NCBI GenBank assembly: GCA_045596865.1 | Contig: JAZODF010000074.1 | Location: 24,407 to 88,406, forward strand | Source of the DNA: Eubacteriales bacterium | GTDB taxonomy: Bacteria > Bacillota > Clostridia > Oscillospirales > CAG-272 | Length of the DNA: 64,000 nucleotides | Reading direction: 5' to 3' | Part shown: piece by piece, positions 1 through 64,000 of the stretch | Layout of the letters: every line of letters begins with the position of its first letter | How positions within the stretch are numbered: the first letter of the stretch is position 1 | Made by a program: the position numbers and the translations under genes | Notes under the pieces: model-generated | Database searches by the model: none | Told to the model about the DNA's origin: nothing | What the model saw: only the letters and a program-made list of their open reading frames with translations

Positions 1-29
1 CCCCAAAAAACCTATCTTTTATCTAAAAA

Positions 30-72
30 GGCGACCCCGTGTCAAATTTCACGGGGTCGCCTTGTGCTTTTT
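30..72. terminator. Bidirectional intrinsic terminator hairpin
   Basis: Perfect 12-bp stem GGCGACCCCGTG (30-41) / CACGGGGTCGCC (50-61) with an 8-nt loop. TTGTGCTTTTT follows on the + strand, and CTAAAAA precedes it (a T-run on the - strand). It lies just past the stop of the minus-strand AraC gene. Confidence 0.6.
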
Positions 73-132
73 ATTCTGATTTGCTTGCTGCCTGATTTTG
101 AAAAAATGCAAACTGCTATTTACATTTTGGCG

Positions 133-942
133 TTACTTGCCAACGCTCTCGCGGTATTCGGTCGGGGTCACGCCCGTGTGGTCGCGGAAAATGCGGTGGA
201 AGCTCGACTCGTTTCTGAACCCGCACAGGTGTGCCACCGTCATCACGGGGTCATCCGTCGTGCTTAAGCGTGCCTTTGCCTCGTCGATACGAAGCGCGTT
301 GATAAACGAGCGGAAGGACACCCCGGGAATCTGTGCGAAGCAGTTGGACACGTACTTCGGACTGAGGCCGAGCTCTTCCGCCACCGTTTCGAGCGTCACC
401 TGCTCGGTGTAATGGAAGGAAAGGAAGATAAGAATTTGTGCCAGGGTGTTGTCCGTGCCGACGGTCGCGGTGACGGGACAGGCGATGACGAACTCCGCGA
501 GAATGAGGTGAAGCGCCGCACGCGTACGGATGATTATCTCACGGTCGCGCTGCTCGTCGACGCCGCTCACGCTATGGCTTGAATAAAATCCGATCTCGGA
601 TAAAAACGCGGCAAGCGGCCTTGACGGCTTGAACACCACCGTGGTGCGCCTCGCGGTAAAATCGTCGTCGTCAATAAGTCCGCGGCGGAAAATGTAGGAG
701 GTGCGGCACACCGCCATCTTCACACGCTCGGGCGTGCTGTGGGAGCGAAGCGCCAGCGGCGGAATCACCACGATATCACCCGCCACGGCGGTCCACGTCC
801 TGCCGTTTACCGTGATCGCGAGCTCGCCCTCGGCGATGATATCAATCTCCAAAAACGGGTTTATCTGATTATCAGTATTGTACGCGCCGTCAATCCGCTC
901 GAAGCGAAGCACCGCGCGCCCCTCGTCTAGCCATTTTTCCAT
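133..942 (-). CDS. AraC/XylS-family transcriptional regulator (cupin-like sensor + double HTH)
   Basis: Track ORF 133..1251 trimmed to the ATG at 942 (MEKWLDEGRAVLRF...), which has GGAGG a few nt upstream. The C-terminus ...LGLSPKYVSNCFAQ...FRSFINALRIDEAKARL...AHLCGFRNESSFHRIFRDHTGVTPTEYR is a canonical AraC HTH pair. The discarded N-terminal extension overlaps the prfB 3' end and terminator. Confidence 0.85.
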   Translation of the reverse strand: MEKWLDEGRAVLRFERIDGAYNTDNQINPFLEIDIIAEGELAITVNGRTWTAVAGDIVVIPPLALRSHSTPERVKMAVCRTSYIFRRGLIDDDDFTARRTTVVFKPSRPLAAFLSEIGFYSSHSVSGVDEQRDREIIIRTRAALHLILAEFVIACPVTATVGTDNTLAQILIFLSFHYTEQVTLETVAEELGLSPKYVSNCFAQIPGVSFRSFINALRIDEAKARLSTTDDPVMTVAHLCGFRNESSFHRIFRDHTGVTPTEYRESVGK

Positions 943-1016
943 AAAACGACCTCCATGTGGACTATTCATAGCAAGTGTAACACATTTTTTTCGATTTGTC
1001 AAGAAAAATGATAAGA

Positions 1017-1046
1017 AGGTAAAAGGCCGACCTCTATCGGTCGGCC
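1017..1046 (-). terminator. Intrinsic terminator downstream of prfB
   Basis: Stem GGCCGACC (1025-1032) / GGTCGGCC (1039-1046). On the minus strand it is followed by TTTT (complement of 1021-1024). Confidence 0.55.
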
Positions 1047-1054
1047 CTTGTGTA

Positions 1055-2173
1055 TTACTTTTTCTCTGTTGCGGAAACGTGCTTGAGGTAGGCGTTGATA
1101 AACTCGTCGATGTTACCGTCCATAACCGAGTCAACGTTACCGTCCTCGTAGCCCGTGCGGGTATCCTTAACGAGGGTGTAGGGCATGAATACGTAGTTAC
1201 GGATCTGGCTACCCCACTCGATATTCGCCTTGTTGCCCTGGATATCCTCAATGTGGTCGAGCTTTTCGCGGATCTTGATCTCCATCAGCTTCGCCTTCAG
1301 CATTTTGAGCGCGGTCTCCTTGTTCTGCAGCTGGCTTCGCTCGGTCTGGCATCCGACGACGATGCCCGTCGGCTTGTGCACGATACGGATAGCCGAGTCG
1401 GTCTTGTTAATGTGCTGACCGCCCGCACCGCTCGAGCGGTGCGCCGTGATCTCGAGGTCCTCGTCACGGAGCTCGATGGTATCGTCGTCCTCGAACTCGG
1501 GCATGACCTCAACCGATGCGAAGGAGGTCTGTCGCCTGCCCGACGCGTCGAAGGGGGACACTCTTACAAGGCGGTGTACGCCGTTCTCGCTCTTCAAATA
1601 GCCGTATGCGTTCATACCCTCGATCATCACCGTCGCGCTCTTGAGACCCGCGGGGTCGCCGTCCAGCCACTCAATGAGCTTTACGGTAAATCCGCGCTTC
1701 TCCGCCCAACGGGTGTGCATGCGGTATAGCATAGACGCCCAGTCCTGCGCCTCGGTTCCGCCCGCACCGGGGTGGAAGGAGAGGATGGCGTTGTTCCTGT
1801 CGTACGGACCCGAGAGGAGCACCTCAATGCGCTTTCTCTCCGCCTCCGCCTCGATGTAATCGGTCTCCGAAACTACCTCCTCGACCGAGTCCTCGTCGTT
1901 CGCCTCGATCGCCATCTCGCAAAGCGCCATCGCGTCCTCAAGACGCGCACAAAGCTCCTCGTAGCTCTCGACCTTGTCCTTTAACTGCTTTATTTCACGA
2001 AGGATCCTGCTCGATCTTTCCGCATCGTTCCAGAAATCGCCAACCATCGTCTCTCGCTCGAGCTCGTTTGCGCGCTCACGCGCCTCCTCGATGCGTAGCT
2101 GGTTGCCGAGCTCGGATAGCACGTCCTCGAGCGCGATCAATCTTCTCTTCGATTCTTCAAGTGCAACTATCAT
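1055..2173 (-). CDS. prfB: Peptide chain release factor 2
   Basis: 372-aa ORF with the RF2-specific SPF tripeptide (RVSPFD) and the GGQ motif (SGAGGQHINKTDSAIR). It is full length in a single frame. Confidence 0.93.
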   Translation of the reverse strand: MIVALEESKRRLIALEDVLSELGNQLRIEEARERANELERETMVGDFWNDAERSSRILREIKQLKDKVESYEELCARLEDAMALCEMAIEANDEDSVEEVVSETDYIEAEAERKRIEVLLSGPYDRNNAILSFHPGAGGTEAQDWASMLYRMHTRWAEKRGFTVKLIEWLDGDPAGLKSATVMIEGMNAYGYLKSENGVHRLVRVSPFDASGRRQTSFASVEVMPEFEDDDTIELRDEDLEITAHRSSGAGGQHINKTDSAIRIVHKPTGIVVGCQTERSQLQNKETALKMLKAKLMEIKIREKLDHIEDIQGNKANIEWGSQIRNYVFMPYTLVKDTRTGYEDGNVDSVMDGNIDEFINAYLKHVSATEKK

Positions 2174-2317
2174 TTATCGTTCACCTTTCAAAAATGCGCA
2201 TATTTTCTCATTATAGTATATTGTACCATAAAATTATTAATTTGTAAATAGGAATTTGAAATTGCCCGTGAAAACGCCAAAAAATACCCCTTTTTCATTA
2301 GAATCCCACGGCAAGCC

Positions 2318-2346
2318 TTGCAATCGCCTTCCCCGTGTGATATAAT
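2318..2346 (+). promoter_or_regulatory. Sigma-A-type promoter for the tandem paralog pair
   Basis: TTGCAA (2318-2323), 17-nt spacer, TATAAT (2341-2346). It lies about 28 nt upstream of the ATG at 2374. Confidence 0.55.
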
Positions 2347-2373
2347 AAAAAAAGAAAATTTTGGAGGACCGCT

Positions 2374-3117
2374 ATGTTTGATCCGATTATTTCCACCGAT
2401 TCGCTTGACCTTGGCTACGAGCTCACACCCACCCTGCGCACAAGAATCCTGACGGAGTTTAAGCAGTTCCTTGAGCAAAGACCGCAAATGCTCGCCTCCA
2501 ACCCGAAATTCGCCGCAACCATCCACGCCATCGGTGAGGACGATCTCTCGCTCGGGGACACCGATTACGTTTACACCTACGGCTACGCCGTTGCACGGGG
2601 CTCTGCCACCGGCCACGCACAGCGGGACCCGAACGTGACGTCAAGCATTGAGTTCCCCGTCCAGACCGATCGCACCTATATGAGCGCGGAGAGCTCCCGG
2701 ATTGCGATTTACCCTCGATTCGGGGAGCAGGCAAAGAAGATGGGCCTTGATCCCTATTGGGAGGAGGGCTACATCGACCTTGCGAGGGCTAAGGCACAGA
2801 GGTACGCCGAGCTTCACTTCACCGCGCGGGGCTTCGTCTGCGACAAGAGCGATGTCGCCTGCGTTTTCTACTACCCGGAGCAAGACCCGATCGTCTATAA
2901 AAAATACCCGATCTACGCCAACGTGATGACGAAGGACGGGGCAAAGCGTCGCCTGCTCGGCTACTACGACGCGGAAAAGGACACCGTCGAATTTTTGAAG
3001 ATCGACCCACCCCCGAGCGCGAAGGAAAAGGCACGCGCCGTTTTGATAAAGCTCCTTATCGCCGCGGGCATCCTCGCCGCCGTTTGCGCACTCGGCTATT
3101 TCCTGTTTTTCAGATAA
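2374..3117 (+). CDS. Hypothetical tail-anchored membrane protein (paralog 1)
   Basis: 247 aa with a GGAGG RBS. It is clearly paralogous to the next ORF, sharing the blocks DSLxYELTPxLRxRIxxEFKQFLxxRPxMLxSNPKFAxTIHAIGEDDLSL and KYPIxAxVMTKxGxxxRxLGYYDAxKDTVEF. The C-terminal hydrophobic segment is LLIAAGILAAVCALGYFLFF. No family recognised. Confidence 0.7.
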   Translation: MFDPIISTDSLDLGYELTPTLRTRILTEFKQFLEQRPQMLASNPKFAATIHAIGEDDLSLGDTDYVYTYGYAVARGSATGHAQRDPNVTSSIEFPVQTDRTYMSAESSRIAIYPRFGEQAKKMGLDPYWEEGYIDLARAKAQRYAELHFTARGFVCDKSDVACVFYYPEQDPIVYKKYPIYANVMTKDGAKRRLLGYYDAEKDTVEFLKIDPPPSAKEKARAVLIKLLIAAGILAAVCALGYFLFFR

Positions 3118-3165
3118 ACCACTAATTAAGCAACTACATAAACAAGCAATTTTAGGAGGACCGTT

Positions 3166-3900
3166 ATGCTTAATCCAATTGTTCCCATCGATTCCGACTC
3201 CCTCAAATACGAGCTCACCCCCGAGCTGCGCAGCAGGATTATGAAGGAATTCAAGCAATTCCTGAAGGAAAGACCTTCTATGCTCACCTCGAATCCAAAA
3301 TTTGCCGAAACTATCCACGCCATCGGCGAGGATGACCTCTCGCTCGCCGAGACCAACTTCGCGTACGTCCGTGGATATACGCAGGGCGAGGTCAGGGGAA
3401 GGGGTCATAGCCGGTATGATTCCGGCGCGGTTAACACGATTGACCTCGACTTCAAGAGCGAGGAGTTCTATATGAGCGCCGAGAGGGATTCCTACGCCCC
3501 CTTTGAAAAGTTCGAGAAGGTAGCGGCAGAGATTGACCTCAAACCCTATTGGCCCGGTACTGCCGACGGACTTGCCTCCACTACGTCGAAAAAGCTTTGT
3601 CAGGAGGTGTTCTCTGCGAACAAATACGAGTATGAAAGCAGCACCATCACCACCTGGGAGTTCATTCAGACGGGTCGCGTTATCGTGTATAACAAGTACC
3701 CCATCAACGCAAAGGTAATGACGAAGAAGGGAATGTCCTCGCGTACCCTCGGCTACTACGATGCCGTGAAGGACACCGTGGAGTTCCACGAGATCAGAGT
3801 GCCGCTCACCGGCGCACAGAAGGCTCGAAAAATCGCAATCGGACTTCTCGTTGCCGCCGCAGTTGCCGCGGTCATCCTCCTGCTCACCAAGCTTCTTTAA
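3166..3900 (+). CDS. Hypothetical tail-anchored membrane protein (paralog 2)
   Basis: 244 aa. The RBS context is nearly identical to paralog 1 (TTTTAGGAGGACCGTTATG versus TTTTGGAGGACCGCTATG). The same conserved blocks are present. The C-terminal TM segment is IAIGLLVAAAVAAVILLLTKLL. Confidence 0.7.
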   Translation: MLNPIVPIDSDSLKYELTPELRSRIMKEFKQFLKERPSMLTSNPKFAETIHAIGEDDLSLAETNFAYVRGYTQGEVRGRGHSRYDSGAVNTIDLDFKSEEFYMSAERDSYAPFEKFEKVAAEIDLKPYWPGTADGLASTTSKKLCQEVFSANKYEYESSTITTWEFIQTGRVIVYNKYPINAKVMTKKGMSSRTLGYYDAVKDTVEFHEIRVPLTGAQKARKIAIGLLVAAAVAAVILLLTKLL

Positions 3901-3907
3901 CCCAAGA

Positions 3908-3931
3908 GGGACCGCTCACCGCGGTCCCTTT
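3908..3931 (+). terminator. Probable terminator after paralog 2
   Basis: Stem GGGACCGC (3908-3915) / GCGGTCCC (3921-3928) followed by TTTGCTATT, a weak T-run. Confidence 0.4.
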
Positions 3932-3972
3932 GCTATTGCCCGTATTTTGCCTGTTGTAAATTTTATCCCCCT

Positions 3973-4001
3973 ATTGATTTTTATAAATTAATGTGCTATA
4001 C
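3973..4001 (+). promoter_or_regulatory. Sigma-A-type promoter (extended -10)
   Basis: TTGATT (3973-3978), 17-nt spacer ending in TGTGC, TATACT (3996-4001). It lies upstream of the DUF1858-trmK-nif3 genes. Confidence 0.55.
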
Positions 4002-4036
4002 TAAGACAGTAAAAAAACACGAAAGGTGAAAATAAA

Positions 4037-4237
4037 ATGAAGGTTACCAAGGATACTCTTATCGGCGATATTCTCGACTACGACGTTGAGACCGCGCGCT
4101 TCTTCTTCGAGATTGGTATGCACTGCCTCGGCTGCCCGCACTCCCGCGGTGAGTCCATCGAGGAGGCCTGCCTCGTTCACGGCACCAACGCCGACGAGCT
4201 CGTTGCGAAGATCAACGCATACCTCGCATCGAAATAA
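4037..4237 (+). CDS. DUF1858-type small redox-disulfide domain protein (hybrid-cluster-protein-associated type)
   Basis: 66 aa: MKVTKDTLIGDILDYD...FFEIGMHCLGCPHSRGESIEEAC..HG. The HCxGCP motif and the size match the DUF1858 family. Confidence 0.75.
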   Translation: MKVTKDTLIGDILDYDVETARFFFEIGMHCLGCPHSRGESIEEACLVHGTNADELVAKINAYLASK

Positions 4238-4929
4238 TGACGAATACGACACTTGACGCGCGACTCTCCTGTGCCGCGTCCTTCGTCAGGGTGGGTGCCG
4301 TCCTTGCCGATATCGGCACCGACCACGGCTACCTGCCCATTTTTCTTCTCTCGCGTGGCGTGATCGAGCGCGCCGTGCTCTGTGACGTCAACTCGGGTCC
4401 GCTTGCCTCCGCGCGTGAAAACGTCGGTGCGGCGGGGCTCCTCTCGCGGTGTGAATTCGTCCTCACCGACGGCGCCGCGGCACTTGACGGGCGGGGGATT
4501 ACCGATTACACCGTCTGCGGCATGGGTGGCGAGCTTATCGCCGACATCATCGACCGCGCGCCGCACCTGTTCGACCCTGCCGTGCGACTTATCCTCCAGC
4601 CGATGACCCGTGTCGAGCGCCTGCGCCCCTACCTCTGTTCCCACGGCTTTGAAATCCTTGAGGAGAGGTATTCCTTTGCCGACGGCAAGTATTACGTCTG
4701 CCTCCTCGTGGCCTTTGGTGGCACCCCGTGTGAAATTTCCGACGAGCTTGCCTACCTCGGCGCCGACCTTGTGCACGAGGGCGACATGGAAGAGTACCTC
4801 GGGTATCTTGAAGCACGCAAAAGGAGCCTTGAGCGCGCATATAACGGAAAGCTGAAATCCGGCGAAAAGGATAGGAAAATCGAACACATCCTCCGACTTA
4901 TCGATAAAAGAATAGAAAAACATACATAA
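4237..4929 (+). CDS. trmK: tRNA (adenine22-N1)-methyltransferase TrmK family
   Basis: 230 aa. The N-terminus ...RLSCAASFVRVGAVLADIGTDHGYLPIFLL matches the TrmK/YqfN SAM-binding start. The start overlaps the previous stop (TAATG). A Nif3 gene follows, as in the Bacillus yqfN-yqfO pair. Confidence 0.8.
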   Translation: MTNTTLDARLSCAASFVRVGAVLADIGTDHGYLPIFLLSRGVIERAVLCDVNSGPLASARENVGAAGLLSRCEFVLTDGAAALDGRGITDYTVCGMGGELIADIIDRAPHLFDPAVRLILQPMTRVERLRPYLCSHGFEILEERYSFADGKYYVCLLVAFGGTPCEISDELAYLGADLVHEGDMEEYLGYLEARKRSLERAYNGKLKSGEKDRKIEHILRLIDKRIEKHT

Positions 4930-4954
4930 AGAAAAGCAAAGAAAGGTTTACAAA

Positions 4955-5716
4955 ATGACAGTCAGGGAAATATACGACGCATTAAACGAGCGCATACCCG
5001 AAGCACTTCGTGAGCCTTGGGACAACGACGGCCTTATGTGCGCGCCCGACGATACCATTGAGGTGCGCCGCGCACTCGTCGCCTTGGACGTTACCGAGGA
5101 CATCGTTGACTACGCCATATCAAACGATATTGATCTCATCCTCTCCCATCACCCCCTCATCTTCAAGCCCGTCGCCTCTATTCACGAGGACGATCACGTC
5201 GCACGCAAGCTGATAAAGCTCATTAAAAACGACGTCGCGGTCATCTCCTTCCACACCCGCGCCGACAAGGTCGAGGGCGGGGTAAACGACCTCCTCTGCG
5301 ACATCCTCAGCATCCGTAACGCCACCCCCTTCGGCGACGGCGACCTCGGCAGGATCGGCGACCTCGACGAGGAGCTGAATATGGAGGATTTCTCCTACCT
5401 CTTAAAGGGTCTGCTTGATTGCGACGGCGTGAAGGTCGCCGACGCTTGCATCCCCGTTGGCAGGGTTGCGGTTGTCGGTGGCGACGGTAAAAGCTACATC
5501 CCCGCCGCCCTCGCTGCGGGCGCCGACACCTTCGTGTCGGGCAGAATCGGCTACAACACGATGATCGAGGCATCCGAAATGGGCATCAACCTCCTCGAGG
5601 CGGGCCACTTCTTCACCGAGCACCCCGTCACCTCCTTCTTCCAGTCGCTCCTTCACCGACTCGACCGTGATATGTATATTGAGATCAGGCAATCGAACAA
5701 CATCAGATTGATATAA
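4955..5716 (+). CDS. Nif3-like dinuclear metal center protein (YqfO/GTP cyclohydrolase 1 type 2 homolog family)
   Basis: 253 aa. Motifs are ALDVTEDIVDYAISNDIDLILSHHPLIF, ISFHTRADK and LLEAGHFFTEHP, which are typical Nif3 metal-ligand His blocks. Confidence 0.85.
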   Translation: MTVREIYDALNERIPEALREPWDNDGLMCAPDDTIEVRRALVALDVTEDIVDYAISNDIDLILSHHPLIFKPVASIHEDDHVARKLIKLIKNDVAVISFHTRADKVEGGVNDLLCDILSIRNATPFGDGDLGRIGDLDEELNMEDFSYLLKGLLDCDGVKVADACIPVGRVAVVGGDGKSYIPAALAAGADTFVSGRIGYNTMIEASEMGINLLEAGHFFTEHPVTSFFQSLLHRLDRDMYIEIRQSNNIRLI

Positions 5717-5738
5717 CCTCCTACCCGTGTAAAATTAA

Positions 5739-5773
5739 ACCCGTCCTCTCATTAAATTGAGGACGGGTTTTTC
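5739..5773 (+). terminator. Intrinsic terminator after the nif3-like gene
   Basis: Stem ACCCGTCCTC (5739-5748) / GAGGACGGGT (5759-5768), 10-nt loop, then TTTTT. Confidence 0.7.
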
Positions 5774-5862
5774 TTCTGTTAATGTAAATAACTGTTTGCG
5801 TTTATAAATTGACGGGCGTCGCTCGTGGGGCCCTTGTTGCCACGGTGATTTTGCAATATTTG

Positions 5863-7563
5863 TTACCGCTTGGTGAATTTAAGGGTGGTCTCGAGCTCGA
5901 AGCAAGCGCCGTGACCCTTCGAGATAACCGCAATCGCGTAGTCGATTTTGTTCTCGTCGTTCATCACGGGGATGAGGCTCGTGCTCATCGGCCGCGAGGA
6001 CTCGATTTCGGTGTGGACCCCGTGCGTCAGGCGCTCGATACGGCTCTCGCTCGGCTGATGGACGTCGGCGCGCGCGGTCAGTATGCGCGACTCCCACGCC
6101 ATTTTGCGGCTCGCCGTTACACGGTCGGTTATGGTGACGGCATCCTCCGCGATGGCAATCCTTCTTTGCCACTCGTACCCGTCCTTTCCCTCGCGGACAC
6201 GGATGCTGAACGCGATTATTCCGCTCGGGTCAAACTCGGTGATCTCGCTCGTCATATCTATACCGCCATCGGGGTAGCTGAACTCGGGGGTGAACAGTAT
6301 GCTGTGCGTTCTCGGATCGCGTAAATGCCAATACAGCTCCCAGCGGTCGTATGAGCAACAGCCGCCGTCAACGATTATCGGCTCGTTGCCGTAGAATAGC
6401 AGTAGCTCGGGTCGCGCGCCGTGGTGATGTCCGCCGCGATAATCCATCGCATCTGCATACAGGGTGATATCCCCGCACCGCAAAACCGCGGTCTTGCTCT
6501 CTCTGAAATGCCTGCTCGTCCGCTCGCGTGGAAAATCGATCTGTAACAGCCGCTCGGCGCGTGCAAGGTCGGCGAGTGCATCCATCCCGTAGGAATCCGA
6601 GATTCTTGCCGTCCGTCCCGCGGGCGTTGCAAAATTATATAGCCACTCGTATTGCTTGACGATACTCTCGCGTAGTCCCGCCGGTGGCTCCATGCCGTTG
6701 TTTTTGAGGAGCAGATACGCCTCGAGGTAAAGCCGCACGATAAAGTGCCCGTAGGACGGGCTGTCCTCGTCGGATGCCCCGTCGGGGTATATGGCACGCA
6801 TGTTCATCTTAAGCGTGTCGGTGCCGATGGCGAGCAGCTCCTCGGCGCGTGGCAGCTCGGGGAACATTACCGCCGCCATTATGAGCACGACGCCAATCTG
6901 CAGGACGTGATTTTGTGCGAGGCCGCGCCTGATCCTGTCCTCCGCTTCCTCGTAAAGGTGTGAGGTGTGGGTGGCGAGCAGGGCGTAAAGGTATTCCCAC
7001 TCCTCGCGGCTGAACGGCGCATCCTCCAGCATAAACAGGCCGTGGAGCAGGGACATCGTGCGCCACGCCACCTGCATATCCCGCCACACCATATCGGTCT
7101 GCAGGTAATGCACCTCGGGGTCGAAGGGCTGATACGGGTGCGCGTCTGCCCATCCGCGAACTATCTCGAGCCAACGGCGCGCATACCGCTCCTCCCCCGT
7201 CCGTAAAAATGCGTGTGCGACGGGTATCGTCATATACAGCCTCTGCGGCCATATCTGCCACTCGTATTTCTTCCTGAAGCCCGTTCCCTCCGTGTAGGCG
7301 AAGGACCGCTCCCAATTGTACTCGCCGCCGTTTTGAAACTCGTGGAAAAGCTCGCCCGACATCGTCAGCTCGAGCATGCGCTCGCCTGAATTTGACCCAA
7401 ACCGATCGAGCATCAGCTGGGACGCACCCCCATCAAGGACGAGGTAGGGAAAGATATCCTCGCCCATCAGCTCCTCTCGCGGATATGCGTAGTGTGTGAC
7501 CCGCCTCTGCCCGAAAATCTCGGTGGCGTAGGGCTTCGTGTACTCGGTGCCGTGCCTCTTCAT
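5863..7563 (-). CDS. Heparinase II/III-like (alginate-lyase-fold) protein, no signal peptide
   Basis: 566 aa with AAGGAGG RBS. The N-terminal alpha/alpha-toroid region reads ...WADAHPYQPFDPEVHYLQTDMVWRDMQVAWRTMSLLHG. The C-terminal heparinase II/III-type block reads ...YADAMDYRGGHHHGARPELLLFYGNEPIIVDGG. Confidence 0.7.
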   Translation of the reverse strand: MKRHGTEYTKPYATEIFGQRRVTHYAYPREELMGEDIFPYLVLDGGASQLMLDRFGSNSGERMLELTMSGELFHEFQNGGEYNWERSFAYTEGTGFRKKYEWQIWPQRLYMTIPVAHAFLRTGEERYARRWLEIVRGWADAHPYQPFDPEVHYLQTDMVWRDMQVAWRTMSLLHGLFMLEDAPFSREEWEYLYALLATHTSHLYEEAEDRIRRGLAQNHVLQIGVVLIMAAVMFPELPRAEELLAIGTDTLKMNMRAIYPDGASDEDSPSYGHFIVRLYLEAYLLLKNNGMEPPAGLRESIVKQYEWLYNFATPAGRTARISDSYGMDALADLARAERLLQIDFPRERTSRHFRESKTAVLRCGDITLYADAMDYRGGHHHGARPELLLFYGNEPIIVDGGCCSYDRWELYWHLRDPRTHSILFTPEFSYPDGGIDMTSEITEFDPSGIIAFSIRVREGKDGYEWQRRIAIAEDAVTITDRVTASRKMAWESRILTARADVHQPSESRIERLTHGVHTEIESSRPMSTSLIPVMNDENKIDYAIAVISKGHGACFELETTLKFTKR

Positions 7564-7601
7564 TTCGTTTCCTCCTTCGCGCTCACGCGTGATACAATCT
7601 A

Positions 7602-7630
7602 ATGATATATCTTCACGCCCGCTTTGTCAA
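7602..7630 (-). promoter_or_regulatory. Sigma-A-type promoter for the heparinase-like gene
   Basis: On the minus strand: TTGACA (complement of 7625-7630), 17-nt spacer, TATCAT (complement of 7602-7607). It lies about 40 nt upstream of the ATG at 7563. Confidence 0.55.
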
Positions 7631-7681
7631 GGGGGGCGGGTCGGAAATTGCCGTAAATTAACACGGGGTGCCCTTAACTTT

Positions 7682-7800
7682 GCCGCCTGTTCTCACCTCG
7701 CACTTGCCGCTTACCCCGCGCCGCCTGTTCTCACCTCGCACCTGCCGCTTATCCTGCGCCGCCTGTTCTCACCTCGCACCTGCCGCTTACCCCCGCCGCC
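7682..7800. repeat. 38-bp tandem repeat x3 plus a partial fourth
   Basis: Units start at 7682, 7720 and 7758 (GCCGCCTGTTCTCACCTCGCAC[T/C]TGCCGCTTA[C/T]CC[C/T]GC). A partial fourth unit forms the last codons and stop of dapA. Confidence 0.9.
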
Positions 7801-8680
7801 TTGCCTCGTATTCGTCCATCGCGCGGTCGATTTTTCGGCGGCTCCGCTCGGTCGGCAGCCACATCGGCAGTCGCATCTCAGGCGAGCAAAGGCCCGCCTG
7901 AGCCATCGCGTATTTGACGGGTGCGGGATTGGTCTCGAGGAACAGGGCTTTTACGATACCCCCCAACCCGTGTTGAATTTCGCGCGCCGCGCGGTAATTC
8001 TTTGCAAAGAATTGTTTACATATCTCTACGGTGTCCTCGGGGTACAGATTCGACACCACAGATATCACCCCCGCACCCCCGAGGGCAAGGGTAGTGTATA
8101 TCATCGCATCCGCCCCTGTGTAAAGGGGCAGCCGCGCGGCAATCTCCGACAGCTGTGCGAGGCGCTCGGCGCTGTCCCCCGCCTCCTTTATCCCTGCGAC
8201 GGCGGGTATGCGGGATAGCCGCCGTACCAGCTCCATGTCGAGGTTCACCCCCGTGCGCGAGGGGACGTTGTATAGGATCATCGGCATCCCGACCTCCTCC
8301 GCTATCGCACGGTAGTGGCGGTATATCCCCTCGCGCGTGCCTTTGTTGTAATAGGGTGTCACCACCAGCGCTCCGTCCGCGCCCACCTCTCTTGCAAGGC
8401 GGGTGTAGCCTATTGCCCGCCGCGTGTCCGCAGAACCCGTCCCGAGGATGAGGCACACCCGCCCACGCGTCATATCCCGCACCCGCCGATACAGCTCGGC
8501 GCGCTCCCCGTCGGTGAGGGTCGCCGCCTCGCCCGTCGTGCCCGCGGCAACGATTGCCTGTGCCCCCGCCGCTATCTGCCGCTCGACGAGATTGCCGAGC
8601 GTCCCATAATCAATCTCGCCGTCCCTAAACGGGGTGACGATGGCGGTCCCCACCCCCGTGAAAATTGCCGTTTTCTTCAT
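7787..8680 (-). CDS. dapA: 4-hydroxy-tetrahydrodipicolinate synthase
   Basis: 297 aa. DapA signature blocks are GTTGEAATLT, TPYYNK, LYNVPSRTG (substrate Arg) and AGIKEAGD (Schiff-base Lys). Confidence 0.8.
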   Translation of the reverse strand: MKKTAIFTGVGTAIVTPFRDGEIDYGTLGNLVERQIAAGAQAIVAAGTTGEAATLTDGERAELYRRVRDMTRGRVCLILGTGSADTRRAIGYTRLAREVGADGALVVTPYYNKGTREGIYRHYRAIAEEVGMPMILYNVPSRTGVNLDMELVRRLSRIPAVAGIKEAGDSAERLAQLSEIAARLPLYTGADAMIYTTLALGGAGVISVVSNLYPEDTVEICKQFFAKNYRAAREIQHGLGGIVKALFLETNPAPVKYAMAQAGLCSPEMRLPMWLPTERSRRKIDRAMDEYEARRRG

Positions 8681-8728
8681 TCTTGCTCCTCACTCCCTCG
8701 CGACACGCGCGAAAATTTTGCGCGCCCC

Positions 8729-8757
8729 TTGAATTTACGCGCGCAATGTGCTATCAT
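8729..8757 (+). promoter_or_regulatory. Sigma-A-type promoter for queA
   Basis: TTGAAT (8729-8734), 17-nt spacer ending in TGTGC, TATCAT (8752-8757). Confidence 0.55.
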
Positions 8758-8820
8758 ATTACAGAATAGATCGCTCGGTACAGTATATGACCGACCAACA
8801 CCAATGTTTCAGGGGAATTT

Positions 8821-9903
8821 ATGCAGAATTTATCGACCACAATAACGAACGAGCGCGCGAAAACCGACCTCGTCACCCATGATTTTTACTACGACCTACC
8901 CGAGGAGCTGATTGCACAGTACCCCTCGGCGGAGCGCGACGGATGCCGCCTCATGGTCCTCGACCGCGAGAGCGGAGAGGTACAGCACCGCATCTTCCGC
9001 GATATTATCGACTACCTCGACCCGCGCGATATGCTCGTCGTCAACTCGTCGAAGGTTATTCCCGCCCGCCTGCTCGGCGTTACCTGCAAGACGGGCTCGC
9101 CGATGGAGCTTCTGCTCCTGCGTATGCTCGACTCGGGCGAATGGGAGACCCTCGTCCGCCCCGGCAAGCGTGCCAAGGAGGGGGCAAAATTTGACTTCGC
9201 GGGCATTCTCACCGCCACCGTTACGGGCATCGTCGAGGGTGGCAATCGCACCGTCCGCTTCGACTACGATACCGAAAAATATTCCTCGATCTACGAGGTG
9301 CTCGACGTCGTTGGAAATATGCCCCTGCCGCCCTATATCACGAAGAAGCTGGAGGACAAGTCCGACTACCAGACCGTCTATGCGAAGGAGGAGGGCTCTG
9401 CCGCCGCCCCCACCGCTGGACTGCATTTCACCGACGCGCTCCTTGAAAAAATCAAGGCAAAGGGTGTCGGCTACGGCGAGGTCACCCTGCACGTCGGTCT
9501 CGGCACCTTCCGTCCCGTGAAGGTCGATAAGATTGAGGAGCACCTCATGCACGGCGAGTATTTCCACATCTCCGACGAGGTGGCGGCCGAGATCAACCGC
9601 CGTCGCGCCGCAGGCGGCAGGATAATCGCCGTCGGCACCACCAGCGCCCGCGTCCTCGAGAGCGTCAGCACCGATGACGGAATAGTCCACCCCATCTCGG
9701 GCAACACCTCGATCTTCATCTACCCGGGCTACAAATTCAAGGCAACCGACGCCCTGATAACCAATTTCCACCTGCCCGAGAGCACCCTGATAATGCTCGT
9801 CAGCGCCCTCGCAGGCAAGGAAAACGTGATGAACGCCTATGAAACGGCGGTCGGGAAAAAGTATCGATTTTTTTCCTTCGGCGACGCGATGCTGATTGTA
9901 TAA
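8821..9903 (+). CDS. queA: S-adenosylmethionine:tRNA ribosyltransferase-isomerase
   Basis: 360 aa. Motifs are [51 protein letters not shown] and AVGTTS. Confidence 0.93.
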
Positions 9904-10028
9904 ATTGTGTGATACTTTGTTAAAGCTTCGACTCATAACGCTCGACATAGGTAACTATGCCATCGCGTTAATCGCTCGCTTTGCCTTGTCTCACGCAATT
10001 TCTCCTAATCAGCAAAGAGTGAATAGTG

Positions 10029-10077
10029 AATAGTGAATAGTGAAGAGTGAATAGTGAAGAGTGAAGAGGTTTAGAGG
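10029..10077. repeat. Heptanucleotide tandem repeat (AGTGAAT/AGTGAAG) x7
   Basis: Read directly: AGTGAAT x3, AGTGAAG, AGTGAAT, AGTGAAG x2. It ends 5 nt before the purine-rich run TTTAGAGGAAAGGAG (10081-10095), whose GGAAAGGAG end (10087-10095) is the RBS of the rlmA-like gene. Confidence 0.95.
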
Positions 10078-10091
10078 AAAGGAGCCCGTAA

Positions 10092-11042
10092 ATGATGAAA
10101 AAGGATTTCGTCTGCCCGAAGTGTCGCGGTGCGCTCGTCCCCCTTGACGGAGGGGTGAAAAAATGTGCCGCGGGGCATTCTTATGACCGTGCGCGCGCGG
10201 GCTACTATAACCTTCTGCTCGGCTCGTCGGGCGGGGATCACGGTGACAACAAAATGATGGTTGAGGCGCGCCGCGCCTTCCTCGCGGGCGGGTACTATTC
10301 GCCGCTGGCCGAGCGGGTTGCCGCTCTTGTTGCCGAGCACGCACTCACGACGGTAGAGCAGGGAAATTCCACTGCTCCATCCGACCAACCTGCGCCCTAC
10401 GAGAAAACTGCAACCCTCTCCGAAGGCAGGCTCACCCCGTCAGGGGCGGTTGGCAGGGGAGCATATATTCCGACCGTCCTTGATTGCGGGTGCGGCGAGG
10501 GCTACTACACCGCGCGGGTCTGCTCCGTGCTCGACGGCGCGCTTGGCGCCGACGGATATTCGATGCTCGCCTTCGACATCTCCCGCGACGCGGCAAAGCT
10601 CGCGGCAAGGGCGGCACGTGGTGCCTCTGTCGCCGTTGCGTCCTGCTATTCGATACCCGTCGCCGACGGCTCGGTCGATATCGCGATGAACGTTTTCTCC
10701 CCCCTCGCACCCGATGAAATCCACCGCGCCCTGCACCAAAGCGGCGTGTATATCGTTGCCTACCCGGGCGAGGATCACCTCTATGATCTCAAGGCGGCAA
10801 TTTACGATAATCCCTACAAAAATCAGCCACAGGGTCGGGCTCCCGACGGGTTTTCGCTAAAATCCCGTGAGCGGGTCGCATACGAAATCGACCTCGGGAC
10901 GAACGCCGAGATCACGGCACTCTTTTCAATGACGCCCTACGCCTACCGAACAGGTAAAAAGGAGCGCGAGCGGCTCGAAAAAATCGAGAAACTGCATACC
11001 CGTGTCGAGTTTTTCATCGATATCTACGAAAAACAGGGCTAA
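10092..11042 (+). CDS. 23S rRNA (guanine-N1)-methyltransferase RlmA family
   Basis: 316 aa. The N-terminal Zn-finger block FVCPKCRGAL...KCAAGHSYDRARAGYYNLL and the SAM motif VLDCGCGEGYY are typical of RlmA(I/II). A low-complexity insert lies between them. Confidence 0.75.
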   Translation: MMKKDFVCPKCRGALVPLDGGVKKCAAGHSYDRARAGYYNLLLGSSGGDHGDNKMMVEARRAFLAGGYYSPLAERVAALVAEHALTTVEQGNSTAPSDQPAPYEKTATLSEGRLTPSGAVGRGAYIPTVLDCGCGEGYYTARVCSVLDGALGADGYSMLAFDISRDAAKLAARAARGASVAVASCYSIPVADGSVDIAMNVFSPLAPDEIHRALHQSGVYIVAYPGEDHLYDLKAAIYDNPYKNQPQGRAPDGFSLKSRERVAYEIDLGTNAEITALFSMTPYAYRTGKKERERLEKIEKLHTRVEFFIDIYEKQG

Positions 11043-11129
11043 CGGTTCATCAATCCGACACGCAACAAAACGTAAACAACACGTTACATCTATGATAAAT
11101 TTAACCCAAAAAGTAAGGGGGAACGAAAA

Positions 11130-11570
11130 ATGGACCTATCCCACGGAAAATATCTCGGCGTTGACTACGGTGACAAGCGCACCGGCCTTGCCGAGTGTGA
11201 CCCATCGGGACTTATCGCCACGGGTATATGCACCGTATCCGAGGGCGGAATGAGAAAGACCGCCATCCGCGTGGCAAAGGAGGCGGCCGACCGCTCCTGC
11301 AAGAAAATTATCGTCGGCCTGCCGAAGAATATGGACGGCACCGAGGGCGAGCGCGCCGAGGTCATCCGCGCCTTCGTTGCGATCCTTTGCGAATATACCG
11401 ATATCCCCGTCGACTACTACGACGAGCGAATGACAACCATGGTCGCCTACCGCTTCCTCGGCGAAACGGGCACCTACGGCAAGAAGAGAAAGGACGCCGT
11501 CGACACCCTCTCCGCACAGATCATCCTGCAAAACTACATCGACCGCGAGCGCGCGATGAAAGGCTCATAA
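11130..11570 (+). CDS. ruvX: Holliday junction resolvase-like protein RuvX (YqgF)
   Basis: 146 aa. Motifs are YLGVDYGDKRTGLA and IIVGLPKNMDGTEGERA. Confidence 0.9.
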   Translation: MDLSHGKYLGVDYGDKRTGLAECDPSGLIATGICTVSEGGMRKTAIRVAKEAADRSCKKIIVGLPKNMDGTEGERAEVIRAFVAILCEYTDIPVDYYDERMTTMVAYRFLGETGTYGKKRKDAVDTLSAQIILQNYIDRERAMKGS

Positions 11571-11571
11571 A

Positions 11572-12606
11572 ATGAATAACCAACCAAACAAATTGAAGAA
11601 AAAGGTACTGATAATCTACACGGGCGGCACCATTGGGATGATGCGTACCGAGCACGGCTACGCCCCCGTTGAGGGCGTGCTTTACTCCGCCCTCAACGCC
11701 ATCCCCGATATGCGCTCGGCCGAGCTACCCGATTGGGAGCTTTACGAGCTCTCCCCCCTTCTCGACTCCTCGAATATCTCCGTGCGTGAGTGGAATCTCA
11801 TTGCGTCGGTCATCGCGGATAATTATTCCGCCTTTGACGGCTTCGTCGTCCTTCATGGCACCGATACGATGGCATACACCGCCTCCGCACTCTCCTTCAT
11901 CCTCGACGGTCTCGATAAGCCCGTCGTCCTCACCGGCTCGCAGATCCCCCTGTCCGAGCTTCGCTCCGACGCGCGCGAAAACCTCATCTCTTCCATCCTC
12001 ATCGCCGCCGAGGGGGTCGCACGCGAGGTCACCGTCTGCTTCTCGGGCAGGCTGCTCCGCGGCAACCGCTGTACTAAAATGAGCGCGGACGGCTTCACCG
12101 CCTTTGACTCGCCGAACTACCCTCACCTCGCCGAGGTTGGTATCAATATCAAATATAACGAGGGCGCGCTCACCCGCCCGAAAAAGGAGGGCGACCTCCT
12201 CGTTCACCCCTTCTCGGACGTGCCCATCGGCGTTCTCAAAATCTTCCCGGGCATCCAGCTCGGCCTTTTTGAGGAGATAATGACCGAGCGGCTCTCAGGC
12301 ATCGTGCTCGAGGCATTCGGCGCGGGCAACATCCCCTCGAATGACTCCGACCTTCTCCCGGTTATCAAGAAGGCCTTCCTCGCGGGCTCCATCGTCACCG
12401 TCGTGTCGCAGTGCCCCGGTGGCGCGGTAACCCTCGGCACCTACGAAACCTCGCAGGGCCTCAAGGGCGCGGGCGCCGTCAGCGGCATGGACATGACCAC
12501 CGAGGCGGCGGTAACCAAGCTATATTACCTCCTCTCGCTCTCGATCCCCCACGATGAGATCAAGCGCCGTGTCGAGCGCAACCTCCGTGGCGAGCTGACC
12601 GAGTAA
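11572..12606 (+). CDS. ansA: Type I (cytoplasmic) L-asparaginase
   Basis: 344 aa. The catalytic N-terminus is VLIIYTGGTIGM, followed by VVLHGTDTMAYTA. Confidence 0.88.
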   Translation: MNNQPNKLKKKVLIIYTGGTIGMMRTEHGYAPVEGVLYSALNAIPDMRSAELPDWELYELSPLLDSSNISVREWNLIASVIADNYSAFDGFVVLHGTDTMAYTASALSFILDGLDKPVVLTGSQIPLSELRSDARENLISSILIAAEGVAREVTVCFSGRLLRGNRCTKMSADGFTAFDSPNYPHLAEVGINIKYNEGALTRPKKEGDLLVHPFSDVPIGVLKIFPGIQLGLFEEIMTERLSGIVLEAFGAGNIPSNDSDLLPVIKKAFLAGSIVTVVSQCPGGAVTLGTYETSQGLKGAGAVSGMDMTTEAAVTKLYYLLSLSIPHDEIKRRVERNLRGELTE

Positions 12607-12630
12607 TAGCGCTCCGTCACCCACCTAGCG

Positions 12631-12757
12631 CCCCTCGCATTCGCGGCGCGCCCTTCCACCTGCCACATTCGACCGCACCCACGTCGCACCCCTCGCATTC
12701 GCGGCGCGACCTTCCACCTGCCAGATTCGACCGCACCCACGTCGCACCCCTCGCACA
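12631..12757. repeat. 58-bp tandem repeat, about 2.2 copies
   Basis: Copies start at 12631, 12689 and 12747 (partial): CCCCTCGCATTCGCGGCGCG[C/A]CCTTCCACCTGCCA[C/G]ATTCGACCGCACCCACGTCGCA. It lies just downstream of the ansA stop. Confidence 0.9.
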
Positions 12758-13015
12758 ATACCTTCCTCACGCGCCGTCGGTGCCTTGCGCGGCCCCCCTC
12801 GTTTGCCTTGATCAAACCCGCCGAAAATGCGCCCTTCGCACCCTGAAAAACCCGAAAAACGCCCCCGTGCGAAGAATTTACACTTTGGACAAAAAACGGC
12901 AATAATTTGACACGCCCCCGTACTAATTGCAAACGGGGGCGCGATTTTTGTAAATCACCCTTTACATTTCGCCCCACCACGTCGCGCGACGCCGCGCCCG
13001 CGCGTGCATCAAATC

Positions 13016-13044
13016 TTGACAGAGCTAGATTAAATATATATAAT
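13016..13044 (+). promoter_or_regulatory. Sigma-A-type promoter for the secreted heparinase-like gene
   Basis: TTGACA (13016-13021), 17-nt spacer, TATAAT (13039-13044). Confidence 0.6.
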
Positions 13045-13134
13045 AAAAGAGCAATCGGGTCGCCCAAGGGCACCCGCACGCGGGATGACTTTTTGCCCGC
13101 GCAAAAACGCTATATACCCGAAGGGAGAAAATAT

Positions 13135-16100
13135 ATGACAAGGATTAAAAGGACGTTATCTCTCGTGATGTCGGTGGTCTTGACTACCGTCCTCGTTCTT
13201 TCAACCCTCATTTCCGCAGGAATCACCGTCGAGGCATCGAGCTCACCGACCGTGTCCTACGAGCTATGGATGCTCATCGACTACGAGCACGCGCTCATCC
13301 GCGGAACCAAAACCGATATATCCGATACCACCGCCGCCGCGCCCTACGCCCATTCGACCGACACGGCGTATATCCCGCTTGCCGCCGTCGCGAAATACAA
13401 GAGCGCGACCTACACCCTCGACGGCAACGTGGTAACCGTCACTCATTCGGATGGCTCGACGGCAACCCTCACCGCGGGCAGTCTTGCCTGGTCGGGTGGC
13501 GAGCTTATGCTCCCTCCCGTCGTCGACGGCGAGGACGTCTACCTCTCGATCATGTCGGCAAATTCCGTCTTCGGCACGAAGTCGGTATATAACAAGGACA
13601 TCGGCCTCATCATCCTTTACGACGGCGCGCTGACCTCCTCGAACGGACTGAAAACGCATATAAACACCCTCGGCAATCTCCTCTTCGACCGCCCCACGGG
13701 CGCGGAGGTCTACGCCGACATCCTTAGCACCGTCGGCTCTGCCGACACGCACCCCCGCCTCCTCGCCGATCAGGCGACCTTCGACCGCCTCCGCGACGTC
13801 TACAAGGCGGGCATCACGAACGACATCCCCTTTACCGTTAGCCTCGGCAGCTTTGCCGCGCAGTGCAATTCCGCCTTCAACACCTATTTCTACTATGACG
13901 AGGAAACGGGTGTCACCGATTGGCGCAGCGAGGGCGCACGTCTTTCCTGCCGTCAGCCCTACTACATCTACGACGAGAACGGTAACCGCCTCGTCGGTCA
14001 GACCTCCTACACCTATACGAACGAGAAGGGCGAGGAGGTCACCCTCACCCCCGGCGGCTCCGAGAGGGGCGACGGCTATGACTTCGGCGGTCGCTCAAAC
14101 GTCGGCGCATATACCGAGAAGCTGAAAAAGCTCGCCTTCCTCTGGCAGATGACGGGTGAGCAGAAATACGTCGACGCCTTCTATCTCTTCGCCGTCGAGC
14201 TTGGCAAATGGGAGCATTGGGGCGAGGGCCATTTCCTCAACGTCGCCGACGGCTCTGTCGAATTTGCCATCGGCCTTGATTGGATCTACCACGGCTTCGA
14301 CAGCCAGCCCGAGAAGCGCGACGAGCTCGCCGCCATCCTCTACGAAAAGGGAATGATGAAGGGCTATTACGCCATCGTCTGCGACTCGCTCTACAAGCAG
14401 GGCTCGACCCCGAGGATCGACCTCGCCTCCACGAACGCCTCCCGCCAGTATCAGTACGGCACCCACCCTTCGCTCTCGGGACAGCAGGCTAAATACCTCT
14501 CGATCTCCTACACGGCGGGCACGGGAGGCTGGCGCACCATCAACCGCGACAACAACTGGCAGACGGTCTGCGGCTCGGGAATGATCGTCTCCGCGCTCCT
14601 TCTCTCGGAGTACGAGGGCTATCGTGAGAACGCCCTCTTCGTCATCGAGCAATACCTTCTCTCTCTCGAGCGTTGCCTGCTCCAGTACGCGCCCGACGGC
14701 GCGTATATAGAGAGCCCGGGCTATTGGGGCTACGGCACCAACACCCTGATGATCACTCTTGCCGCCCTCTTGTCCTCCTGCGGAACCACCTACGGCTACG
14801 AGGACATCGTCGGACTGCACGATTCCTTCTACTTCACCATCGGCATCGCCGACGGCAAGTATCAGATGTGGAACTACCACGATTCGGGCGAGGGCTCGAT
14901 CGACTACACCTCCCTCTATTTTGCCTCCCGCCTGTATGACGACCCGACCCTCGCATACCTGCGCGATAAAATGTCATTCGGCTTTAAGACGATGGAGGTC
15001 CTGTACTACGACGACACCCTCGCAGAGGGTGCCCACCCCGAGAGCGTGCCGCTTGACTTCAACTTCAAGGGCATCGACACCGCGACCTTCCACTCCTCCT
15101 ACGAGGAGGACGGCGTGTTCACGGGACTGCACGTCGGCCCCAACCACGTCACCCACGGCGATATGGACTGCGGCAACTTTATGCTCTCGATGGGCGGTGT
15201 GAAATGGACCACCGACGTCGCCCCCGAAAACTACAACGTCTCGGGCTTCTGGAACTCGGGCGAAAACGGCAAGCGCTACAAGCTGTACGCCAAATCCCTC
15301 GAGGGGCATAGCACCGTCGTCATCCGTAACGATTCCTCGCTCCCCCGCGGGCAGAAATACACCACCGCCTCCACCTCGGGCTACGCCGTTATTGACGAGT
15401 TCGTGTCCGACGAGCTCGGCGGCTACGCCATCTCGGATATGACCACCGAGTACGGGGCAAATTGCACCTCGGGCAAGCGCGGCGTCCTTCTGACGAATTC
15501 CCGCTCGACCGTCGTTTTGCAGGATGAAATTTCCTTCTCCAAGGCAACCGACCTTACCTGGATCCTGAATATCAATCACCACCTCTCAATATCTCAGGAC
15601 GGCAGGCAGTTCATCTCCACCTACAACGTCGGAAACGGCGAGCAGATCATCCTCCGCGCCACCCTCTTATCGAACGACGCCTCGCTGAAATTCCGCAAGA
15701 TGGGCACCCCCTCGAGCTCCTCGGGCCTGACGAAATACGAAACCGTCCTCCCCGACACCTACACTAAAACGAATAACAACGACCCCCTTGCCAAGGACCC
15801 GACCCAGCGCGTGGTTATCGAGGCAAGCGGAGTAACGCAGTTTAACGTCGCCGTCGTCTTCCAGATCGAGCGGCACGTCGACGAGATCGTCGCATACGAG
15901 TACACCCCGATGGATGAGTGGCAGACCGTGAGCGACGAGTGGGTGAAGGAGGCTAACTCCTGGATCAAGTACGAGGAGCCGAAGCCCATCGTACCCCAGT
16001 ACACCTACAAGCAGTTCTATAACGCGAACGAGCGGCTTGCCGCGGCGTACGAGGCGGGCGACATCGCCCTCGTCGGCGAGATCCTGCGCGAGACGCACTA

Positions 16101-16233
16101 CCTCCTCTCAAGCTATAACGAGAACAACCAGAGCATCGCCTCCGAGGCGGCAAGATACCGCGCATACAGGCGGACGTATAACCTTATGATCCGCGATGCA
16201 AACTCGGCGTTCTCCGATCTCTTGTTTGACTAA
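13135..16233 (+). CDS. Secreted heparinase II/III-like polysaccharide lyase family protein with copper-amine-oxidase-N-like stalk domain
   Basis: Track ORF 12907..16233 trimmed to the ATG at 13135 (RBS AAGGGAG), downstream of the promoter. It has a signal peptide MTRIKRTLSLVMSVVLTTVLVLSTLISAGITVEA. A Cu-amine-oxidase-N-like block follows (YIPLAAVAKY...LDGNVVTV). A lyase N-domain (ADTHPRLLADQATFDRLRDVY) and a heparinase II/III block (THGDMDCGNFMLSMGGVKWTTD) complete it. Confidence 0.7.
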   Translation: MTRIKRTLSLVMSVVLTTVLVLSTLISAGITVEASSSPTVSYELWMLIDYEHALIRGTKTDISDTTAAAPYAHSTDTAYIPLAAVAKYKSATYTLDGNVVTVTHSDGSTATLTAGSLAWSGGELMLPPVVDGEDVYLSIMSANSVFGTKSVYNKDIGLIILYDGALTSSNGLKTHINTLGNLLFDRPTGAEVYADILSTVGSADTHPRLLADQATFDRLRDVYKAGITNDIPFTVSLGSFAAQCNSAFNTYFYYDEETGVTDWRSEGARLSCRQPYYIYDENGNRLVGQTSYTYTNEKGEEVTLTPGGSERGDGYDFGGRSNVGAYTEKLKKLAFLWQMTGEQKYVDAFYLFAVELGKWEHWGEGHFLNVADGSVEFAIGLDWIYHGFDSQPEKRDELAAILYEKGMMKGYYAIVCDSLYKQGSTPRIDLASTNASRQYQYGTHPSLSGQQAKYLSISYTAGTGGWRTINRDNNWQTVCGSGMIVSALLLSEYEGYRENALFVIEQYLLSLERCLLQYAPDGAYIESPGYWGYGTNTLMITLAALLSSCGTTYGYEDIVGLHDSFYFTIGIADGKYQMWNYHDSGEGSIDYTSLYFASRLYDDPTLAYLRDKMSFGFKTMEVLYYDDTLAEGAHPESVPLDFNFKGIDTATFHSSYEEDGVFTGLHVGPNHVTHGDMDCGNFMLSMGGVKWTTDVAPENYNVSGFWNSGENGKRYKLYAKSLEGHSTVVIRNDSSLPRGQKYTTASTSGYAVIDEFVSDELGGYAISDMTTEYGANCTSGKRGVLLTNSRSTVVLQDEISFSKATDLTWILNINHHLSISQDGRQFISTYNVGNGEQIILRATLLSNDASLKFRKMGTPSSSSGLTKYETVLPDTYTKTNNNDPLAKDPTQRVVIEASGVTQFNVAVVFQIERHVDEIVAYEYTPMDEWQTVSDEWVKEANSWIKYEEPKPIVPQYTYKQFYNANERLAAAYEAGDIALVGEILRETHYLLSSYNENNQSIASEAARYRAYRRTYNLMIRDANSAFSDLLFD

Positions 16234-16402
16234 ATTATCCCTGCCCTCCGCGCCGCGCATCCCCGTTCGGCGCGTAAAGCACCCCGCCGTAAAAATCGGC
16301 AGGGATGGGAAGGGAAAACAAGCACGAAAAACCATGACACGGGCGGGTAAGTACCCACCCGTGTCAAATTAATGTAATAAAACGACAAGGACGTTTATCA
16401 AT

Positions 16403-17629
16403 ATGAATTTTGGTTTTACCGATGAAAATGTAAACAATAGTATACGCGAGGTCATCCTCTGCAAGTTCGGTGAGGTCGTCCTCAAGGGCGCAAACCGCCA
16501 GAACTTCGAATCCGGCCTTGTGAAGGAGCTTCGCCGCCGTGCGAGCCCCTACGGCAACTTTAAGATCTACTTCAAGCAGTCGACCGTCTACGTCGAGCCG
16601 CAGGACGCCGCGGCGGATATGGACGGAATGTATAACGTCGCAAGGAAGGTGTTCGGCATCGTCGGCGTAAACCGCGCCGCCGTCTGTGAGAAGAATATGG
16701 ACGCCATCCTCGATATGGCGCGCCGCTACCTGCCCGACAAGCTCGCGGGCAAGCGCACCTTCAAGGTCGAGGCAAAGCGCTCGGACAAGAAATTCCCCCT
16801 CGGCTCGCTTGAAATCTCCGCCATCGTCGGCGGCGTGATTCTCGAAACCGTCCGCGGCATCAAGGTCAACGTCAAAAATCCCGAGGTCACCGTCACCGTC
16901 GAGGTGCGGGACGACTTCGCCTTCATTCGCGCGGGACAGGAGGCGGGCGCGGGCGGTCTTCCGCTTCGCTCCTCGGGCAGGGGTCTGCTCCTTCTCTCGG
17001 GCGGCATCGACTCCCCCGTCGCGGGTTGTATGATGGCAAAGCGCGGAATGGAGATCGAGGCACTCCACTTCGAGTCCTTCCCCTACACCTCCGAGCGCGC
17101 AAGGGAAAAGGTCCTCACCCTCGCACAGGAAATGTGCGAATACTGTGCAAAGATCCACGTCCACGTTATCTCCCTGACCCATATTCAGGAGGTCCTGCGC
17201 GACAATTGTACCGAGGATTATTTCACTCTCCTCCTTCGCGTGTTTATGATGCGCCTTGCCGAAAGGTGTGCCCGCGACTACAAGTGCGGCGCCATCATCA
17301 CGGGTGAATCGCTCGGACAGGTCGCCTCCCAGACCCTCGCCGCCATCGGCGTCACCGACTCGCAGGTAAATATCCCCGTCTTCCGCCCCTGCATCGGCAT
17401 GGATAAGGAGGAGATAGTCCGCCAGGCACGCCACTACGGCACCTTTGACACCGCCATCCTCCCCTACGAGGATTGCTGCACCGTCTTTACCCCCCGTCAC
17501 CCGAAAACCCAGCCGAAGCTGGAGGACGTCCTCGCCGAGCTTGCGAAGGTGGACGTCGACGCCCTTCTTGAGGAGGCGTATCAGTCGATGTATACGGTGA
17601 CAAAGGTTGTCTATGACGGTTATCGCTAA
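16403..17629 (+). CDS. thiI: tRNA 4-thiouridine(8) synthase ThiI
   Basis: 408 aa. It has a THUMP-type N-terminus (ILCKFGEVVLKGANR) and the PP-loop LLLLSGGIDSPVA. Confidence 0.9.
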   Translation: MNFGFTDENVNNSIREVILCKFGEVVLKGANRQNFESGLVKELRRRASPYGNFKIYFKQSTVYVEPQDAAADMDGMYNVARKVFGIVGVNRAAVCEKNMDAILDMARRYLPDKLAGKRTFKVEAKRSDKKFPLGSLEISAIVGGVILETVRGIKVNVKNPEVTVTVEVRDDFAFIRAGQEAGAGGLPLRSSGRGLLLLSGGIDSPVAGCMMAKRGMEIEALHFESFPYTSERAREKVLTLAQEMCEYCAKIHVHVISLTHIQEVLRDNCTEDYFTLLLRVFMMRLAERCARDYKCGAIITGESLGQVASQTLAAIGVTDSQVNIPVFRPCIGMDKEEIVRQARHYGTFDTAILPYEDCCTVFTPRHPKTQPKLEDVLAELAKVDVDALLEEAYQSMYTVTKVVYDGYR

Positions 17630-17727
17630 ATTTTTCCGCGCAAGGGTTCGGCCAAGAGGCTCGACGTAGATTTGATCGCTAAATTTTTCCGCGCTAAGGG
17701 CTCGGCCAAGAGGCTCGACGTAGATTT
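17622..17727. repeat. 53-bp tandem repeat x2 overlapping the thiI stop codon
   Basis: ATCGCTAAATTTTTCCGCGC[A/T]AGGG[TT/C]TCGGCCAAGAGGCTCGACGTAGATTT occurs at 17622 and 17675. The first copy contains the thiI TAA stop. Confidence 0.9.
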
Positions 17728-17953
17728 CTACGCCTATCGCCTCCCGTCCGTCCCTTATCATCGAAAAAATTCGCGCGATTGGGAGTCTGTAATTTTTGAT
17801 TATTTCAATTCGCGCGATTGGGTGCCTGTACTTGTTGTATTGAAGGATTCCTCGATGAAGAAATACCAAAAAGGCAATCCTCCTGTTGCCCGAAAAGAGC
17901 AGTACGCAATTACAAACCGTTTCAAGGGTCACGCGCATTATTTTTTAAACTAC

Positions 17954-17982
17954 TTGACATTTAATTTTCCTTGTGATACAAT
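17954..17982 (+). promoter_or_regulatory. Sigma-A-type promoter (extended -10) of the valS T-box leader
   Basis: TTGACA (17954-17959), 17-nt spacer, TGaTACAAT (17974-17982). Confidence 0.65.
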
Positions 17983-17988
17983 AACTAC

Positions 17989-18287
17989 ACCGATGGGCGC
18001 GTGATGCGCCGCGGTCTTTGGGAGGAGTAACCCCTACCTGTCGGAAGAGAGTGCGCGGTTGGTGCGAGCGCATGGCAAGGGCGGGCGAAGGTAGCCCGAA
18101 GTATCCCGAGAAGAACGGCAATCGCCTACCCGCTTTTCGCGACTCCGTCGCGGTGGGACGTGCGGCGGCTCATTAGACCTCGGCGTGCCTCGCGTTAAGA
18201 GAGAATGAAGGGGAGCCACGGCTCCCGAACTTGGGTGGTACCGCGTTTATACGCCCCGAGGCTTTTTCGCCTCGGGGCTTTTTGTTT
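17989..18287 (+). promoter_or_regulatory. T-box riboswitch leader (valS)
   Basis: The canonical T-box sequence AACTTGGGTGGTACCGCG lies at 18228-18245. A terminator follows directly: GCCCCGAGGC / GCCTCGGGGC (18253-18278) plus TTTTTGTTT. Upstream there is AGAGAG (18046-18051) and a GGTGCGA distal-loop-type motif (18061-18067). A candidate Val specifier GTA is at 18101-18103, but this is uncertain because a GGT lies nearby. Confidence 0.85.
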
Positions 18288-18690
18288 GATTTTGCCGCCC
18301 TCACTCGCGGCGCCGACGGGCGTAAGCCGCCGCGATTGTGTAATCTCACGTTGTCATTTTGTACCCCGATTTTTTGCCTAAGCCCGACCCTGTGTCGCGT
18401 TTTACGGGGCTTTGCACCTCGTCTGCGCCTCGAGAGAGTAAGACGGTGAAAAAGGACAACAGAATGACTACGAAGGACGCTCAACGGGTGTAAAACCGCT
18501 CAAAAAACACCCCGAAAATCACGACACAGGGTGCGGTTTGAACGCCAAAAGCACCACGAAACGCGACACAGGGCAGGGCATAGTGCGACAAAAACAAACA
18601 CGCACGGATAAACCGCTCCGCACGCACCCACCGAAAACCAAAAGACGATTATTATTAAAACGCCGCGAAAAGCAGCAGGAGGAAATAAAT

Positions 18691-21321
18691 ATGAGAAAAG
18701 AGCTTGCCAAAAACTACAACCCCGGCGAGTTTGAGGACAGAATCTACGCCGAGTGGTGCGACAAAAACTACTTCGCACCCGACCCCGATCCGAAGAAGCC
18801 CGCCTTCTCGATCGTCATCCCCCCGCCAAACGTAACGGGACAGCTTCACATGGGTCACGCCCTTGACGAAACGCTGCAGGACATCATCGTCCGTACCCGC
18901 CGTATGCAGGGCTACTCCACCCTTTGGGTACCCGGCACCGACCACGCGGGCATCGCCACGCAGATCAAGGTTGAGGAGCACCTCCGCAAGAACGAGGGTC
19001 TCTCCCGCTATGACCTCGGCCGCGACAAATTCCTTGAGCGCGTCTGGGATTGGAAGCATCAGTACGGCGGCAGGATCATCAACCAGCTAAAGAAGCTCGG
19101 CTCCTCCTGTGACTGGTCGCGTGAGCGCTTCACGATGGACGAGGGCTGCTCCCGCGCGGTACGCGAGGTGTTCGTAAACCTCTATAACAAGGGCCTTATC
19201 TACCGCGGTCACCGTATCATCAATTGGTGCCCCCGTTGCCTCACCGCCCTCTCGGACGCGGAGGTCGAGTACAAGGATATGCCCGGTAACTTCTGGCACA
19301 TCAAGTACCCCGTCAAGGGTGAGGACGCCTACGTCGAGATTGCCACCACCCGCCCCGAGACCATGTTCGGTGACACCGCCGTCGCCGTCAACCCCGAGGA
19401 CGAGAACACCAAGCACCTCATCGGCAAGACCCTCATCCTGCCCATCGTCGGCAGGGAGATCCCCGTTGTCGCCGACGATTACGTCGAGATCGGCTTCGGT
19501 ACCGGTTGTGTAAAGATCACCCCCGCCCATGACCCGAACGACTTCCTCGTCGGTCAGCGCCACAACCTCGAGCACATCAAGGTAATGACCGCCGACGCCA
19601 CTATGAACGCATACGCGGGCAAGTACGAGGGCATGGATCGCTACGAGTGCCGTAAGGCGTTGGTAAAGGACCTCGAGGCAGAGGGCTACCTCGTCAAGAC
19701 AGAGCCCCACGACCACAACGTCGGCACCTGCTACCGTTGCGGCACCACGGTTGAGCCGCTCACCTCCGACCAGTGGTTCGTTAAGATGAAGCCGCTCGCC
19801 GCACCCGCGATCGAGGCGGTTGAAAACGGCACCGTTTCCTTCGTTCCCGAGAGATTCTCGAAGAACTACTTCAATTGGATGAACAACATCCTCGATTGGT
19901 GCATCTCCCGTCAGCTCTGGTGGGGTCACCGTATCCCCGCCTTCTACTGTGACGATTGCGGCCACATGGAGGTATCTAAGACCGACGTCGACACCTGCCC
20001 GAGGTGCGGCGGCAAGGTCCATCAGGAGGAGGACGTCCTCGACACCTGGTTCTCCTCGGCTCTCTGGCCCTTCTCGACGCTCGGCTGGCCCGACTCTACC
20101 GCAGACCTTGCGCGCTATTATCCGACCTCCACGCTCGTCACGGGCTACGATATCATCACCTTCTGGGTCTCCCGTATGATCTTCTCGGGTATCGAGCATG
20201 TTGGCAAGGCACCCTTCTCGAAGGTGTTCATCCACGGCCTCGTCCGCGACGCAAAGGGCAGAAAGATGTCCAAGTCGCTCGGCAACGGCATCGACCCGCT
20301 CCAGATCATCGACTCCTTCGGCGCGGATGCACTCCGCTTCGCGCTCACCACGGGTAACGCACCCGGCAACGATATGCGCTTCTCGGATGAGAAGATCGAG
20401 GCGGCGAGGAACTTTGCCAACAAGCTCTGGAACGCATCCCGCTTCGTTCTTATGAACCTCACCGAGAGTGACGAGGAGCTGCTCGCTCCCGTCGATGACG
20501 CCGACCTCGCACCCGAGGACAAGTGGGTCCTCTCTCGCCTCAACAAGACGGTCGGCTCGGTTTGCCAGAACTTCGAGAACTACGAGCTAGGCATCGCCCT
20601 ATCTGAGATCTATTCCTTCACTTGGGACACCTATTGCGACTGGTATATCGAAATGGCAAAGAGCCGCATCTTCGAGGGTGGCGCACCCGCCCTTACCGCG
20701 AAGCGCGTCCTCGTTAAGGTGCTCACCTCCATCCTGAAGCTCCTTCACCCCTATATGCCCTTCATCACCGAGGAGATCTATCAGGCTCTGCCTCACGCGG
20801 ACGAGTCGATAATGATCTCCGAGTACCCGAAATTTGACACGGGTATGGACTACACCGCCGCCGAGGAGGACGTCGAGCGTATCATCACCTGCATTACCGC
20901 CATCCGTGCGCGCCGCGCCGAGATGAACGTCCCCCCCTCGAAGAAGGCAAAGCTCTACGTCGTTTCCCGCTACGAGGACTCCTTCCGCACCGCGGAAAAG
21001 ATTCTCTTAAAGCTCGCAAGCGCGTCCGAGGTCATCCTCACCGACGCATACACCGCCGACGATGCGATCACCTTTGCCACCGACGCGGGCTCGCTCTATA
21101 TCCCCCTTGCCGAGGTCGTCGACCTTGATAAGGAGCGCGCAAGGCTCAAGGCAGAGCTCACCAAGACCGAGGGCGAGATCGAGCGCATCGAGAAGAAGCT
21201 CTCGAACGCAGGCTTCGTGTCCAAGGCACCCGCCGCCGTCGTCGACGGCGAGCGCGCAAAGCTCGGCAAGTACCGCGAAACCCGCGAGGCTATCCTCGCC
21301 GCCCTTGCAAAGCTCGGGTAA
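18691..21321 (+). CDS. valS: Valine--tRNA ligase
   Basis: Track ORF trimmed to the ATG at 18691 (AGGAGG 8 nt upstream). It has the HIGH-type motif [14 protein letters not shown], the KMSKS motif ([11 protein letters not shown]) and a C-terminal coiled coil. Confidence 0.95.
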
Positions 21322-21352
21322 ATTTACTTGCTGACACAAATTGTAATTCTGC

Positions 21353-21515
21353 CTTCCCTAGCAAGGGAAGTGTGGAAGAGAGTTGCAAAGCAACTCGACG
21401 GATGAGTTGTCCGAGAGTGGTATTCTCGCCGACGCGAGAGTGGTATTTGTGCGCGTCGCACAAGTGATATTTTTGCTGCGCAAAAGTGATATTCCCACAA
21501 AGTGGGAGTGAATAA
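21353..21515 (+). repeat. Array of seven abutting mini-hairpins, the last four interleaved with five copies of AGTGRTATT
   Basis: Read directly; see the findings. It lies in the valS-LRR gene intergenic region and ends 12 nt before the ATG at 21528. Confidence 0.85.
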
Positions 21516-21527
21516 AAGAGAAATACT

Positions 21528-22445
21528 ATGGCTAACGAAAATGTAAACAATACTATACAAAACGAGGACGAGCTTCGCATCGTCTATCGCGGTGTGTACG
21601 AGGACACACCCGAGAACAGCACCGTTACTGTGGAGGAGGGAATGCTCGAGATAACCGAGAACGCCTTCCGCGATTTTGAAAACCTCACCGAGGTGATTCT
21701 GCCCCGCGGTCTTGAGAAGATCGGTGCCTGTGCCTTCGCGGGCTGCAAAAACCTGCGCCGCGTCGTGCTCCCCTACGGCCTTACCGAGATAGGCGACGAG
21801 GCCTTCTCCTCCTGCTCCTCGCTCACGGGCGTCACCATGCCCGACACGGTGAAAAGGGTTGGCGAGGGCGCGTTCGAGGCCTGTGTCAGCCTCACCCACC
21901 TGAAGCTATCCGAGAGCGTGTATATGATCGGCTCGGGCGCGTTTGCCTTCTGCTTCAACCTCACCGACATGACCGTCCCCGACAGCTGCGTGCTCGTCGA
22001 GTTCAACGCCTTTGCCTCCTGCTTCTCGCTCGAGGCGGTGCGCCTTTCGGCGAATATGGGCCTCATCGACGAGAACACCTTCGAGGGCTGTCGCTCACTG
22101 AAGATCGTCGACCTACCCGCACGCCTTCGCAAAATCGGTCGCGGCGCCTTTCGCGGGTGCACCTCGCTCGAATCGCTCATCCTTCCCGTCGGACTCGAAT
22201 CCATCGGCTACGACGCCTTCTCGGGCTGTACGGGGCTCCGTCGGATCGCCCTTCCGCGCGCCGTGCGCGAGATTGAGGACACCGACGCCTTCTCGGGCTG
22301 TGACTCGCTTGAGTGCATCTCCTACGGCGGTGACGAGGCGGGGTGGAATATGCTCCTTCGCGGCTCGACGCTCACCGTCACGCACACCGACCTCACCGTT
22401 TCCACACCAAAAATAATTTTTATGGACATTAAAGATGAAATATAA
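21528..22445 (+). CDS. BspA-type leucine-rich-repeat protein, no signal peptide
   Basis: 305 aa with about 22-23-aa repeats: ...IxxxAFxxCxxLxxVxLPxxLxxIGxxAF... (ITENAFRDFENLTEVILPRGLEKIGACAFAGCKNLRRVVLPYGLTEIGDEAFSSCSSL...). Confidence 0.8.
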   Translation: MANENVNNTIQNEDELRIVYRGVYEDTPENSTVTVEEGMLEITENAFRDFENLTEVILPRGLEKIGACAFAGCKNLRRVVLPYGLTEIGDEAFSSCSSLTGVTMPDTVKRVGEGAFEACVSLTHLKLSESVYMIGSGAFAFCFNLTDMTVPDSCVLVEFNAFASCFSLEAVRLSANMGLIDENTFEGCRSLKIVDLPARLRKIGRGAFRGCTSLESLILPVGLESIGYDAFSGCTGLRRIALPRAVREIEDTDAFSGCDSLECISYGGDEAGWNMLLRGSTLTVTHTDLTVSTPKIIFMDIKDEI

Positions 22446-23094
22446 ATGCCTCGTTCTCGATCACGACGATACCGTCGTTGACAGCACCGCAACCATACAT
22501 TACCCCTCCTTCATCGCCTACCTCGAGGACTATATGCCTGAGCGGGTCGGCGACTACACCCTCGACGTCTTCTTCAAGAAAAACTTCCACCCCGGCGTTC
22601 TCGAGCTGTTCCGCGACGAGCTTGGAATGAGTGATGAGCAAATGGCGCACGAGGAGGAATATTGGGTCAAATTCGTTGATAGCCGCATCCCCTCCGCCTA
22701 CGACGGAATCAGGGAGATAATTACCGATTTTCGCACACAGGGTGGCACTATCGCGGTTGTTTCCCACTCCTTCAAGCGGTATATCGAGCGGGATTACAGG
22801 CACAACGACCTGCCCATGCCCGACGTAATCTACGGCTGGGATATCCCGAAGGAAAATCGCAAGCCCTCCCCGTGGTGCATCCTCGACCTTGCAGACCGCC
22901 TCGGCATCCATCCGTCCGAGATTCTCGTCGTCGACGACCTGAAGCCGGGCTACGATATGGCACGCGCCGCGGGCGCGGTCTTTGCCGCCGCAGGCTGGGC
23001 AAACGATATCCCCGAGATTGAGGAGTTTATGCGCGCCAACTGCGACTACTACCTCAAAACGGTGGCCGACCTCGCCGCCCTCCTCGCTAAATAA
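22435..23094 (+). CDS. HAD-superfamily hydrolase (phosphatase)
   Basis: 219 aa. It has the DxD nucleophile motif LVLDHDDTVVDS, and later VVDDLKPGYDMARAAG. It overlaps the LRR gene by 11 nt. Confidence 0.75.
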   Translation: MKYKCLVLDHDDTVVDSTATIHYPSFIAYLEDYMPERVGDYTLDVFFKKNFHPGVLELFRDELGMSDEQMAHEEEYWVKFVDSRIPSAYDGIREIITDFRTQGGTIAVVSHSFKRYIERDYRHNDLPMPDVIYGWDIPKENRKPSPWCILDLADRLGIHPSEILVVDDLKPGYDMARAAGAVFAAAGWANDIPEIEEFMRANCDYYLKTVADLAALLAK

Positions 23095-23223
23095 TCTTAA
23101 CGAAAATCAACGCCGCACCTCTCGCTTTTTTGCGGCGCACTATTCCTTACGGCGGTGCTTTTGACGCGGAGTACGCACCCCTCTTATCAGGAGTACACCC
23201 CTATTTATCACAAGGAAAACGAA

Positions 23224-23919
23224 ATGAAATCCACAAGCAAAAACTATTCGAGGCTCGGCCTCGCTATATCAGCCGCGGTGAAATTCGCCGTCGGCGTTGT
23301 GCTCGTCGGGGCGCTACTGTTCGTTCCCGCGGGCGGCCTTGATTATTTTAACGGCTGGCTATTTCTCGGCCTCCTGTTTTTGCCGATGCTCCTCCTCGGC
23401 GCGGTCCTTCTGATCAAAGCCCCCGACCTGCTTAAAAGCCGCCTCTCCGCCAAGGAGGGCGAGAAAACCCAGCGTGCCGTCGTTGCCGTGTCGGGGCTAT
23501 TGTTCATCGCGGGCTTCGTCGTTGCGGGGCTCGACCACCGCTTCGGCTGGACGGATATGCCGCTGTGGGCGGTGATAGTCGGCTCGGTCGTCCTGCTCGT
23601 CTCCTACGCCCTCTATGCCGAGGTGATGCGCGAGAACGCCTACCTCTCCCGCACCGTCGAGGTCAGGGAAGGACAACGGGTCGTCGACACCGGCCTCTAC
23701 GGCATCCTCCGCCACCCGATGTATGCGGTGACGGTCTGGCTCTTCCTCTCGATTCCCGTGGTGCTCGGCTCGCTGTGGGCGGTCCTCTGCTTCTTGCCAT
23801 ATATCGCACTGATCGTTGTCCGAATCCTGAACGAGGAGCGCGTGCTCACCGCCTCGCTCGACGGCTACACCGAGTATAAGACCCGCGTAAAATACCGCCT
23901 GATCCCGTTTATCTGGTGA
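23224..23919 (+). CDS. Isoprenylcysteine carboxyl methyltransferase (ICMT)/phospholipid methyltransferase-family membrane protein
   Basis: Track ORF trimmed to the ATG at 23224 (MKSTSKNYSRLGL...). It is a multi-TM protein. The C-terminal family motif is GLYGILRHPMYAVTVWLFLSIP. Confidence 0.7.
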   Translation: MKSTSKNYSRLGLAISAAVKFAVGVVLVGALLFVPAGGLDYFNGWLFLGLLFLPMLLLGAVLLIKAPDLLKSRLSAKEGEKTQRAVVAVSGLLFIAGFVVAGLDHRFGWTDMPLWAVIVGSVVLLVSYALYAEVMRENAYLSRTVEVREGQRVVDTGLYGILRHPMYAVTVWLFLSIPVVLGSLWAVLCFLPYIALIVVRILNEERVLTASLDGYTEYKTRVKYRLIPFIW

Positions 23920-24052
23920 TCTCGTCTTACCCCGCGCCCCCGTCGGCGTATGTGCCGCAAAGACGAGCAAAAACCCGATAAGTGTGGGGGCGTGTTAAAT
24001 TTCCGCGCATTTTCCCCGCTGAGCATTATCGAAAACCGAATTAATTTCCTAT

Positions 24053-24090
24053 GGCGAAATGCAAATAGTTGTTTGCATTTCGCCTTTTTC
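24053..24090 (+). terminator. Strong intrinsic terminator
   Basis: 13-bp perfect stem GGCGAAATGCAAA (24053-24065) / TTTGCATTTCGCC (24072-24084), 6-nt loop, then TTTTTC. Confidence 0.7.
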
Positions 24091-24180
24091 TCGTGTAATG
24101 ACGGGCCATTCTCCCGCGCGGGGGGTGGGGCGTGGCAGGGCGGGAAGAAAAAATAGAGCAAATTAAGTTACAAAAACCGC

Positions 24181-24209
24181 TTGACAACGCGTGTAAAGCA
24201 TATTACAAT
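24181..24209 (+). promoter_or_regulatory. Sigma-A-type promoter of the GH38 locus
   Basis: TTGACA (24181-24186), 17-nt spacer, TACAAT (24204-24209). It is followed by an A/C-rich leader of about 165 nt. Confidence 0.6.
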
Positions 24210-24375
24210 TATTGATAGGGAGGCGACTGCATCACCCGCGCGTCGAATTAGCCGCGATTTGCAGACAAACGCCCACCCAAAACGACAAAATGAATCAAAA
24301 ACCTACCGTAAATTTAATTGAAATCAACCGCAATCTAAACCAAAACCAACCGCATAAGCTGATTTGGAGGTAAAA

Positions 24376-27309
24376 ATGCTACAGGACAGACAGATTGACA
24401 GAATGATAATGAAGATGAAGCGGCTCCGCGAAATGTACGAGGCACATCTCGTCACCGAGGTTATTAACCCCGCCGTCACCGTTGACAAGGGCGGCGAAAA
24501 ATTCCCCATCGAGGAGGGTATGCTCTGGGGCACGGACTTCGGCACCGCGGTCTTCTCCTTTACCGTCGAGGGGATAGACGAGGGCGAGAAATACTACCTC
24601 AACGTTGAAACGGGCTCGCCCGAGCACCTCGTTTCGGTAAACGGCAGAAAGGTCGGTATGCTCGACTACATTAACCCCGCCGACGCCTTCGAGCCACCCG
24701 CAAGAACGCACCGCTATATGCTCCTCGACGGGCTGAAAAACGGCGACCTCGTCGAGCTCGAGGCGTACTATTCCCACGTCCTGCCGGGTATTCATCCGTA
24801 TGACAAGCCGTTCACCTTCTCCTACTCCTCCTTGAAGCCCGACCGCCCCTTCGAGTACATCCACCTCGTGCGGCTGAACGGCCCGCTCTACGTCCTGAAT
24901 GAGAAAATGACCCTCCTTGAGCAGCTCTACGCCTCCGAGGAGGACGGCTATGCCCGTGCTCACATCGAGAAAACCTATATCGAGCTGTTCAAGCTACTCC
25001 CCGCCGACGAGGTCATCCCCTCGGACGAGGTGCTCCTTGCCGCCGCGGACCTTATCGACAGGCTCTTTGAGGGCGGTCGCAAGCTCCCCTACGTCGGCAT
25101 CATCGGTCACTCGCACCTCGATACCGCCTGGCTCTGGACGGTTGACGAAACCCGCCGCAAGCTGATGCGCACCGTCGCAAACGCGGTCGAAATGCTCCGC
25201 CGCCACCCCGAATACAAGTTCTTTATGTCCACCGTTCTCTACCTCAAATGGATCGAGGAGGCCGACCCCGTCCTCTTCGCCGAGGTCGAGAAGTATATAA
25301 AAGAGGGAAGATTCGAGGTCAACGGCGCAACCTGGGTAGAGTGTGACGGCAACCTCACGGGCTCGGAGGCTTTCTGCCGTCAATTCATCCGCGGCAAGCG
25401 CTATCTGCGCGAGAAATTCGGCTACGAATCGAACACCTTCTGGCTGCCCGACACCTTCGGCTATTCCGCCGCCCTGCCGCAGATCATGAAGAAAAGCGGC
25501 GTCGATTACTTCCTTACCACCAAGCTCTCCTGGAACGATATGAACCGCTTCCCCTACGAGACCTTCACCTGGCGCGGCATAGACGGCAGCACCGTCCCCG
25601 TCCACTTTACCACCATCGCGACCTGGGCGGACGAGGAATCGATAACCAAGCGCCTCTCTGACATCCACAACAAGCGCGACTGCGACAGCGTCTTGATGGC
25701 ATACGGCTTCGGTGACGGCGGTGGCGGCCCCTCCGAGGAGATGGTCAGCCGTGCGATCTACACCGAAAAGCACGCCACCCGCGCCGTGGTCGAGCACACC
25801 ACCGTCTCCGACTTTATGGAGAGGATAAGCTCTAAAGAGCTTCCCGAGTATTTCGGCGAGCTGTATCTCGAGCTGCACCGCGGCACCTATACCACGAATC
25901 ACGATATGAAAATGTATAACCGCCGCCTTGAGGAGGCGCTCCACGATGCCGAGCTCATCTCGGTTATGAAGGGCGATAAGGGCGCGAAGGCAATGACCGA
26001 CGCCCTCTACGATACCCTGATGCTCAACCAGTTCCACGATATCCTCCCCGGCACCTGCATCGCCGAGGCAACCGACGTCGCCCTCGAGGAGCAGAGGGCC
26101 GCCCTCGCCGAGGCGCGCGCCTACACCTCGGGCAAGGGTAAGCGCGGCAAGCGCGCCTACTTCAACACCCTCCCGCACGCCCGCACCGAGATCCTCCCGA
26201 CCGATAAGGGACAGGAGTACGACGCCCTCGACGGCAGGCGCACCGTCGCCCCCTACAAATTCGACGGCATCGGCTACGGCAGGCGACAGAAGCCCACGGG
26301 CAATATCCCCTTCACGGTCGACGGCGACAGGGTGATCACCCCCTTCGTCGAGGCAACCTTTACCGAAGGTAAAATCTCCTCGCTCGTCTACCGCGGCCGC
26401 GAGCTGGCGAAGGGCGGCCTCCACCTTATCAAGGCGTACGAGGACGTCCCCCTAATCTACGATAACTGGGACGTCGACGCGGATTACAGAATGAAGGAAA
26501 AGCCCGTCCGCTTCCTCGGTCGCGAGGTCGTATCGGTCGGCGAATACCTGCTCGTTTTGCGTATCACCCACGCCATTGCCGATAATTCCACCCTCGTCAC
26601 CGACGTAAAATTCCGCTTCGACAGCCCCGAGATAGAGTTTGAAAACCGCCTCGTCGCGGGCGACCTTCATACCCTCATCCGTGCGGAGCACGATACCACC
26701 CTCTTCACCCAGTCCTACCGCTGTGAAACACAGTTTGGCAACCTCGTTCGCAACACCTATCCGAGGGATAAGAGCGACCTCGCCAAATTCGAGGTATGCG
26801 CCCACAAGTGGACCGACCTTTCGGAGGCGGGCATTGGCATCTCGATGCTCTCCGACGTCAAATACGGCGTGTCCTGTCAGGGCGGCCGCCTTGGTATCAC
26901 CCTGCACAAATCGGGTACCGCTCCCGACGCGCGCGGCGACCTTGGCGAGCATTTCTTCCGCTACGCCATCTATCCTCACGAGGGCGGCCTCTCGATGGAC
27001 ACCGTCCGCCGCGGATACGATTTCAACTACCGCCCCATCCGCACGAGCCACGGCGACCTCGCGGCACCCTTCACCCTCACGGGTGACGGCAGCGTAATCC
27101 TCGAAACCGTCAAGCACGGCGAGGACGACGGCATCATCCTCCGCCTCTACGAGGCGCTCGGTGCAACCTCGACGGTCACCCTCGGTTCGGGCGGCGCCGA
27201 GATCATCCTCACCAACATCCTCGAGGACGAGGTGGAATCGCTCGGCAGGGATGAAATATCCCTAACCCTCTCGCCGTTTGAGATAAAGACGGTGAAGATA
27301 AAAGGCTAA
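24376..27309 (+). CDS. GH38 alpha-mannosidase (cytoplasmic type)
   Basis: Start set at the ATG at 24376 (GGAGG 6 nt upstream). It is 977 aa. The GH38 catalytic N-domain block is VGIIGHSHLDTAWLWTVDETRRK. Later blocks are WLPDTFGYSAALPQI and YLELHRGTYTT. Confidence 0.88.
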   Translation: MLQDRQIDRMIMKMKRLREMYEAHLVTEVINPAVTVDKGGEKFPIEEGMLWGTDFGTAVFSFTVEGIDEGEKYYLNVETGSPEHLVSVNGRKVGMLDYINPADAFEPPARTHRYMLLDGLKNGDLVELEAYYSHVLPGIHPYDKPFTFSYSSLKPDRPFEYIHLVRLNGPLYVLNEKMTLLEQLYASEEDGYARAHIEKTYIELFKLLPADEVIPSDEVLLAAADLIDRLFEGGRKLPYVGIIGHSHLDTAWLWTVDETRRKLMRTVANAVEMLRRHPEYKFFMSTVLYLKWIEEADPVLFAEVEKYIKEGRFEVNGATWVECDGNLTGSEAFCRQFIRGKRYLREKFGYESNTFWLPDTFGYSAALPQIMKKSGVDYFLTTKLSWNDMNRFPYETFTWRGIDGSTVPVHFTTIATWADEESITKRLSDIHNKRDCDSVLMAYGFGDGGGGPSEEMVSRAIYTEKHATRAVVEHTTVSDFMERISSKELPEYFGELYLELHRGTYTTNHDMKMYNRRLEEALHDAELISVMKGDKGAKAMTDALYDTLMLNQFHDILPGTCIAEATDVALEEQRAALAEARAYTSGKGKRGKRAYFNTLPHARTEILPTDKGQEYDALDGRRTVAPYKFDGIGYGRRQKPTGNIPFTVDGDRVITPFVEATFTEGKISSLVYRGRELAKGGLHLIKAYEDVPLIYDNWDVDADYRMKEKPVRFLGREVVSVGEYLLVLRITHAIADNSTLVTDVKFRFDSPEIEFENRLVAGDLHTLIRAEHDTTLFTQSYRCETQFGNLVRNTYPRDKSDLAKFEVCAHKWTDLSEAGIGISMLSDVKYGVSCQGGRLGITLHKSGTAPDARGDLGEHFFRYAIYPHEGGLSMDTVRRGYDFNYRPIRTSHGDLAAPFTLTGDGSVILETVKHGEDDGIILRLYEALGATSTVTLGSGGAEIILTNILEDEVESLGRDEISLTLSPFEIKTVKIKG

Positions 27310-27326
27310 TCACGCAAATACCCGCT

Positions 27327-27365
27327 ATGCGGACCCGATTTTCGTCGGGTCCGCATCGTTTTTTT
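27327..27365 (+). terminator. Intrinsic terminator after the GH38 gene
   Basis: 12-bp stem ATGCGGACCCGA (27327-27338) / TCGGGTCCGCAT (27345-27356), followed by cgTTTTTTT. Confidence 0.8.
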
Positions 27366-27432
27366 GCCATCGCTAAAACCAAAAATAGGCAAAATGACCA
27401 AAAATTATTTATACATAAATCTTTTAAAATCA

Positions 27433-27462
27433 TTGACACCCACGCGCTAAAAGTTATATAAT
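27433..27462 (+). promoter_or_regulatory. Sigma-A-type promoter
   Basis: TTGACA (27433-27438), 18-nt spacer, TATAAT (27457-27462). Confidence 0.55.
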
Positions 27463-27549
27463 GGAGATGTTGATCAGAGTAATTTTTGGCACCTTGTGCA
27501 ATTGATACAAAGATGAAAATTCAATATGTGCAGAAAGGACAAAACACGG

Positions 27550-29088
27550 ATGAGAGCCACCAAAAACGGTCAGAAAGCCGACTCAAAAATGAAGCTTGTA
27601 TACCTCCCGCTCGACGAGCGGCCGTGTAATTACTACTTCGCCCCCCGAATCGCGAAGGGTAGCCCCATCGAGCTTGTCTGCCCGCCACGGGAAATGCTCG
27701 GTGATAAAAAAATTTCCGCCGACGTTACCGCGCTCGAGGCGTTTTTGCTTGATAGCGCCGCCACTGCGGACGGCTTCGTCATTTCCATCGATATGCTCCT
27801 CTACGGCGGAATCGTACCCTCCCGCCTCCATCACATGGGTGAGGAGGAGCTTGCCGCTCGCCTCGCGGTCATCGATAAAATCAAGCGGGTAAACCCCGCC
27901 GCGAAAATATACGCCTTCGCCCTCATTATGCGCTGTCCGAAATACTCGAGCGCGGACGAGGAGCCCGACTACTACGAGCACTGCGGCGTCGAGATTTTCC
28001 GCACGGGGCAGATCAAGCATAAGCGCGACCTCGGCCTCATCGACGGGGAAACCGCAGAGAGGGAGCTCGAGCAATACCGCGCGGTGATCGGTGACAATCT
28101 CTCCGACTTTGAGACGCGGCGCGTGACAAACCGCAATATGCTCATCCGCTCGATCAAAATGCTCGGCAAATCCATCGACTTTCTCGTCATCCCGCAGGAT
28201 GACTCCGCCGAATACGGCTACACCTCGATGGATAGAGAGAGTGTCAAAGAGGTCATCGCCGCCGAGGGTCTTTCCGACGTTGCGATGTACCCCGGTGCCG
28301 ACGAGGTCGGCATGACGTTACTCGCGCGCGCCGCCTGCGAATTTAAGGGCGTCACCCCGCGTATCGAGTGCATCTTTGCCCACGAAAATAACCCGAATAT
28401 CTACCCGCTCTACGAGGACAGGCCGCTTGGCAAAACCCTGCCGCACCAGATCGCGTCGGCGGGCTGCCTCATGCTGCCCGAGGGGGGAGAGTCGGATATC
28501 CGCCTTTACCTAAATTACCCCGCCTTCGACCCGCGCGATATTGCAGAGGGGCCGTCGGACGGCTATCTCTCGCGCGATATGAACGCCTTCTGTGACAAGA
28601 TCGCGGCAAGCATCCGTGAGGGCAGGGTTACCGCCATTGCCGACGGCGCCTACTGCAACGGTGGCGAGCGCGAGCTGCTCACCCTTATACAGGAGCGCGT
28701 CCCGCTCCTCTCGGTCTCGGCATACGCGGGCTGGAATACCTCCTCGAATACCCTCGGCACCGTGATCTGTCAGGCGGTGTTCGTCTACCTCTTCGGCGAC
28801 TCTTCGGACGAGCGTCGCTTCCTTGCCGAGCGAATTTTTGAGGACGTCGGCTATTGCGGCTTCGTCCGCCGCCACGTCACGAATAACGTCCTCCCATCCC
28901 TCGGTCTTAACTACTTCGACGCGGGCGGCAGCGACGGACAGGTCGCAGAAATCGTCCGTGCCGAGCTCGAAAAATTCATCACCGAAAATTACCCCGCGCT
29001 CCTCGAAAAATACGGGATCGACGTCTGCCGTATGCCTTGGCGACGGATGTTCGAGGTCGACCTCTCACTCCGTGAGACAGACGCCTGA
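27550..29088 (+). CDS. DUF4127-family protein
   Basis: The conserved family N-terminus MKLVYLPLDERPCNYYF begins at 27589. The in-frame ATG at 27550 has the better RBS (GAAAGGA 9 nt upstream), so the exact start is uncertain (27550 or 27589). No signal peptide. Confidence 0.7.
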   Translation: MRATKNGQKADSKMKLVYLPLDERPCNYYFAPRIAKGSPIELVCPPREMLGDKKISADVTALEAFLLDSAATADGFVISIDMLLYGGIVPSRLHHMGEEELAARLAVIDKIKRVNPAAKIYAFALIMRCPKYSSADEEPDYYEHCGVEIFRTGQIKHKRDLGLIDGETAERELEQYRAVIGDNLSDFETRRVTNRNMLIRSIKMLGKSIDFLVIPQDDSAEYGYTSMDRESVKEVIAAEGLSDVAMYPGADEVGMTLLARAACEFKGVTPRIECIFAHENNPNIYPLYEDRPLGKTLPHQIASAGCLMLPEGGESDIRLYLNYPAFDPRDIAEGPSDGYLSRDMNAFCDKIAASIREGRVTAIADGAYCNGGERELLTLIQERVPLLSVSAYAGWNTSSNTLGTVICQAVFVYLFGDSSDERRFLAERIFEDVGYCGFVRRHVTNNVLPSLGLNYFDAGGSDGQVAEIVRAELEKFITENYPALLEKYGIDVCRMPWRRMFEVDLSLRETDA

Positions 29089-29194
29089 GGGAGAACGGAT
29101 CTTCCCGTCACGGCAAAGCGAATAAGAAAAATCAGTAACAGATAAAACCACCGAAACAACCACCGAAACAAGCAAAGAATAACGCAAAAGAACT

Positions 29195-30328
29195 ATGGAA
29201 AATCAAATGAATTGCGCCGCGGCGCAGATGAAAAAGCAGATGCTCGGCGTTTGGCACAGACCCAACCCGAGGGATAACGAGAGGGACCTTGGCGAGCTTT
29301 GCCACCTCCTCGACAGATTCAAGAGTGCGGGAATCACCGCGGTGTTCCTTGAATCCTTCTTCCACGGAATGACCATCTTCAAGACCGATACCCTCCCGTA
29401 TTACAGGGGATTTGAGGGGCGCACCTACGGTGACTACCCCGACTATCTCACCGCCTTCGTTACCGAGGCGGGCAAAAGAGGTATCGACGTCCACGCCTGG
29501 GTGCAGGATTTTTACGTCGGCTGCAACGACGACGAGCAGATAATGCTCGACCACCCCGATTGGCTCTTACGGACACAGAGCGGCGACATCCGTCATAAGA
29601 CGGAGGGTGCGGGCTTCGGCGGCTACATCTTCCTCGACCCCGCGAATCCCGAGGTGCGCTCCTTCCTCGTCGACCTGTATGACGAGATGCTCACCCACGT
29701 TCCCGCCATTCGCGGACTCAACCTCGACTACATCCGCTATCCCATCTCGGATATTAACGAGAGCACCGACAGCGGCTACACCGACGTGTCGATGGACATC
29801 TTCGCTACGCGTCACGGCCTGACCCTCGATCCCGAGAATAAGCGTGAATCGCTCGTGAATATCATCCACGAGAGGGGTCTTTTGCCCGAGTGGGTCGCAC
29901 ACAGGGCGTATTTCATCACCGACTTCGTTAAGAGCGTGCGCGCAATGCTCCGCGAAAAGCACGAGGGCAAGCTCATATCCACCGCCGTCTTCCCCGAGCC
30001 CGACATCTCCTATATGCTCAAAAAGCAGGCGATCAGCGTCTGGCTCGACAAGGGCTACCTCGACTTCGTTACACCTATGGTGTACTTCTACGAAACCGAG
30101 CAGGTGTATAACGCCGTCGCGGGCATCAAGGCGCGCTGCAAGGGCGCCCTCTGCTACTCGGGTCTTTATACCACCTACCATTCACAGTCGACCGAGGACC
30201 TCGCCGCGCACATAGACGCGAGCCTGCGCGCGGGCGCCGACGGTGTCGTGCTCTTTGATTCTGCCAAGACCTTCGTCGAGGCAAAGGTGAATTACGAGGA
30301 GTTCCTCGCCGCGCGGGCAGGGAACTAA
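29195..30328 (+). CDS. Glycosyl-hydrolase-like 10 (GHL10 / DUF187, YngK-type) family protein, no signal peptide
   Basis: 377 aa. The TIM-barrel family blocks are VFLESFFHGMTIF, IDVHAWVQDFYVG and GLNLDYIRYP. The start codon is uncertain because there is no strong RBS. Confidence 0.7.
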   Translation: MENQMNCAAAQMKKQMLGVWHRPNPRDNERDLGELCHLLDRFKSAGITAVFLESFFHGMTIFKTDTLPYYRGFEGRTYGDYPDYLTAFVTEAGKRGIDVHAWVQDFYVGCNDDEQIMLDHPDWLLRTQSGDIRHKTEGAGFGGYIFLDPANPEVRSFLVDLYDEMLTHVPAIRGLNLDYIRYPISDINESTDSGYTDVSMDIFATRHGLTLDPENKRESLVNIIHERGLLPEWVAHRAYFITDFVKSVRAMLREKHEGKLISTAVFPEPDISYMLKKQAISVWLDKGYLDFVTPMVYFYETEQVYNAVAGIKARCKGALCYSGLYTTYHSQSTEDLAAHIDASLRAGADGVVLFDSAKTFVEAKVNYEEFLAARAGN

Positions 30329-30454
30329 ACCCCGCCGCAGGCGGCACCCCGTCGCCTGACGCCTTCGTCGGTATCCCCGACCCCCTGTCGCGTTTTCGGC
30401 ACTTCACCCCCTAATGATGCTAATAAAAAAGATAAATAGATTTCAGGAGGCTAT

Positions 30455-33400
30455 ATGAGAAAGCACTTAATGAAAATTGTCGTTTTCGCTCTGGTCCTCT
30501 CCATTCTCCTTATGTGCGGTATCGCGGTCAGCGCGGCACAGGAGGGCGAGTATGAGAGAAACCTCAGCAAGAGCGTTACGGCAACCGTAGGAGACAGGAC
30601 GCTCCAGGTTATCACCGACCCCGTGGTGTATTGGGAGGTCGCCTCGGGCGGATCTCTCGCTGACTATGAGATCAGATACGCTACCGTCGACGATAACGCG
30701 ACCGTCATCTACACCCCCTGGTACCCCGACACCACAACGGGTAGAGAGGGCTCCTTCGTCGAATACGTTTGCAAGGCAAACAGCGACGGCGCATACGTCG
30801 TCACCGAGGTCGTGACCGCCGAGGTCGGCAAGACCTACATCCCCGTTGGCGGCTTCGTTATCTCGGTCCCCACGGCACAGGATAACGGCTTTGCATCCGT
30901 TGGTGACACCGTGACCCTCGGCGGTGAGAAGATCGCCATCCCAACCCGCGCCGTCGAGTCTGACGAGCGCCGTATGGTCATCGACTACACCAACACCAAC
31001 CGCTCCGGCCCGATGGTCGTTTACTACGATTACCAGTTTGGTGAGAAGACGGGCACCAACCCCTTCGGCACCGAGGTCATCGTTCAGTACGATTTCGATG
31101 AAAAGACCTTTGAGGTCATTGATTTCCGTCCCTTCGGCATCGGCGACGATTCCGGCTCTACCATCCCCGATAACGGCTTCGTCCTCTCGGCATACGGACC
31201 CGGCTACCGTCAGCTCCTCGCCGCAGATGAGATCTTCGCAAAGGGCGACAAGGTGAGAATGGTCGGCTTCGACTACATCCGCTTCGGCGGCACGGTCGTC
31301 GGCGACTACGATTACGTCAACCCCACCAAGGAGGGCAACCCCGGCTCGATGGAGACCCCGACCGAGGAGTTCCCCGCATACCGCGGTGAAAACCAGACGA
31401 TGATCTACAAGGACGGCTGGAATTACAAGGATGCCGCGGGCACGGGCACCAACGTCTACGGATTTGAGGCGGCGGTCGATGCAAACGGCGTCGTCGTTGA
31501 GCTCGGCGTCAACGTATCGAAGATTCCCGAGGGCGGCTACGTCATCTCGGGTCACGGCAAGGGCCGCGACTTCATCCGTGCAAACGTCGTTCTCGGCGCT
31601 ACCGTCGTTCTTAACGAGAGCAATAAGACCTTTGCCGTCTCCACCACTCTTAACAGCTATTACGAAAACCTCGTCACCGACGTTGAGGCGGTTATCAGTG
31701 CCGCCGAAACGAGAATGAAGCAGCTCTATGACGTCGATACCGAAAGGCTCACCAAGGATATCGCCGACGTCAGGGTCGAGCTCCTCGCCCTCAAGGAGGT
31801 AAAGGAGGATATCGAGGTCGCACTCGAGGATCCGAACCTCACAGAGGAGGGAAGGGTCAGCCTTCTTATGAGCTACAATAACAGCCAGCTGAAGATCGAG
31901 AAGCTCCGCCAGCAGATCCTCGTCTCCTCCGCGGAGAGCAAGGCCGTGTCCGCAAGAGCGGTATGGCACAGACCCATCGAGGTCTCCTACGCCGACATCG
32001 AGACCAACGTCAAGATGTATAAGGAGATCGGCATCAACCTCATCTTCGTTGAAACGCTCTACAACGGCTACTCCGCCTTCAAGAGCGAGATTCCCGAGTT
32101 CCCCTATCACAAGAACCTCGCCGCCTCCTATGTGAGCGATGATGGCGAGACCTACGACGATTACCTCTCCGCGTTCGTCGCACTCTGCAAGGAATACGGC
32201 ATCGAGGTACACTCCTGGGTGGAGAACTTCTACGTCGGTATCGACCCCACCGCGGCGGTCGTTACCATGCACCCCGATTGGGTACAGTACAACGATGACG
32301 GCACCTACCTCCAGCGCAACGAGGGCGGCCTCTACATATTCATCGACCCCGCTAACAAGGAGGTGCAGGACACCCTCATCGCCTACTACAACGACCTCTT
32401 CGATAAGAACCCGGACGTCGCGGGTCTTAACCTCGACTACATCCGTTACCCCGTCTCCTCGAAGGATGAGGACACCGGATTTACCATCGAATCGATGAAG
32501 GGCTTCTACGAGGGCGTGATGGGCAAGACCTTCACCGCCAACCAGTCCTCCTCGAGAGAAAAGATGTATAACAAGTTCATCCAGCTCTTCGACAAGAACT
32601 ACCTCCTCGGCGGACAGGACGAGGCCGACGCCAACTACAAAAAGTGGGTTGAATACCGCATGGGCCTTATCACCGGCTACGTCAAGCGCATCAAGACGGA
32701 GATCAAGGACGAGCGCGGCATCATCCTCTCCACCTCCGTATTCGCCTCCCTTCAGGAGTCCACGAATATGAAGAAGCAGGATTGGCAGACCTGGTACCTC
32801 AACGGCTGGATCGATCTTGCTACCCCTATGGCGTACTACACAAACTCTGCAGACGTCTTAAAGAGGGTTAACGATATGATCCTCATGGGCGGTAACAACT
32901 GCCTCTACTACACCGGTATCGCCTCCTCGTACAGCGGCCTTCCCGCATGGCAGAACAAGGAGCATATCGAGGCGTCCTATCAGGCGGGCGCAAACGGCTA
33001 CGTCGTATTCTGCTCGACTCAGATCATCGGACACGAGGACGTACAGAACGCGCTTAAGAGCGGCGTTAACAGCAAGTGGGGCACCCTTCCTCACGCACCC
33101 ATCGCAGACCTGCTTGCCGCAACGCGCGAGGACCTCGCATCCAAGGCCGACAGGATCTACATCCCCGCGGGCGGCATGACCGCGGAGCAGAAGGCGGCAC
33201 TCACCGCGGCTATCACCGAGCTTGAGGGAATGAGCGCCGACACCGCCGTCGACATCTACAAGATAATGAAGAAGGTCGAGACTCTTGCAAAGAGCGGTGT
33301 GAAGGATATGGCGAAGGGCTACTCCCGCCAGAGAATCACCGAGCAGCTGAACGAGCTTGCCGACATCCTCGACGCACGCATCTCGATGGAGCTCATCGCC

Positions 33401-33718
33401 GACGGCGAATGGGATCCCGAACAGAACAGAACCCGTCCCACCGTTACCGAAAACGGCGTGGTATTCCCCTCCGACCACAAGTGCGAGCATAAGTGTGACA
33501 GGTGCGGCAAGTGCCTCGACACCGAGTGCACCGAGACCGTCTGCGCATCCAAGTGCCAGGGTCACAACGCACCCACCCCGCCCGCAGGCGACAAGACCGA
33601 GCCCGATAAGGGCAACTACACCGGCATCATCGTCGGCGCGGTCATCGTCGTGCTCGTCCTTATCGGCACGGGCGTTGCAATGTTCTTCATCGTGAAGAAG
33701 AAGGGTCAGGCGGGCTAA
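30455..33718 (+). CDS. Large surface protein: signal peptide, unknown N-terminal beta-rich repeats, coiled coil, GHL10 domain, Cys-rich module, C-terminal TM anchor
   Basis: 1087 aa with AGGAGG RBS. The signal peptide is MRKHLMKIVVFALVLSILLMCGIAVSAAQ. The GHL10 blocks are INLIFVETLYNGYSAF, IEVHSWVENFYVG and GLNLDYIRYP. The Cys module is HKCEHKCDRCGKCLDTECTETVCASKCQGH (33476-33565). The TM anchor is GIIVGAVIVVLVLIGTGVAMFFIV followed by KKKG. Confidence 0.8.
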   Translation: MRKHLMKIVVFALVLSILLMCGIAVSAAQEGEYERNLSKSVTATVGDRTLQVITDPVVYWEVASGGSLADYEIRYATVDDNATVIYTPWYPDTTTGREGSFVEYVCKANSDGAYVVTEVVTAEVGKTYIPVGGFVISVPTAQDNGFASVGDTVTLGGEKIAIPTRAVESDERRMVIDYTNTNRSGPMVVYYDYQFGEKTGTNPFGTEVIVQYDFDEKTFEVIDFRPFGIGDDSGSTIPDNGFVLSAYGPGYRQLLAADEIFAKGDKVRMVGFDYIRFGGTVVGDYDYVNPTKEGNPGSMETPTEEFPAYRGENQTMIYKDGWNYKDAAGTGTNVYGFEAAVDANGVVVELGVNVSKIPEGGYVISGHGKGRDFIRANVVLGATVVLNESNKTFAVSTTLNSYYENLVTDVEAVISAAETRMKQLYDVDTERLTKDIADVRVELLALKEVKEDIEVALEDPNLTEEGRVSLLMSYNNSQLKIEKLRQQILVSSAESKAVSARAVWHRPIEVSYADIETNVKMYKEIGINLIFVETLYNGYSAFKSEIPEFPYHKNLAASYVSDDGETYDDYLSAFVALCKEYGIEVHSWVENFYVGIDPTAAVVTMHPDWVQYNDDGTYLQRNEGGLYIFIDPANKEVQDTLIAYYNDLFDKNPDVAGLNLDYIRYPVSSKDEDTGFTIESMKGFYEGVMGKTFTANQSSSREKMYNKFIQLFDKNYLLGGQDEADANYKKWVEYRMGLITGYVKRIKTEIKDERGIILSTSVFASLQESTNMKKQDWQTWYLNGWIDLATPMAYYTNSADVLKRVNDMILMGGNNCLYYTGIASSYSGLPAWQNKEHIEASYQAGANGYVVFCSTQIIGHEDVQNALKSGVNSKWGTLPHAPIADLLAATREDLASKADRIYIPAGGMTAEQKAALTAAITELEGMSADTAVDIYKIMKKVETLAKSGVKDMAKGYSRQRITEQLNELADILDARISMELIADGEWDPEQNRTRPTVTENGVVFPSDHKCEHKCDRCGKCLDTECTETVCASKCQGHNAPTPPAGDKTEPDKGNYTGIIVGAVIVVLVLIGTGVAMFFIVKKKGQAG

Positions 33719-33998
33719 CCCGTTAAAGGGTGATGTGCACCTAAGTCCCACCCCGTGTTAAATTATCCGCGGCTAATGCGCGATTATCTACACCTTGTTT
33801 TACACCGTTGTTAACGGCAAAATGCAAACCTATTGTTTACAAAAAAGCACCCACCCGCCCGCATAACGGGCGGATGGGGACCCCCGAAATGCGTATCCCG
33901 CTCCTCCACTCCTCCTAGTGCACGCATTTCAGTCAAAACGGTTTTTTGATGTTAGACATCTTAAAAATAAAATAAATTTTAAATCAGGAGGCACACAA

Positions 33999-36900
33999 AT
34001 GAAAATGTCAAAAATTTTGACACTGATCGCAGTGGTAATGGTACTCGTTCTTGCCTTTACTGCCTGCGGTCCCAAGGACCAGCCCAATGCGGAGCACAAG
34101 TGCGAGAGCGCGTGTGAGACCTGCGGCAAGTGTACCGATGCATCTTGCACCGAGGACGCCTGCAAGGGCAAGTGCGAGGGTCATGACCCCGCACCCGTTG
34201 AGACAACGCCCTCTATCAGCGTTGTTCCCCCCGCGATCGAGATCCACGCGGGCGACGAGATCGACCTCATGTTCGGTGTTACCGTAACCGACGAGGGCGA
34301 CGATGCTCCCACCCTCATTATTGAGGACGACGACGGCTTCGACGCCGAGGTCGTTGGAAGCTACACCATCACCTACAAGGCACAGAACAAGTACGGCAAG
34401 ACCGCTACCGCGACCCGTACCGTAACCGTCCTTGAGGCACTCTCCGCTCTTTCTCTCGAGGTCAGAGCTAACAGACTCGGCGAGAATAAGTGGGCAGGCA
34501 ACATCCTCTCCTTCAAGAACAACGAGTTCGTCACCATCACCGCTAATTACGTTTCCGACGTGGCAATCAGCGGCGTATTCTACAACGCATCCGAGTCCGA
34601 GCTCACCGTGAGCATCACGGGTCAGTACGGCGTTGCCGCTATCATCGACGCTAACGGCTTCGTTCTCGAGGGCCGCGACGGCGCGAACGGCAAGCTCGTT
34701 AATCAGGCTAACCCCGACAGAACCGCAAGCTCGGTTTCCACCATTCAGGTTGGTGATGAGTCCGTTTCCGTAGTAAGCGCATTTGCAAAGAACCTCGTGG
34801 TTCCCGCAGGCGGCTATGCTATCGTTGTTCAGAACGGCTACTGCGGCACCACCGTTGATACCGACGGCCGCGGCTTCATGAACTACAACGTTATTTACCA
34901 GTACGGCAACGTTGTTCGCCTCGTATGGGCTGACAGCGCCGAGGTACTCACCCCCTACGTTGACCAGGCTCCCGTAATCACCGGCCACGGCAACAAGGTT
35001 CTCGCTAATTACACCGACGCCGAGTTCGTTCTCGCCGACGCTATCGCAGCGGGCCTCACCGTAACCGACGATAACGGTACCTTCGATCCCTCCGATGACG
35101 TTGTTCTCACCGTTTCGGTTACCGACAACGGCGGCTTCGACATCAACACCGTCGGCTCCTACACCGTAACCATCACCGCAACCGACGGCACCCTTACCAC
35201 CACCGTTACCCGCGTTGTTGACGTTGTTGACAACCTCGTTAGCGTTATGGTAAACGATAAGGCGTTCAGCCTTCTTCCCGACAAGATCGCAATCGACGAG
35301 GACCTCACCAAGCTCGGCTCCTACCTCTTCGTCGTTTACACTCCCGAGTACACCGGCACTCTCAACTGGACCAACGGCTGGGGTGAGGCGTTCATCCTCA
35401 ACCAGTACGGCCAGGTTATCCGTATCTACGACGGCGCTAACGGCAAGTACTACGATGCTGACAACACCGCGGGTGTTGTTGACGCTACCAAGTGCACCGC
35501 GGCAGGATACCTCACCGAGGCATTCGCCTCCCGTCAGGCAGGCGAGTATATGATCGTTGCTCCCAACGGCACCGCCGGCAACCTCTCCCGTGCGTTCCTT
35601 CTCGGTAACCGTACCATCGGCGCACAGCTTACCATCCCCGGCATCACCTTCCCGAATGCTCCTCACACCTGCGAGAGCAAGTGTGACAAGTGCGGCAAGT
35701 GCCTTGATGCAGAGTGCACCGAGTCCGTCTGCGCCGAGAAGTGCGAGGGCCACGCTCACGAGTGTGAGAGCGTATGTGCAACCTGTGGCAAGTGCCAGGA
35801 TGCAGAGTGCACCGAGGCCGTTTGCGCTGAGAAGTGCGCGTGCCACGAGTGCGAGAGCGTATGCGAGCATTGCGGCGGCTGTACCGATGCTGAGTGCACT
35901 CAGGCTGCCTGCGCAACCAAGTGCCCCGGCCACGTTGGCTCCATGTTCGTTACCATCGGCTCGAAGAAGTACGAGGCGCTGAGCGGCAAGTGGGCTATCA
36001 ACGAGACCATCACCACCTCCACCGCGGCTAACAAGGCGGTTTGGGTATTCACCAAGGATTACACCGGTGAGTTCTCCACCAACGGCTACGGCGCGGCAGT
36101 TATCCTTGACCAGTACGGCAGAGTTCTCAGAATTTACGACGGTGCTAACGCAGGTTATACCGACGCAGAGTCCGGCGTTAACAACAAGGACCACGGCGTA
36201 ACAACAGGCAATTATGCTACTCTCGCATGGGAGAGCCTTCAGGCGGGCGAGTACCTCGTTGTACTTCCCAACGGTGGCTCCACCGATAACGAGGCACGCA
36301 AGCTCGGTCTTGACTGCCGTTGGCTCATCGGCCAGAAGATGAATCTTACAGGCGTTGAGTTTGCATCTACCACCATGACCATCACGATCGGCTCCAAGAC
36401 CTACACCGCTGAGCTTGGCAAGTGGGCTGTTAACGAGACCATCACCACTAATACCGCGGCTAACAAGGCTATCTGGGTATTCACCAAGGATTACACCGGT
36501 GACTTCACCACCAACGGCTACGGCGTAGCAGTTGTTCTTGATCAGTTCGGCAGAGTTGTAAGAGTTTACGACGGCGCTAACGCAGGCTACACCGACAAGG
36601 ATTCGGGCGTTAACAACAAGGACCACGGCGTAACAACAGGCAATTATGCTACCCTCGCATGGGAAAGCCTTCAGGCAGGCGAGACTCTCGTAGTGCTTCC
36701 TAACGGCGGCACCGAGGGCAACGTAGCCCGTCAGGTTGGCCTTGATTGCCGTTTCCTCATCGGTCAGAAGATGTCCGTAACCGGCATCAAGTTCCTCGAG
36801 ACCGAGATGACCATCCAGATCGGCGCGAAGACCTACACCGCCGAGCTTGGCAAGTGGGCAATCAACGAGACTATCACCACCTCCACCGCGGCAAGCAAGG

Positions 36901-37235
36901 CTATCTGGGTATTCACCAAGGATTACTCCGGTGAGTTCTCCACCAACGGCTACGGCTGTGCAGTTATCCTTGACGCTGAGGGTAAGGTTCTCAGAATTTA
37001 CGACGGCGCAAACGCAGGCTATACCGATAAGGATTCGGGCGTTAACAACAAGGACCACGGCGTAACCACAGACAACTACGCTACCCTCGCATGGGAAAGC
37101 CTCCAGGAGGGCGAGACTCTCGTCGTTCTTCCTAACGGCGGCTCTACCGATAACGCAGCACGCAAGGTCGGCCTTGATTGTCGTTGGCTCATCGGCCAGA
37201 AGATGACCATCACCAACGTTGACTTCGCAGGCTAA
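33999..37235 (+). CDS. Large lipoprotein: four Cys-rich modules, two Ig-like (DUF5011-type) domains, five copies of an unknown ~140-aa domain
   Basis: Track ORF trimmed to the ATG at 33999 (AGGAGG 8 nt upstream). The lipobox-like signal is MKMSKILTLIAVVMVLVLAFTAC. Cys modules lie at 34095-34184 and 35664-35933. The Ig-like blocks are ...VVGSYTITYKAQNKYGKTATATRTVTV and ...TVGSYTVTITATDG. Three 432-bp tandem repeats lie at the 3' end. Confidence 0.8.
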   Translation: MKMSKILTLIAVVMVLVLAFTACGPKDQPNAEHKCESACETCGKCTDASCTEDACKGKCEGHDPAPVETTPSISVVPPAIEIHAGDEIDLMFGVTVTDEGDDAPTLIIEDDDGFDAEVVGSYTITYKAQNKYGKTATATRTVTVLEALSALSLEVRANRLGENKWAGNILSFKNNEFVTITANYVSDVAISGVFYNASESELTVSITGQYGVAAIIDANGFVLEGRDGANGKLVNQANPDRTASSVSTIQVGDESVSVVSAFAKNLVVPAGGYAIVVQNGYCGTTVDTDGRGFMNYNVIYQYGNVVRLVWADSAEVLTPYVDQAPVITGHGNKVLANYTDAEFVLADAIAAGLTVTDDNGTFDPSDDVVLTVSVTDNGGFDINTVGSYTVTITATDGTLTTTVTRVVDVVDNLVSVMVNDKAFSLLPDKIAIDEDLTKLGSYLFVVYTPEYTGTLNWTNGWGEAFILNQYGQVIRIYDGANGKYYDADNTAGVVDATKCTAAGYLTEAFASRQAGEYMIVAPNGTAGNLSRAFLLGNRTIGAQLTIPGITFPNAPHTCESKCDKCGKCLDAECTESVCAEKCEGHAHECESVCATCGKCQDAECTEAVCAEKCACHECESVCEHCGGCTDAECTQAACATKCPGHVGSMFVTIGSKKYEALSGKWAINETITTSTAANKAVWVFTKDYTGEFSTNGYGAAVILDQYGRVLRIYDGANAGYTDAESGVNNKDHGVTTGNYATLAWESLQAGEYLVVLPNGGSTDNEARKLGLDCRWLIGQKMNLTGVEFASTTMTITIGSKTYTAELGKWAVNETITTNTAANKAIWVFTKDYTGDFTTNGYGVAVVLDQFGRVVRVYDGANAGYTDKDSGVNNKDHGVTTGNYATLAWESLQAGETLVVLPNGGTEGNVARQVGLDCRFLIGQKMSVTGIKFLETEMTIQIGAKTYTAELGKWAINETITTSTAASKAIWVFTKDYSGEFSTNGYGCAVILDAEGKVLRIYDGANAGYTDKDSGVNNKDHGVTTDNYATLAWESLQEGETLVVLPNGGSTDNAARKVGLDCRWLIGQKMTITNVDFAG
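35943..37232 (+). repeat. Three in-frame 432-bp (144-aa) tandem repeats inside the lipoprotein gene
   Basis: Units start at 35943 (MFVTIGSKKYEAL..), 36375 (MTITIGSKTYTAEL..) and 36807 (MTIQIGAKTYTAEL..). Long identical stretches include WVFTKDYTG.F.TNGYG.AV.LD..G.V.R.YDGANAGYTD..SGVNNKDHGVTT.NYATLAWESLQ.GE.LVVLPNGG. Confidence 0.92.
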
Positions 37236-46823: not shown

Positions 46824-46913
46824 GGGTGCGGTTACTCAACCCCGCTTTTACTTGCTCTTGCTTCGTGGGTGCGGGCGGTTACTCAACCCCGCTTTTTACT
46901 TGCTCTTGCCTCG
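46824..46913. repeat. Tandem repeat of about 43-47 bp x2 overlapping the 3' end of the minus-strand 204-aa gene
   Basis: GGGTGCGGTTACTCAACCCCGCTTTTACTTGCTCTTGC[T/C]TCG occurs at 46824 and, with small insertions, at 46867. Confidence 0.85.
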
Positions 46914-47497
46914 CGGTCGGCGTGGATAGCGAAGGTCGAGGGGGTAAAAATCTTGTAGCCGTAGAGCGAGTCACCCGTGAAGGCGAGCTTGATGGTGGAG
47001 CGCTCCTCGGTGACGTAGCTGACCTCGTAGGGCGCGGGAGAGAACAGAAGGACGGGAACGGTGCGCTTTTGCGCGTTTGTGCATCCATCCGTATCTATGT
47101 GGGAAATGATTCTGACCTTTCCGCCCTGCGAGTAGGTGAGGCGGACGTGTGAGGGCGTTTTGACCGCGGCACGGGCGGGTGTGGTCATTGCGCGCATCTG
47201 TTGGTAGACGACCGAATACTCACCGTCAACGAAGTGGACGAGGTGCGTGCCCGAAATACCCGAATACAGGCGTATGTGGTATACCGTGTCAAATATTTCG
47301 ACGGTTATGTCGGGCTTCTTGCTCCTGACAAAGTGCGGCAGGAAGGGGAACCGATGTAAAGTTATCTTTGCATTACACTCACGGCGCAGCGAATATATTT
47401 TGCGTAGCATACCGCACCGCTTGACGGTGAAGAAGGCAATCTTGTAAAGCGCAAAAATGACGAGCGCGATAAGTAAATAACGAATAATATCTGCCAT
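46883..47497 (-). CDS. Hypothetical protein with N-terminal TM anchor
   Basis: 204 aa with AAGGAGGG RBS. The N-terminal TM segment is IIRYLLIALVIFALYKIAFF. No family recognised. Confidence 0.6.
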   Translation of the reverse strand: MADIIRYLLIALVIFALYKIAFFTVKRCGMLRKIYSLRRECNAKITLHRFPFLPHFVRSKKPDITVEIFDTVYHIRLYSGISGTHLVHFVDGEYSVVYQQMRAMTTPARAAVKTPSHVRLTYSQGGKVRIISHIDTDGCTNAQKRTVPVLLFSPAPYEVSYVTEERSTIKLAFTGDSLYGYKIFTPSTFAIHADREARASKKRG

Positions 47498-47506
47498 TTG
47501 CCCTCC

Positions 47507-48097
47507 TTACAGCTCACCCGAGAGCCAGCTGACACGCCAGCGCTTGAGCGCGGCGGGAACCGTTACGAGCCGTGCGGCGATAGAAATTATTGCAAGGACG
47601 AGGGCACCGCCGACAGCGCCGAAAGCCTCGGTCGCGTCGATAACGGGACGTAGGACGGAGCCAATGCCGTAGTCCAGCACCTTCTCGGGCAATAGCACCG
47701 CGGGCAGGGTCAGAAGCACGGGCGGGATAGCCGCCGAAATCACGTCAACCGCCAAAAATGCGGGATAGTACAGGCGCATCCCCCGAGGGATAGTGTACCG
47801 CCCGTCGGTCAGCGAGATTACGTACTCGCCCCGCTTGTTGTCCGCAAGCAGGGAAACGTAGGCGACGGCAAGGTAGGTTAGGCTGAGCTTCACCGCCGTC
47901 AGCGTTCGCACCTGTGCCGCGTATTCTGCGGGCGCGCTTACGAAGCTGTGCGACACGAACACCCGCGGCAGCTCCTCGCAAAGGAGGTCGAATACGCCGT
48001 CTACGATATACCCGACGAGCAGATAGGGAATCGCCGCCGCGAGGAACACGAGCAGATAGATCGCGGGGGATATTATGTATTTGTGCGTTTTCTTCAA
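47507..48097 (-). CDS. Hypothetical polytopic membrane protein (TTG start)
   Basis: 196 aa with GGAGG 8 nt upstream of the TTG at 48097. It has several hydrophobic segments. It lies 9 nt upstream of the 204-aa gene. Confidence 0.55.
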   Translation of the reverse strand: MKKTHKYIISPAIYLLVFLAAAIPYLLVGYIVDGVFDLLCEELPRVFVSHSFVSAPAEYAAQVRTLTAVKLSLTYLAVAYVSLLADNKRGEYVISLTDGRYTIPRGMRLYYPAFLAVDVISAAIPPVLLTLPAVLLPEKVLDYGIGSVLRPVIDATEAFGAVGGALVLAIISIAARLVTVPAALKRWRVSWLSGEL

Positions 48098-48212
48098 CCG
48101 GGTCGCCTCCTTTCCTTTGACGGGTTTAAAACATGGTATGTATGGGGGCGTGTTAAATTACACGCCCCTTTTTGGTAAACCGATATGCTAAAAACGTCAA
48201 CATCTATTTACA

Positions 48213-50534
48213 TTACAGGCGGTAACCGTGCACGCCGCCGCTGATGAGGATTGCGGTGTCGGCGGGGTCGGGGGTATATCTGATGCCGGCTATCACCTTC
48301 TCGGGGTGGGGGTTATCCCACGGCTGACCGAGTAAGAGGATAGGCTGACCCTCTGCGGTCCGCGACTCAAACGTCGGGTCGGCAATCCATGTGCCGACGT
48401 AGCCCTGGTGACGGTAATACGCCTGCGGCTTCGGCTCGCCGTAAACGCTGTTCCAATGAAGGATGCCGCCCGCGTAATCTACGGGCACCTCCTCGCTCGT
48501 TCCGTCCGCGTACTCAACCGTGTAGGTACCCACGCGACGAAGCGGCTTCCACGCAACACGCGCCTCGGGGTTTACCGTCGCGTGCTCGAAAACGAGGCGG
48601 TCGTACCTCTCCCCGACGTCAAGCGGCTCGGTCGGCTCGACCAGCGAAAGGAAGGACAGCTCCTCGGGCACGCGGCTCTCATCCCCGGGGAACAGGCCGA
48701 CGATCTCGCCCTCCTCGGGTCCGCTCACAAGGTACAGGTCGTACCGACCGCGGATAAGGTCGCGCATCTCGGGAAGGATGCACTGCCCGATAAGGGTGGT
48801 GTACGCGGTCCTCTGCCGCTCGTCGTATCCGTCCGCGTTCCAAAGCATCTCGGAGGTGTACGCAAGGTCGAAGAACTTGCCGTTTTCGGCATAATCCCGC
48901 TCGTTCACCGCGATCCACGTCGATACCTCGCCGCCGATCATCCCGCGCTTTGCCATTCTCTTTTTGTACCGCGGGTAATGCGAGGAATAAAGGTTGCCCA
49001 TCATCACCGAGAATCCCGCGTCGAGAAGCTCGTCCTCGATTTCTCTGTCGAGGCTGAAATACCATGTGAAATCAAGCATCACGATGTCGCGCGGCAGCTC
49101 GCCCTTCATCCCCGCGGTATCGTCGGAGTAGGGAAGCACGCCCTTGTGAAGCATATCCGACCAGATCATAATATCAAGACCCTTTGCCTTGACGTGCGAC
49201 CGAAGGGCAAGAATGTGATCAACGTAAACCCGACCCTTGCCGCGCGCGGCACAAACGGGACAGGATCCGACCTGATATATCTCGTCGTGACCGATATGGA
49301 CGTAGCGCGTCGGGCGCGCCACCTCGACGATCTCGTCGATAATGTCGAAAATGTATCTCATGCTGTCCTCGCGCGAGGGACAGTAGGAGTGCGCGTAATA
49401 CTCGTCGGGCAGGACGTCCTGCGCCCTCTCATCAACCTCCTCGCGGGGCTCAACGGCGACCTCGGCGATCTCGGGATGCGCGTTCGTCAGGTACTGAACG
49501 TGACCGAAGGACTGCACCTCGGGGATGACCTCGATGCCGTATTCGTGAAGCAGGTCGATAAGACCCCGCACCTCCTCCTTTTCAAGGAGCGTGCCGTCCG
49601 CGCCCATCTCGGCGTGCTGTATTCTCGGCTGTCTGCCCGCGCGGTAGCCCGCCTCTGCCTCCAGCCATTTTTCGGATATCTCGGGGTGCCGCTCAAACCG
49701 CATTCCCCCGTTAAATTCAATGATAACGTGATTGTACCCGAGCGGCAGAAGAACGTATCTGAACAGCCGCTTGGCAAAGTCGAGCCTGTCCGCCCGCGGC
49801 AGACCCATATGGAATCCGCGCATCTGTGCGTCGGGCATATCGTCGATCTCCACCTCGGGCAGGACCCCGTCGTCGTAAAGGTCGATAATTCGACACGCCC
49901 CCCACAAAAGGGCGAGCCGCGACCCCGCACGCACGGTGATAATATGCCCGTCGGTCCCGACGGTGTACCTCTCCTTTTCGTACTCGGGTGCTATCTCAAA
50001 GCGGACCGTGCCGCCCTCGCCCTCCTCGAAGCCAAACCGCTCGGCAAGGCTCTCGCGCAGGAAGTCCGCGGCGTATATTCCGTCCGCACCCTCGCCGACG
50101 ATATCGCCAAGGGGGAATCCGCCCCCGCCAACCCGCATTTTCTTCGGCACGGGGAAGAGCAGGGGCTCCTCGTCCTCGGGATAAAAGCCGAGTATCTCCA
50201 CACCCGAAAGGCGTACGTCGCATAGGTCACCGCGTATTTTGAGGGTCAGCTCCTGACCGCTCTGGTCGACCGGGAAAAATCCACTCACGCCGTGGCAGGC
50301 AACACGCGACCCGTCAAGAAAAATACCGAGCGCCGCCGCACCCGAGAGGTCGACCTCGACCCCGCCAATATAGCAAAAGCCGTCGAGCGCGTACCTGACG
50401 TCCACCTCCGTGTCGAATATCTCCGACCATCCGATTGTATATACGTCCCCCTCCACCTTTGGGTGAAGCTCCACGTCGGTTCCCCCGCGGTAAAAACGGG
50501 GTGTGATACCCTTGCCAATCTCGCCAATATACAT
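48213..50534 (-). CDS. GH20-like (beta-N-acetylhexosaminidase family) protein, no signal peptide
   Basis: Track ORF trimmed to the ATG at 50534 (AAGGAG RBS), giving 773 aa. The blocks MRGFHMGLPR, YNHVIIEFNGGMRFERHPEI, IPEVQSFGHVQYL and VHIGHDEIYQVG resemble the GH20 catalytic barrel. Confidence 0.55.
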   Translation of the reverse strand: MYIGEIGKGITPRFYRGGTDVELHPKVEGDVYTIGWSEIFDTEVDVRYALDGFCYIGGVEVDLSGAAALGIFLDGSRVACHGVSGFFPVDQSGQELTLKIRGDLCDVRLSGVEILGFYPEDEEPLLFPVPKKMRVGGGGFPLGDIVGEGADGIYAADFLRESLAERFGFEEGEGGTVRFEIAPEYEKERYTVGTDGHIITVRAGSRLALLWGACRIIDLYDDGVLPEVEIDDMPDAQMRGFHMGLPRADRLDFAKRLFRYVLLPLGYNHVIIEFNGGMRFERHPEISEKWLEAEAGYRAGRQPRIQHAEMGADGTLLEKEEVRGLIDLLHEYGIEVIPEVQSFGHVQYLTNAHPEIAEVAVEPREEVDERAQDVLPDEYYAHSYCPSREDSMRYIFDIIDEIVEVARPTRYVHIGHDEIYQVGSCPVCAARGKGRVYVDHILALRSHVKAKGLDIMIWSDMLHKGVLPYSDDTAGMKGELPRDIVMLDFTWYFSLDREIEDELLDAGFSVMMGNLYSSHYPRYKKRMAKRGMIGGEVSTWIAVNERDYAENGKFFDLAYTSEMLWNADGYDERQRTAYTTLIGQCILPEMRDLIRGRYDLYLVSGPEEGEIVGLFPGDESRVPEELSFLSLVEPTEPLDVGERYDRLVFEHATVNPEARVAWKPLRRVGTYTVEYADGTSEEVPVDYAGGILHWNSVYGEPKPQAYYRHQGYVGTWIADPTFESRTAEGQPILLLGQPWDNPHPEKVIAGIRYTPDPADTAILISGGVHGYRL

Positions 50535-50727
50535 GCGTTTCTCCTTTCGGGCGGCGCTCTGCCGCCTGTCAAAATGCGGTTGCCCGCTACACCTCAATGA
50601 TAAAACTTTTGCGCCCGATTGTCAAGGGGGATGGGCGATTCTCGCCACGGTTTTTCCCGCCCCGTTGTCAAAAGCACCAATAAAGCGCGCGCATATTTAT
50701 ACACCTGCACGAAAATGGTTTTGCCGC

Positions 50728-50756
50728 TTGATTTTGCGCGCGGGATGTGCTATCAT
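50728..50756 (+). promoter_or_regulatory. Sigma-A-type promoter of the kduI-fusion/kduD operon
   Basis: TTGATT (50728-50733), 17-nt spacer ending in TGTGC, TATCAT (50751-50756). Confidence 0.6.
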
Positions 50757-50789
50757 TTAATTGTAAAAATATGTTTTCAGATTGGAGGG

Positions 50790-52433
50790 ATGGATATCCT
50801 TAATTTAAAGCTTATTCGTGCGAACGGTGACGTTAAATTTAAGGCACACGGCATCGAAATCGACGAGCATTTTCACGGTGAATACGAGGAGGGCGATAAG
50901 CTTCGCATCGACCTTGTTGACACCGAATTCGTGAGGGTACAGCTTGACCCCACCCTCGCCGAGAGCATTCTCTACCTCCCCGACGGGTATTTCGAGTTTG
51001 CGATCCCCTTCGGCTACGAGCGAAAGAGCTGCTATCACCCCGACGCGTTCGCGGGCGATGACCACCGTATCCGCCTCTCCGAGCCTACGGAGGCGGAGGC
51101 GTACGCCGAGCGCAATATTGCCCTGAACTCTCATGACCGCCACCTGATGCCGAAGTATTTCCCCCACGCCCACGCAAACTTCGTCACGCGTGAGGACCCC
51201 TGCTTCTTCGAGCGAAATGCGGTCGACGGCGTTATCGACAACTCCAACCACGGACAGTTCCCCTACCACTCCTGGGGCGGCGGACTGCGTGAGGATCTGG
51301 AATTTGAGGTCCGCTTCGGCACCGAGGTATCCGTGTCGCGCGTCGTCCTCTTCCTGCGTGCGGATTTCCCCCACGATACCTATTGGAAGGAAATGGATAT
51401 CGAGTTCTCCGACGGCACGAGCGTCCACGCCACCCTCGCGGGTGTTGCCGAGGGACAGGCGGTCGAATTCGAGCCCAAGGTAACAACGAGTGTGAAGCTC
51501 ACGGGCTTCAAGCAGCAACGCCTCGAGGACGGGTCGCTGTCCTTCGCTGCATTGACACAGATCGAGGTCTACGGAAATTATATTAAAAAGGAGATAGAAG
51601 GAATGGAAGTCAGAGACGCCGCAAATGCAAAGGACGTGAAGTATTACACGACCGACAGACTCCGTGAGGAGTTCCACATCGCAAACCTCTTTACCAAGGA
51701 CAACATCAGAATGGTTTACAGCCATATCGACAGAATCATCGTAATCGGTATGAAGCCCGTCTTCGCCGAGCTGAAGCTCGAGGCAGGCAAGGAGCTCGCC
51801 GCCGATTACTTCCTCCAGCGCCGTGAGCTCGGTTGTATCAACATCGGTGGCAAGGGCATCATCACCATCGACGGCGAGGTCTATGAGATGAATCCCCGCG
51901 ACGGTATCTACGTCGGCATGGGACACAAGGATCTTCGCTTCAAGTCGGTTGACCCCGAAAACCCCGCGAAGTTCTATATGACCTCCTGCCCCGCGCACAC
52001 CGCATATCCCATCGTTAAGATCGACATCACCAAGGCGCGCAAGGTGCCCTGCGGCTCGGTCGAGGATTGCAACAAGCGCGTTATCAACCAGTACATCCAC
52101 CCCGAGGTTATGAAGTCCTGCCAGCTTGCAATGGGCCTCACCGAGCTCGAGGTCGGCTCCAACTGGAACACCATGCCCTGTCACACCCACGACAGACGTA
52201 TGGAGGTTTACCTCTACCTCGATATGGGTCCGAACGACGCCGTATTCCACATGATGGGCGAGGCAAAGGAAACCCGCCATATCGTAATGCATAACGAGGA
52301 GGCGGTGATCTCTCCCTCTTGGTCCATCCACTCCGGTGTCGGAACGAAGAACTATTCCTTCATCTGGGCAATGTGCGGCGAGAATCAGGAATTCACCGAC
52401 ATGGACCACATCGAAACCAAGGAGCTCAGATAA
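50790..52433 (+). CDS. kduI: In-frame fusion: unknown ~271-aa domain (discoidin/galactose-binding-like C-terminal part) + 5-dehydro-4-deoxy-D-glucuronate isomerase KduI
   Basis: The track ORF is open from 50619 to 52433, and the promoter at 50728-50756 limits the start to the ATG at 50790. From the ATG at 51603 (MEVRDAANAKDVKYYTTDRLREEFHIANLF...MVYSHIDRIIVIGMKP...) the sequence is a complete KduI. It is preceded by its own AAGGAG RBS, but there is no stop codon between the two parts. Confidence 0.8.
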   Translation: MDILNLKLIRANGDVKFKAHGIEIDEHFHGEYEEGDKLRIDLVDTEFVRVQLDPTLAESILYLPDGYFEFAIPFGYERKSCYHPDAFAGDDHRIRLSEPTEAEAYAERNIALNSHDRHLMPKYFPHAHANFVTREDPCFFERNAVDGVIDNSNHGQFPYHSWGGGLREDLEFEVRFGTEVSVSRVVLFLRADFPHDTYWKEMDIEFSDGTSVHATLAGVAEGQAVEFEPKVTTSVKLTGFKQQRLEDGSLSFAALTQIEVYGNYIKKEIEGMEVRDAANAKDVKYYTTDRLREEFHIANLFTKDNIRMVYSHIDRIIVIGMKPVFAELKLEAGKELAADYFLQRRELGCINIGGKGIITIDGEVYEMNPRDGIYVGMGHKDLRFKSVDPENPAKFYMTSCPAHTAYPIVKIDITKARKVPCGSVEDCNKRVINQYIHPEVMKSCQLAMGLTELEVGSNWNTMPCHTHDRRMEVYLYLDMGPNDAVFHMMGEAKETRHIVMHNEEAVISPSWSIHSGVGTKNYSFIWAMCGENQEFTDMDHIETKELR

Positions 52434-52514
52434 CCAACAAAAAGCGCACAAGTATGGGGGCGTGTCACGTTTTCGCCCCCAAAACCAAATAAATGATATA
52501 AGGAGAATGAAAAA

Positions 52515-53312
52515 ATGGCAGCTAATTTCAACCTCGAGGGCAAGGTTGCCCTGATTACCGGCGCATCCTACGGTATCGGCTACGCAATTGCGAAGGGCCT
52601 CGCCGCCGCAGGCGCGAAGATCGTTTTCAACGACATTAAACAGGAGTTCGTCGATCGCGGACTTGCATCCTACGCCGCCGACGGCATTGATGCGACCGGC
52701 TACGTATGCGACGTCACCGACGAGGACGCGGTAAACGAAATGGTAGCAAGGATCGAGAAGGAGGTCGGCGTTATTGACATCCTCGTAAATAACGCGGGAA
52801 TTATCAAGAGAATCCCCATGATCGAGATGAAGGCGTCCGAGTTCCGTCAGGTTATCGACGTTGACCTCAACGCACCCTTCATCGTGTCGAAGGCGGTTCT
52901 CCCCTCCATGATCAAGCAGAGAAGCGGTAAGATCATCAACATCTGCTCGATGATGTCCGAGTTCGGACGCGAGACCGTTTCCGCCTACGCCTCTGCGAAG
53001 GGCGGCCTTAAGATGCTCACCAGAAATATCGCATCCGAGTACGGCCAGTACAACATTCAGTGCAACGGCATCGGCCCCGGCCACATCGCAACCCCCCAGA
53101 CCGCACCCCTCCGCGAGACCCAGCCCGACGGCTCGAAGCACCCCTTCGACATCTTCATCACCGAGACCAAGACCCCCGCAGGCAGATGGGGTGACCCCGA
53201 GGATCTCGCAGGTCCCGCAGTATTCCTCGCTTCCTCCGCGTCTGATTTCGTGAACGGACAGATTTTGTACGTTGACGGTGGTATTCAGGCGTACTTCGGC
53301 AAGCAGCCTTAA
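52515..53312 (+). CDS. kduD: SDR oxidoreductase, KduD / gluconate 5-dehydrogenase type
   Basis: 265 aa. It has LEGKVALITGASYGIGYAIA (TGxxxGxG), NNAG, and the YxxxK catalytic motif (YASAKGGLKMLT). It lies adjacent to kduI. Confidence 0.8.
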   Translation: MAANFNLEGKVALITGASYGIGYAIAKGLAAAGAKIVFNDIKQEFVDRGLASYAADGIDATGYVCDVTDEDAVNEMVARIEKEVGVIDILVNNAGIIKRIPMIEMKASEFRQVIDVDLNAPFIVSKAVLPSMIKQRSGKIINICSMMSEFGRETVSAYASAKGGLKMLTRNIASEYGQYNIQCNGIGPGHIATPQTAPLRETQPDGSKHPFDIFITETKTPAGRWGDPEDLAGPAVFLASSASDFVNGQILYVDGGIQAYFGKQP

Positions 53313-53568
53313 TGGTTTTAATCGGTAAATTTTGGTGATATCGCCCGTTTTCCGCCAATCTCGACGTAGGTAACTACGCCTTCGGGCGGAAGAACAGGCA
53401 ATCTCCCTCAAAATTTCCTCGATTAAAGGGAATTACGGTGCGCCCGTTTTCCAAAAAACGATTTCGGGCGGCTGTGTATAACATCGAATAATTTAACACG
53501 CCCCGTGGGTAATGCTTGCGGGGCGTAAATAACACTTTACATTTTTACATACCTTTACGGAGAGTATT

Positions 53569-54732
53569 ATGAAAAATTGCAAGCAGCTTCTTGCTGAAAA
53601 CAAAGCATGGATAGAAGAAACCTTTAAGAAGGTTGACGAAAAGATGTCGAAGGTCACCCTTCGCTCGCAGGACAAGATCGTCGACGGCGTTGACGCGGAC
53701 GGCAGGCACAAGGTCATCCCTCCGAATGCCTGGACATCGGGCTTCTGGGGAGGGCTTAACTACCTTCTTTACAACTACACGAAGAATGAGGACTACCTCA
53801 AAACCGCAAGAAATATCGAGGCACAGCTCGACGAGGGCCTTGCTAACTACGAGCAGCTTCACCATGACGTCGGATTTATGTGGCATCTCACCGCGGGCGT
53901 GAACTACCGCCTCTTCGGTGACAAGAAATCCAAGGTGCGCAACCTTTACGCCGCGTCCACCCTCTACTCCCGCTTCATCCCCTCGGGCGGCTATATCCGC
54001 GCGTGGAACGCTCCCTGGAAGGGACATGACGTAACCAATTGGACCATCATCGACTGCATGATGAACATCTCGCTCCTCTATTGGGCATCCCGTGAGACGG
54101 GCGACGACCGCTTCCTGCAGGTTGCAATGGCGCACGCCGATATGTCCATGATCGACCACGTTCGTGAGGACGGCTCCATCAATCACATCGTTGAGCATGA
54201 CCGCGCAACGGGCGAGACCGTCTGCACCTATGCGGGACAGGGCTACGCCGTCGGCTCCTCCTGGTCCCGTGGACAGGCATGGGGTCTTTACGGCTTCATC
54301 CTCTCCTACATCCACACGAGCGAGGAGCGCTACCTCGACACCGCGAAGAAGATTGCCCATTACTTCATTGCAAACTGCTGTGACGATTGGCTTCCACGCC
54401 TCGATTTCCGCGGTCCCGCCGAGCCCGTTTACTACGATGCAACCGCGGGTGCAATCGCCGCATGCGGCCTTATCGAGATATCTCGCGCCGTCCCCGAGCA
54501 CGAGGGCGGAATGTACCTGAACGCCGCTCTTAACATCCTCCGCGCAATGGAGAAGAGCTTCATGGACTTCAACCCCGATACCGATAATATGCTCGGCTAC
54601 GGCAGTATCATGTACCCCGACCCCACCCCCGATAGCATCAAGCGGCTCACCCACGTCTCCATCATCTACGGCGACTACTTCTACACCGAGGCCCTCCTTA
54701 AGCTCCTCGGCGAGGAATTCCTCCCGTGGTAA
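53569..54732 (+). CDS. GH88 unsaturated glucuronyl hydrolase
   Basis: 387 aa. The motifs HHDVGFMW, IIDCMMN and GSSWSRGQAWGLYGF are typical of GH88/UGL. Confidence 0.82.
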   Translation: MKNCKQLLAENKAWIEETFKKVDEKMSKVTLRSQDKIVDGVDADGRHKVIPPNAWTSGFWGGLNYLLYNYTKNEDYLKTARNIEAQLDEGLANYEQLHHDVGFMWHLTAGVNYRLFGDKKSKVRNLYAASTLYSRFIPSGGYIRAWNAPWKGHDVTNWTIIDCMMNISLLYWASRETGDDRFLQVAMAHADMSMIDHVREDGSINHIVEHDRATGETVCTYAGQGYAVGSSWSRGQAWGLYGFILSYIHTSEERYLDTAKKIAHYFIANCCDDWLPRLDFRGPAEPVYYDATAGAIAACGLIEISRAVPEHEGGMYLNAALNILRAMEKSFMDFNPDTDNMLGYGSIMYPDPTPDSIKRLTHVSIIYGDYFYTEALLKLLGEEFLPW

Positions 54733-55192
54733 AAGGGGTCACAAATCTATAATCAACCACGCAAAAAGGACGAGAAACCCTCTCGTCCTTTTCTATTTAC
54801 ATTTCCTGTTTTTTGCTTTTGCGTTTTCTCTATTTTCGTTTCCCTTTTTCTCCCCTTTTTCCCTTAACGCCACCCCGTGTTAAATTTTCCGTGATACACA
54901 CACCATTCGTCGACCGTCCGACCGCCGCACAACCGCCACAAATTGTAACGAATTGTTTGCATCACTCACGCCTTCACCCGCCGCTATCGGCAAAATATCT
55001 CCCGAAAAATAATCTAAAAACCCTTGCTATTTTGCCGATAGCTAATGCTTTATTTGCCGATAGTGCACACTTGATTTATCAAATCCGACGCAATTCGCCC
55101 GATATTTTCATCATACTAACGGTGGGGATTACCCACCGCACATCTGCGGGTGTCTTTCCTTTTTGCCTTTCGCAGGGCGGCCGTGCGCAAAT

Positions 55193-57004
55193 CTATTTTT
55201 CCACTTGCCTCTCAATCGCGAAAAGGACGGTTGCGTTTTTCTTTAATTCAAACTCAATACAGTCGACGGTTTGTGCGGGCAGCTTTACGCCGAATATCGG
55301 GCAGACGGTACAGGTGTGAGGAAAATGCAAGCGCTTCTTTCCGCCAACTGCGGAATGAAGACCAATATGGCCGTTGCCTACGTAAACTACGTCATTTTCT
55401 TCTGAATAAAAGTGTATGCCGTTGGTTTTATAAAAATTGCGTATTTCATCTACTGTAAGCTCATAATGATCGGTGGTTGCCGTAAGATAGGGGATCCCCA
55501 TTTTCTCGCAAAGCCTCATCGCTCGCCTTCCCGCATCCGATGCTACGGGCATAGGGAAGATCGCCGCCTTGTAATTTGCAAGAATGTGTTCGGCATCCTC
55601 CGCCATAAATATGTCGTAGGGAACCCCGGTGTTGCCCATTGCAAGGCGCGTTGTGTGTATTCCGTTCAGCTGTGGTGAAGAATTGAACAGCCGTGCATAT
55701 CCGCACTCGTCTGCGAAAAATACGACCTCATTTAATGGAGATTTGCACGGTTTTATAAGACCGTTATCATAAATATGCTTCATATCAAGCAATTCTTTCA
55801 TTAAGGTCGGATCGTCATACCATCCGCCCCACATATCAAACCACCATATTGCCGAGCCCTTCGTTATTTGATGGGCAAAGCATTTTCTCAGCGCCTCGCG
55901 TGAAAGATCGACCGTAGGCGGACCAACCCACACCGTGGCTCCGTCACCCGTGCGGTACATATCATCGGCGTATTCACCGGGGCGTACATCCTGGATGGCT
56001 TTTGTCAAATACGTTCTTACGTCACACTCAATGAAGCACAGCTTTCCGTGGAGCCTGAGTGAATCCACGGGTATCATATCTACCCAGTCGATGCCAAAGC
56101 TTCTGTTTCCCTGATAGGAGTTTGGCGAGGAAATGAAATCTACGTTTGGCGAATCTATCAGACGTCTGAGCGCATGAGAGCCAAAAAGCACGGTATCGCA
56201 GGATTCAAACGAATAGCCGTAAAATGTTCCCACGATTTGCGAATGCTCGGTGCTTTCCTTAATCGTTTTTGCAAAATGCTCGACGGTTTTTGCGACCTCC
56301 TCGTTGCAAAAGAGAGAATACCTGATTGCGTTTTCGTTTGCGTTTTCGCCTTTCGCTTGATATAGAAAATCGCAAGGAGAGGGAAGTGTGGACTCGCTAT
56401 CTCCGTATTTTTCCTTTAACCATCGTGTGTAGTGGGGGGCGGCCTCTTGGCAAAGACTGCCGAATAGGTCATGGTGAAACCACTCCTGAGTTTGTCCGCC
56501 GCAAATCTGCCACCCTCCGATGCTGTAAGCGTAATCCGAGCCTTTGACGTGATTTATAAACTCTTCTAAGAGCTTTGCACCATCCTGACGGAAGCTCTCT
56601 GAGAACAGCGTCTCACGGTAGCCGCCCTTTTTTGTGAGAATACATTCGTCGACGTGAGCGTTAACCCACCATTTGGGCATACTAACGTAGATTCTTGGAA
56701 ATATTACCGCATCGGGGCAAGCCGTAAGGATTCTATGCACTTCTCGCTCAAACTCCGAGTAATCAGGGCTGTTGATGTCCTCAAAAACGCCAACGCGGAA
56801 GGGTGAAAATCCCGTTACACCGCTGTTGATCGGCAGGGTGGTAAAGGACGTGTTGACGAAAAACAAACGGCAGCCGATATCCGCAAAATCCGCACAGCGG
56901 CTTCGCTCCTCAAAATACGTGGTGTAAGCCATAGCGGCTGTCGGTTGATCGTCAATGTATAAGCACGGATTGCCGTTCTTTATTTTAATTTCGCTTTTTA
57001 GCAT
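55193..57004 (-). CDS. Hypothetical glycoside-hydrolase-like protein (TIM-barrel, clan GH-A-like; family not identified)
   Basis: 603 aa with AAGGAG RBS. Its start overlaps the murQ 3' end by 7 nt. The blocks VIFPRIYVSMPKWWV and AIWWFDMWGGWYDDP resemble GH42/GH35-like barrels, but I cannot place it. It is visibly more AT-rich than the neighbours. Confidence 0.5.
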   Translation of the reverse strand: MLKSEIKIKNGNPCLYIDDQPTAAMAYTTYFEERSRCADFADIGCRLFFVNTSFTTLPINSGVTGFSPFRVGVFEDINSPDYSEFEREVHRILTACPDAVIFPRIYVSMPKWWVNAHVDECILTKKGGYRETLFSESFRQDGAKLLEEFINHVKGSDYAYSIGGWQICGGQTQEWFHHDLFGSLCQEAAPHYTRWLKEKYGDSESTLPSPCDFLYQAKGENANENAIRYSLFCNEEVAKTVEHFAKTIKESTEHSQIVGTFYGYSFESCDTVLFGSHALRRLIDSPNVDFISSPNSYQGNRSFGIDWVDMIPVDSLRLHGKLCFIECDVRTYLTKAIQDVRPGEYADDMYRTGDGATVWVGPPTVDLSREALRKCFAHQITKGSAIWWFDMWGGWYDDPTLMKELLDMKHIYDNGLIKPCKSPLNEVVFFADECGYARLFNSSPQLNGIHTTRLAMGNTGVPYDIFMAEDAEHILANYKAAIFPMPVASDAGRRAMRLCEKMGIPYLTATTDHYELTVDEIRNFYKTNGIHFYSEENDVVYVGNGHIGLHSAVGGKKRLHFPHTCTVCPIFGVKLPAQTVDCIEFELKKNATVLFAIERQVEK

Positions 57005-57825
57005 GATAATTTCTCCTTATCTGCTGTGACGGCTTTCCTTATATTCCATTCGTTTTTCTCAAGCCTTATTATTGCTTCCGTATCGTCGCATGACAGTATT
57101 TCGGTAACTATACGAATAACACGTTTTTTTAGCTTTTCGTTCGACGGGGAAAGATTGATCATCATATTCTCATACACCTTACCCGTTTTTGCCATGGCGC
57201 AGGTCGTGAGGGTGTTGAGAACTATCTTTTGAGCTGTTCCCGCTTTCAAGCGGGTAGAGCCTGTAAGCACCTCCGCACCGGTGTCTGTAAATATTTGTAT
57301 GTCTGATACGTTCAGTATTTTTGTGTCGGGATTACTGCTGATTCCTACGGTTACGGCGCCAAGAGCCTTTGCACTTTCTATTGCACCCACTACGTATGCC
57401 GCATTACCCGCCGCAGATATTCCTACCACAACGTCCTTCGATGTAATACCGTGTTCATAGATTGCTTCACGGCCTTTTTCGTATTTATCCTCTTCGTTCT
57501 CGCCTGCACGGAACACACGTTCCTTTCCACCGGCAATAATTCCTTGCACTTGTTCGTAAGGAACACCGAACGTGGGGGGACACTCTGCGGCATCGAGCAC
57601 GCCAAGTCTGCCGGACGTTCCTGCTCCAACGTAGAAAAGACGTCCGCCGTTTTCAAAGGCATCTGCAATAGCATCTACTGCTTTTGCTATAGCGTCTGCG
57701 GCATCCTCTACCGCGCGCACGGCATCGTAGTTTGCCCGTATGACGAGCCGCGCCATATCCGCCGTGCCCATCTTGTCCATATTCATACTGTCGGGATTTC
57801 TCATCTCCGTCTTTGGAATACTCAT
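56998..57825 (-). CDS. murQ: N-acetylmuramic acid 6-phosphate etherase
   Basis: Trimmed to the ATG at 57825 (MSIPKTEMRNPDSMNMDKM...; GGAGGGG RBS). The SIS-domain block is GGRLFYVGAGTSGRLGVLDAAECPPTFG. Its ATG overlaps the upstream kinase stop (ATGA). Confidence 0.9.
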   Translation of the reverse strand: MSIPKTEMRNPDSMNMDKMGTADMARLVIRANYDAVRAVEDAADAIAKAVDAIADAFENGGRLFYVGAGTSGRLGVLDAAECPPTFGVPYEQVQGIIAGGKERVFRAGENEEDKYEKGREAIYEHGITSKDVVVGISAAGNAAYVVGAIESAKALGAVTVGISSNPDTKILNVSDIQIFTDTGAEVLTGSTRLKAGTAQKIVLNTLTTCAMAKTGKVYENMMINLSPSNEKLKKRVIRIVTEILSCDDTEAIIRLEKNEWNIRKAVTADKEKLSC

Positions 57826-58964
57826 TGCGTAACCCCTCCGTACGTGTTCTTGAAGTTCTCGTAAAAGCTCTCGGGAGTCTCCACACCGCAAAGAAGGCAG
57901 GCACCCCTCGCCGCACCGTAAACGGGCGGAAGCACGCCGATGATCAGCTTGACCCTGCTGTACCTCTCAATGTGCTCTCGCATAACGTCGGTGTAATGCG
58001 TGAACAGGCCGCCGCTGGCAACGGCTATCGGCTCCGCACCGTAAAGCTCGACACCCGCGTTCAAAAGCTCGGCAAGCGCACGCGCGCTCTCGTCAATGAT
58101 CCGCGCCGCCGTAGCATCACCCCTGCGGTACGCCTCGAATGCAACGGTGGCAAGCTCGGCAATGTACGGCTTTCCCTCGCTGTAAATTGTGCCAAGGTGA
58201 TCCCACACCTTGTCGGTGCCAAGCCTCTTTTTGAGCAGGGAGGTGAGAAGCGAAGGGGCACAACCTCTGTCCTCCTCGTAAAGGGCGGCGCGTATCACCT
58301 CTCTGCCAATGTCGTACGCGCTTCCCGCATTGTCAAGCAGGTAACCCCAGCCGCCGAGCCGCTTGAATTCCTCTGCCCTTTTTACAAACACCGCGGAGCC
58401 CGTGCCGCTTATAACGGCCATCGCCGCCCCGTCGAACATGGCGAAAAGGTTGAAAACGTCGCTCTTAACCTCGATCTTCGAATTGGGGTAGCATTTTCTG
58501 AGCTCGGTGGCAAGCCGTGCCGCGTGATTTCCCGCGCTCGCCCCCGCGATACCGAGGAACATCCCCCTGACCGAGCGCACCTTGGACAGTATCCTGTCAA
58601 TCCCGCCCTTCAGAATGGCAAACGCCTTATCGTAACCGATGTCGTTCGGGTTGCATCCGCTCTCGACTATCCGCGTGACCACGTTCCCCTCGACGGAAAC
58701 CACGGCGAACTCGGTCTTCGTACCGCCGCCGTCGATTCCCAAATACAGGTCCTCGCCCCGCGGGCGCAAAAGCTCGTCAACCGTTATCCCGAAAAGCTCG
58801 GCAATCCGCACGAGGTTGTCAAGGTCGGGGCAGGTGATCCCGCGCTCCCAGCCCGACACCGCCTGAAAGCTTATGGACATCAGCCCCGCAAACTCCCCCT
58901 GCGTCAGCCCCCGCCGAAGGCGCAGAGCTCGTATTTGACTTCCTATATACTTTATATCGATCAT
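57822..58964 (-). CDS. XRE-type HTH domain fused to BadF/BadG/BcrA/BcrD-type sugar kinase (MurK/GlcNAc-kinase-like)
   Basis: Trimmed to the ATG at 58964 (GGAGG 7 nt upstream), giving 380 aa. The N-terminal part IGSQIRALRLRRGLTQGEFAGLMSISFQAVSGWERG...NLVRIAELFGITVDELL is an HTH_3/XRE fold. It is followed by LYLGIDGGGTKTEFAVV (ATPase phosphate-1 motif) and ISGTGS. Confidence 0.8.
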   Translation of the reverse strand: MIDIKYIGSQIRALRLRRGLTQGEFAGLMSISFQAVSGWERGITCPDLDNLVRIAELFGITVDELLRPRGEDLYLGIDGGGTKTEFAVVSVEGNVVTRIVESGCNPNDIGYDKAFAILKGGIDRILSKVRSVRGMFLGIAGASAGNHAARLATELRKCYPNSKIEVKSDVFNLFAMFDGAAMAVISGTGSAVFVKRAEEFKRLGGWGYLLDNAGSAYDIGREVIRAALYEEDRGCAPSLLTSLLKKRLGTDKVWDHLGTIYSEGKPYIAELATVAFEAYRRGDATAARIIDESARALAELLNAGVELYGAEPIAVASGGLFTHYTDVMREHIERYSRVKLIIGVLPPVYGAARGACLLCGVETPESFYENFKNTYGGVTQ

Positions 58965-59119
58965 AATTCGCCTCCGTGGGTCTATATATCTCAATTATAA
59001 CAACCGCCACTTGAAAAGTCAATAAACGCCTGCTTTAAATAACCCCGAAATTTCAATCACCCGTTGAATAAACGAAGAAGAAAAAGCCCTCCGATTTCCA
59101 TTGTCGGAGGGCTAAATAT

Positions 59120-60316
59120 TTATTTTACAACACCCCGTGTCTTTTTGGCAATCGCGGTGAAGTATGGGCGGATACCCTCTAGGATTTCATCCTCCGTCAT
59201 TGCCGCGGGCGTATCGGTCCAAAGGCAAATACCCGCCCCCTTCACAAGAGGGCTCGGCGCCGTTGGGTTGTTTTCCTTAACGTTGTTGTCAAATATGTAC
59301 GGATGCCAGCCCGCGAGAATATCCTCGGGCGTGACCTTCGACGGCGGACGGTCGGGATAAAGGGTATAGTAGGTATGGTTTTGCTCGAAATTATATACCG
59401 CGTGACCTCTGTCAAGATAGGTTAACACGCTGTTCTCCCCGTTGTTTGAAAATGTCGACCAGTACAGTATCTCGATCGATTTGTCGAGCTCGGTGGCACC
59501 CTGCCACCCCGTGTCAAAGCTGCGGTAAACGTCGTCGTTCCACATAAGGACGGTCTCGTAGCCCATGTCCTTCAGCATCCGAGTGATACCGTTAGCATAA
59601 AGGATAAAAGCGTCGTATGCCACCGCGTTCTCGTTACCCGTGATTCTCCTTGCATAGTCATCCCAATGCTCCAGGTTCTGCCACTTCGAGAGGCTGTCGT
59701 CAATCGTCTCGCCAAATCCGAGAAGCTCATCACCCCCGAGCACGAAGCTCTTGCAGCCAAGCTCGGCGAAGAATCCTCCGTACTCTTTATACAGATTTTC
59801 GGCAAACTCCACCGCCTCGGGGTTTGCAAGATCAATGCCGCGCGAGTATGACATTGGGATTTCTTCCTTCTTTGCGCTTGACCCCTGCACGATAGAGGTC
59901 ACCCCACCCTTGTGAAAGTAATTGCCGATGTCGGTTCCGTAATGCTCGTTGTATTTCTTGACAACGTAATTCATGTGACCGGGGGAGTCAAGTGACGGGA
60001 TAACCTCAACCCCCTTTGAATGGGCGAATCGAACTATATCCGCCATTTCCTCCTGCGTGATATACCTGTGGTTGTTCTCGGGCTCGCCGTTTGCAATACC
60101 AAAGACCGCGAGGGTGTGGTCGCCTCCCGCAAGCCAAGGGTATCTCTTGGATTCAAGGCGCATTCCCATATCCTCGGAGAAGTGTATAATTATGGCGTTG
60201 TAACCCACGGCGGAAATCTCGCCGATCAGCCTCTTTATCCAATTGGGTGTCAGATATTTTCTGGCACAATCAAGCATGAAAATGCATTTGTCAACGTAAT
60301 ATTTTGAATTGTCCAT
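59120..60316 (-). CDS. GH20 beta-N-acetylhexosaminidase family protein
   Basis: Trimmed to the ATG at 60316 (MDNSKYYVDK...). The GH20 blocks are FMLDCARKY, IIIHFSEDMGMRLE, IPSLDSPGHMNY and FVLGGDE. Confidence 0.75.
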   Translation of the reverse strand: MDNSKYYVDKCIFMLDCARKYLTPNWIKRLIGEISAVGYNAIIIHFSEDMGMRLESKRYPWLAGGDHTLAVFGIANGEPENNHRYITQEEMADIVRFAHSKGVEVIPSLDSPGHMNYVVKKYNEHYGTDIGNYFHKGGVTSIVQGSSAKKEEIPMSYSRGIDLANPEAVEFAENLYKEYGGFFAELGCKSFVLGGDELLGFGETIDDSLSKWQNLEHWDDYARRITGNENAVAYDAFILYANGITRMLKDMGYETVLMWNDDVYRSFDTGWQGATELDKSIEILYWSTFSNNGENSVLTYLDRGHAVYNFEQNHTYYTLYPDRPPSKVTPEDILAGWHPYIFDNNVKENNPTAPSPLVKGAGICLWTDTPAAMTEDEILEGIRPYFTAIAKKTRGVVK

Positions 60317-60541
60317 AATGCCGCCACTTCCTCGCGTTTTCTTGTATTTTACCACAAGCAAATGGATAAATCAATAAATAATTGATTGAAGAGCTTCGTC
60401 ATAATCAATCACGGGTTTATAAAGGGTAGCAAATCCCCGATGCACCAAATCCAAAAGGACAGGCCTCGGGGCTCTCGACAGAAACAAGGCTAACAAAAGG
60501 CAATGCCTTTAACAAGCAGTTTACAAAATTTATTGTAAGTA

Positions 60542-60570
60542 TTGCAATTTCTCCCGTATCATGCTATAAT
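60542..60570 (+). promoter_or_regulatory. Sigma-A-type promoter (extended -10) of the surface-protein gene
   Basis: TTGCAA (60542-60547), 17-nt spacer, TGcTATAAT (60562-60570). Confidence 0.65.
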
Positions 60571-60576
60571 GTACTT

Positions 60577-60729
60577 GCCAAACAATCTTAATATTCGTAT
60601 GCATAGTCCTTTTTCTCGTTATAGGGAAACTATGCCTTTTTGTGATACCGTCAAACGTCCTCGTTTTGGTAAAAGCGCGGCTCCCGTTTGATGGTATGGC
60701 GAAGCTATGCTACGAATAGATTGTTTGGC
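60577..60729 (+). promoter_or_regulatory. Highly structured ~150-nt leader element (candidate cis-regulatory RNA or MITE-like palindrome)
   Basis: There is long-range pairing 60577-60588/60718-60729 (12 bp), 60593-60599/60711-60717 (7 bp) and 60601-60606/60705-60710 (6 bp). An inner 13-bp helix pairs 60645-60657 with 60685-60697. A competing local hairpin pairs 60601-60607 with 60629-60635. Confidence 0.6.
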
Positions 60730-60752
60730 GACAATTGGGGCTGGCGTTTTTT

Positions 60753-60786
60753 GTGCGACGGCTTCGGCTGTCGCACTTTTATTTTT
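60753..60786 (+). terminator. Intrinsic terminator inside the leader, immediately before the RBS
   Basis: 10-bp stem GTGCGACGGC (60753-60762) / GCTGTCGCAC (60767-60776) with a TTCG tetraloop, then TTTTATTTTT. GGAGGAG starts at 60787. Confidence 0.75.
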
Positions 60787-60796
60787 GGAGGAGAGA

Positions 60797-63700
60797 ATGA
60801 AAAAAGTTGTTTTGTCGATAACCTTGCTACTGCTCGTAGTAGTAACCTCTTTGCTCTTTGTTTCCTGTGGCAATGATACGCTAAAAGGCACCGAGGTTGA
60901 CCTTGAAGGCTTCACGGAAATTGAGGACGCGTCCCTTGGTACTGTATTTTATATAGAGGTGCCAAGCTCGAAAATCGTGTATTCCCTAAACGATGTCGTA
61001 AAGGTAAATAAAAAATCCTCATGGTTTGTTTCCACCGACCTTGAGGGTAATAATAGAATTCCAAGCAAAACGGTTGAGCTTTTTGAGGGAAACAATGTTT
61101 TTTTCCTTATGGTTGAGGACAAGGATTCTAATGTCAAGCAATATACCCTTCTCATTAGAAGAAGAGCTACCTATACCGTGAAATATTATTCCAGCGCATA
61201 TACCGTTCATTCGGTAGAAGAGGTGGAGGAAGGAACGCTTGCAACTCCACCTGTTTTGACAGCGCCTTTGGGGTATCATCTTCAAGGATGGAGTTATGAT
61301 TTCTCGCTCCCGATAAATGGAGATGTCGAGGCGGGGGTAATTTGGGCTCCCAACGAATATACGCTCACTTATAATGCAAATGGCGGAACGCCTAGCAAAA
61401 ACACCCAAACTGTAAAGTATGGCATGAGTTTTACTCTTGCTACCGCAACTCGTCCGGGATACACCTTCGAGGGGTGGTATAACGGAATCACAAAATTGTA
61501 TGCGGGCGAGTGGAGATACACAGAAAATATAGTAGTTGTAGCAAAATGGATTCCGAATGATTATTCAATAAGTTATTATCTTAACGGTGGCACTAATAAC
61601 GCCAATAACCCCACCGTCTATAGCACCGGCGATAGCATAACATTGCGCGAGCCCACGAAAGAAGGATACACCTTCCTTGGCTGGACGTATTCAGGAGTAA
61701 CCGAGCCAACCAAGAACGTAGTTATTTTCTCCGGCGAATATGGCAATAAAGCATTTACTGCAAATTGGCAGGCTAACGAATATAGCCTGACCTTTAATGC
61801 GGATGGCGGTAATTGTGACGCCCTTGAAATGAATGTTGTTTACGATGAATACATTACACTTCCTACTGCCTATAAAGAGGGGTATGAATTCCTCGGCTGG
61901 TATGACGGAATGACCGAAATTACGAGCGGCTATTGGAAAACAGACAGCAACGTTGACCTCGTAGCAAAATGGAAGCTTATTCCTTATCGTATCACTTACA
62001 CTCTTAACGGTGGAACTAACGCTGCAATGAACCCCGAAACCTATAATATCATAAGTGAAAGCTTTTCTCTTGAAGATCCTGTTCGAGAGGGATACGAATT
62101 CCTCGGTTGGACCTATGAGGGACAAAGCACTCCTACAAAGCTTGTGAGTGTTGAAAACGGAAGTAAGGGTGACAGAGCATTTATTGCTAATTGGCAGGCT
62201 AAGTCCTTTACTGTAGGTTTTGATGCAAATGGTGGCGAGTGTTCTACCGATCCCCTTGAAGTAACGTATGACGATCACTGCGATCTGCCTGTTCCCGCAA
62301 GAGTAGGTCACACCTTCGCGGGTTGGTACTATAACGGAAAGAAGTATGAGAGCGGAATCTGTAAAATAGCAGACAATATTACACTTGTCGCACAGTGGGA
62401 CGTTATCGACTACGTTATCAATTATACTCTTAACGGCGGGACCAATCCCATGAGTAATCCTTCCTCGTATAATATTCTCACGGGCGCGATAATTGCGAAT
62501 CCAACTCGTACGGGCTATACCTTCCTCGGTTGGACTTACGAGGGGCAAAGCACGCCCGTGAAGGATTTGTCCTTCGCTAAAGGTACTACCGAGGACAAAA
62601 CTCTCGTAGCACATTGGGAGGCAAACAATTACAAGATTACACTTGATGCTAATGGTGGAAATGTAGATAGCGATAAGCTCGACGTTGCTTACGACGACAA
62701 CTTCGTGCTTCCTCAACCCACAAGGGCAGGATATACCTTTACAGGCTGGTATAACGGTAGCACAAAGGTTACGAGCGGTACTTGGAAGACCGCTGACAAT
62801 ATGACGCTCAAAGCAAGTTGGAGCATTGTCACGTATAGCATCTCCTATGTTATGAACGGCGGAGTTAACAGCACTAGCAATCCTACCACCTTTACCGTTG
62901 TAAGTGGCGCGACTATTAAAAATCCCACACGCACGGGCTACACCTTCCTCGGTTGGACATACTCGGGCGTCACAACACCTACGAAGGACGTAACACTCTC
63001 GGCGGGTACTATCGACAGTAAGGTGTTTACGGCTCATTGGCAGGCAAACGAATATACCTTGACCTTTAACGCCAACGGCGGTGAGGTTGAAAACGGCAGC
63101 ATGCTCGTCACCTATGACGATAACTACTCTGTACCTGTTCCCACAAGAACAGGCTATATCTTCAAGGGCTGGTTTGACGGAAATACACAGTATTCGGGCG
63201 GTGCTTGGAAGGCTGCAAGTGATGTTATGGTCGTTGCAAAATGGGAAGCGAAGACCTATACGATTACCTATAACGCAAACGGCGGTAGCGTGAACGGTGC
63301 TACTCAAACCGTAACCTTCGATAAGGAATTCGTTCTCCGTGAGCCTTCTCGTACAGGTTACACCTTCCTCGGTTGGTATAACGGAGAAACGAAGGTTATT
63401 GGTGGTGTTTGGACTGTTGATAATAATATGTCACTCAAAGCGGAGTGGCAGGCAAACAGCTACGCTGTAACCTATGACGCAAACGGTGGTACTGCTTCTC
63501 ACACCGGGGACACTGCAACCTATGATTCTGACTTTACCCTTGCAACCGCAGAGAGAGTAGGCTATACCTTTGTCGGCTGGTATGATGGAACAAAGCTTTA
63601 TACAGACGGCACTTGGAAAACGGCAAATACCGTAAAGCTCGTTGCTAAATGGACTGCAAATACCGACACGAAGTACGTTGTAAATCACCATTTGCAGAAT

Positions 63701-64000: not shown

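Follow-up and report, generated by a model that had tools for sequence, protein, structure and literature searches.

The spacer between valS and a gene for a BspA-type LRR protein holds a row of short hairpins that alternate with a conserved 9-mer. It lies in a stretch of 64,000 nt of DNA from a Eubacteriales bacterium, which was analysed as a whole and is called the window here. The locus raises the question of what kind of element this array is, whether it belongs to the LRR gene that follows it and whether its conserved unit is read in RNA or in DNA.

The hairpin array between valS and the LRR gene

The gene valS (18538–21321, plus strand; Pfam tRNA-synt_1, Anticodon_1 and Val_tRNA-synt_C) lies upstream of the array and is co-directional with it. 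A spacer of 206 nt (21322–21527) separates valS from the LRR gene (21528–22445, plus strand; Pfam LRR_5, 1.4e-57), which directly follows the array and is itself followed by a HAD hydrolase gene (22435–23094; Pfam HAD_2). For valS, the listed open reading frame begins at a TTG at position 18538; the true start codon may lie downstream of it. A T-box leader was recognised upstream of valS at 18011–18261 (plus strand) over the full length of the model, with 73.7 bits against a gathering score of 93 (E = 4e-14).

The core array (21416–21515, plus strand) was delimited by reading of the sequence, motif enrichment and a shuffle test, and consists of five 9-mers alternating with four perfect hairpins. 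Four of the 9-mers match AGTGRTATT exactly, namely AGTGGTATT at 21416–24 and 21439–47 and AGTGATATT at 21463–71 and 21485–93, and the degenerate last one reads AGTGAATAA (21507–15). The hairpins have stems of 5–6 bp and loops of 3–4 nt and are CTCGC-cgac-GCGAG (21425–38), TGTGCG-cgt-CGCACA (21448–62), TTTGC-tgc-GCAAA (21472–84) and CCCAC-aaa-GTGGG (21494–506). The last 9-mer and a 12-nt segment, AAGAGAAATACT, lead up to the start codon of the LRR gene (21507–21527). No space for a promoter is left between array and ATG, and the Shine-Dalgarno sequence of the LRR gene is weak. Positions, 9-mers, perfect hairpins and the distance of 12 nt to the ATG had been given in the same way in an initial annotation of this DNA and were all borne out by our reading.

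The initial annotation had also placed three hairpins without a 9-mer directly upstream (21353–21415, plus strand). Sequence reading and folding showed that those at 21353–70 (7 bp) and 21383–93 (4 bp) are perfect as claimed, whereas the one at 21394–415, which abuts the first AGTG, is imperfect and pairs CTCGAC with GTCCGAG via a 1-nt bulge. It is uncertain whether these hairpins are part of the array element.

The array is real and far above chance. The 9-mer AGTGRTATT occurs four times in the 64-kb window compared to 0.4 expected occurrences, and four or more were obtained in none of 100 shuffles. Six perfect non-overlapping hairpins are present in the 206-nt spacer, whereas the maximum among 20,000 dinucleotide shuffles was four, reached in five of them. 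Dinucleotide shuffling had been proposed as a control for the chain of four hairpins; with a distance of exactly 9 nt between neighbours, no chain longer than two was found in 20,000 shuffles, and the chain of four appeared in none. The folding z-score of the intergenic RNA between valS and the LRR gene is −5.9. The promoter scan of 20900–21900, a region covering the spacer, detected no sigma-70-like promoter, and the terminator scan yielded no clear intrinsic terminator between valS and the array. Sequence reading and motif scanning of the window copy revealed neither minus-strand 9-mers nor TATTCGCC or GGCGAATA.

The 9-mers were thought at the outset to be single-stranded linkers, which they need not be. 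The UAUU 5′ of each hairpin can pair with the AGUG 3′ of it (U-A, U·G, A-U, U·G), leaving R alone unpaired.

Other tandem repeats of the window were reported by Tandem Repeats Finder at 7682–7801, 12618–12755 and 17622–17727, with periods of 38, 58 and 54 nt and two to three copies that are 92–96% identical; the first two are C-rich. A repeat of 432 nt (35977–37206, 2.9 copies, 82% identity) lies inside a long open reading frame (33918–37235) and presumably represents a repeated protein domain.

Anatomy and distribution of the Gut-1 family

No known architecture could be named for the array when it was first described. It is matched end to end by the Rfam family Gut-1 (RF01706), whose covariance model aligns with positions 1–77 of 77 to 21415–21497 (plus strand). 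The alignment by cmscan accommodates all three model hairpins and four linkers of the GUGA(A/U)AU type. Although statistically significant (E = 9.6e-8 in 301 nt and 2e-5 over the 64-kb window, with no second Gut-1 match there), the score of 44.2 bits is below the curated gathering score of 50. In all likelihood, the window array is a solo, single-orientation and slightly divergent copy of the Gut-1 hairpin/9-mer array.

The published Gut-1 consensus comprises three hairpins split by GUGAAAU, was found only in human-gut metagenomes and was classed as an RNA with unknown function that is not cis-regulatory (Weinberg et al. 2010, Genome Biol 11:R31, PMC2864571). The seed alignment of 2010 already holds GUGAUAU variants, upstream terminators and AAUAUCAC-hairpin flanks (PMC2864571). 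A literature search on Gut-1, RF01706 and the motif strings found no description beyond the 2010 paper.

A search of other genomes for pairs of the 9-mer, as suggested initially, recovered the same units. The pattern AGTGRTATT-N12-17-AGTGRTATT, scanned in one genome per species, gave at least 120 loci, mostly in gut Clostridia MAGs, and 9-mer/hairpin units of the window type are present in more than 75 gut Clostridia genome loci. Among the matches listed, 253 of 412 inter-motif units from at least 120 bacterial genome loci contain perfect stems of at least 4 bp, compared to 4 of 252 spacers from viral contigs in which this pair of motifs occurs. Spacers that form hairpins are a feature of the bacterial genomes and not of the viral contigs. 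Spacer lengths in the family range from 7 to 19 nt among the matches listed, which corresponds to periods of 16–28 nt, and the hairpin always closes. Because the period varies while the hairpin closes, a folded single strand is favoured. Phased double-stranded DNA iterons, one of the two readings put forward for the array at first, are disfavoured by this range of spacings, and no replication gene is nearby.

Most copies among the matches listed are composites of about 170 nt (loci of the family are denoted by L numbers). A composite begins with a strong hairpin or terminator, followed by AGTT-N-TATTCGCC, hairpins joined by AGTGATATT, GGCGAATA-N′ and an inverted tail of three or four AATATCACT-hairpin units. 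AGTT-N-TATTCGCC pairs with GGCGAATA-N′-AAT, forming a helix, P1, which is absent from the Rfam model and closes the conserved multi-hairpin domain. N and N′ covary (A-U in 16, U-A in 13 and C-G in 3 of 34 composites). Comparison of the 34 aligned composites yielded 96.4% paired cells (79.4% in shuffles), 227 double-change cells (70 ± 7 in shuffles) and a covariation score of 0.427, compared to 0.122 for shuffled alignments and 0.035–0.094 for slid structures. The notion that structure is kept without sequence, derived originally from the single array, thus holds at family level in the form of strong covariation. Long-range pairing of left and right 9-mers into a four-way-junction ladder, which RNAfold predicts, is not supported by the covariation, with 82 uncompensated T·C cells, and was rejected.

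The window copy has neither the P1 sequences nor the inverted AATATCACT-hairpin tail of a composite. Solo arrays like it were found at L041, L060, L101, L120, L034 and L087, and intermediate forms with shortened conserved halves at L033, L004, L031 and L042. With 57 bits, the solo array L060, located between murI and rbfA directly before the ribosome-binding site, passes the Gut-1 gathering score, as do the conserved half of the composites and, on the other strand, the inverted half of L017. The closest solo relative of the window array among the matches listed is the Christensenella-like L041 (78% identity over 73 nt, blastn), and the nearest DNA matches of the window are Clostridia MAGs from animal guts. 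Hairpin 3 of the window (TTTGC-tgc-GCAAA) is found again in L058, L038 and L064, there as one of the tail hairpins. Copies sharing a genome usually differ in stem sequence. Two solo arrays end in other sequences, AGTTGTGGATAAGTCCACAACT in L120 (around 2579–2600) and AGTTGTGGAA in L041 (around 6471–6480); the former is a palindrome with the perfect DnaA-box sequence TGTGGATAA. The canonical 9-mer, judged by eye, is one base short of TTATNCACA, and likeness to a DnaA box or another known operator was rejected.

Conservation at the window locus itself was sought at several levels. No close homologue of the LRR protein was obtained (the best one shares 62% identity along part of the protein), look-ups for exact copies of three window proteins gave no match and no orthologous sequences of the locus were found for an analysis of stem covariation. 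The array was seen behind valS in none of 80 metagenome valS loci, all of which are 51–63% identical and thereby too distant to speak for or against conservation.

The initial annotation tied the array to the LRR gene, a connection that the family does not support. The same arrays adjoin genes of 164 Pfam families, represented by 147 flanking proteins among the matches listed, and lie mostly behind terminators and tRNA genes. Since these neighbours are unrelated housekeeping genes, gene-specific regulation was rejected, and the array should not be annotated as an LRR-specific regulator. The sole recurring neighbour is a 23S-IVS four-helix-bundle gene at five loci among the matches listed, which are probably one orthologous locus. 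In L010, L012, L031, L046 and L114 (e.g. L031, 449–835), a gene of the 23S-rRNA-IVS-type four-helix-bundle family (PF05635) abuts the last AATATCACT unit of the composite; these five genes have their own TTGACA-17-TATAAT promoter, and the motif overlaps or touches its −35.

Thirteen arrays among the matches listed start 31–55 nt after a tRNA gene, with eight different tRNAs represented. Twelve of them are composites, co-directional with the tRNA and separated from it by a bidirectional terminator; one follows an rRNA operon. In the remaining case, the solo array L015 and its tRNA face each other, with a terminator in between. Among the matches listed, eight solo arrays were informative as to direction, and six of these, the window copy included, run the same way as the gene upstream; several solo arrays precede a terminator. 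At L082, an identical composite occurs twice in tandem at a distance of 400 nt, each copy behind the terminator of a different tRNA.

An association with mobile elements was rejected as well. No transposase, HUH protein or integrase is found among the 147 flanking proteins of the matches listed, blastn yielded no match in plasmids and a single partial one in phages, and only 1 of 120 viral pattern matches is a real array. Genuine Gut-1-type arrays in viral collections are limited to two, in the phage record MT835815.1 (5071–5183) and the viral contig L134 (1477–1558); both stem from gut samples and may be prophage or host DNA. Two nearly identical composites in inverted orientation at L066 (2277–2449 and 4995–5145) flank about 2.5 kb, the only case among the matches listed that resembles a recent duplication or composite-transposon arrangement.

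Hairpin-free repeats with a related core were also observed. In the window, seven tandem heptamers of the type AGTGAAT/AGTGAAG occupy 10018–10066 (plus strand), and the start codon of an RlmA-like methyltransferase gene follows 26 nt later. Their AGTGA core is also that of the array 9-mer, and over AGTGAATA they are identical to the last array unit. Such heptamers also occur in L072 (929–949) and L086 (4089–4109), where they precede a terminator that in L072 is common to a convergent tRNA, and in L003 (3441–3500) and L033 (7928–7948), where a Gut-1 array is no more than about 100 nt away. These heptamers may represent the putative binding motif of the array in a form without hairpins.

Taken together, the element is dispersed, old, under structural selection and not gene-specific. 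Listed in Rfam since 2010 without organism, context or function, Gut-1 is a lineage-specific intergenic element dispersed in gut Clostridia, with Acutalibacteraceae, Oscillospiraceae, Ruminococcus and Christensenella-like MAGs as hosts. Its anatomy now includes a covarying closing helix, an inverted tail, a fixed junction with tRNA and rRNA-operon terminators, a candidate promoter on the opposite strand and solo arrays within operons. The composite anatomy, P1, the tRNA-terminator junction, the antisense promoter and the loop asymmetry described below appear to go beyond the 2010 description. Together with the hosts, this anatomy makes an orphan motif testable.

Strand, possible role and rival explanations

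The evidence on strand and on RNA versus DNA conflicts. Among the matches listed, the innermost flank pair shows compensatory changes from T-A to G-C in 11 cases, and the next flank pair is T·G in all 283 units, a wobble that is possible only in the AGUGRUAUU sense. Position 5 of the 9-mer varies almost only between A and G. One-sided changes in the 34 composites amount to about 20 G·U versus about 9 A·C in the Rfam orientation. The corresponding strand test on single hairpins gave 7 G·T versus 16 A·C, which is not decisive (p = 0.09). The stems are about 98% Watson-Crick, with G·T or A·C at about 2% of positions, unusually few wobbles for RNA; about 85% of stems are perfectly Watson-Crick, and G·T is no commoner than A·C. 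Loops read in the sense of the 9-mer are of the form T..C closed by C-G in 101 cases among the matches listed and of the form G..A in none. On the AATATCACT strand they correspond to c(GNA)g and c(GNNA)g, and the 7-nt spacers read GCGAAGC, GCGTAGC and GCGCAGC. Such loops are the signature of extra-stable DNA mini-hairpins (PMC13037366, PMC3201870). Many composites, the best-conserved ones included, are flanked by a strong terminator on one side and an outward-facing promoter on the other, so that a sense RNA would depend on read-through.

On balance, we tentatively favour a solo Gut-1 copy acting as a folded RNA as the best explanation as a whole, with a confidence that stays just short of even. 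The simplest reading places the array inside a valS-LRR-HAD transcript. We infer that valS, the array and the LRR gene would share one transcript, in which the array is intercistronic and read in the AGUGRUAUU sense. Every unit would fold as a hairpin of 8–10 bp, with a variable, covarying upper stem on a fixed UAUU/AGUG base. Since the hairpin closes whatever the length of the spacer, the invariant 9-mers would be set at regular positions along a row of hairpins in the folded state. Somewhat more tentatively, such a row could, as RNA, work at a transcript boundary as a module for multivalent docking. The trans-acting partner would be a protein with sequence-specific RNA binding or, alternatively, the AAUAUCACU linkers of composite Gut-1 loci, whose complementarity is perfect. 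Once bound, the partner might decide the fate of the RNA by protection or processing of the 3′ end between valS and the LRR gene, by attenuation or by controlling access to the weak ribosome-binding site of the LRR gene. The initial annotation had raised an RNA platform for a protein multimer; in this general form the idea may hold, and the hairpin-free AGTGAAK heptamers at 10018–10066 and at four other loci lend it some indirect support.

In 33 of 34 composites, the best sigma-70-type site on the opposite strand, a putative promoter, was found at one fixed place, with a TTGAAA-like −35 derived from one tail hairpin with conserved sequence, a distance of 16–18 nt and an extended −10 of the form TGnTATTnT. 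The predicted opposite-strand RNA ends at a terminator, carries three AAUAUCACU linkers between hairpins and folds cleanly. P1 would fall outside this transcript, and one P1 strand overlaps the −10 region, yet P1 covaries. Gut-1 as a whole might then be a many-to-many network of RNA-RNA contacts, with the composite producing an antisense small RNA and the solo arrays acting as multivalent targets or sponges, although we consider this network improbable. A small RNA of about 110–130 nt, starting from the internal extended −10 promoter opposite the Rfam strand, is an equally doubtful part of it. The same holds for the suggestion that the three AAUAUCACU seeds would be single-stranded between GNRA/GNA-capped hairpins, with the shared bidirectional terminator forming the end. 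No better prospects can be given for the pairing of AGUGRUAUU in solo arrays with these seeds, in which R opposite U would form A-U or G·U. If the network existed, seed-target matching across the genome would explain invariant 9-mers beside drifting stems.

A DNA element resembling REP/BIME is the main rival of the folded RNA, though a rather unlikely one. The hairpins would form in single-stranded DNA, on the lagging-strand template or by supercoil-driven extrusion. Recognition of the 9-mer would fall to a DNA-binding protein or DNA enzyme, for example a HUH/RAYT-like nuclease, gyrase, a primase or a restart factor. The window copy would then be one of many dispersed copies, and its position before the LRR gene would be incidental. 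The loops of the AATATCACT strand and the 7-nt spacers, which are exactly the stable DNA mini-hairpins (PMC13037366; PMC3201870), agree with this explanation, as do the nearly wobble-free stems, the covariation of P1 despite its overlap with the putative −10 and the presence of several intergenic copies per genome without gene association. Many of the copies occupy apparently untranscribed gaps, flanked by a terminator and a promoter, or follow tRNA and rRNA operons at their 3′ ends. However, the absence of transposase, HUH and integrase genes from the 147 listed flanking proteins and the negative plasmid and almost negative phage searches do not fit, and stems that differ in sequence within one genome are not products of recent transposition. 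The invariant T·G flank pair and the restriction of 9-mer position 5 to A or G suit RNA better, solo arrays share the direction of the upstream gene, and the G·U excess in the composite alignment points the same way, even though the counts per hairpin are without such an excess. That the window array is instead the orphaned tail half of a composite, which has lost the P1 domain and has no function of its own, is quite improbable. The tail half of a composite would carry the promoter and the upstream region of the opposite-strand small RNA, and the extended −10 promoter in 33 of 34 composites, the missing TATTCGCC...GGCGAATA domain, the tail-like hairpin 3, the score under the gathering threshold and the intermediates with shortened halves are all compatible with such a remnant. 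Decay should, however, leave mismatches rather than four perfect hairpins and four exact 9-mers. The window array has no promoter-like site, and clean solo arrays exist in other taxa, with L060 passing the gathering score and L041, L101 and L120 being similar.

It would be highly improbable for the units to act as tandem weak terminators or attenuators, in which an extended hairpin and AUAUU(U), aided by factors of the NusA/NusG type, insulate LRR-HAD from valS. When the UAUU/AGUG extension is counted, hairpins 1 and 2 precede GUAUUUGU and AUAUUUUU, and both were flagged as terminator-like. The initial statement that U-tracts are absent is accordingly nearly right, with these two units as exceptions and a total of three flags versus 1.3 ± 1.3 expected, which is at chance level. 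Arrays do lie at the 3′ ends of genes behind primary terminators, and the variant of the first 9-mer in one subfamily of composites, AGUUUUAUU, abuts a long hairpin and would be its U-tract. The U-run of the canonical 9-mer is nevertheless short and interrupted, the final unit before the LRR gene has no U-tract and intrinsic termination needs no invariant 9-mer. We give hardly any credence to a translational leader specific to the LRR gene for a TRAP/CsrA-like multimer, or to phased double-stranded iterons. The end of the array 12 nt from the ATG, beside a weak ribosome-binding site, would suit a leader, and repeats with the AGUGA core occur without hairpins in the window and elsewhere, but the family is associated neither with LRR genes nor with any other gene class, and GGA and (G/U)AG triplets are missing from the motif. 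The periods of 16–28 nt follow no helical phase, and no replication-initiator gene is nearby.

Comparison with known systems

CRISPR arrays, plasmid iterons and type III toxin-antitoxin loci (ToxI) likewise alternate conserved and variable segments at a regular period. In the window array, the conserved part comprises only 9 nt and the variable part of 13–15 nt is a self-complementary hairpin, whereas ToxI repeats are identical 34–36-mers. A repeat of 9 nt is well below the minimum of about 23 nt for CRISPR, and the spacers are hairpins; plasmid iterons do not match either in view of the family periods and of valS, LRR and HAD as neighbours. No cas, rep or toxN-like genes are nearby, and none of ten window proteins matches a Cas family in Pfam.

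The sponge RNAs CsrB/RsmZ and TRAP leaders are similar in that a short motif is repeated along a hairpin scaffold for a multimeric partner. Here, the motif is the 9-mer AGUGRUAUU at the bases of the hairpins instead of GGA or (G/U)AG in loops. Reading of the window array revealed neither GAG/UAG triplets at 2–3 nt spacing nor a GGA in a loop, and it is thus assigned to neither the TRAP nor the CsrA type.

REP/BIME elements (REPINs, Proteobacteria) are, like Gut-1, dispersed, multi-copy and lineage-specific intergenic palindromes with a short conserved flanking motif, and occur in inverted clusters at gene 3′ ends or behind terminators without gene specificity. Stabilisation of mRNA at the 3′ end and binding of gyrase, IHF and RAYT are known for REP elements. 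The window units differ in being only 22–24 nt long and in conserving the linker rather than the palindrome. Stems that vary within a genome and the lack of any Y1/HUH family among the 147 neighbours of the matches listed separate Gut-1 from this class.

DNA mini-hairpins of the type d(GCGNAGC)/d(GCGNNAGC) are extraordinarily stable and are known from promoters and from priming sites on single strands (Kimoto and Hirao 2026, PMC13037366). The c(GNA)g/c(GNNA)g loops of the family's AATATCACT strand and 7-nt spacers that literally read GCGAAGC or GCGTAGC are alike. The known mini-hairpins occur singly in the origins of phages or plasmids and do not form chromosomal arrays, and in the window only one of the four loops (GCA) fits.

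The Gut-1 RNA itself differs from the window copy in its closing helix of TATTCGCC...GGCGAATA, in number of units (four or five in the window) and in position, as a typical copy follows a terminator and has an inverted array as its counterpart, whereas the window copy stands alone inside an operon. Both have at least three short GC-rich hairpins and a GUGA(A/U)AU linker, with stems that covary at family level. The family comes from sequence of the gut Clostridia type, to which the window is close by its nearest DNA matches, and the seed alignment shares the order of terminator and motif and the AAUAUCAC-hairpin flank (PMC2864571). The window array is a new sub-threshold member of this known but uncharacterised family, in a new position.

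Follow-up and report, generated by a model that had tools for sequence, protein, structure and literature searches.

A 30-residue cysteine- and histidine-rich module of surface proteins from uncultured gut Clostridia, probably a metal-binding stalk or spacer

The window, meaning the whole stretch of 64,000 nucleotides that was analysed, carries two consecutive genes for surface proteins on its forward strand, and contigs from a gut metatranscriptome cover both of them. The first gene (30455-33718, +), supported by orthologous loci, encodes a surface enzyme of 1087 aa with a glycoside-hydrolase-like domain of the GHL10 type. This protein is organized as an N-terminal signal peptide, the GHL10 domain (residues 516-799), one copy of a Cys/His-rich module, a short Pro-rich linker, a C-terminal transmembrane (TM) anchor and a KKKGQAG tail. 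The hydrophobic anchor, YTGIIVGAVIVVLVLIGTGVAMFFIV, was read from the sequence at 33617-33694 (+). The second gene encodes a lipoprotein of 1078 aa (33999-37235, +). Its longest open reading frame opens at GTG 33918; however, the likely start is ATG 33999, preceded by AGGAGG at 33986-33991, as the orthologue P0194 also has 1078 aa and the N-terminus MKMSK. The lipobox (LAFTA-C) has its Cys codon, the predicted lipid attachment site, at 34065-34067 (+), and is followed by one module, Ig-like domains, beta-rich repeat domains, three modules and three tandem repeat domains of 144 aa (35943-37232, +), the latter forming a "head" that the modules set apart from the remaining protein. A strain variant of the lipoprotein lacks one 432-bp unit of these 144-aa repeats.

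The module shared by both proteins has 30 residues and the consensus H-x-C-x3-C-x2-C-G-K-C-x4-C-x4-C-x2-K-C-x-G-H, with seven Cys and two His. Copy 1 (HKCEHKCDRCGKCLDTECTETVCASKCQGH, 33476-33565, +; profile score of 53 bits) corresponds to residues 1008-1037 of the GHL10 protein, in a juxtamembrane position, where 17 residues separate it from the C-terminal hydrophobic anchor. Copy 2 (HKCESACETCGKCTDASCTEDACKGKCEGH, 34095-34184, +) begins 9 residues past the lipobox Cys of the lipoprotein, and copies 3 (35664-35753, +), 4 (35757-35846, +) and 5 (35844-35933, +) form the tandem triple of the same protein, spanning 35664-35933. A first, sequence-only reading of this DNA had placed five copies at these positions, and the translation returned its peptides exactly. 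Its description of the triple as back-to-back is right as to position but was amended in one detail: the second and third copies overlap by one His codon (35844-35846), as the second ends in KCAC-H, a Cys29 variant, and its final His is also His1 of the third.

A regular-expression scan of the six frames of the window found the pattern C-x3-C-x2-C-x2-C-x4-C-x4-C-x3-C at these five sites only, and its chance expectation is essentially zero, because Cys makes up only about 1-2% of residues. Fourteen of the 30 columns are invariant in the alignment of the five copies (H1, C3, E4, C7, C10, G11, C13, D15, C18, T19, C23, K26, C27 and H30), at an average DNA identity of 83%. Regarding the ligand codons, TGC and TGT as well as CAC and CAT alternate among the five copies, and both synonymous codons are present at each ligand position in a set of 100 module DNAs; conservation therefore acts on the protein.

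Beyond the window, a profile built from the five copies retrieved, from 1.84 billion (1.84e9) proteins, 334 representatives of protein clusters with E<=1e-3, of which 162 have E<=1e-10, with up to 15 copies in one protein, so that the module is a real and recurrent unit, as had been proposed. In 346 unique full-length copies, H1, C3, C7, C10, C13, C18, C23, C27 and H30 are conserved at nearly 100%, K26 at 99% and G29 at 95%. All genomic loci recovered with the module come from uncultured gut Clostridia, to which it is confined as far as sampled; this survey covered 27 loci and was made with the narrow pattern of the five-copy alignment, hence its low recall. One Deltaproteobacteria locus (L028) was judged spurious, as its match spans residues 5-18 only and the locus has no module core.

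The expectation that the module belongs to no named family was also borne out. No module gave a hit above the gathering score in a 2025 copy of Pfam-A or in the NCBIfam 20.0 HMMs, and precomputed lists from newer Pfam releases for 120 carriers contained the partner domains only. Searches of PDB sequences with a single-sequence query and with a 100-sequence profile returned nothing significant, as did Foldseek against the PDB with models of one and of three modules. The sole sequence echo was with C2H2 zinc fingers, in their 7-residue "CPECGK" knuckle, at an E-value of 0.27. Literature searches by motif strings and on cysteine-rich surface modules of Clostridia found no description of this module.

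The distribution of the module within its carriers agrees with the earlier view that it is extracytoplasmic and often close to the membrane. A lipobox was found in 117 of the 150 best carriers (about 78%), the first module following the lipid-bearing Cys at a median of 11 residues, and at no more than 15 residues in 78 of these 117 proteins. Some copies precede C-terminal TM anchors, arrays reach eight copies, and the spacing between modules is bimodal, with either 0-8 aa or 131-200 aa. The signal peptides of the carriers are of the Sec/SPII type; no Tat consensus was detected among the 150 carriers, three of which have RR inside ordinary MRRK/MKRR n-regions. The partner domains are diverse, including pectate lyases, CBM6/35/77, GDSL esterases, nucleases, 5'-nucleotidase, NAGPA, GHL10, CotH, GH3, Ig-like and Flg_new domains. 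A coupling of the module to the 144-aa repeat domain was considered and rejected, as this domain occurs in only seven of 150 representative carriers.

Comparison of orthologues shows that the module is interchangeable at the stalk. Lipoprotein orthologues with the same architecture, conserved synteny and 51-95% identity have 0, 1, 2, 3, 5 or 6 N-terminal modules, and in some of them the same site is occupied by a Thr/Pro-rich linker or by a His2Cys2 repeat of 24 aa, the latter without match in PDB sequences. The orthologues of the GHL10 protein, in turn, have either the module and a TM segment, or an acidic/Pro linker and an amphipathic tail. Thr/Pro-rich low-complexity linkers, such as those of Gram-positive surface enzymes, are found at the same sites in orthologues of both proteins and in the NAGPA neighbour; these linkers are disordered and metal-free, whereas the module is conserved and has a confidently predicted fold.

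This arrangement resembles that of periscope proteins, in which tandem repeats link the functional domains to the cell anchor, and closely related proteins differ in the number of repeats but otherwise keep their organization. Both features were found for the module, whose copy number at one position varies from 0 to 6 among orthologues. The known periscope repeats (SHIRT, G5-E and Rib) are beta-rich domains of 70-130 residues that lack metal clusters and belong to LPXTG proteins of cocci, where copy number sets the projection distance and length variation is driven by highly identical DNA repeats (PMC8201768, PMC9704523). The module differs in this last respect, as its copies are about 83% identical in DNA and no highly identical DNA repeats are present here.

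Regarding its possible ligands, the module has the features of a generic structural zinc module, namely invariant Cys/His ligands, Cys/His interchange and a knuckle, with nine ligands in total and eight in minimal forms. In 16% of modules a Cys29 takes the place of Gly29-His30, so that the number of ligands stays at nine, and where two modules share a His at their junction the upstream one has Cys29 in 8 of 8 cases against a background of 18%, although the cases are few and some of them may be related by descent. His1 is absent from 5 of 5 modules with Cys18 changed to Ser, compared to 26 of 544 in the background, again with few cases and possible kinship among some of them. A 26-aa form lacking one Cys also exists. 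The C7-P-x-C10-G segment follows the consensus of zinc/rubredoxin knuckles and is flanked by DSSP bridges at residues 6 and 13, and the knuckle loop tolerates C-x4-C. The invariant His, the exchange of His30 for Cys29 and the CPxCG-type knuckle suggest that the module binds a metal, probably zinc. A heme-c motif was rejected, as CxxCH is absent and only C-x-G-H or C-x-C-H occur.

AlphaFold2 predicts for the module, with a pLDDT of 86.5, a fold devoid of regular secondary structure, and each copy of the triple repeats this pattern; by DSSP, the single and triple models contain, in each module, no more than isolated bridges and a short turn. The triple-module model reached a pTM of only 0.40, so that a rigid array is not supported by the model and the modules may behave as beads on flexible joints.

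Taken as a whole, we consider it reasonably probable that the module is a metal-stapled, most likely zinc-stapled, stalk or spacer of variable length in Sec-exported surface proteins. It is a portable and uncurated mini-domain of about 30 residues that lies right after the lipid anchor, right before a C-terminal membrane anchor or in between two globular domains, alone or in arrays of up to eight copies. In this position it would keep catalytic and binding domains off the membrane, the length of the stalk being set by the number of modules. The metal would be loaded after export onto the nine Cys/His ligands, probably as two or three Zn2+ per module, and the resulting unit may be a compact bead, resistant to proteases and independent of disulfide chemistry in the anoxic gut.

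The closest known counterparts are ZBD1 and ZBD2 (CTD2 and CTD4), the "metal-associated periscope domains" of the M64 IgA protease from Thomasclavelia ramosa, which had no structural homologue or family when described, are dispensable for catalysis, appear as an extended rod in SAXS and were proposed to hold the enzyme at a distance from the cell (PMC12237041; PMC12415215). They consist of three-stranded beta-sheet subdomains of about 35-55 residues with His2Cys2 or Cys3His joints, one site per subdomain interface (PMC12237041; PMC12415215). As with the module, they are extracellular, Cys/His-rich and located between the functional part and the anchor of a surface protein from a gut Firmicute, and structural zinc in place of disulfides is predicted for them. 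However, the module has neither three-stranded subdomains nor such joints: it gathers nine ligands (Cys7His2) in 30 residues, follows another motif and shows no sheets in its models. Lipoproteins, rather than sortase substrates, make up most of its carriers. The searches of PDB sequences and with Foldseek returned no match, but the ZBDs, known only as predicted models, may be absent from the searched libraries. The His2Cys2 repeat that substitutes for the module in some orthologues is closer to the ZBD ligand set than the module itself.

As for the form of the site, a polynuclear metal-thiolate cluster with bridging Cys in each module, for example a metallothionein-like M3(Cys7His2), rather than paired ordinary zinc fingers, is an unlikely reading. 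The metallothionein beta-domain (M3Cys9) and the bacterial SmtA (Zn4Cys9His2) also place about nine ligands in some 30 residues, and His can be a terminal ligand in such clusters. The module shares with them about nine thiolate/imidazole ligands in about 30 residues and the scarcity of secondary structure; metallothioneins, however, are small cytosolic metal buffers, whereas the module sits inside large secreted enzymes, and no sequence similarity was detected. A cluster would fit because the nine ligands are conserved as a count, and because His1 and Cys18 are lost together while the other Cys are kept, as if one metal and its two terminal ligands had been dropped. If this reading were true, arrays of up to 15 modules would be the first extracellular bacterial stalk of the cluster type, on a strict anaerobe, and loading with Fe or Fe-S, together with redox activity, might occur in the sulfidic, iron-rich contents of the gut.

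It is unlikely that the same stalk role is fulfilled by a metal-free spacer knotted through three or four intramolecular disulfides, in the manner of EGF or knottin domains. Such a spacer would account for the very high Cys density of a fold without secondary structure, and some Clostridia encode working DsbA/VKOR homologues (PMC12453122). The odd number of Cys had been taken as an argument against a disulfide knot, which is only partly valid: 70% of modules have seven Cys, but 16% carry eight, an even number. Against the knot stand the two His, conserved at nearly 100%, the specific exchange of His30 for Cys29, explicable only if the residue is a ligand, and the joint loss of Cys18 and His1. 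The hosts are gut anaerobes, presumably living in a reducing habitat, and in the IgA protease of T. ramosa none of the 24 Cys was seen in a disulfide, while as many as eight zinc sites were either found or predicted (PMC12237041).

Still less likely is a surface metal store, in which the module would act as a metallothionein-like sponge capturing or detoxifying Zn, Cu or Cd, its stalk position being secondary. Its nine ligands per 30 residues equal the density of the metallothionein beta-domain, and up to 15 copies are present in one protein. However, the copy number ranges from 0 to 6 in orthologues, with Thr/Pro linkers taking the position in close relatives, the modules always lie at anchors or domain boundaries, and the partner domains include no metal-uptake domains of the ZnuA/AdcA type. 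A spacer role may nevertheless go together with a further task, for instance metal buffering or binding.

The sequence-only reading had also suggested that the module pairs and co-localizes the two proteins of this locus, a proposal that found no support, as the module has unrelated partners in at least 334 clusters and the copies do not co-vary. A direct binding between the juxtamembrane copy of the GHL10 enzyme and that of the lipoprotein, possibly via a shared metal, is highly improbable. It would explain the membrane-proximal copy in both proteins and the frequent adjacency of module-bearing genes in other genomes (L003, L004, L008 and L021), but this adjacency arises because surface-protein genes cluster in glycan-utilization loci. 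Across orthologous loci the lipoprotein has 0-6 N-terminal copies while its GHL10 neighbour has one or none; L032 has six modules in the lipoprotein and none in both GHL10 neighbours, L029 keeps the GHL10 module while the lipoprotein N-terminus is a Thr/Pro linker, and the module is found in hundreds of unrelated proteins.

An iron-sulfur or other redox cluster, with C7-x2-C10-x2-C13 and a distal Cys as the ligands of a [4Fe-4S]-type cluster in a redox-active surface array, is equally improbable, despite the CxxCxxC core that the module shares with the Fer4 clan, the abundance of Fe(II) and sulfide in the gut, and a Fer4_2 match in one carrier below threshold (E=0.084; 13.3 bits against a cut-off of 24.5). 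The ferredoxin-type ligation once raised finds no support in either spacing or context: the module reads C-x2-C-x2-C-x4-C-[TA] and not C-x3-C-P, thus lacking the CxxCxxCxxxCP signature recognized by the Fer4 models, none of which reaches threshold on any module; a cubane site fits neither the conserved His1/His30 ligands nor the 26-aa form that lacks one Cys; no redox partner is found among the hydrolases and binding modules that accompany it; and a ferredoxin-type domain would be expected in the cytoplasm or behind a Tat signal, so that its cluster is inserted ahead of transport, whereas the carriers have Sec/lipoprotein signals and no twin-arginine signals, so that insertion of an Fe-S cluster in the cytoplasm would not be possible.

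Returning to the metal-stapled stalk, uncultured gut Clostridia appear to use very small Cys/His modules as building material for the stalks of many surface enzymes that degrade glycans and nucleic acids. Because no database recognizes such modules, these regions are left without annotation or are labelled low complexity. In this emerging class, for which two predicted domains of one IgA protease (2025) are the only published precedents, the 7-Cys/2-His unit is a distinct member with an unusually high ligand density, and a family model for it would improve the annotation of hundreds of proteins. If metal binding were confirmed, the module would offer a disulfide-free and possibly protease-resistant spacer of 30 aa for protein engineering. 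It would also represent a new case of extracellular protein stabilization in anoxic habitats, and would imply a sizeable zinc demand at the surface of these bacteria.

The unit examined here spans 30 residues, holds seven Cys and two His and occurs at 33476-33565 in the GHL10 protein (copy 1) and at 34095-34184, 35664-35753, 35757-35846 and 35844-35933 in the adjacent lipoprotein (copies 2 to 5). Translation of the three stretches named in the sequence-only reading gave exactly the peptides that it had quoted, and a six-frame scan of the whole window for C-x3-C-x2-C-x2-C-x4-C-x4-C-x3-C returned these five sites and no further one. The copies align over 30 residues without gaps, having 14 invariant columns, and a single His codon is common to copies 4 and 5: copy 4 ends in KCAC, and the next His is His1 of copy 5. 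Their DNA identity is only about 83%, and the codons of the presumed ligands alternate between TGC and TGT and between CAC and CAT, a pattern shared by 100 different module DNAs taken from related loci; this indicates conservation at the protein level rather than a relic of recent duplication of the DNA.

The recurrence of the unit was borne out by a profile built from the five copies, which found 334 representatives at E<=1e-3 among 1.84 billion proteins; of these, 162 pass E<=1e-10 and 39 pass E<=1e-30. The window copies themselves reach 48-54 bits, with E between about 1e-8 and 1e-9 at library size. The carriers measure 106-7394 residues, with up to 15 copies each. Among 346 unique full-length copies, H1, C3, C7, C10, C13, C18, C23, C27 and H30 are conserved at about 100%, followed by K26 (99%), G29 (95%), D15 (83%, with Asn in another 16%) and G11 and K12 (78% each). 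The module had also not been recognised as a named domain, and it indeed matches no curated family in the databases searched: Pfam-A and NCBIfam gave no match on the modules, newer precomputed Pfam lists for 120 carriers hold partner domains only, and Foldseek found no match in the PDB for the single- or triple-module model. A single module sequence and a 100-sequence profile retrieved nothing from PDB sequences, the only echo being a 7-residue stretch, the CPECGK knuckle known from C2H2 fingers (E = 0.27), and full-text literature queries with motif strings returned no paper on the module. Where carriers have a name, it is 'hypothetical protein' or 'pectate lyase [Clostridia bacterium]'. A survey of species-representative genomes with a narrow search pattern and low recall gave 27 credible loci, all of them in MAGs of uncultured Clostridia, Eubacteriales or Oscillospiraceae sampled from animal and human guts. 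These repeats form a genuine family that is uncurated and lineage-restricted. At one related locus (L011), 4344-6455 (-) and 5266-6456 (+) are open frames on opposite strands that occupy one stretch at the end of a contig and bear 6 and 8 module cores; an inverted-repeat artefact of assembly is the probable cause, or possibly a pair of convergent genes rich in modules.

The two genes lie in a glycan-utilisation locus that encodes, in order, a GH38 alpha-mannosidase, a DUF4127 protein, a small GHL10 protein, the module-bearing GHL10 giant and lipoprotein, a NAGPA phosphodiester glycosidase (37481-38884), a 528-aa lipoprotein (38961-40547), two ABC permeases, an FAD oxidoreductase and an MsmX-type ATPase, and this order is retained in related metagenomic contigs. 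The 528-aa lipoprotein, with lipobox LVLTS-C and a Gly-rich linker, matched no Pfam or NCBIfam model; it lies upstream of the permeases, is kept in all orthologous loci and may be the solute-binding protein. The GHL10 giant (30455-33718) starts with a cleavable signal peptide and has its GHL10 domain at residues 516-799 and the module at residues 1008-1037; a Pro-rich linker of 17 residues leads from there to a C-terminal hydrophobic anchor, and the protein ends in a KKKGQAG tail. The lipoprotein most likely starts at ATG 33999, preceded by AGGAGG, and its lipobox LAFTA-C (Cys codon at 34065) is followed 9 residues further on by the first module, then by Ig-like domains, beta-rich domains, the triple module and three 144-aa repeats. 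In one DNA run (X1), a contig skips exactly 432 bp within 36323-36756, corresponding to one repeat unit, which indicates strain-level copy-number variation; orthologue lengths of 918-972 aa versus 1056-1105 aa are consistent with it. Gut metatranscriptome contigs, from a library that may include DNA carry-over, cover both genes at 95-99% identity. Between these genes lies a G+C-rich hairpin (33846-33882, gcccgcataacgggcgg region), and the contigs stop or start on either side of it, suggesting separate transcripts or a processing site.

Regarding its position, a lipobox is present in 117 of the 150 best carriers, where the first module follows the lipid-bearing Cys at a median of 11 residues (no more than 15 residues in 78 of these proteins), while other carriers have an N-terminal signal anchor. 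In a few, among them the GHL10 protein of the window, P0096 and the GHL10 protein of the related locus L029, the module stands right before a C-terminal TM helix. Gaps between modules are bimodal, of either 0-8 residues in arrays of at most eight, or 131-200 residues, where the module alternates with a globular domain. The module is combined with a variety of exo-enzymes and binding modules: pectate lyases with CBM77, CBM6/35, GDSL esterases, Exo_endo_phos and other nucleases, metallophosphatase/5'-nucleotidase, NAGPA, GHL10, GH3, CotH, DUF4886, and Ig-like and Flg_new repeats.

Lipoprotein orthologues of 51-95% identity, with the same architecture and synteny, retain a mid-position set of two or three modules, and their N-terminal stalk carries 0, 1, 2, 3, 5 or 6. 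Stalks lacking the module, from the lipobox to the first Ig-like domain, consist of either a Thr/Pro-rich linker (ETTPPANNQTTPP...) or an array of a 24-residue His2Cys2 unit, EHxHxFVxGKCxCGxxDPxY. A close GHL10 relative bears module and TM helix, and more distant GHL10 orthologues have an acidic/Pro-rich linker and then an amphipathic tail, KLNFFQRIWQAILNFFRKLFGGKKK, which replaces the TM anchor. In the window the NAGPA neighbour carries a PT linker, and elsewhere it carries two to five units of the His2Cys2 type. Being swappable with linkers and free to vary in number, the module bears the signature of a spacer, comparable with the 'periscope' class of varying repeat number (PMC8201768), and does not fit a component on which catalysis or a particular partnership would depend.

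The His2Cys2 mini-module itself, in arrays of 2-5 at stalk positions filled here by the 7-Cys module or a PT linker, has no relative among PDB sequences and is found in the N-termini of P0253, P0242 and P0224 and in the C-terminal parts of products of two related loci (L030 6894-8348; L032 9557-11110). The amphipathic tail is conserved and recurs after Pro/Thr/acidic linkers in several surface enzymes of the locus and its orthologues, as LSPFARFFVNIWEAIVNFFKNLFKKK at the C-terminus of the NAGPA protein (38797-38881) and as KLNFFQRIWQAILNFFRKLFGGKKK in relatives (L031 2783-5935; L032 585-3779, 3891-5927 and 9557-11110). It matched no Pfam or NCBIfam model and has the look of an uncurated signal for C-terminal anchoring or sorting.

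It had been proposed that the modules pair the GHL10 protein with the lipoprotein. Adjacent module-bearing genes are common (loci L003, L004, L008 and L021), as expected from the clustering of surface-protein genes, but the module numbers of the two proteins do not co-vary: in L032 the lipoprotein has six and its GHL10 neighbour none, and in L029 the GHL10 protein has the module and the lipoprotein a TP linker. This argues against the proposal, and hetero-pairing is less likely.

Concerning metal ligation, we infer from several patterns that the nine Cys/His residues are ligands. Both His are as invariant as the Cys in the 346 copies. The C7-P-x-C10-G segment, which matches the zinc/rubredoxin knuckle consensus, tolerates C-x4-C and is flanked in the predicted model by beta-bridges at residues 6 and 13. 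AlphaFold2 predicts with confidence (pLDDT 86.5) a single module almost devoid of secondary structure, and in the triple (pLDDT 81) this fold recurs in all three copies. The ending is K-C-x-C instead of K-C-x-G-H in 16% of modules, the ligand count staying at nine. Where two modules share a His, as in copies 4 and 5, the upstream one has Cys29 at 8/8 junctions against a background of 18%, so that each module apparently requires a terminal ligand of its own; these cases are few and perhaps not independent. Likewise, His1 is absent in 5/5 Cys18-to-Ser modules (background 26/544), again few and perhaps not independent, while the remaining Cys are retained. A 26-residue form has one Cys fewer and eight ligands, one such copy having His at the Cys23 position.

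Nine ligands in 30 residues are unusual and leave room for a cluster-type site; each module may hold two separate metal sites or a bridged cluster of three. An Fe-S cluster is less likely, because the carrier signal peptides are of Sec/lipoprotein type and contain no Tat consensus, so that any cofactor would be acquired outside the cell, favouring a free ion such as Zn2+. The ligand density of the module recalls the metallothionein beta-domain, in an entirely different context. A metal sponge is also less likely, and no redox or metal-uptake domains occur among the partner domains of carriers. A disulfide knot, which the Cys content could suggest, is less likely, with His conserved equally and 0/24 Cys seen in a disulfide in the IgA protease of Thomasclavelia ramosa (PMC12237041).

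That protease offers the closest functional precedent: its ZBD1/ZBD2 are predicted zinc-linked rods between protease and cell anchor, not needed for catalysis, with an extended shape backed by SAXS, and were termed 'metal-associated periscope domains' (PMC12237041; PMC12415215). The module is not a member of that family: its predicted model has no beta-sheet subdomains, its ligand set is Cys7His2 where the ZBDs have His2Cys2 or Cys3His, and searches of PDB sequences and structures, which may lack the ZBDs because these are known as predicted models, showed no similarity. The 24-residue His2Cys2 unit of the orthologues is nearer to the ZBD ligand set. The original observation is confirmed, and the sequences are best read as those of a stalk or spacer that varies in length, is probably zinc-stapled and forms part of Sec-exported surface proteins. 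The concept of metal-associated periscope domains had already been published for a gut Firmicute in 2025; the distinguishing feature of this module is its nine ligands within 30 residues.

Follow-up and report, generated by a model that had tools for sequence, protein, structure and literature searches.

Oscillospirales are abundant, mostly uncultured bacteria of gut and rumen, and almost nothing is known of their gene regulation. In the genome of one of them, a stretch of 64,000 nt (hereafter the window) carries a promoter, a long rod-like RNA structure and a terminator directly ahead of the gene of a giant surface protein. What is this leader RNA, does it control the gene behind it, and by what means could it do so?

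Layout of the locus

Promoter, ribosome-binding site (RBS) and gene are positioned in the window as follows.

60542-60570, + strand: sigma-A type promoter, composed of TTGCAA (60542-47), a 17-nt spacer, TG (60562-63) and TATAAT (60565-70)
60787-60799, + strand: RBS GGAGGAG (60787-93) and start codon ATG (60797) of the regulated gene
60797-64000 and continuing past the window end, + strand: regulated gene, encoding a giant lipoprotein of Flg_new (Listeria-Bacteroides) repeats (PF09479)

A prior sequence-only reading had placed the transcription start at the first base of a long closing helix, downstream of a TTGCAA-17-TGcTATAAT promoter, and this was borne out. The extended −10 element (TGcTATAAT) is near-consensus and ends at 60570, and the RNA is predicted to start at about G60577, 6 nt from the end of the −10 hexamer and precisely the first base of P1, the 12-bp closing helix. 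Among the 111 distinct copies of the family described below, the distance from the −10 end to G1 is 6-7 nt in 109, the −10 element has at most one mismatch in 97 and the TG extension is found in 98. The same reading had a UUCG terminator followed at once by the RBS of a giant surface protein, and indeed the terminator and its U-tract extend to 60786, GGAGGAG occupies 60787-93 and the Flg_new ORF opens at 60797. This ORF is at least 1068 aa long and matches PF09479 with E = 6e-120, in 12 stretches.

A widespread family of leader RNAs

The window's leader is a copy of an RNA of ~205 nt that is widespread in gut Clostridia (Oscillospirales) and apparently undescribed. Genomes of relatives carry several copies of its last ~60 nt, frequently together with the rest of the unit, and such copies are spread over different families within the order. 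In an exact-pattern scan that covered one genome per prokaryote species, at least 120 contigs carried the pattern; among the matches listed, nearly all were gut or rumen MAGs of Oscillospiraceae, Ruminococcaceae, Acutalibacteraceae, Faecousia or 'Clostridia'. A total of 117 full copies were extracted (112 with a recognisable terminator; 108 distinct; 83 after an 85% identity filter). The 77 of these 83 that are 190-235 nt long make up alignment A2, and a covariance model (R1) was built. Of 301 sampled Oscillospirales genomes, 103 gave at least one copy with R1, as did 59 of 151 genera; ten rich genomes harbour four to eight copies each, and copies were also found on nine IMG/VR contigs and in two phage records. 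In the window's own genome, R1 recovered three copies: that of the window, a diverged but full one on contig 41, which precedes a lipoprotein gene and whose P1 reads GCUAAAC/GUUUAGC, and a degenerate one.

The leader belongs to no catalogued family, and its logic is that of a Firmicute-style attenuator with an anti-antiterminator. Against Rfam 15, which includes c-di-GMP-I/II, T-box, PyrR, SAM, ydaO, raiA and 6S, the window region gave no match even at E ≤ 10 (best score 16.7 bits, against a cut-off of 100), and at 18 other loci holding the family no score came near a cut-off. The layout that had been proposed, that of a transcription-attenuating leader of an unrecognised class, is supported. 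No description of the leader was found in the literature, nor by a sequence search of 200 of the 408 supplementary files to an RNA catalogue of the human microbiome (PMC8040213). 6S RNA, Y RNA, retrons and TnpB guide RNA were discarded as candidates, the leader being multi-copy, with no partner genes nearby and, save for the copies without an ORF call treated below, always with an ORF downstream.

A rod with a three-way junction

The minimum free energy (MFE) fold of 60577-60732, at −69.7 kcal/mol, is a rod with a three-way junction. Dinucleotide shuffles averaged −34.7 ± 3.9 kcal/mol (z = −9.1; 0 of 200 shuffles as good), and the complementary strand of the same region reached only −50.9 kcal/mol, which is consistent with an RNA read from the + strand. 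Every helix listed from the letters alone occurs in this fold (60577-88/60718-29, 60593-99/60711-17, 60601-07/60704-10 and the 13-bp 60645-57/60685-97). The rod consists of the following parts.

60577-60588, + strand: 5′ strand of P1 (GCCAAACAAUCU), partner 60718-60729
60589-60592, + strand: A-rich bulge or hinge UAAU between P1 and P1b (family consensus AAUA)
60593-60607, + strand: 5′ strand of P1b, partner 60704-60717
60612-60641, + strand: P2 hairpin (60612-17/60624-29), conserved UAUGCC and U5 junction (60637-41)
60639-60657, + strand: 5′ strand of P3 (60639-43 and 60645-57), partners 60685-97 and 60699-703
60718-60729, + strand: 3′ strand of P1 (AGAUUGUUUGGC), from the MFE fold and family pair counts

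Throughout the family, the parts follow one another in the order promoter, P1, AAUA, variable P1b, P2 junction, variable P3, 3′ strand of P1, linker, e′, terminator and RBS. P1 reads GCCAAAC.../...GUUUGGC; P2 ends in UAUACCC and is followed by the U5 junction, the consensus of P2 and junction in A2 being UAUACCCUUUU; the tip of P3 reads GAAUUUG-GUAAAAAYG-CAAAUUCC; after the 3′ strand of P1 come a linker GAC-AAU-Y and GGAGUUUGCGUUUUU; and the terminator, GUGCG....CUUCGG....CGCAC, is followed by U's and then the RBS. In a shorter variant of ~160 nt, P2 and the junction are absent and the remaining parts are kept; only P1, the AAUA hinge and the platform are common to long and short variants.

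The helices of the rod are kept in different ways. Across the 77 copies that are <85% identical, P1 is 97.8% paired with double changes at five pairs, the copies in this and the following pair counts being related sequences, so that covariation counts overstate independence. For P1b, the duplex energy is −7.5 kcal/mol with its own partner versus −2.8 kcal/mol with the partners from other copies (77 copies), with nearly all arm sequences distinct (76 and 77 of 77); for P3, the family-wide values are −9.6 and −2.7 kcal/mol. Thus hardly any two copies have the same P1b or P3 sequence, while pairing with the own partner is kept. The hinge (columns 14-17 of A2) is nearly invariant with no helix to account for it, and by eye an AAUA-like bulge is present in most of the 20 short-variant copies inspected.

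Three other ideas were not upheld. The pairing of GCATAGT with ACTATGC (60601-07/60629-35), which had been put forward as an exclusive alternative to the rod, is present in the window copy and its close relatives and is not conserved family-wide; across the 77 copies, the 5′ arm of P1b pairs with its own P2 3′ arm at −3.6 kcal/mol and with that of another copy at −3.2 kcal/mol. A simple fold-back geometry predicts positive length compensation between P1+P1b and P3, which is absent (r = −0.30), the sum of the lengths being roughly constant at 45.6 ± 4.8 nt. As for leader-peptide attenuation, the AUG within UAUGCC is UAUACC in most copies (alignment, by eye) and no ORF is conserved.

Four mutually exclusive helices

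Four mutually exclusive helices form a chain: d:e, e:e′, the antiterminator and the terminator. Their strands and pairings in the window are listed here.

60659-60667, + strand: d, 5′ strand of the apical hairpin, sequestering part of e (60672-80)
60671-60684, + strand: e, anti-antiterminator strand (AAAAGCGCGGCUCC), complementary to e′
60730-60752, + strand: linker GACAAUU (60730-36) and e′ GGGGCUGGCGUUUUUU (60737-52), the shared strand
60753-60786, + strand: intrinsic terminator GUGCGACGGC-UUCG-GCUGUCGCAC (60753-76; 10-bp stem) and U-tract (60777-86)
60659-67 with 60672-80, + strand: d:e, local hairpin at the tip of P3
60671-84 with 60737-50, + strand: e:e′, long-range helix, the anti-antiterminator
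60730-47 with 60755-72, + strand: antiterminator, linker and e′ against the 5′ arm, UUCG loop and upper 3′ arm of the terminator

All four are conserved as pairings. In the same 77 copies, d:e is 86.8% paired (double changes at four pairs), e:e′, of 15 bp, is 97.2% paired (four pairs), the terminator is 98.2% paired (five pairs) and the antiterminator core is 96.7% paired (four pairs), with slid-partner controls for the latter at 19-55%. In folds of several short variants judged by eye, d:e grows to 12-14 bp (for example, 14 bp in L152). Furthermore, in copies on viral contigs a three-way compensation was seen, with e changing from UUCC to UUUU, e′ from GGAG to AAAG and the terminator loop from CUUCGG to CUUUGG; this joint change supports the e:e′ helix and the antiterminator together. 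With helices so well defined by covariation, compensatory mutations and the fishing for a ligand or protein can be designed from sequence.

The antiterminator pairing accounts for two conserved sequences of the terminator, its CUUCGG loop and its GUGCG base. Several of the antiterminator pairs are conserved as G-U (at two positions, for example, in 66 and 69 of 77 copies) and work in + strand RNA only. The partial complementarity of GGCGAC to GTCGC in the terminator 3′ arm, remarked on earlier, does reach the outer edge of this helix; the real helix, however, is 60730-60747/60755-60772 and takes in the UUCG loop. A 7-bp helix between linker and t′ had been considered as the antiterminator and was too weak; the actual helix emerged from MFE folds of short variants. 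In an early search, the best duplex partners of each terminator arm lay at scattered positions.

Antiterminator and terminator folds are nearly balanced in energy. The window copy has −88.8 kcal/mol when folded with the terminator and −88.2 kcal/mol when the antiterminator is forced, and the antiterminator is the MFE fold as long as the 3′ half of the terminator has yet to be transcribed; as separate duplexes, e:e′ has −18.3, d:e −7.3 and the terminator −17.9 kcal/mol. Family means are −16.6 kcal/mol for the antiterminator, −15.2 for the terminator, −18.8 for e:e′ and −4.9 for d:e, and in 66% of copies the antiterminator equals or exceeds the terminator in stability. The spacing from e to e′ is roughly constant across the family.

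An RNA element rather than a DNA element

The P1 strands also form a 12-bp inverted repeat around ~130 bp, and some viral contigs carry leader copies, both of which could suit an element acting at the DNA level, whether as a MITE, as a promoter segment that inverts between the two P1 repeats or as a recombination site of the attC kind. The MITE, raised in the sequence-only reading as an alternative, is rejected because the window's genome has the full 156-nt element only once (same-genome search: one exact copy, one diverged full copy, one degenerate). Copies in the family have divergent stems and always lie between promoter and RBS; their stems differ throughout and still pair, and the conserved G-U pairs of the antiterminator work on + strand RNA only. 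An inverton of the cwpV type was dismissed on the orientation of the inner motif, which is forward in 112 of 117 copies, while none has the inverted motif alone. GCCAAAC/GTTTGGC of P1 resembles integron core sites at six of seven positions; this attC likeness is judged coincidental, as the copies form no arrays and have promoters and terminators. A DNA-level reading is therefore refuted for practical purposes, with hardly any probability left to it.

A putative attenuation relay

The leader, a member of a large uncatalogued family of Oscillospirales leaders, is very probably, as judged from sequence comparison and modelled folds, a cis-acting transcription attenuator. The promoter is separated from the RBS of the gene behind it by an intrinsic terminator; a covarying antiterminator excludes that terminator; and an anti-antiterminator, e:e′, sequesters the 5′ strand of the antiterminator.

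The four exclusive helices, their covariation and their energy balance are the basis of the following relay. A strong, constitutive-looking promoter would begin the RNA with the opening base of P1, and the first ~150 nt would then fold into the rod (P1, AAUA hinge, P1b, P2 and P3, with the three-way junction), with segment e at the tip of P3 partly held in the small d:e hairpin. The 3′ tail e′ could pair with e over ~15 bp, a long-range helix predicted to form a pseudoknot with the rod, or alternatively linker and e′ could pair with the 5′ arm, UUCG loop and upper 3′ arm of the terminator as the antiterminator. If e were unavailable, the antiterminator would form first as the RNA emerges and polymerase would read into the surface-protein gene; if e captured e′, no antiterminator would form, the terminator would fold and an RNA of ~205 nt would be released. 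The rod, via its hinge or its junction, would then be the sensor that governs the access of e to e′, and the outcome would probably be settled kinetically during transcription. Two observations sit less well with cis attenuation, namely the lengths of P1+P1b and P3, which do not compensate as a simple fold-back predicts, and an arrangement in tandem units, considered next.

Downstream genes and the alternative of a trans-acting RNA

In 103 of the 112 family copies, an RBS and a start codon follow the terminator on the same strand, mostly at a terminator-to-start distance of ~20-60 nt and in some cases up to ~190 nt (the reach of the search being ~200 nt); nine of the 112 are without an ORF call. 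In the two tandems read, each unit has its own promoter and no ORF follows the first unit, an arrangement that also fits a free-standing RNA product.

It is therefore to be asked whether the main product might be a free-standing small RNA of ~205 nt acting in trans, to which the downstream genes are incidental. The leader's own strong promoter and strong terminator, the promoter of each tandem unit and the nine cargo-less copies would all agree with such an RNA. However, the same-strand RBS and start codon found after the terminator in nearly all copies, usually with no space for another promoter, speak against it, and a conserved antiterminator would be purposeless in a pure small RNA gene. 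We regard the trans-acting RNA as improbable and retain cis attenuation of the downstream gene.

Most downstream genes encode proteins of the cell surface or of accessory function, among them BspA-type LRR, Flg_new and AbrB-like proteins and lipoproteins. Among 92 downstream proteins, the Pfam tally was BspA-type LRR_5 (15), LRR_8 (6), MazE/AbrB (4), Zinc ribbon (4), Flg_new (3), SHOCT (3), FNIP (3), C-type lectin (2), Dockerin (2), DUF4234 (2), Ltp lipoprotein (1) and Collagen (1), and many others are lipoproteins or membrane proteins without a Pfam family. One Cys-rich protein, likewise unmatched in Pfam, turns up ten times or more; most of its copies have ~55-70 aa and two have 123 aa, and in some cases tandem leader units precede it. 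Conservation with covariation upstream of Flg_new- and LRR-type genes in relatives was found, in support of the attenuating-leader layout proposed beforehand. In roughly one third of the species sampled, the leader precedes several adhesin-like and other surface or accessory genes of the same genome; its signal probably sets how the cell surface is presented to host, phage and neighbours.

Candidate triggers

Two kinds of trigger, a small molecule or ion and an RNA-binding protein, are rated about equally, each as a modest possibility. In the first case, rod, hinge and junction would be the aptamer of a new riboswitch class, favouring or blocking the e:e′ pseudoknot. The multi-copy regulon, the full expression platforms and the tandem units would suit a riboswitch, conserved unpaired nucleotides (the AAUA hinge and the UAUACCC-UUUUU junction) have no explanation in the helices, and no matching protein gene adjoins the copies as far as neighbourhoods were checked. 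On the other hand, long, regular helices whose length varies from copy to copy are not typical of aptamers, the three-way junction is altogether missing in short variants, and the regulated genes, which are not metabolic, indicate no ligand.

The obvious ligand for an adhesin regulon would be c-di-GMP. The c-di-GMP-I/II riboswitches of Clostridia likewise occur in several copies per genome ahead of surface or adhesin genes and control termination, but the leader matches neither Rfam model and many carrier genomes encode no GGDEF cyclase. A Pfam search for GGDEF found none in G004, G166, G291, G124 and G078 (95-99% complete), nor in the window's own genome (G000; 81% complete); of these, G004 belongs to the same genus as the window's genome, is 99% complete and holds six leader copies.

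In the second case, a protein bound to the rod, the hinge or the A-rich apical loop would decide the access of e to e′. Three-tier logic of anti-antiterminator, antiterminator and terminator is used by the PyrR, L10 and L20 leaders (PMC4538822, PMC1865079). The pyr attenuators of PyrR and the L10/L20 leaders (Bacillus subtilis) resemble the present family further in their ~150-200 nt leaders and several copies per genome, and in them a factor stabilises the anti-antiterminator so that the terminator forms; the present leader differs in having no PyrR-type Rfam match and a regulon of surface and accessory rather than pyrimidine or ribosomal genes. A protein contact would also suit the conservation of the P1 sequence next to helices that drift freely, and the fact that P1, hinge and platform are all that long and short variants have in common.

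No candidate protein, however, emerged among Hfq, CsrA and ANTAR, which are absent from G004 and most leader-rich genomes. By Pfam, Hfq was absent from G004 and most other leader-rich genomes tested, CsrA from all eleven leader-positive genomes tested, and ANTAR from G000, G004, G308, G049, G166, G291, G078 and G121. An ANTAR-controlled leader was discarded, both for want of an ANTAR protein and because the terminator loop is a UUCG tetraloop, whereas ANTAR control calls for a pair of hexaloop hairpins that overlap the terminator. The genes for c-di-GMP synthesis, Hfq, CsrA and ANTAR being missing from leader-rich genomes, all four are unlikely as the trigger, with gene absence scored in draft genomes and hence not proof of absence.

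A third, ligand-free case is a kinetic device that responds to the speed of transcription, to pausing or to NTP level, or a fixed partial terminator or insulator behind a strong promoter. Such a device would fit the isoenergetic antiterminator and terminator with the antiterminator forming first co-transcriptionally, the nearly fixed distance between e and e′, and a conserved GCGUUUUU(U) run just ahead of the terminator that may be a pause site. Yet a fixed attenuator would need neither a conserved anti-antiterminator nor its competitor d, and the regulon has no link to nucleotide pools. This case appears unlikely, less so than the trans-acting RNA above.

Being the only unpaired motif common to long and short variants, the AAUA hinge is the best candidate contact. 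It may be, and we put it forward as a conjecture, that rod and hinge constitute the sensor of a new riboswitch class or an RNA-only kinetic sensor, governing an accessory surface-protein regulon in response to a signal other than c-di-GMP. If so, a single sensor would command BspA-type LRR, Flg_new, lectin, dockerin, collagen-like, AbrB-like and small Cys-rich proteins, and its range would take in uncultured Oscillospirales of gut and rumen as well as some phages of these bacteria.

Relation to known expression platforms

The preQ1-I, fluoride and ZTP riboswitches are transcriptional OFF switches in which the 3′ strand of a pseudoknot is common to the antiterminator. As in the leader, loop-to-3′-tail pairing sequesters a strand that otherwise prevents the terminator; their aptamers, however, are small with tightly conserved cores, whereas the leader has a 15-bp pairing, a rod of the 45-bp class and freely drifting helices.

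Platforms of the S-box (SAM-I) type share with the leader a 5′ sensor domain, three exclusive helices and an intrinsic terminator just before the RBS, with a strand common to sensor and antiterminator setting the outcome, but there is no relation in sequence or Rfam model. In contrast to the S-box, the anti-antiterminator strand of the leader is found at the looped tip of a long helix, from where it pairs with the tail in a predicted pseudoknot, a competitor (d) of e adds a further tier, and the antiterminator makes use of the terminator loop and upper 3′ arm, hence the conservation of UUCG for pairing. The fourth tier d, the long pseudoknot-like anti-antiterminator and the antiterminator that uses the terminator loop set the leader apart, and it offers RNA biology a large orphan class of attenuators with an unusually explicit four-tier relay and an antiterminator encoded in the terminator's own loop.

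Geometry of the leader rod

Across the 77 family copies of alignment A2 (<85% identical, 190-235 nt), the strand distance from e, the strand at the tip of helix P3, to the end of the closing helix P1 is roughly constant at 45.6 ± 4.8 nt (columns 139-202), and the three-way junction floats, lying at differing points on the rod. The combined length of P1 and P1b was correlated with that of P3 at r = -0.30.

In the window, a 15-codon frame was observed at 60753-60800, which starts at a GUG within the terminator of the leader; its UGA stop codon shares bases with the main ATG (AUGA). The frame lacks a well-spaced RBS and, when compared by eye, was not kept in one other leader copy; it is probably due to chance.

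Further copies in the same genome

Two further relatives of the leader were located in the genome of the window:

contig 41, 11935-12137 (L149:1501-1703): second full leader copy, 5′ of a lipoprotein gene
contig 18, 1505-1653 (L151:1501-1649), minus strand: degenerate short relative (39 bits), 5′ of another lipoprotein gene

The contig 41 copy carries a compensated pair change in P1 (GCUAAAC/GUUUAGC), and its e′, the 3′ tail able to pair with e, is GGAGUUUGUGUUUUU. In the contig 18 relative, P1 (GCCACACAAC/GUUGUGUGGC) and P1b are retained, as are the A-rich bulge and a terminator of the form GUGCG...CGCAC, with neither e nor e′ being recognisable in it.

Tandem leaders and a small Cys-rich protein

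Leader units in tandem were found at two loci:

L181:1-530: tandem leader units
L182, 560-130 (minus strand): tandem leader units

A separate promoter and terminator belong to every unit, and no ORF follows the first one. One tandem consists of a short variant (without P2 and the junction), then a long variant, then the gene of a small Cys-rich protein. At no fewer than 10 loci this gene recurs immediately 3′ of the leader, in some of them preceded by tandem leaders:

L013:1726-1905; L014; L016; L024; L035; L047; L071; L074; L098; L181:535-741: Cys-rich protein gene

The protein, of ~55-70 aa in most copies and 123 aa in two, features the motif M.KNIQKKIIDITGIELTPG.P..CLGNGEQGFECCCDECDYYLLCFPE and matched no Pfam family.

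Leader copies on viral contigs and phages

Leader copies were also present on viral sequences, where the genes 3′ of them encode Flg_new-type lipoproteins and membrane proteins of small size:

L172-L180 (IMG/VR): leader copies on predicted viral contigs
MT835503.1, MT835845.1: leader copies on two human-faecal phage records

Therefore, the element is also carried by phages or prophages.
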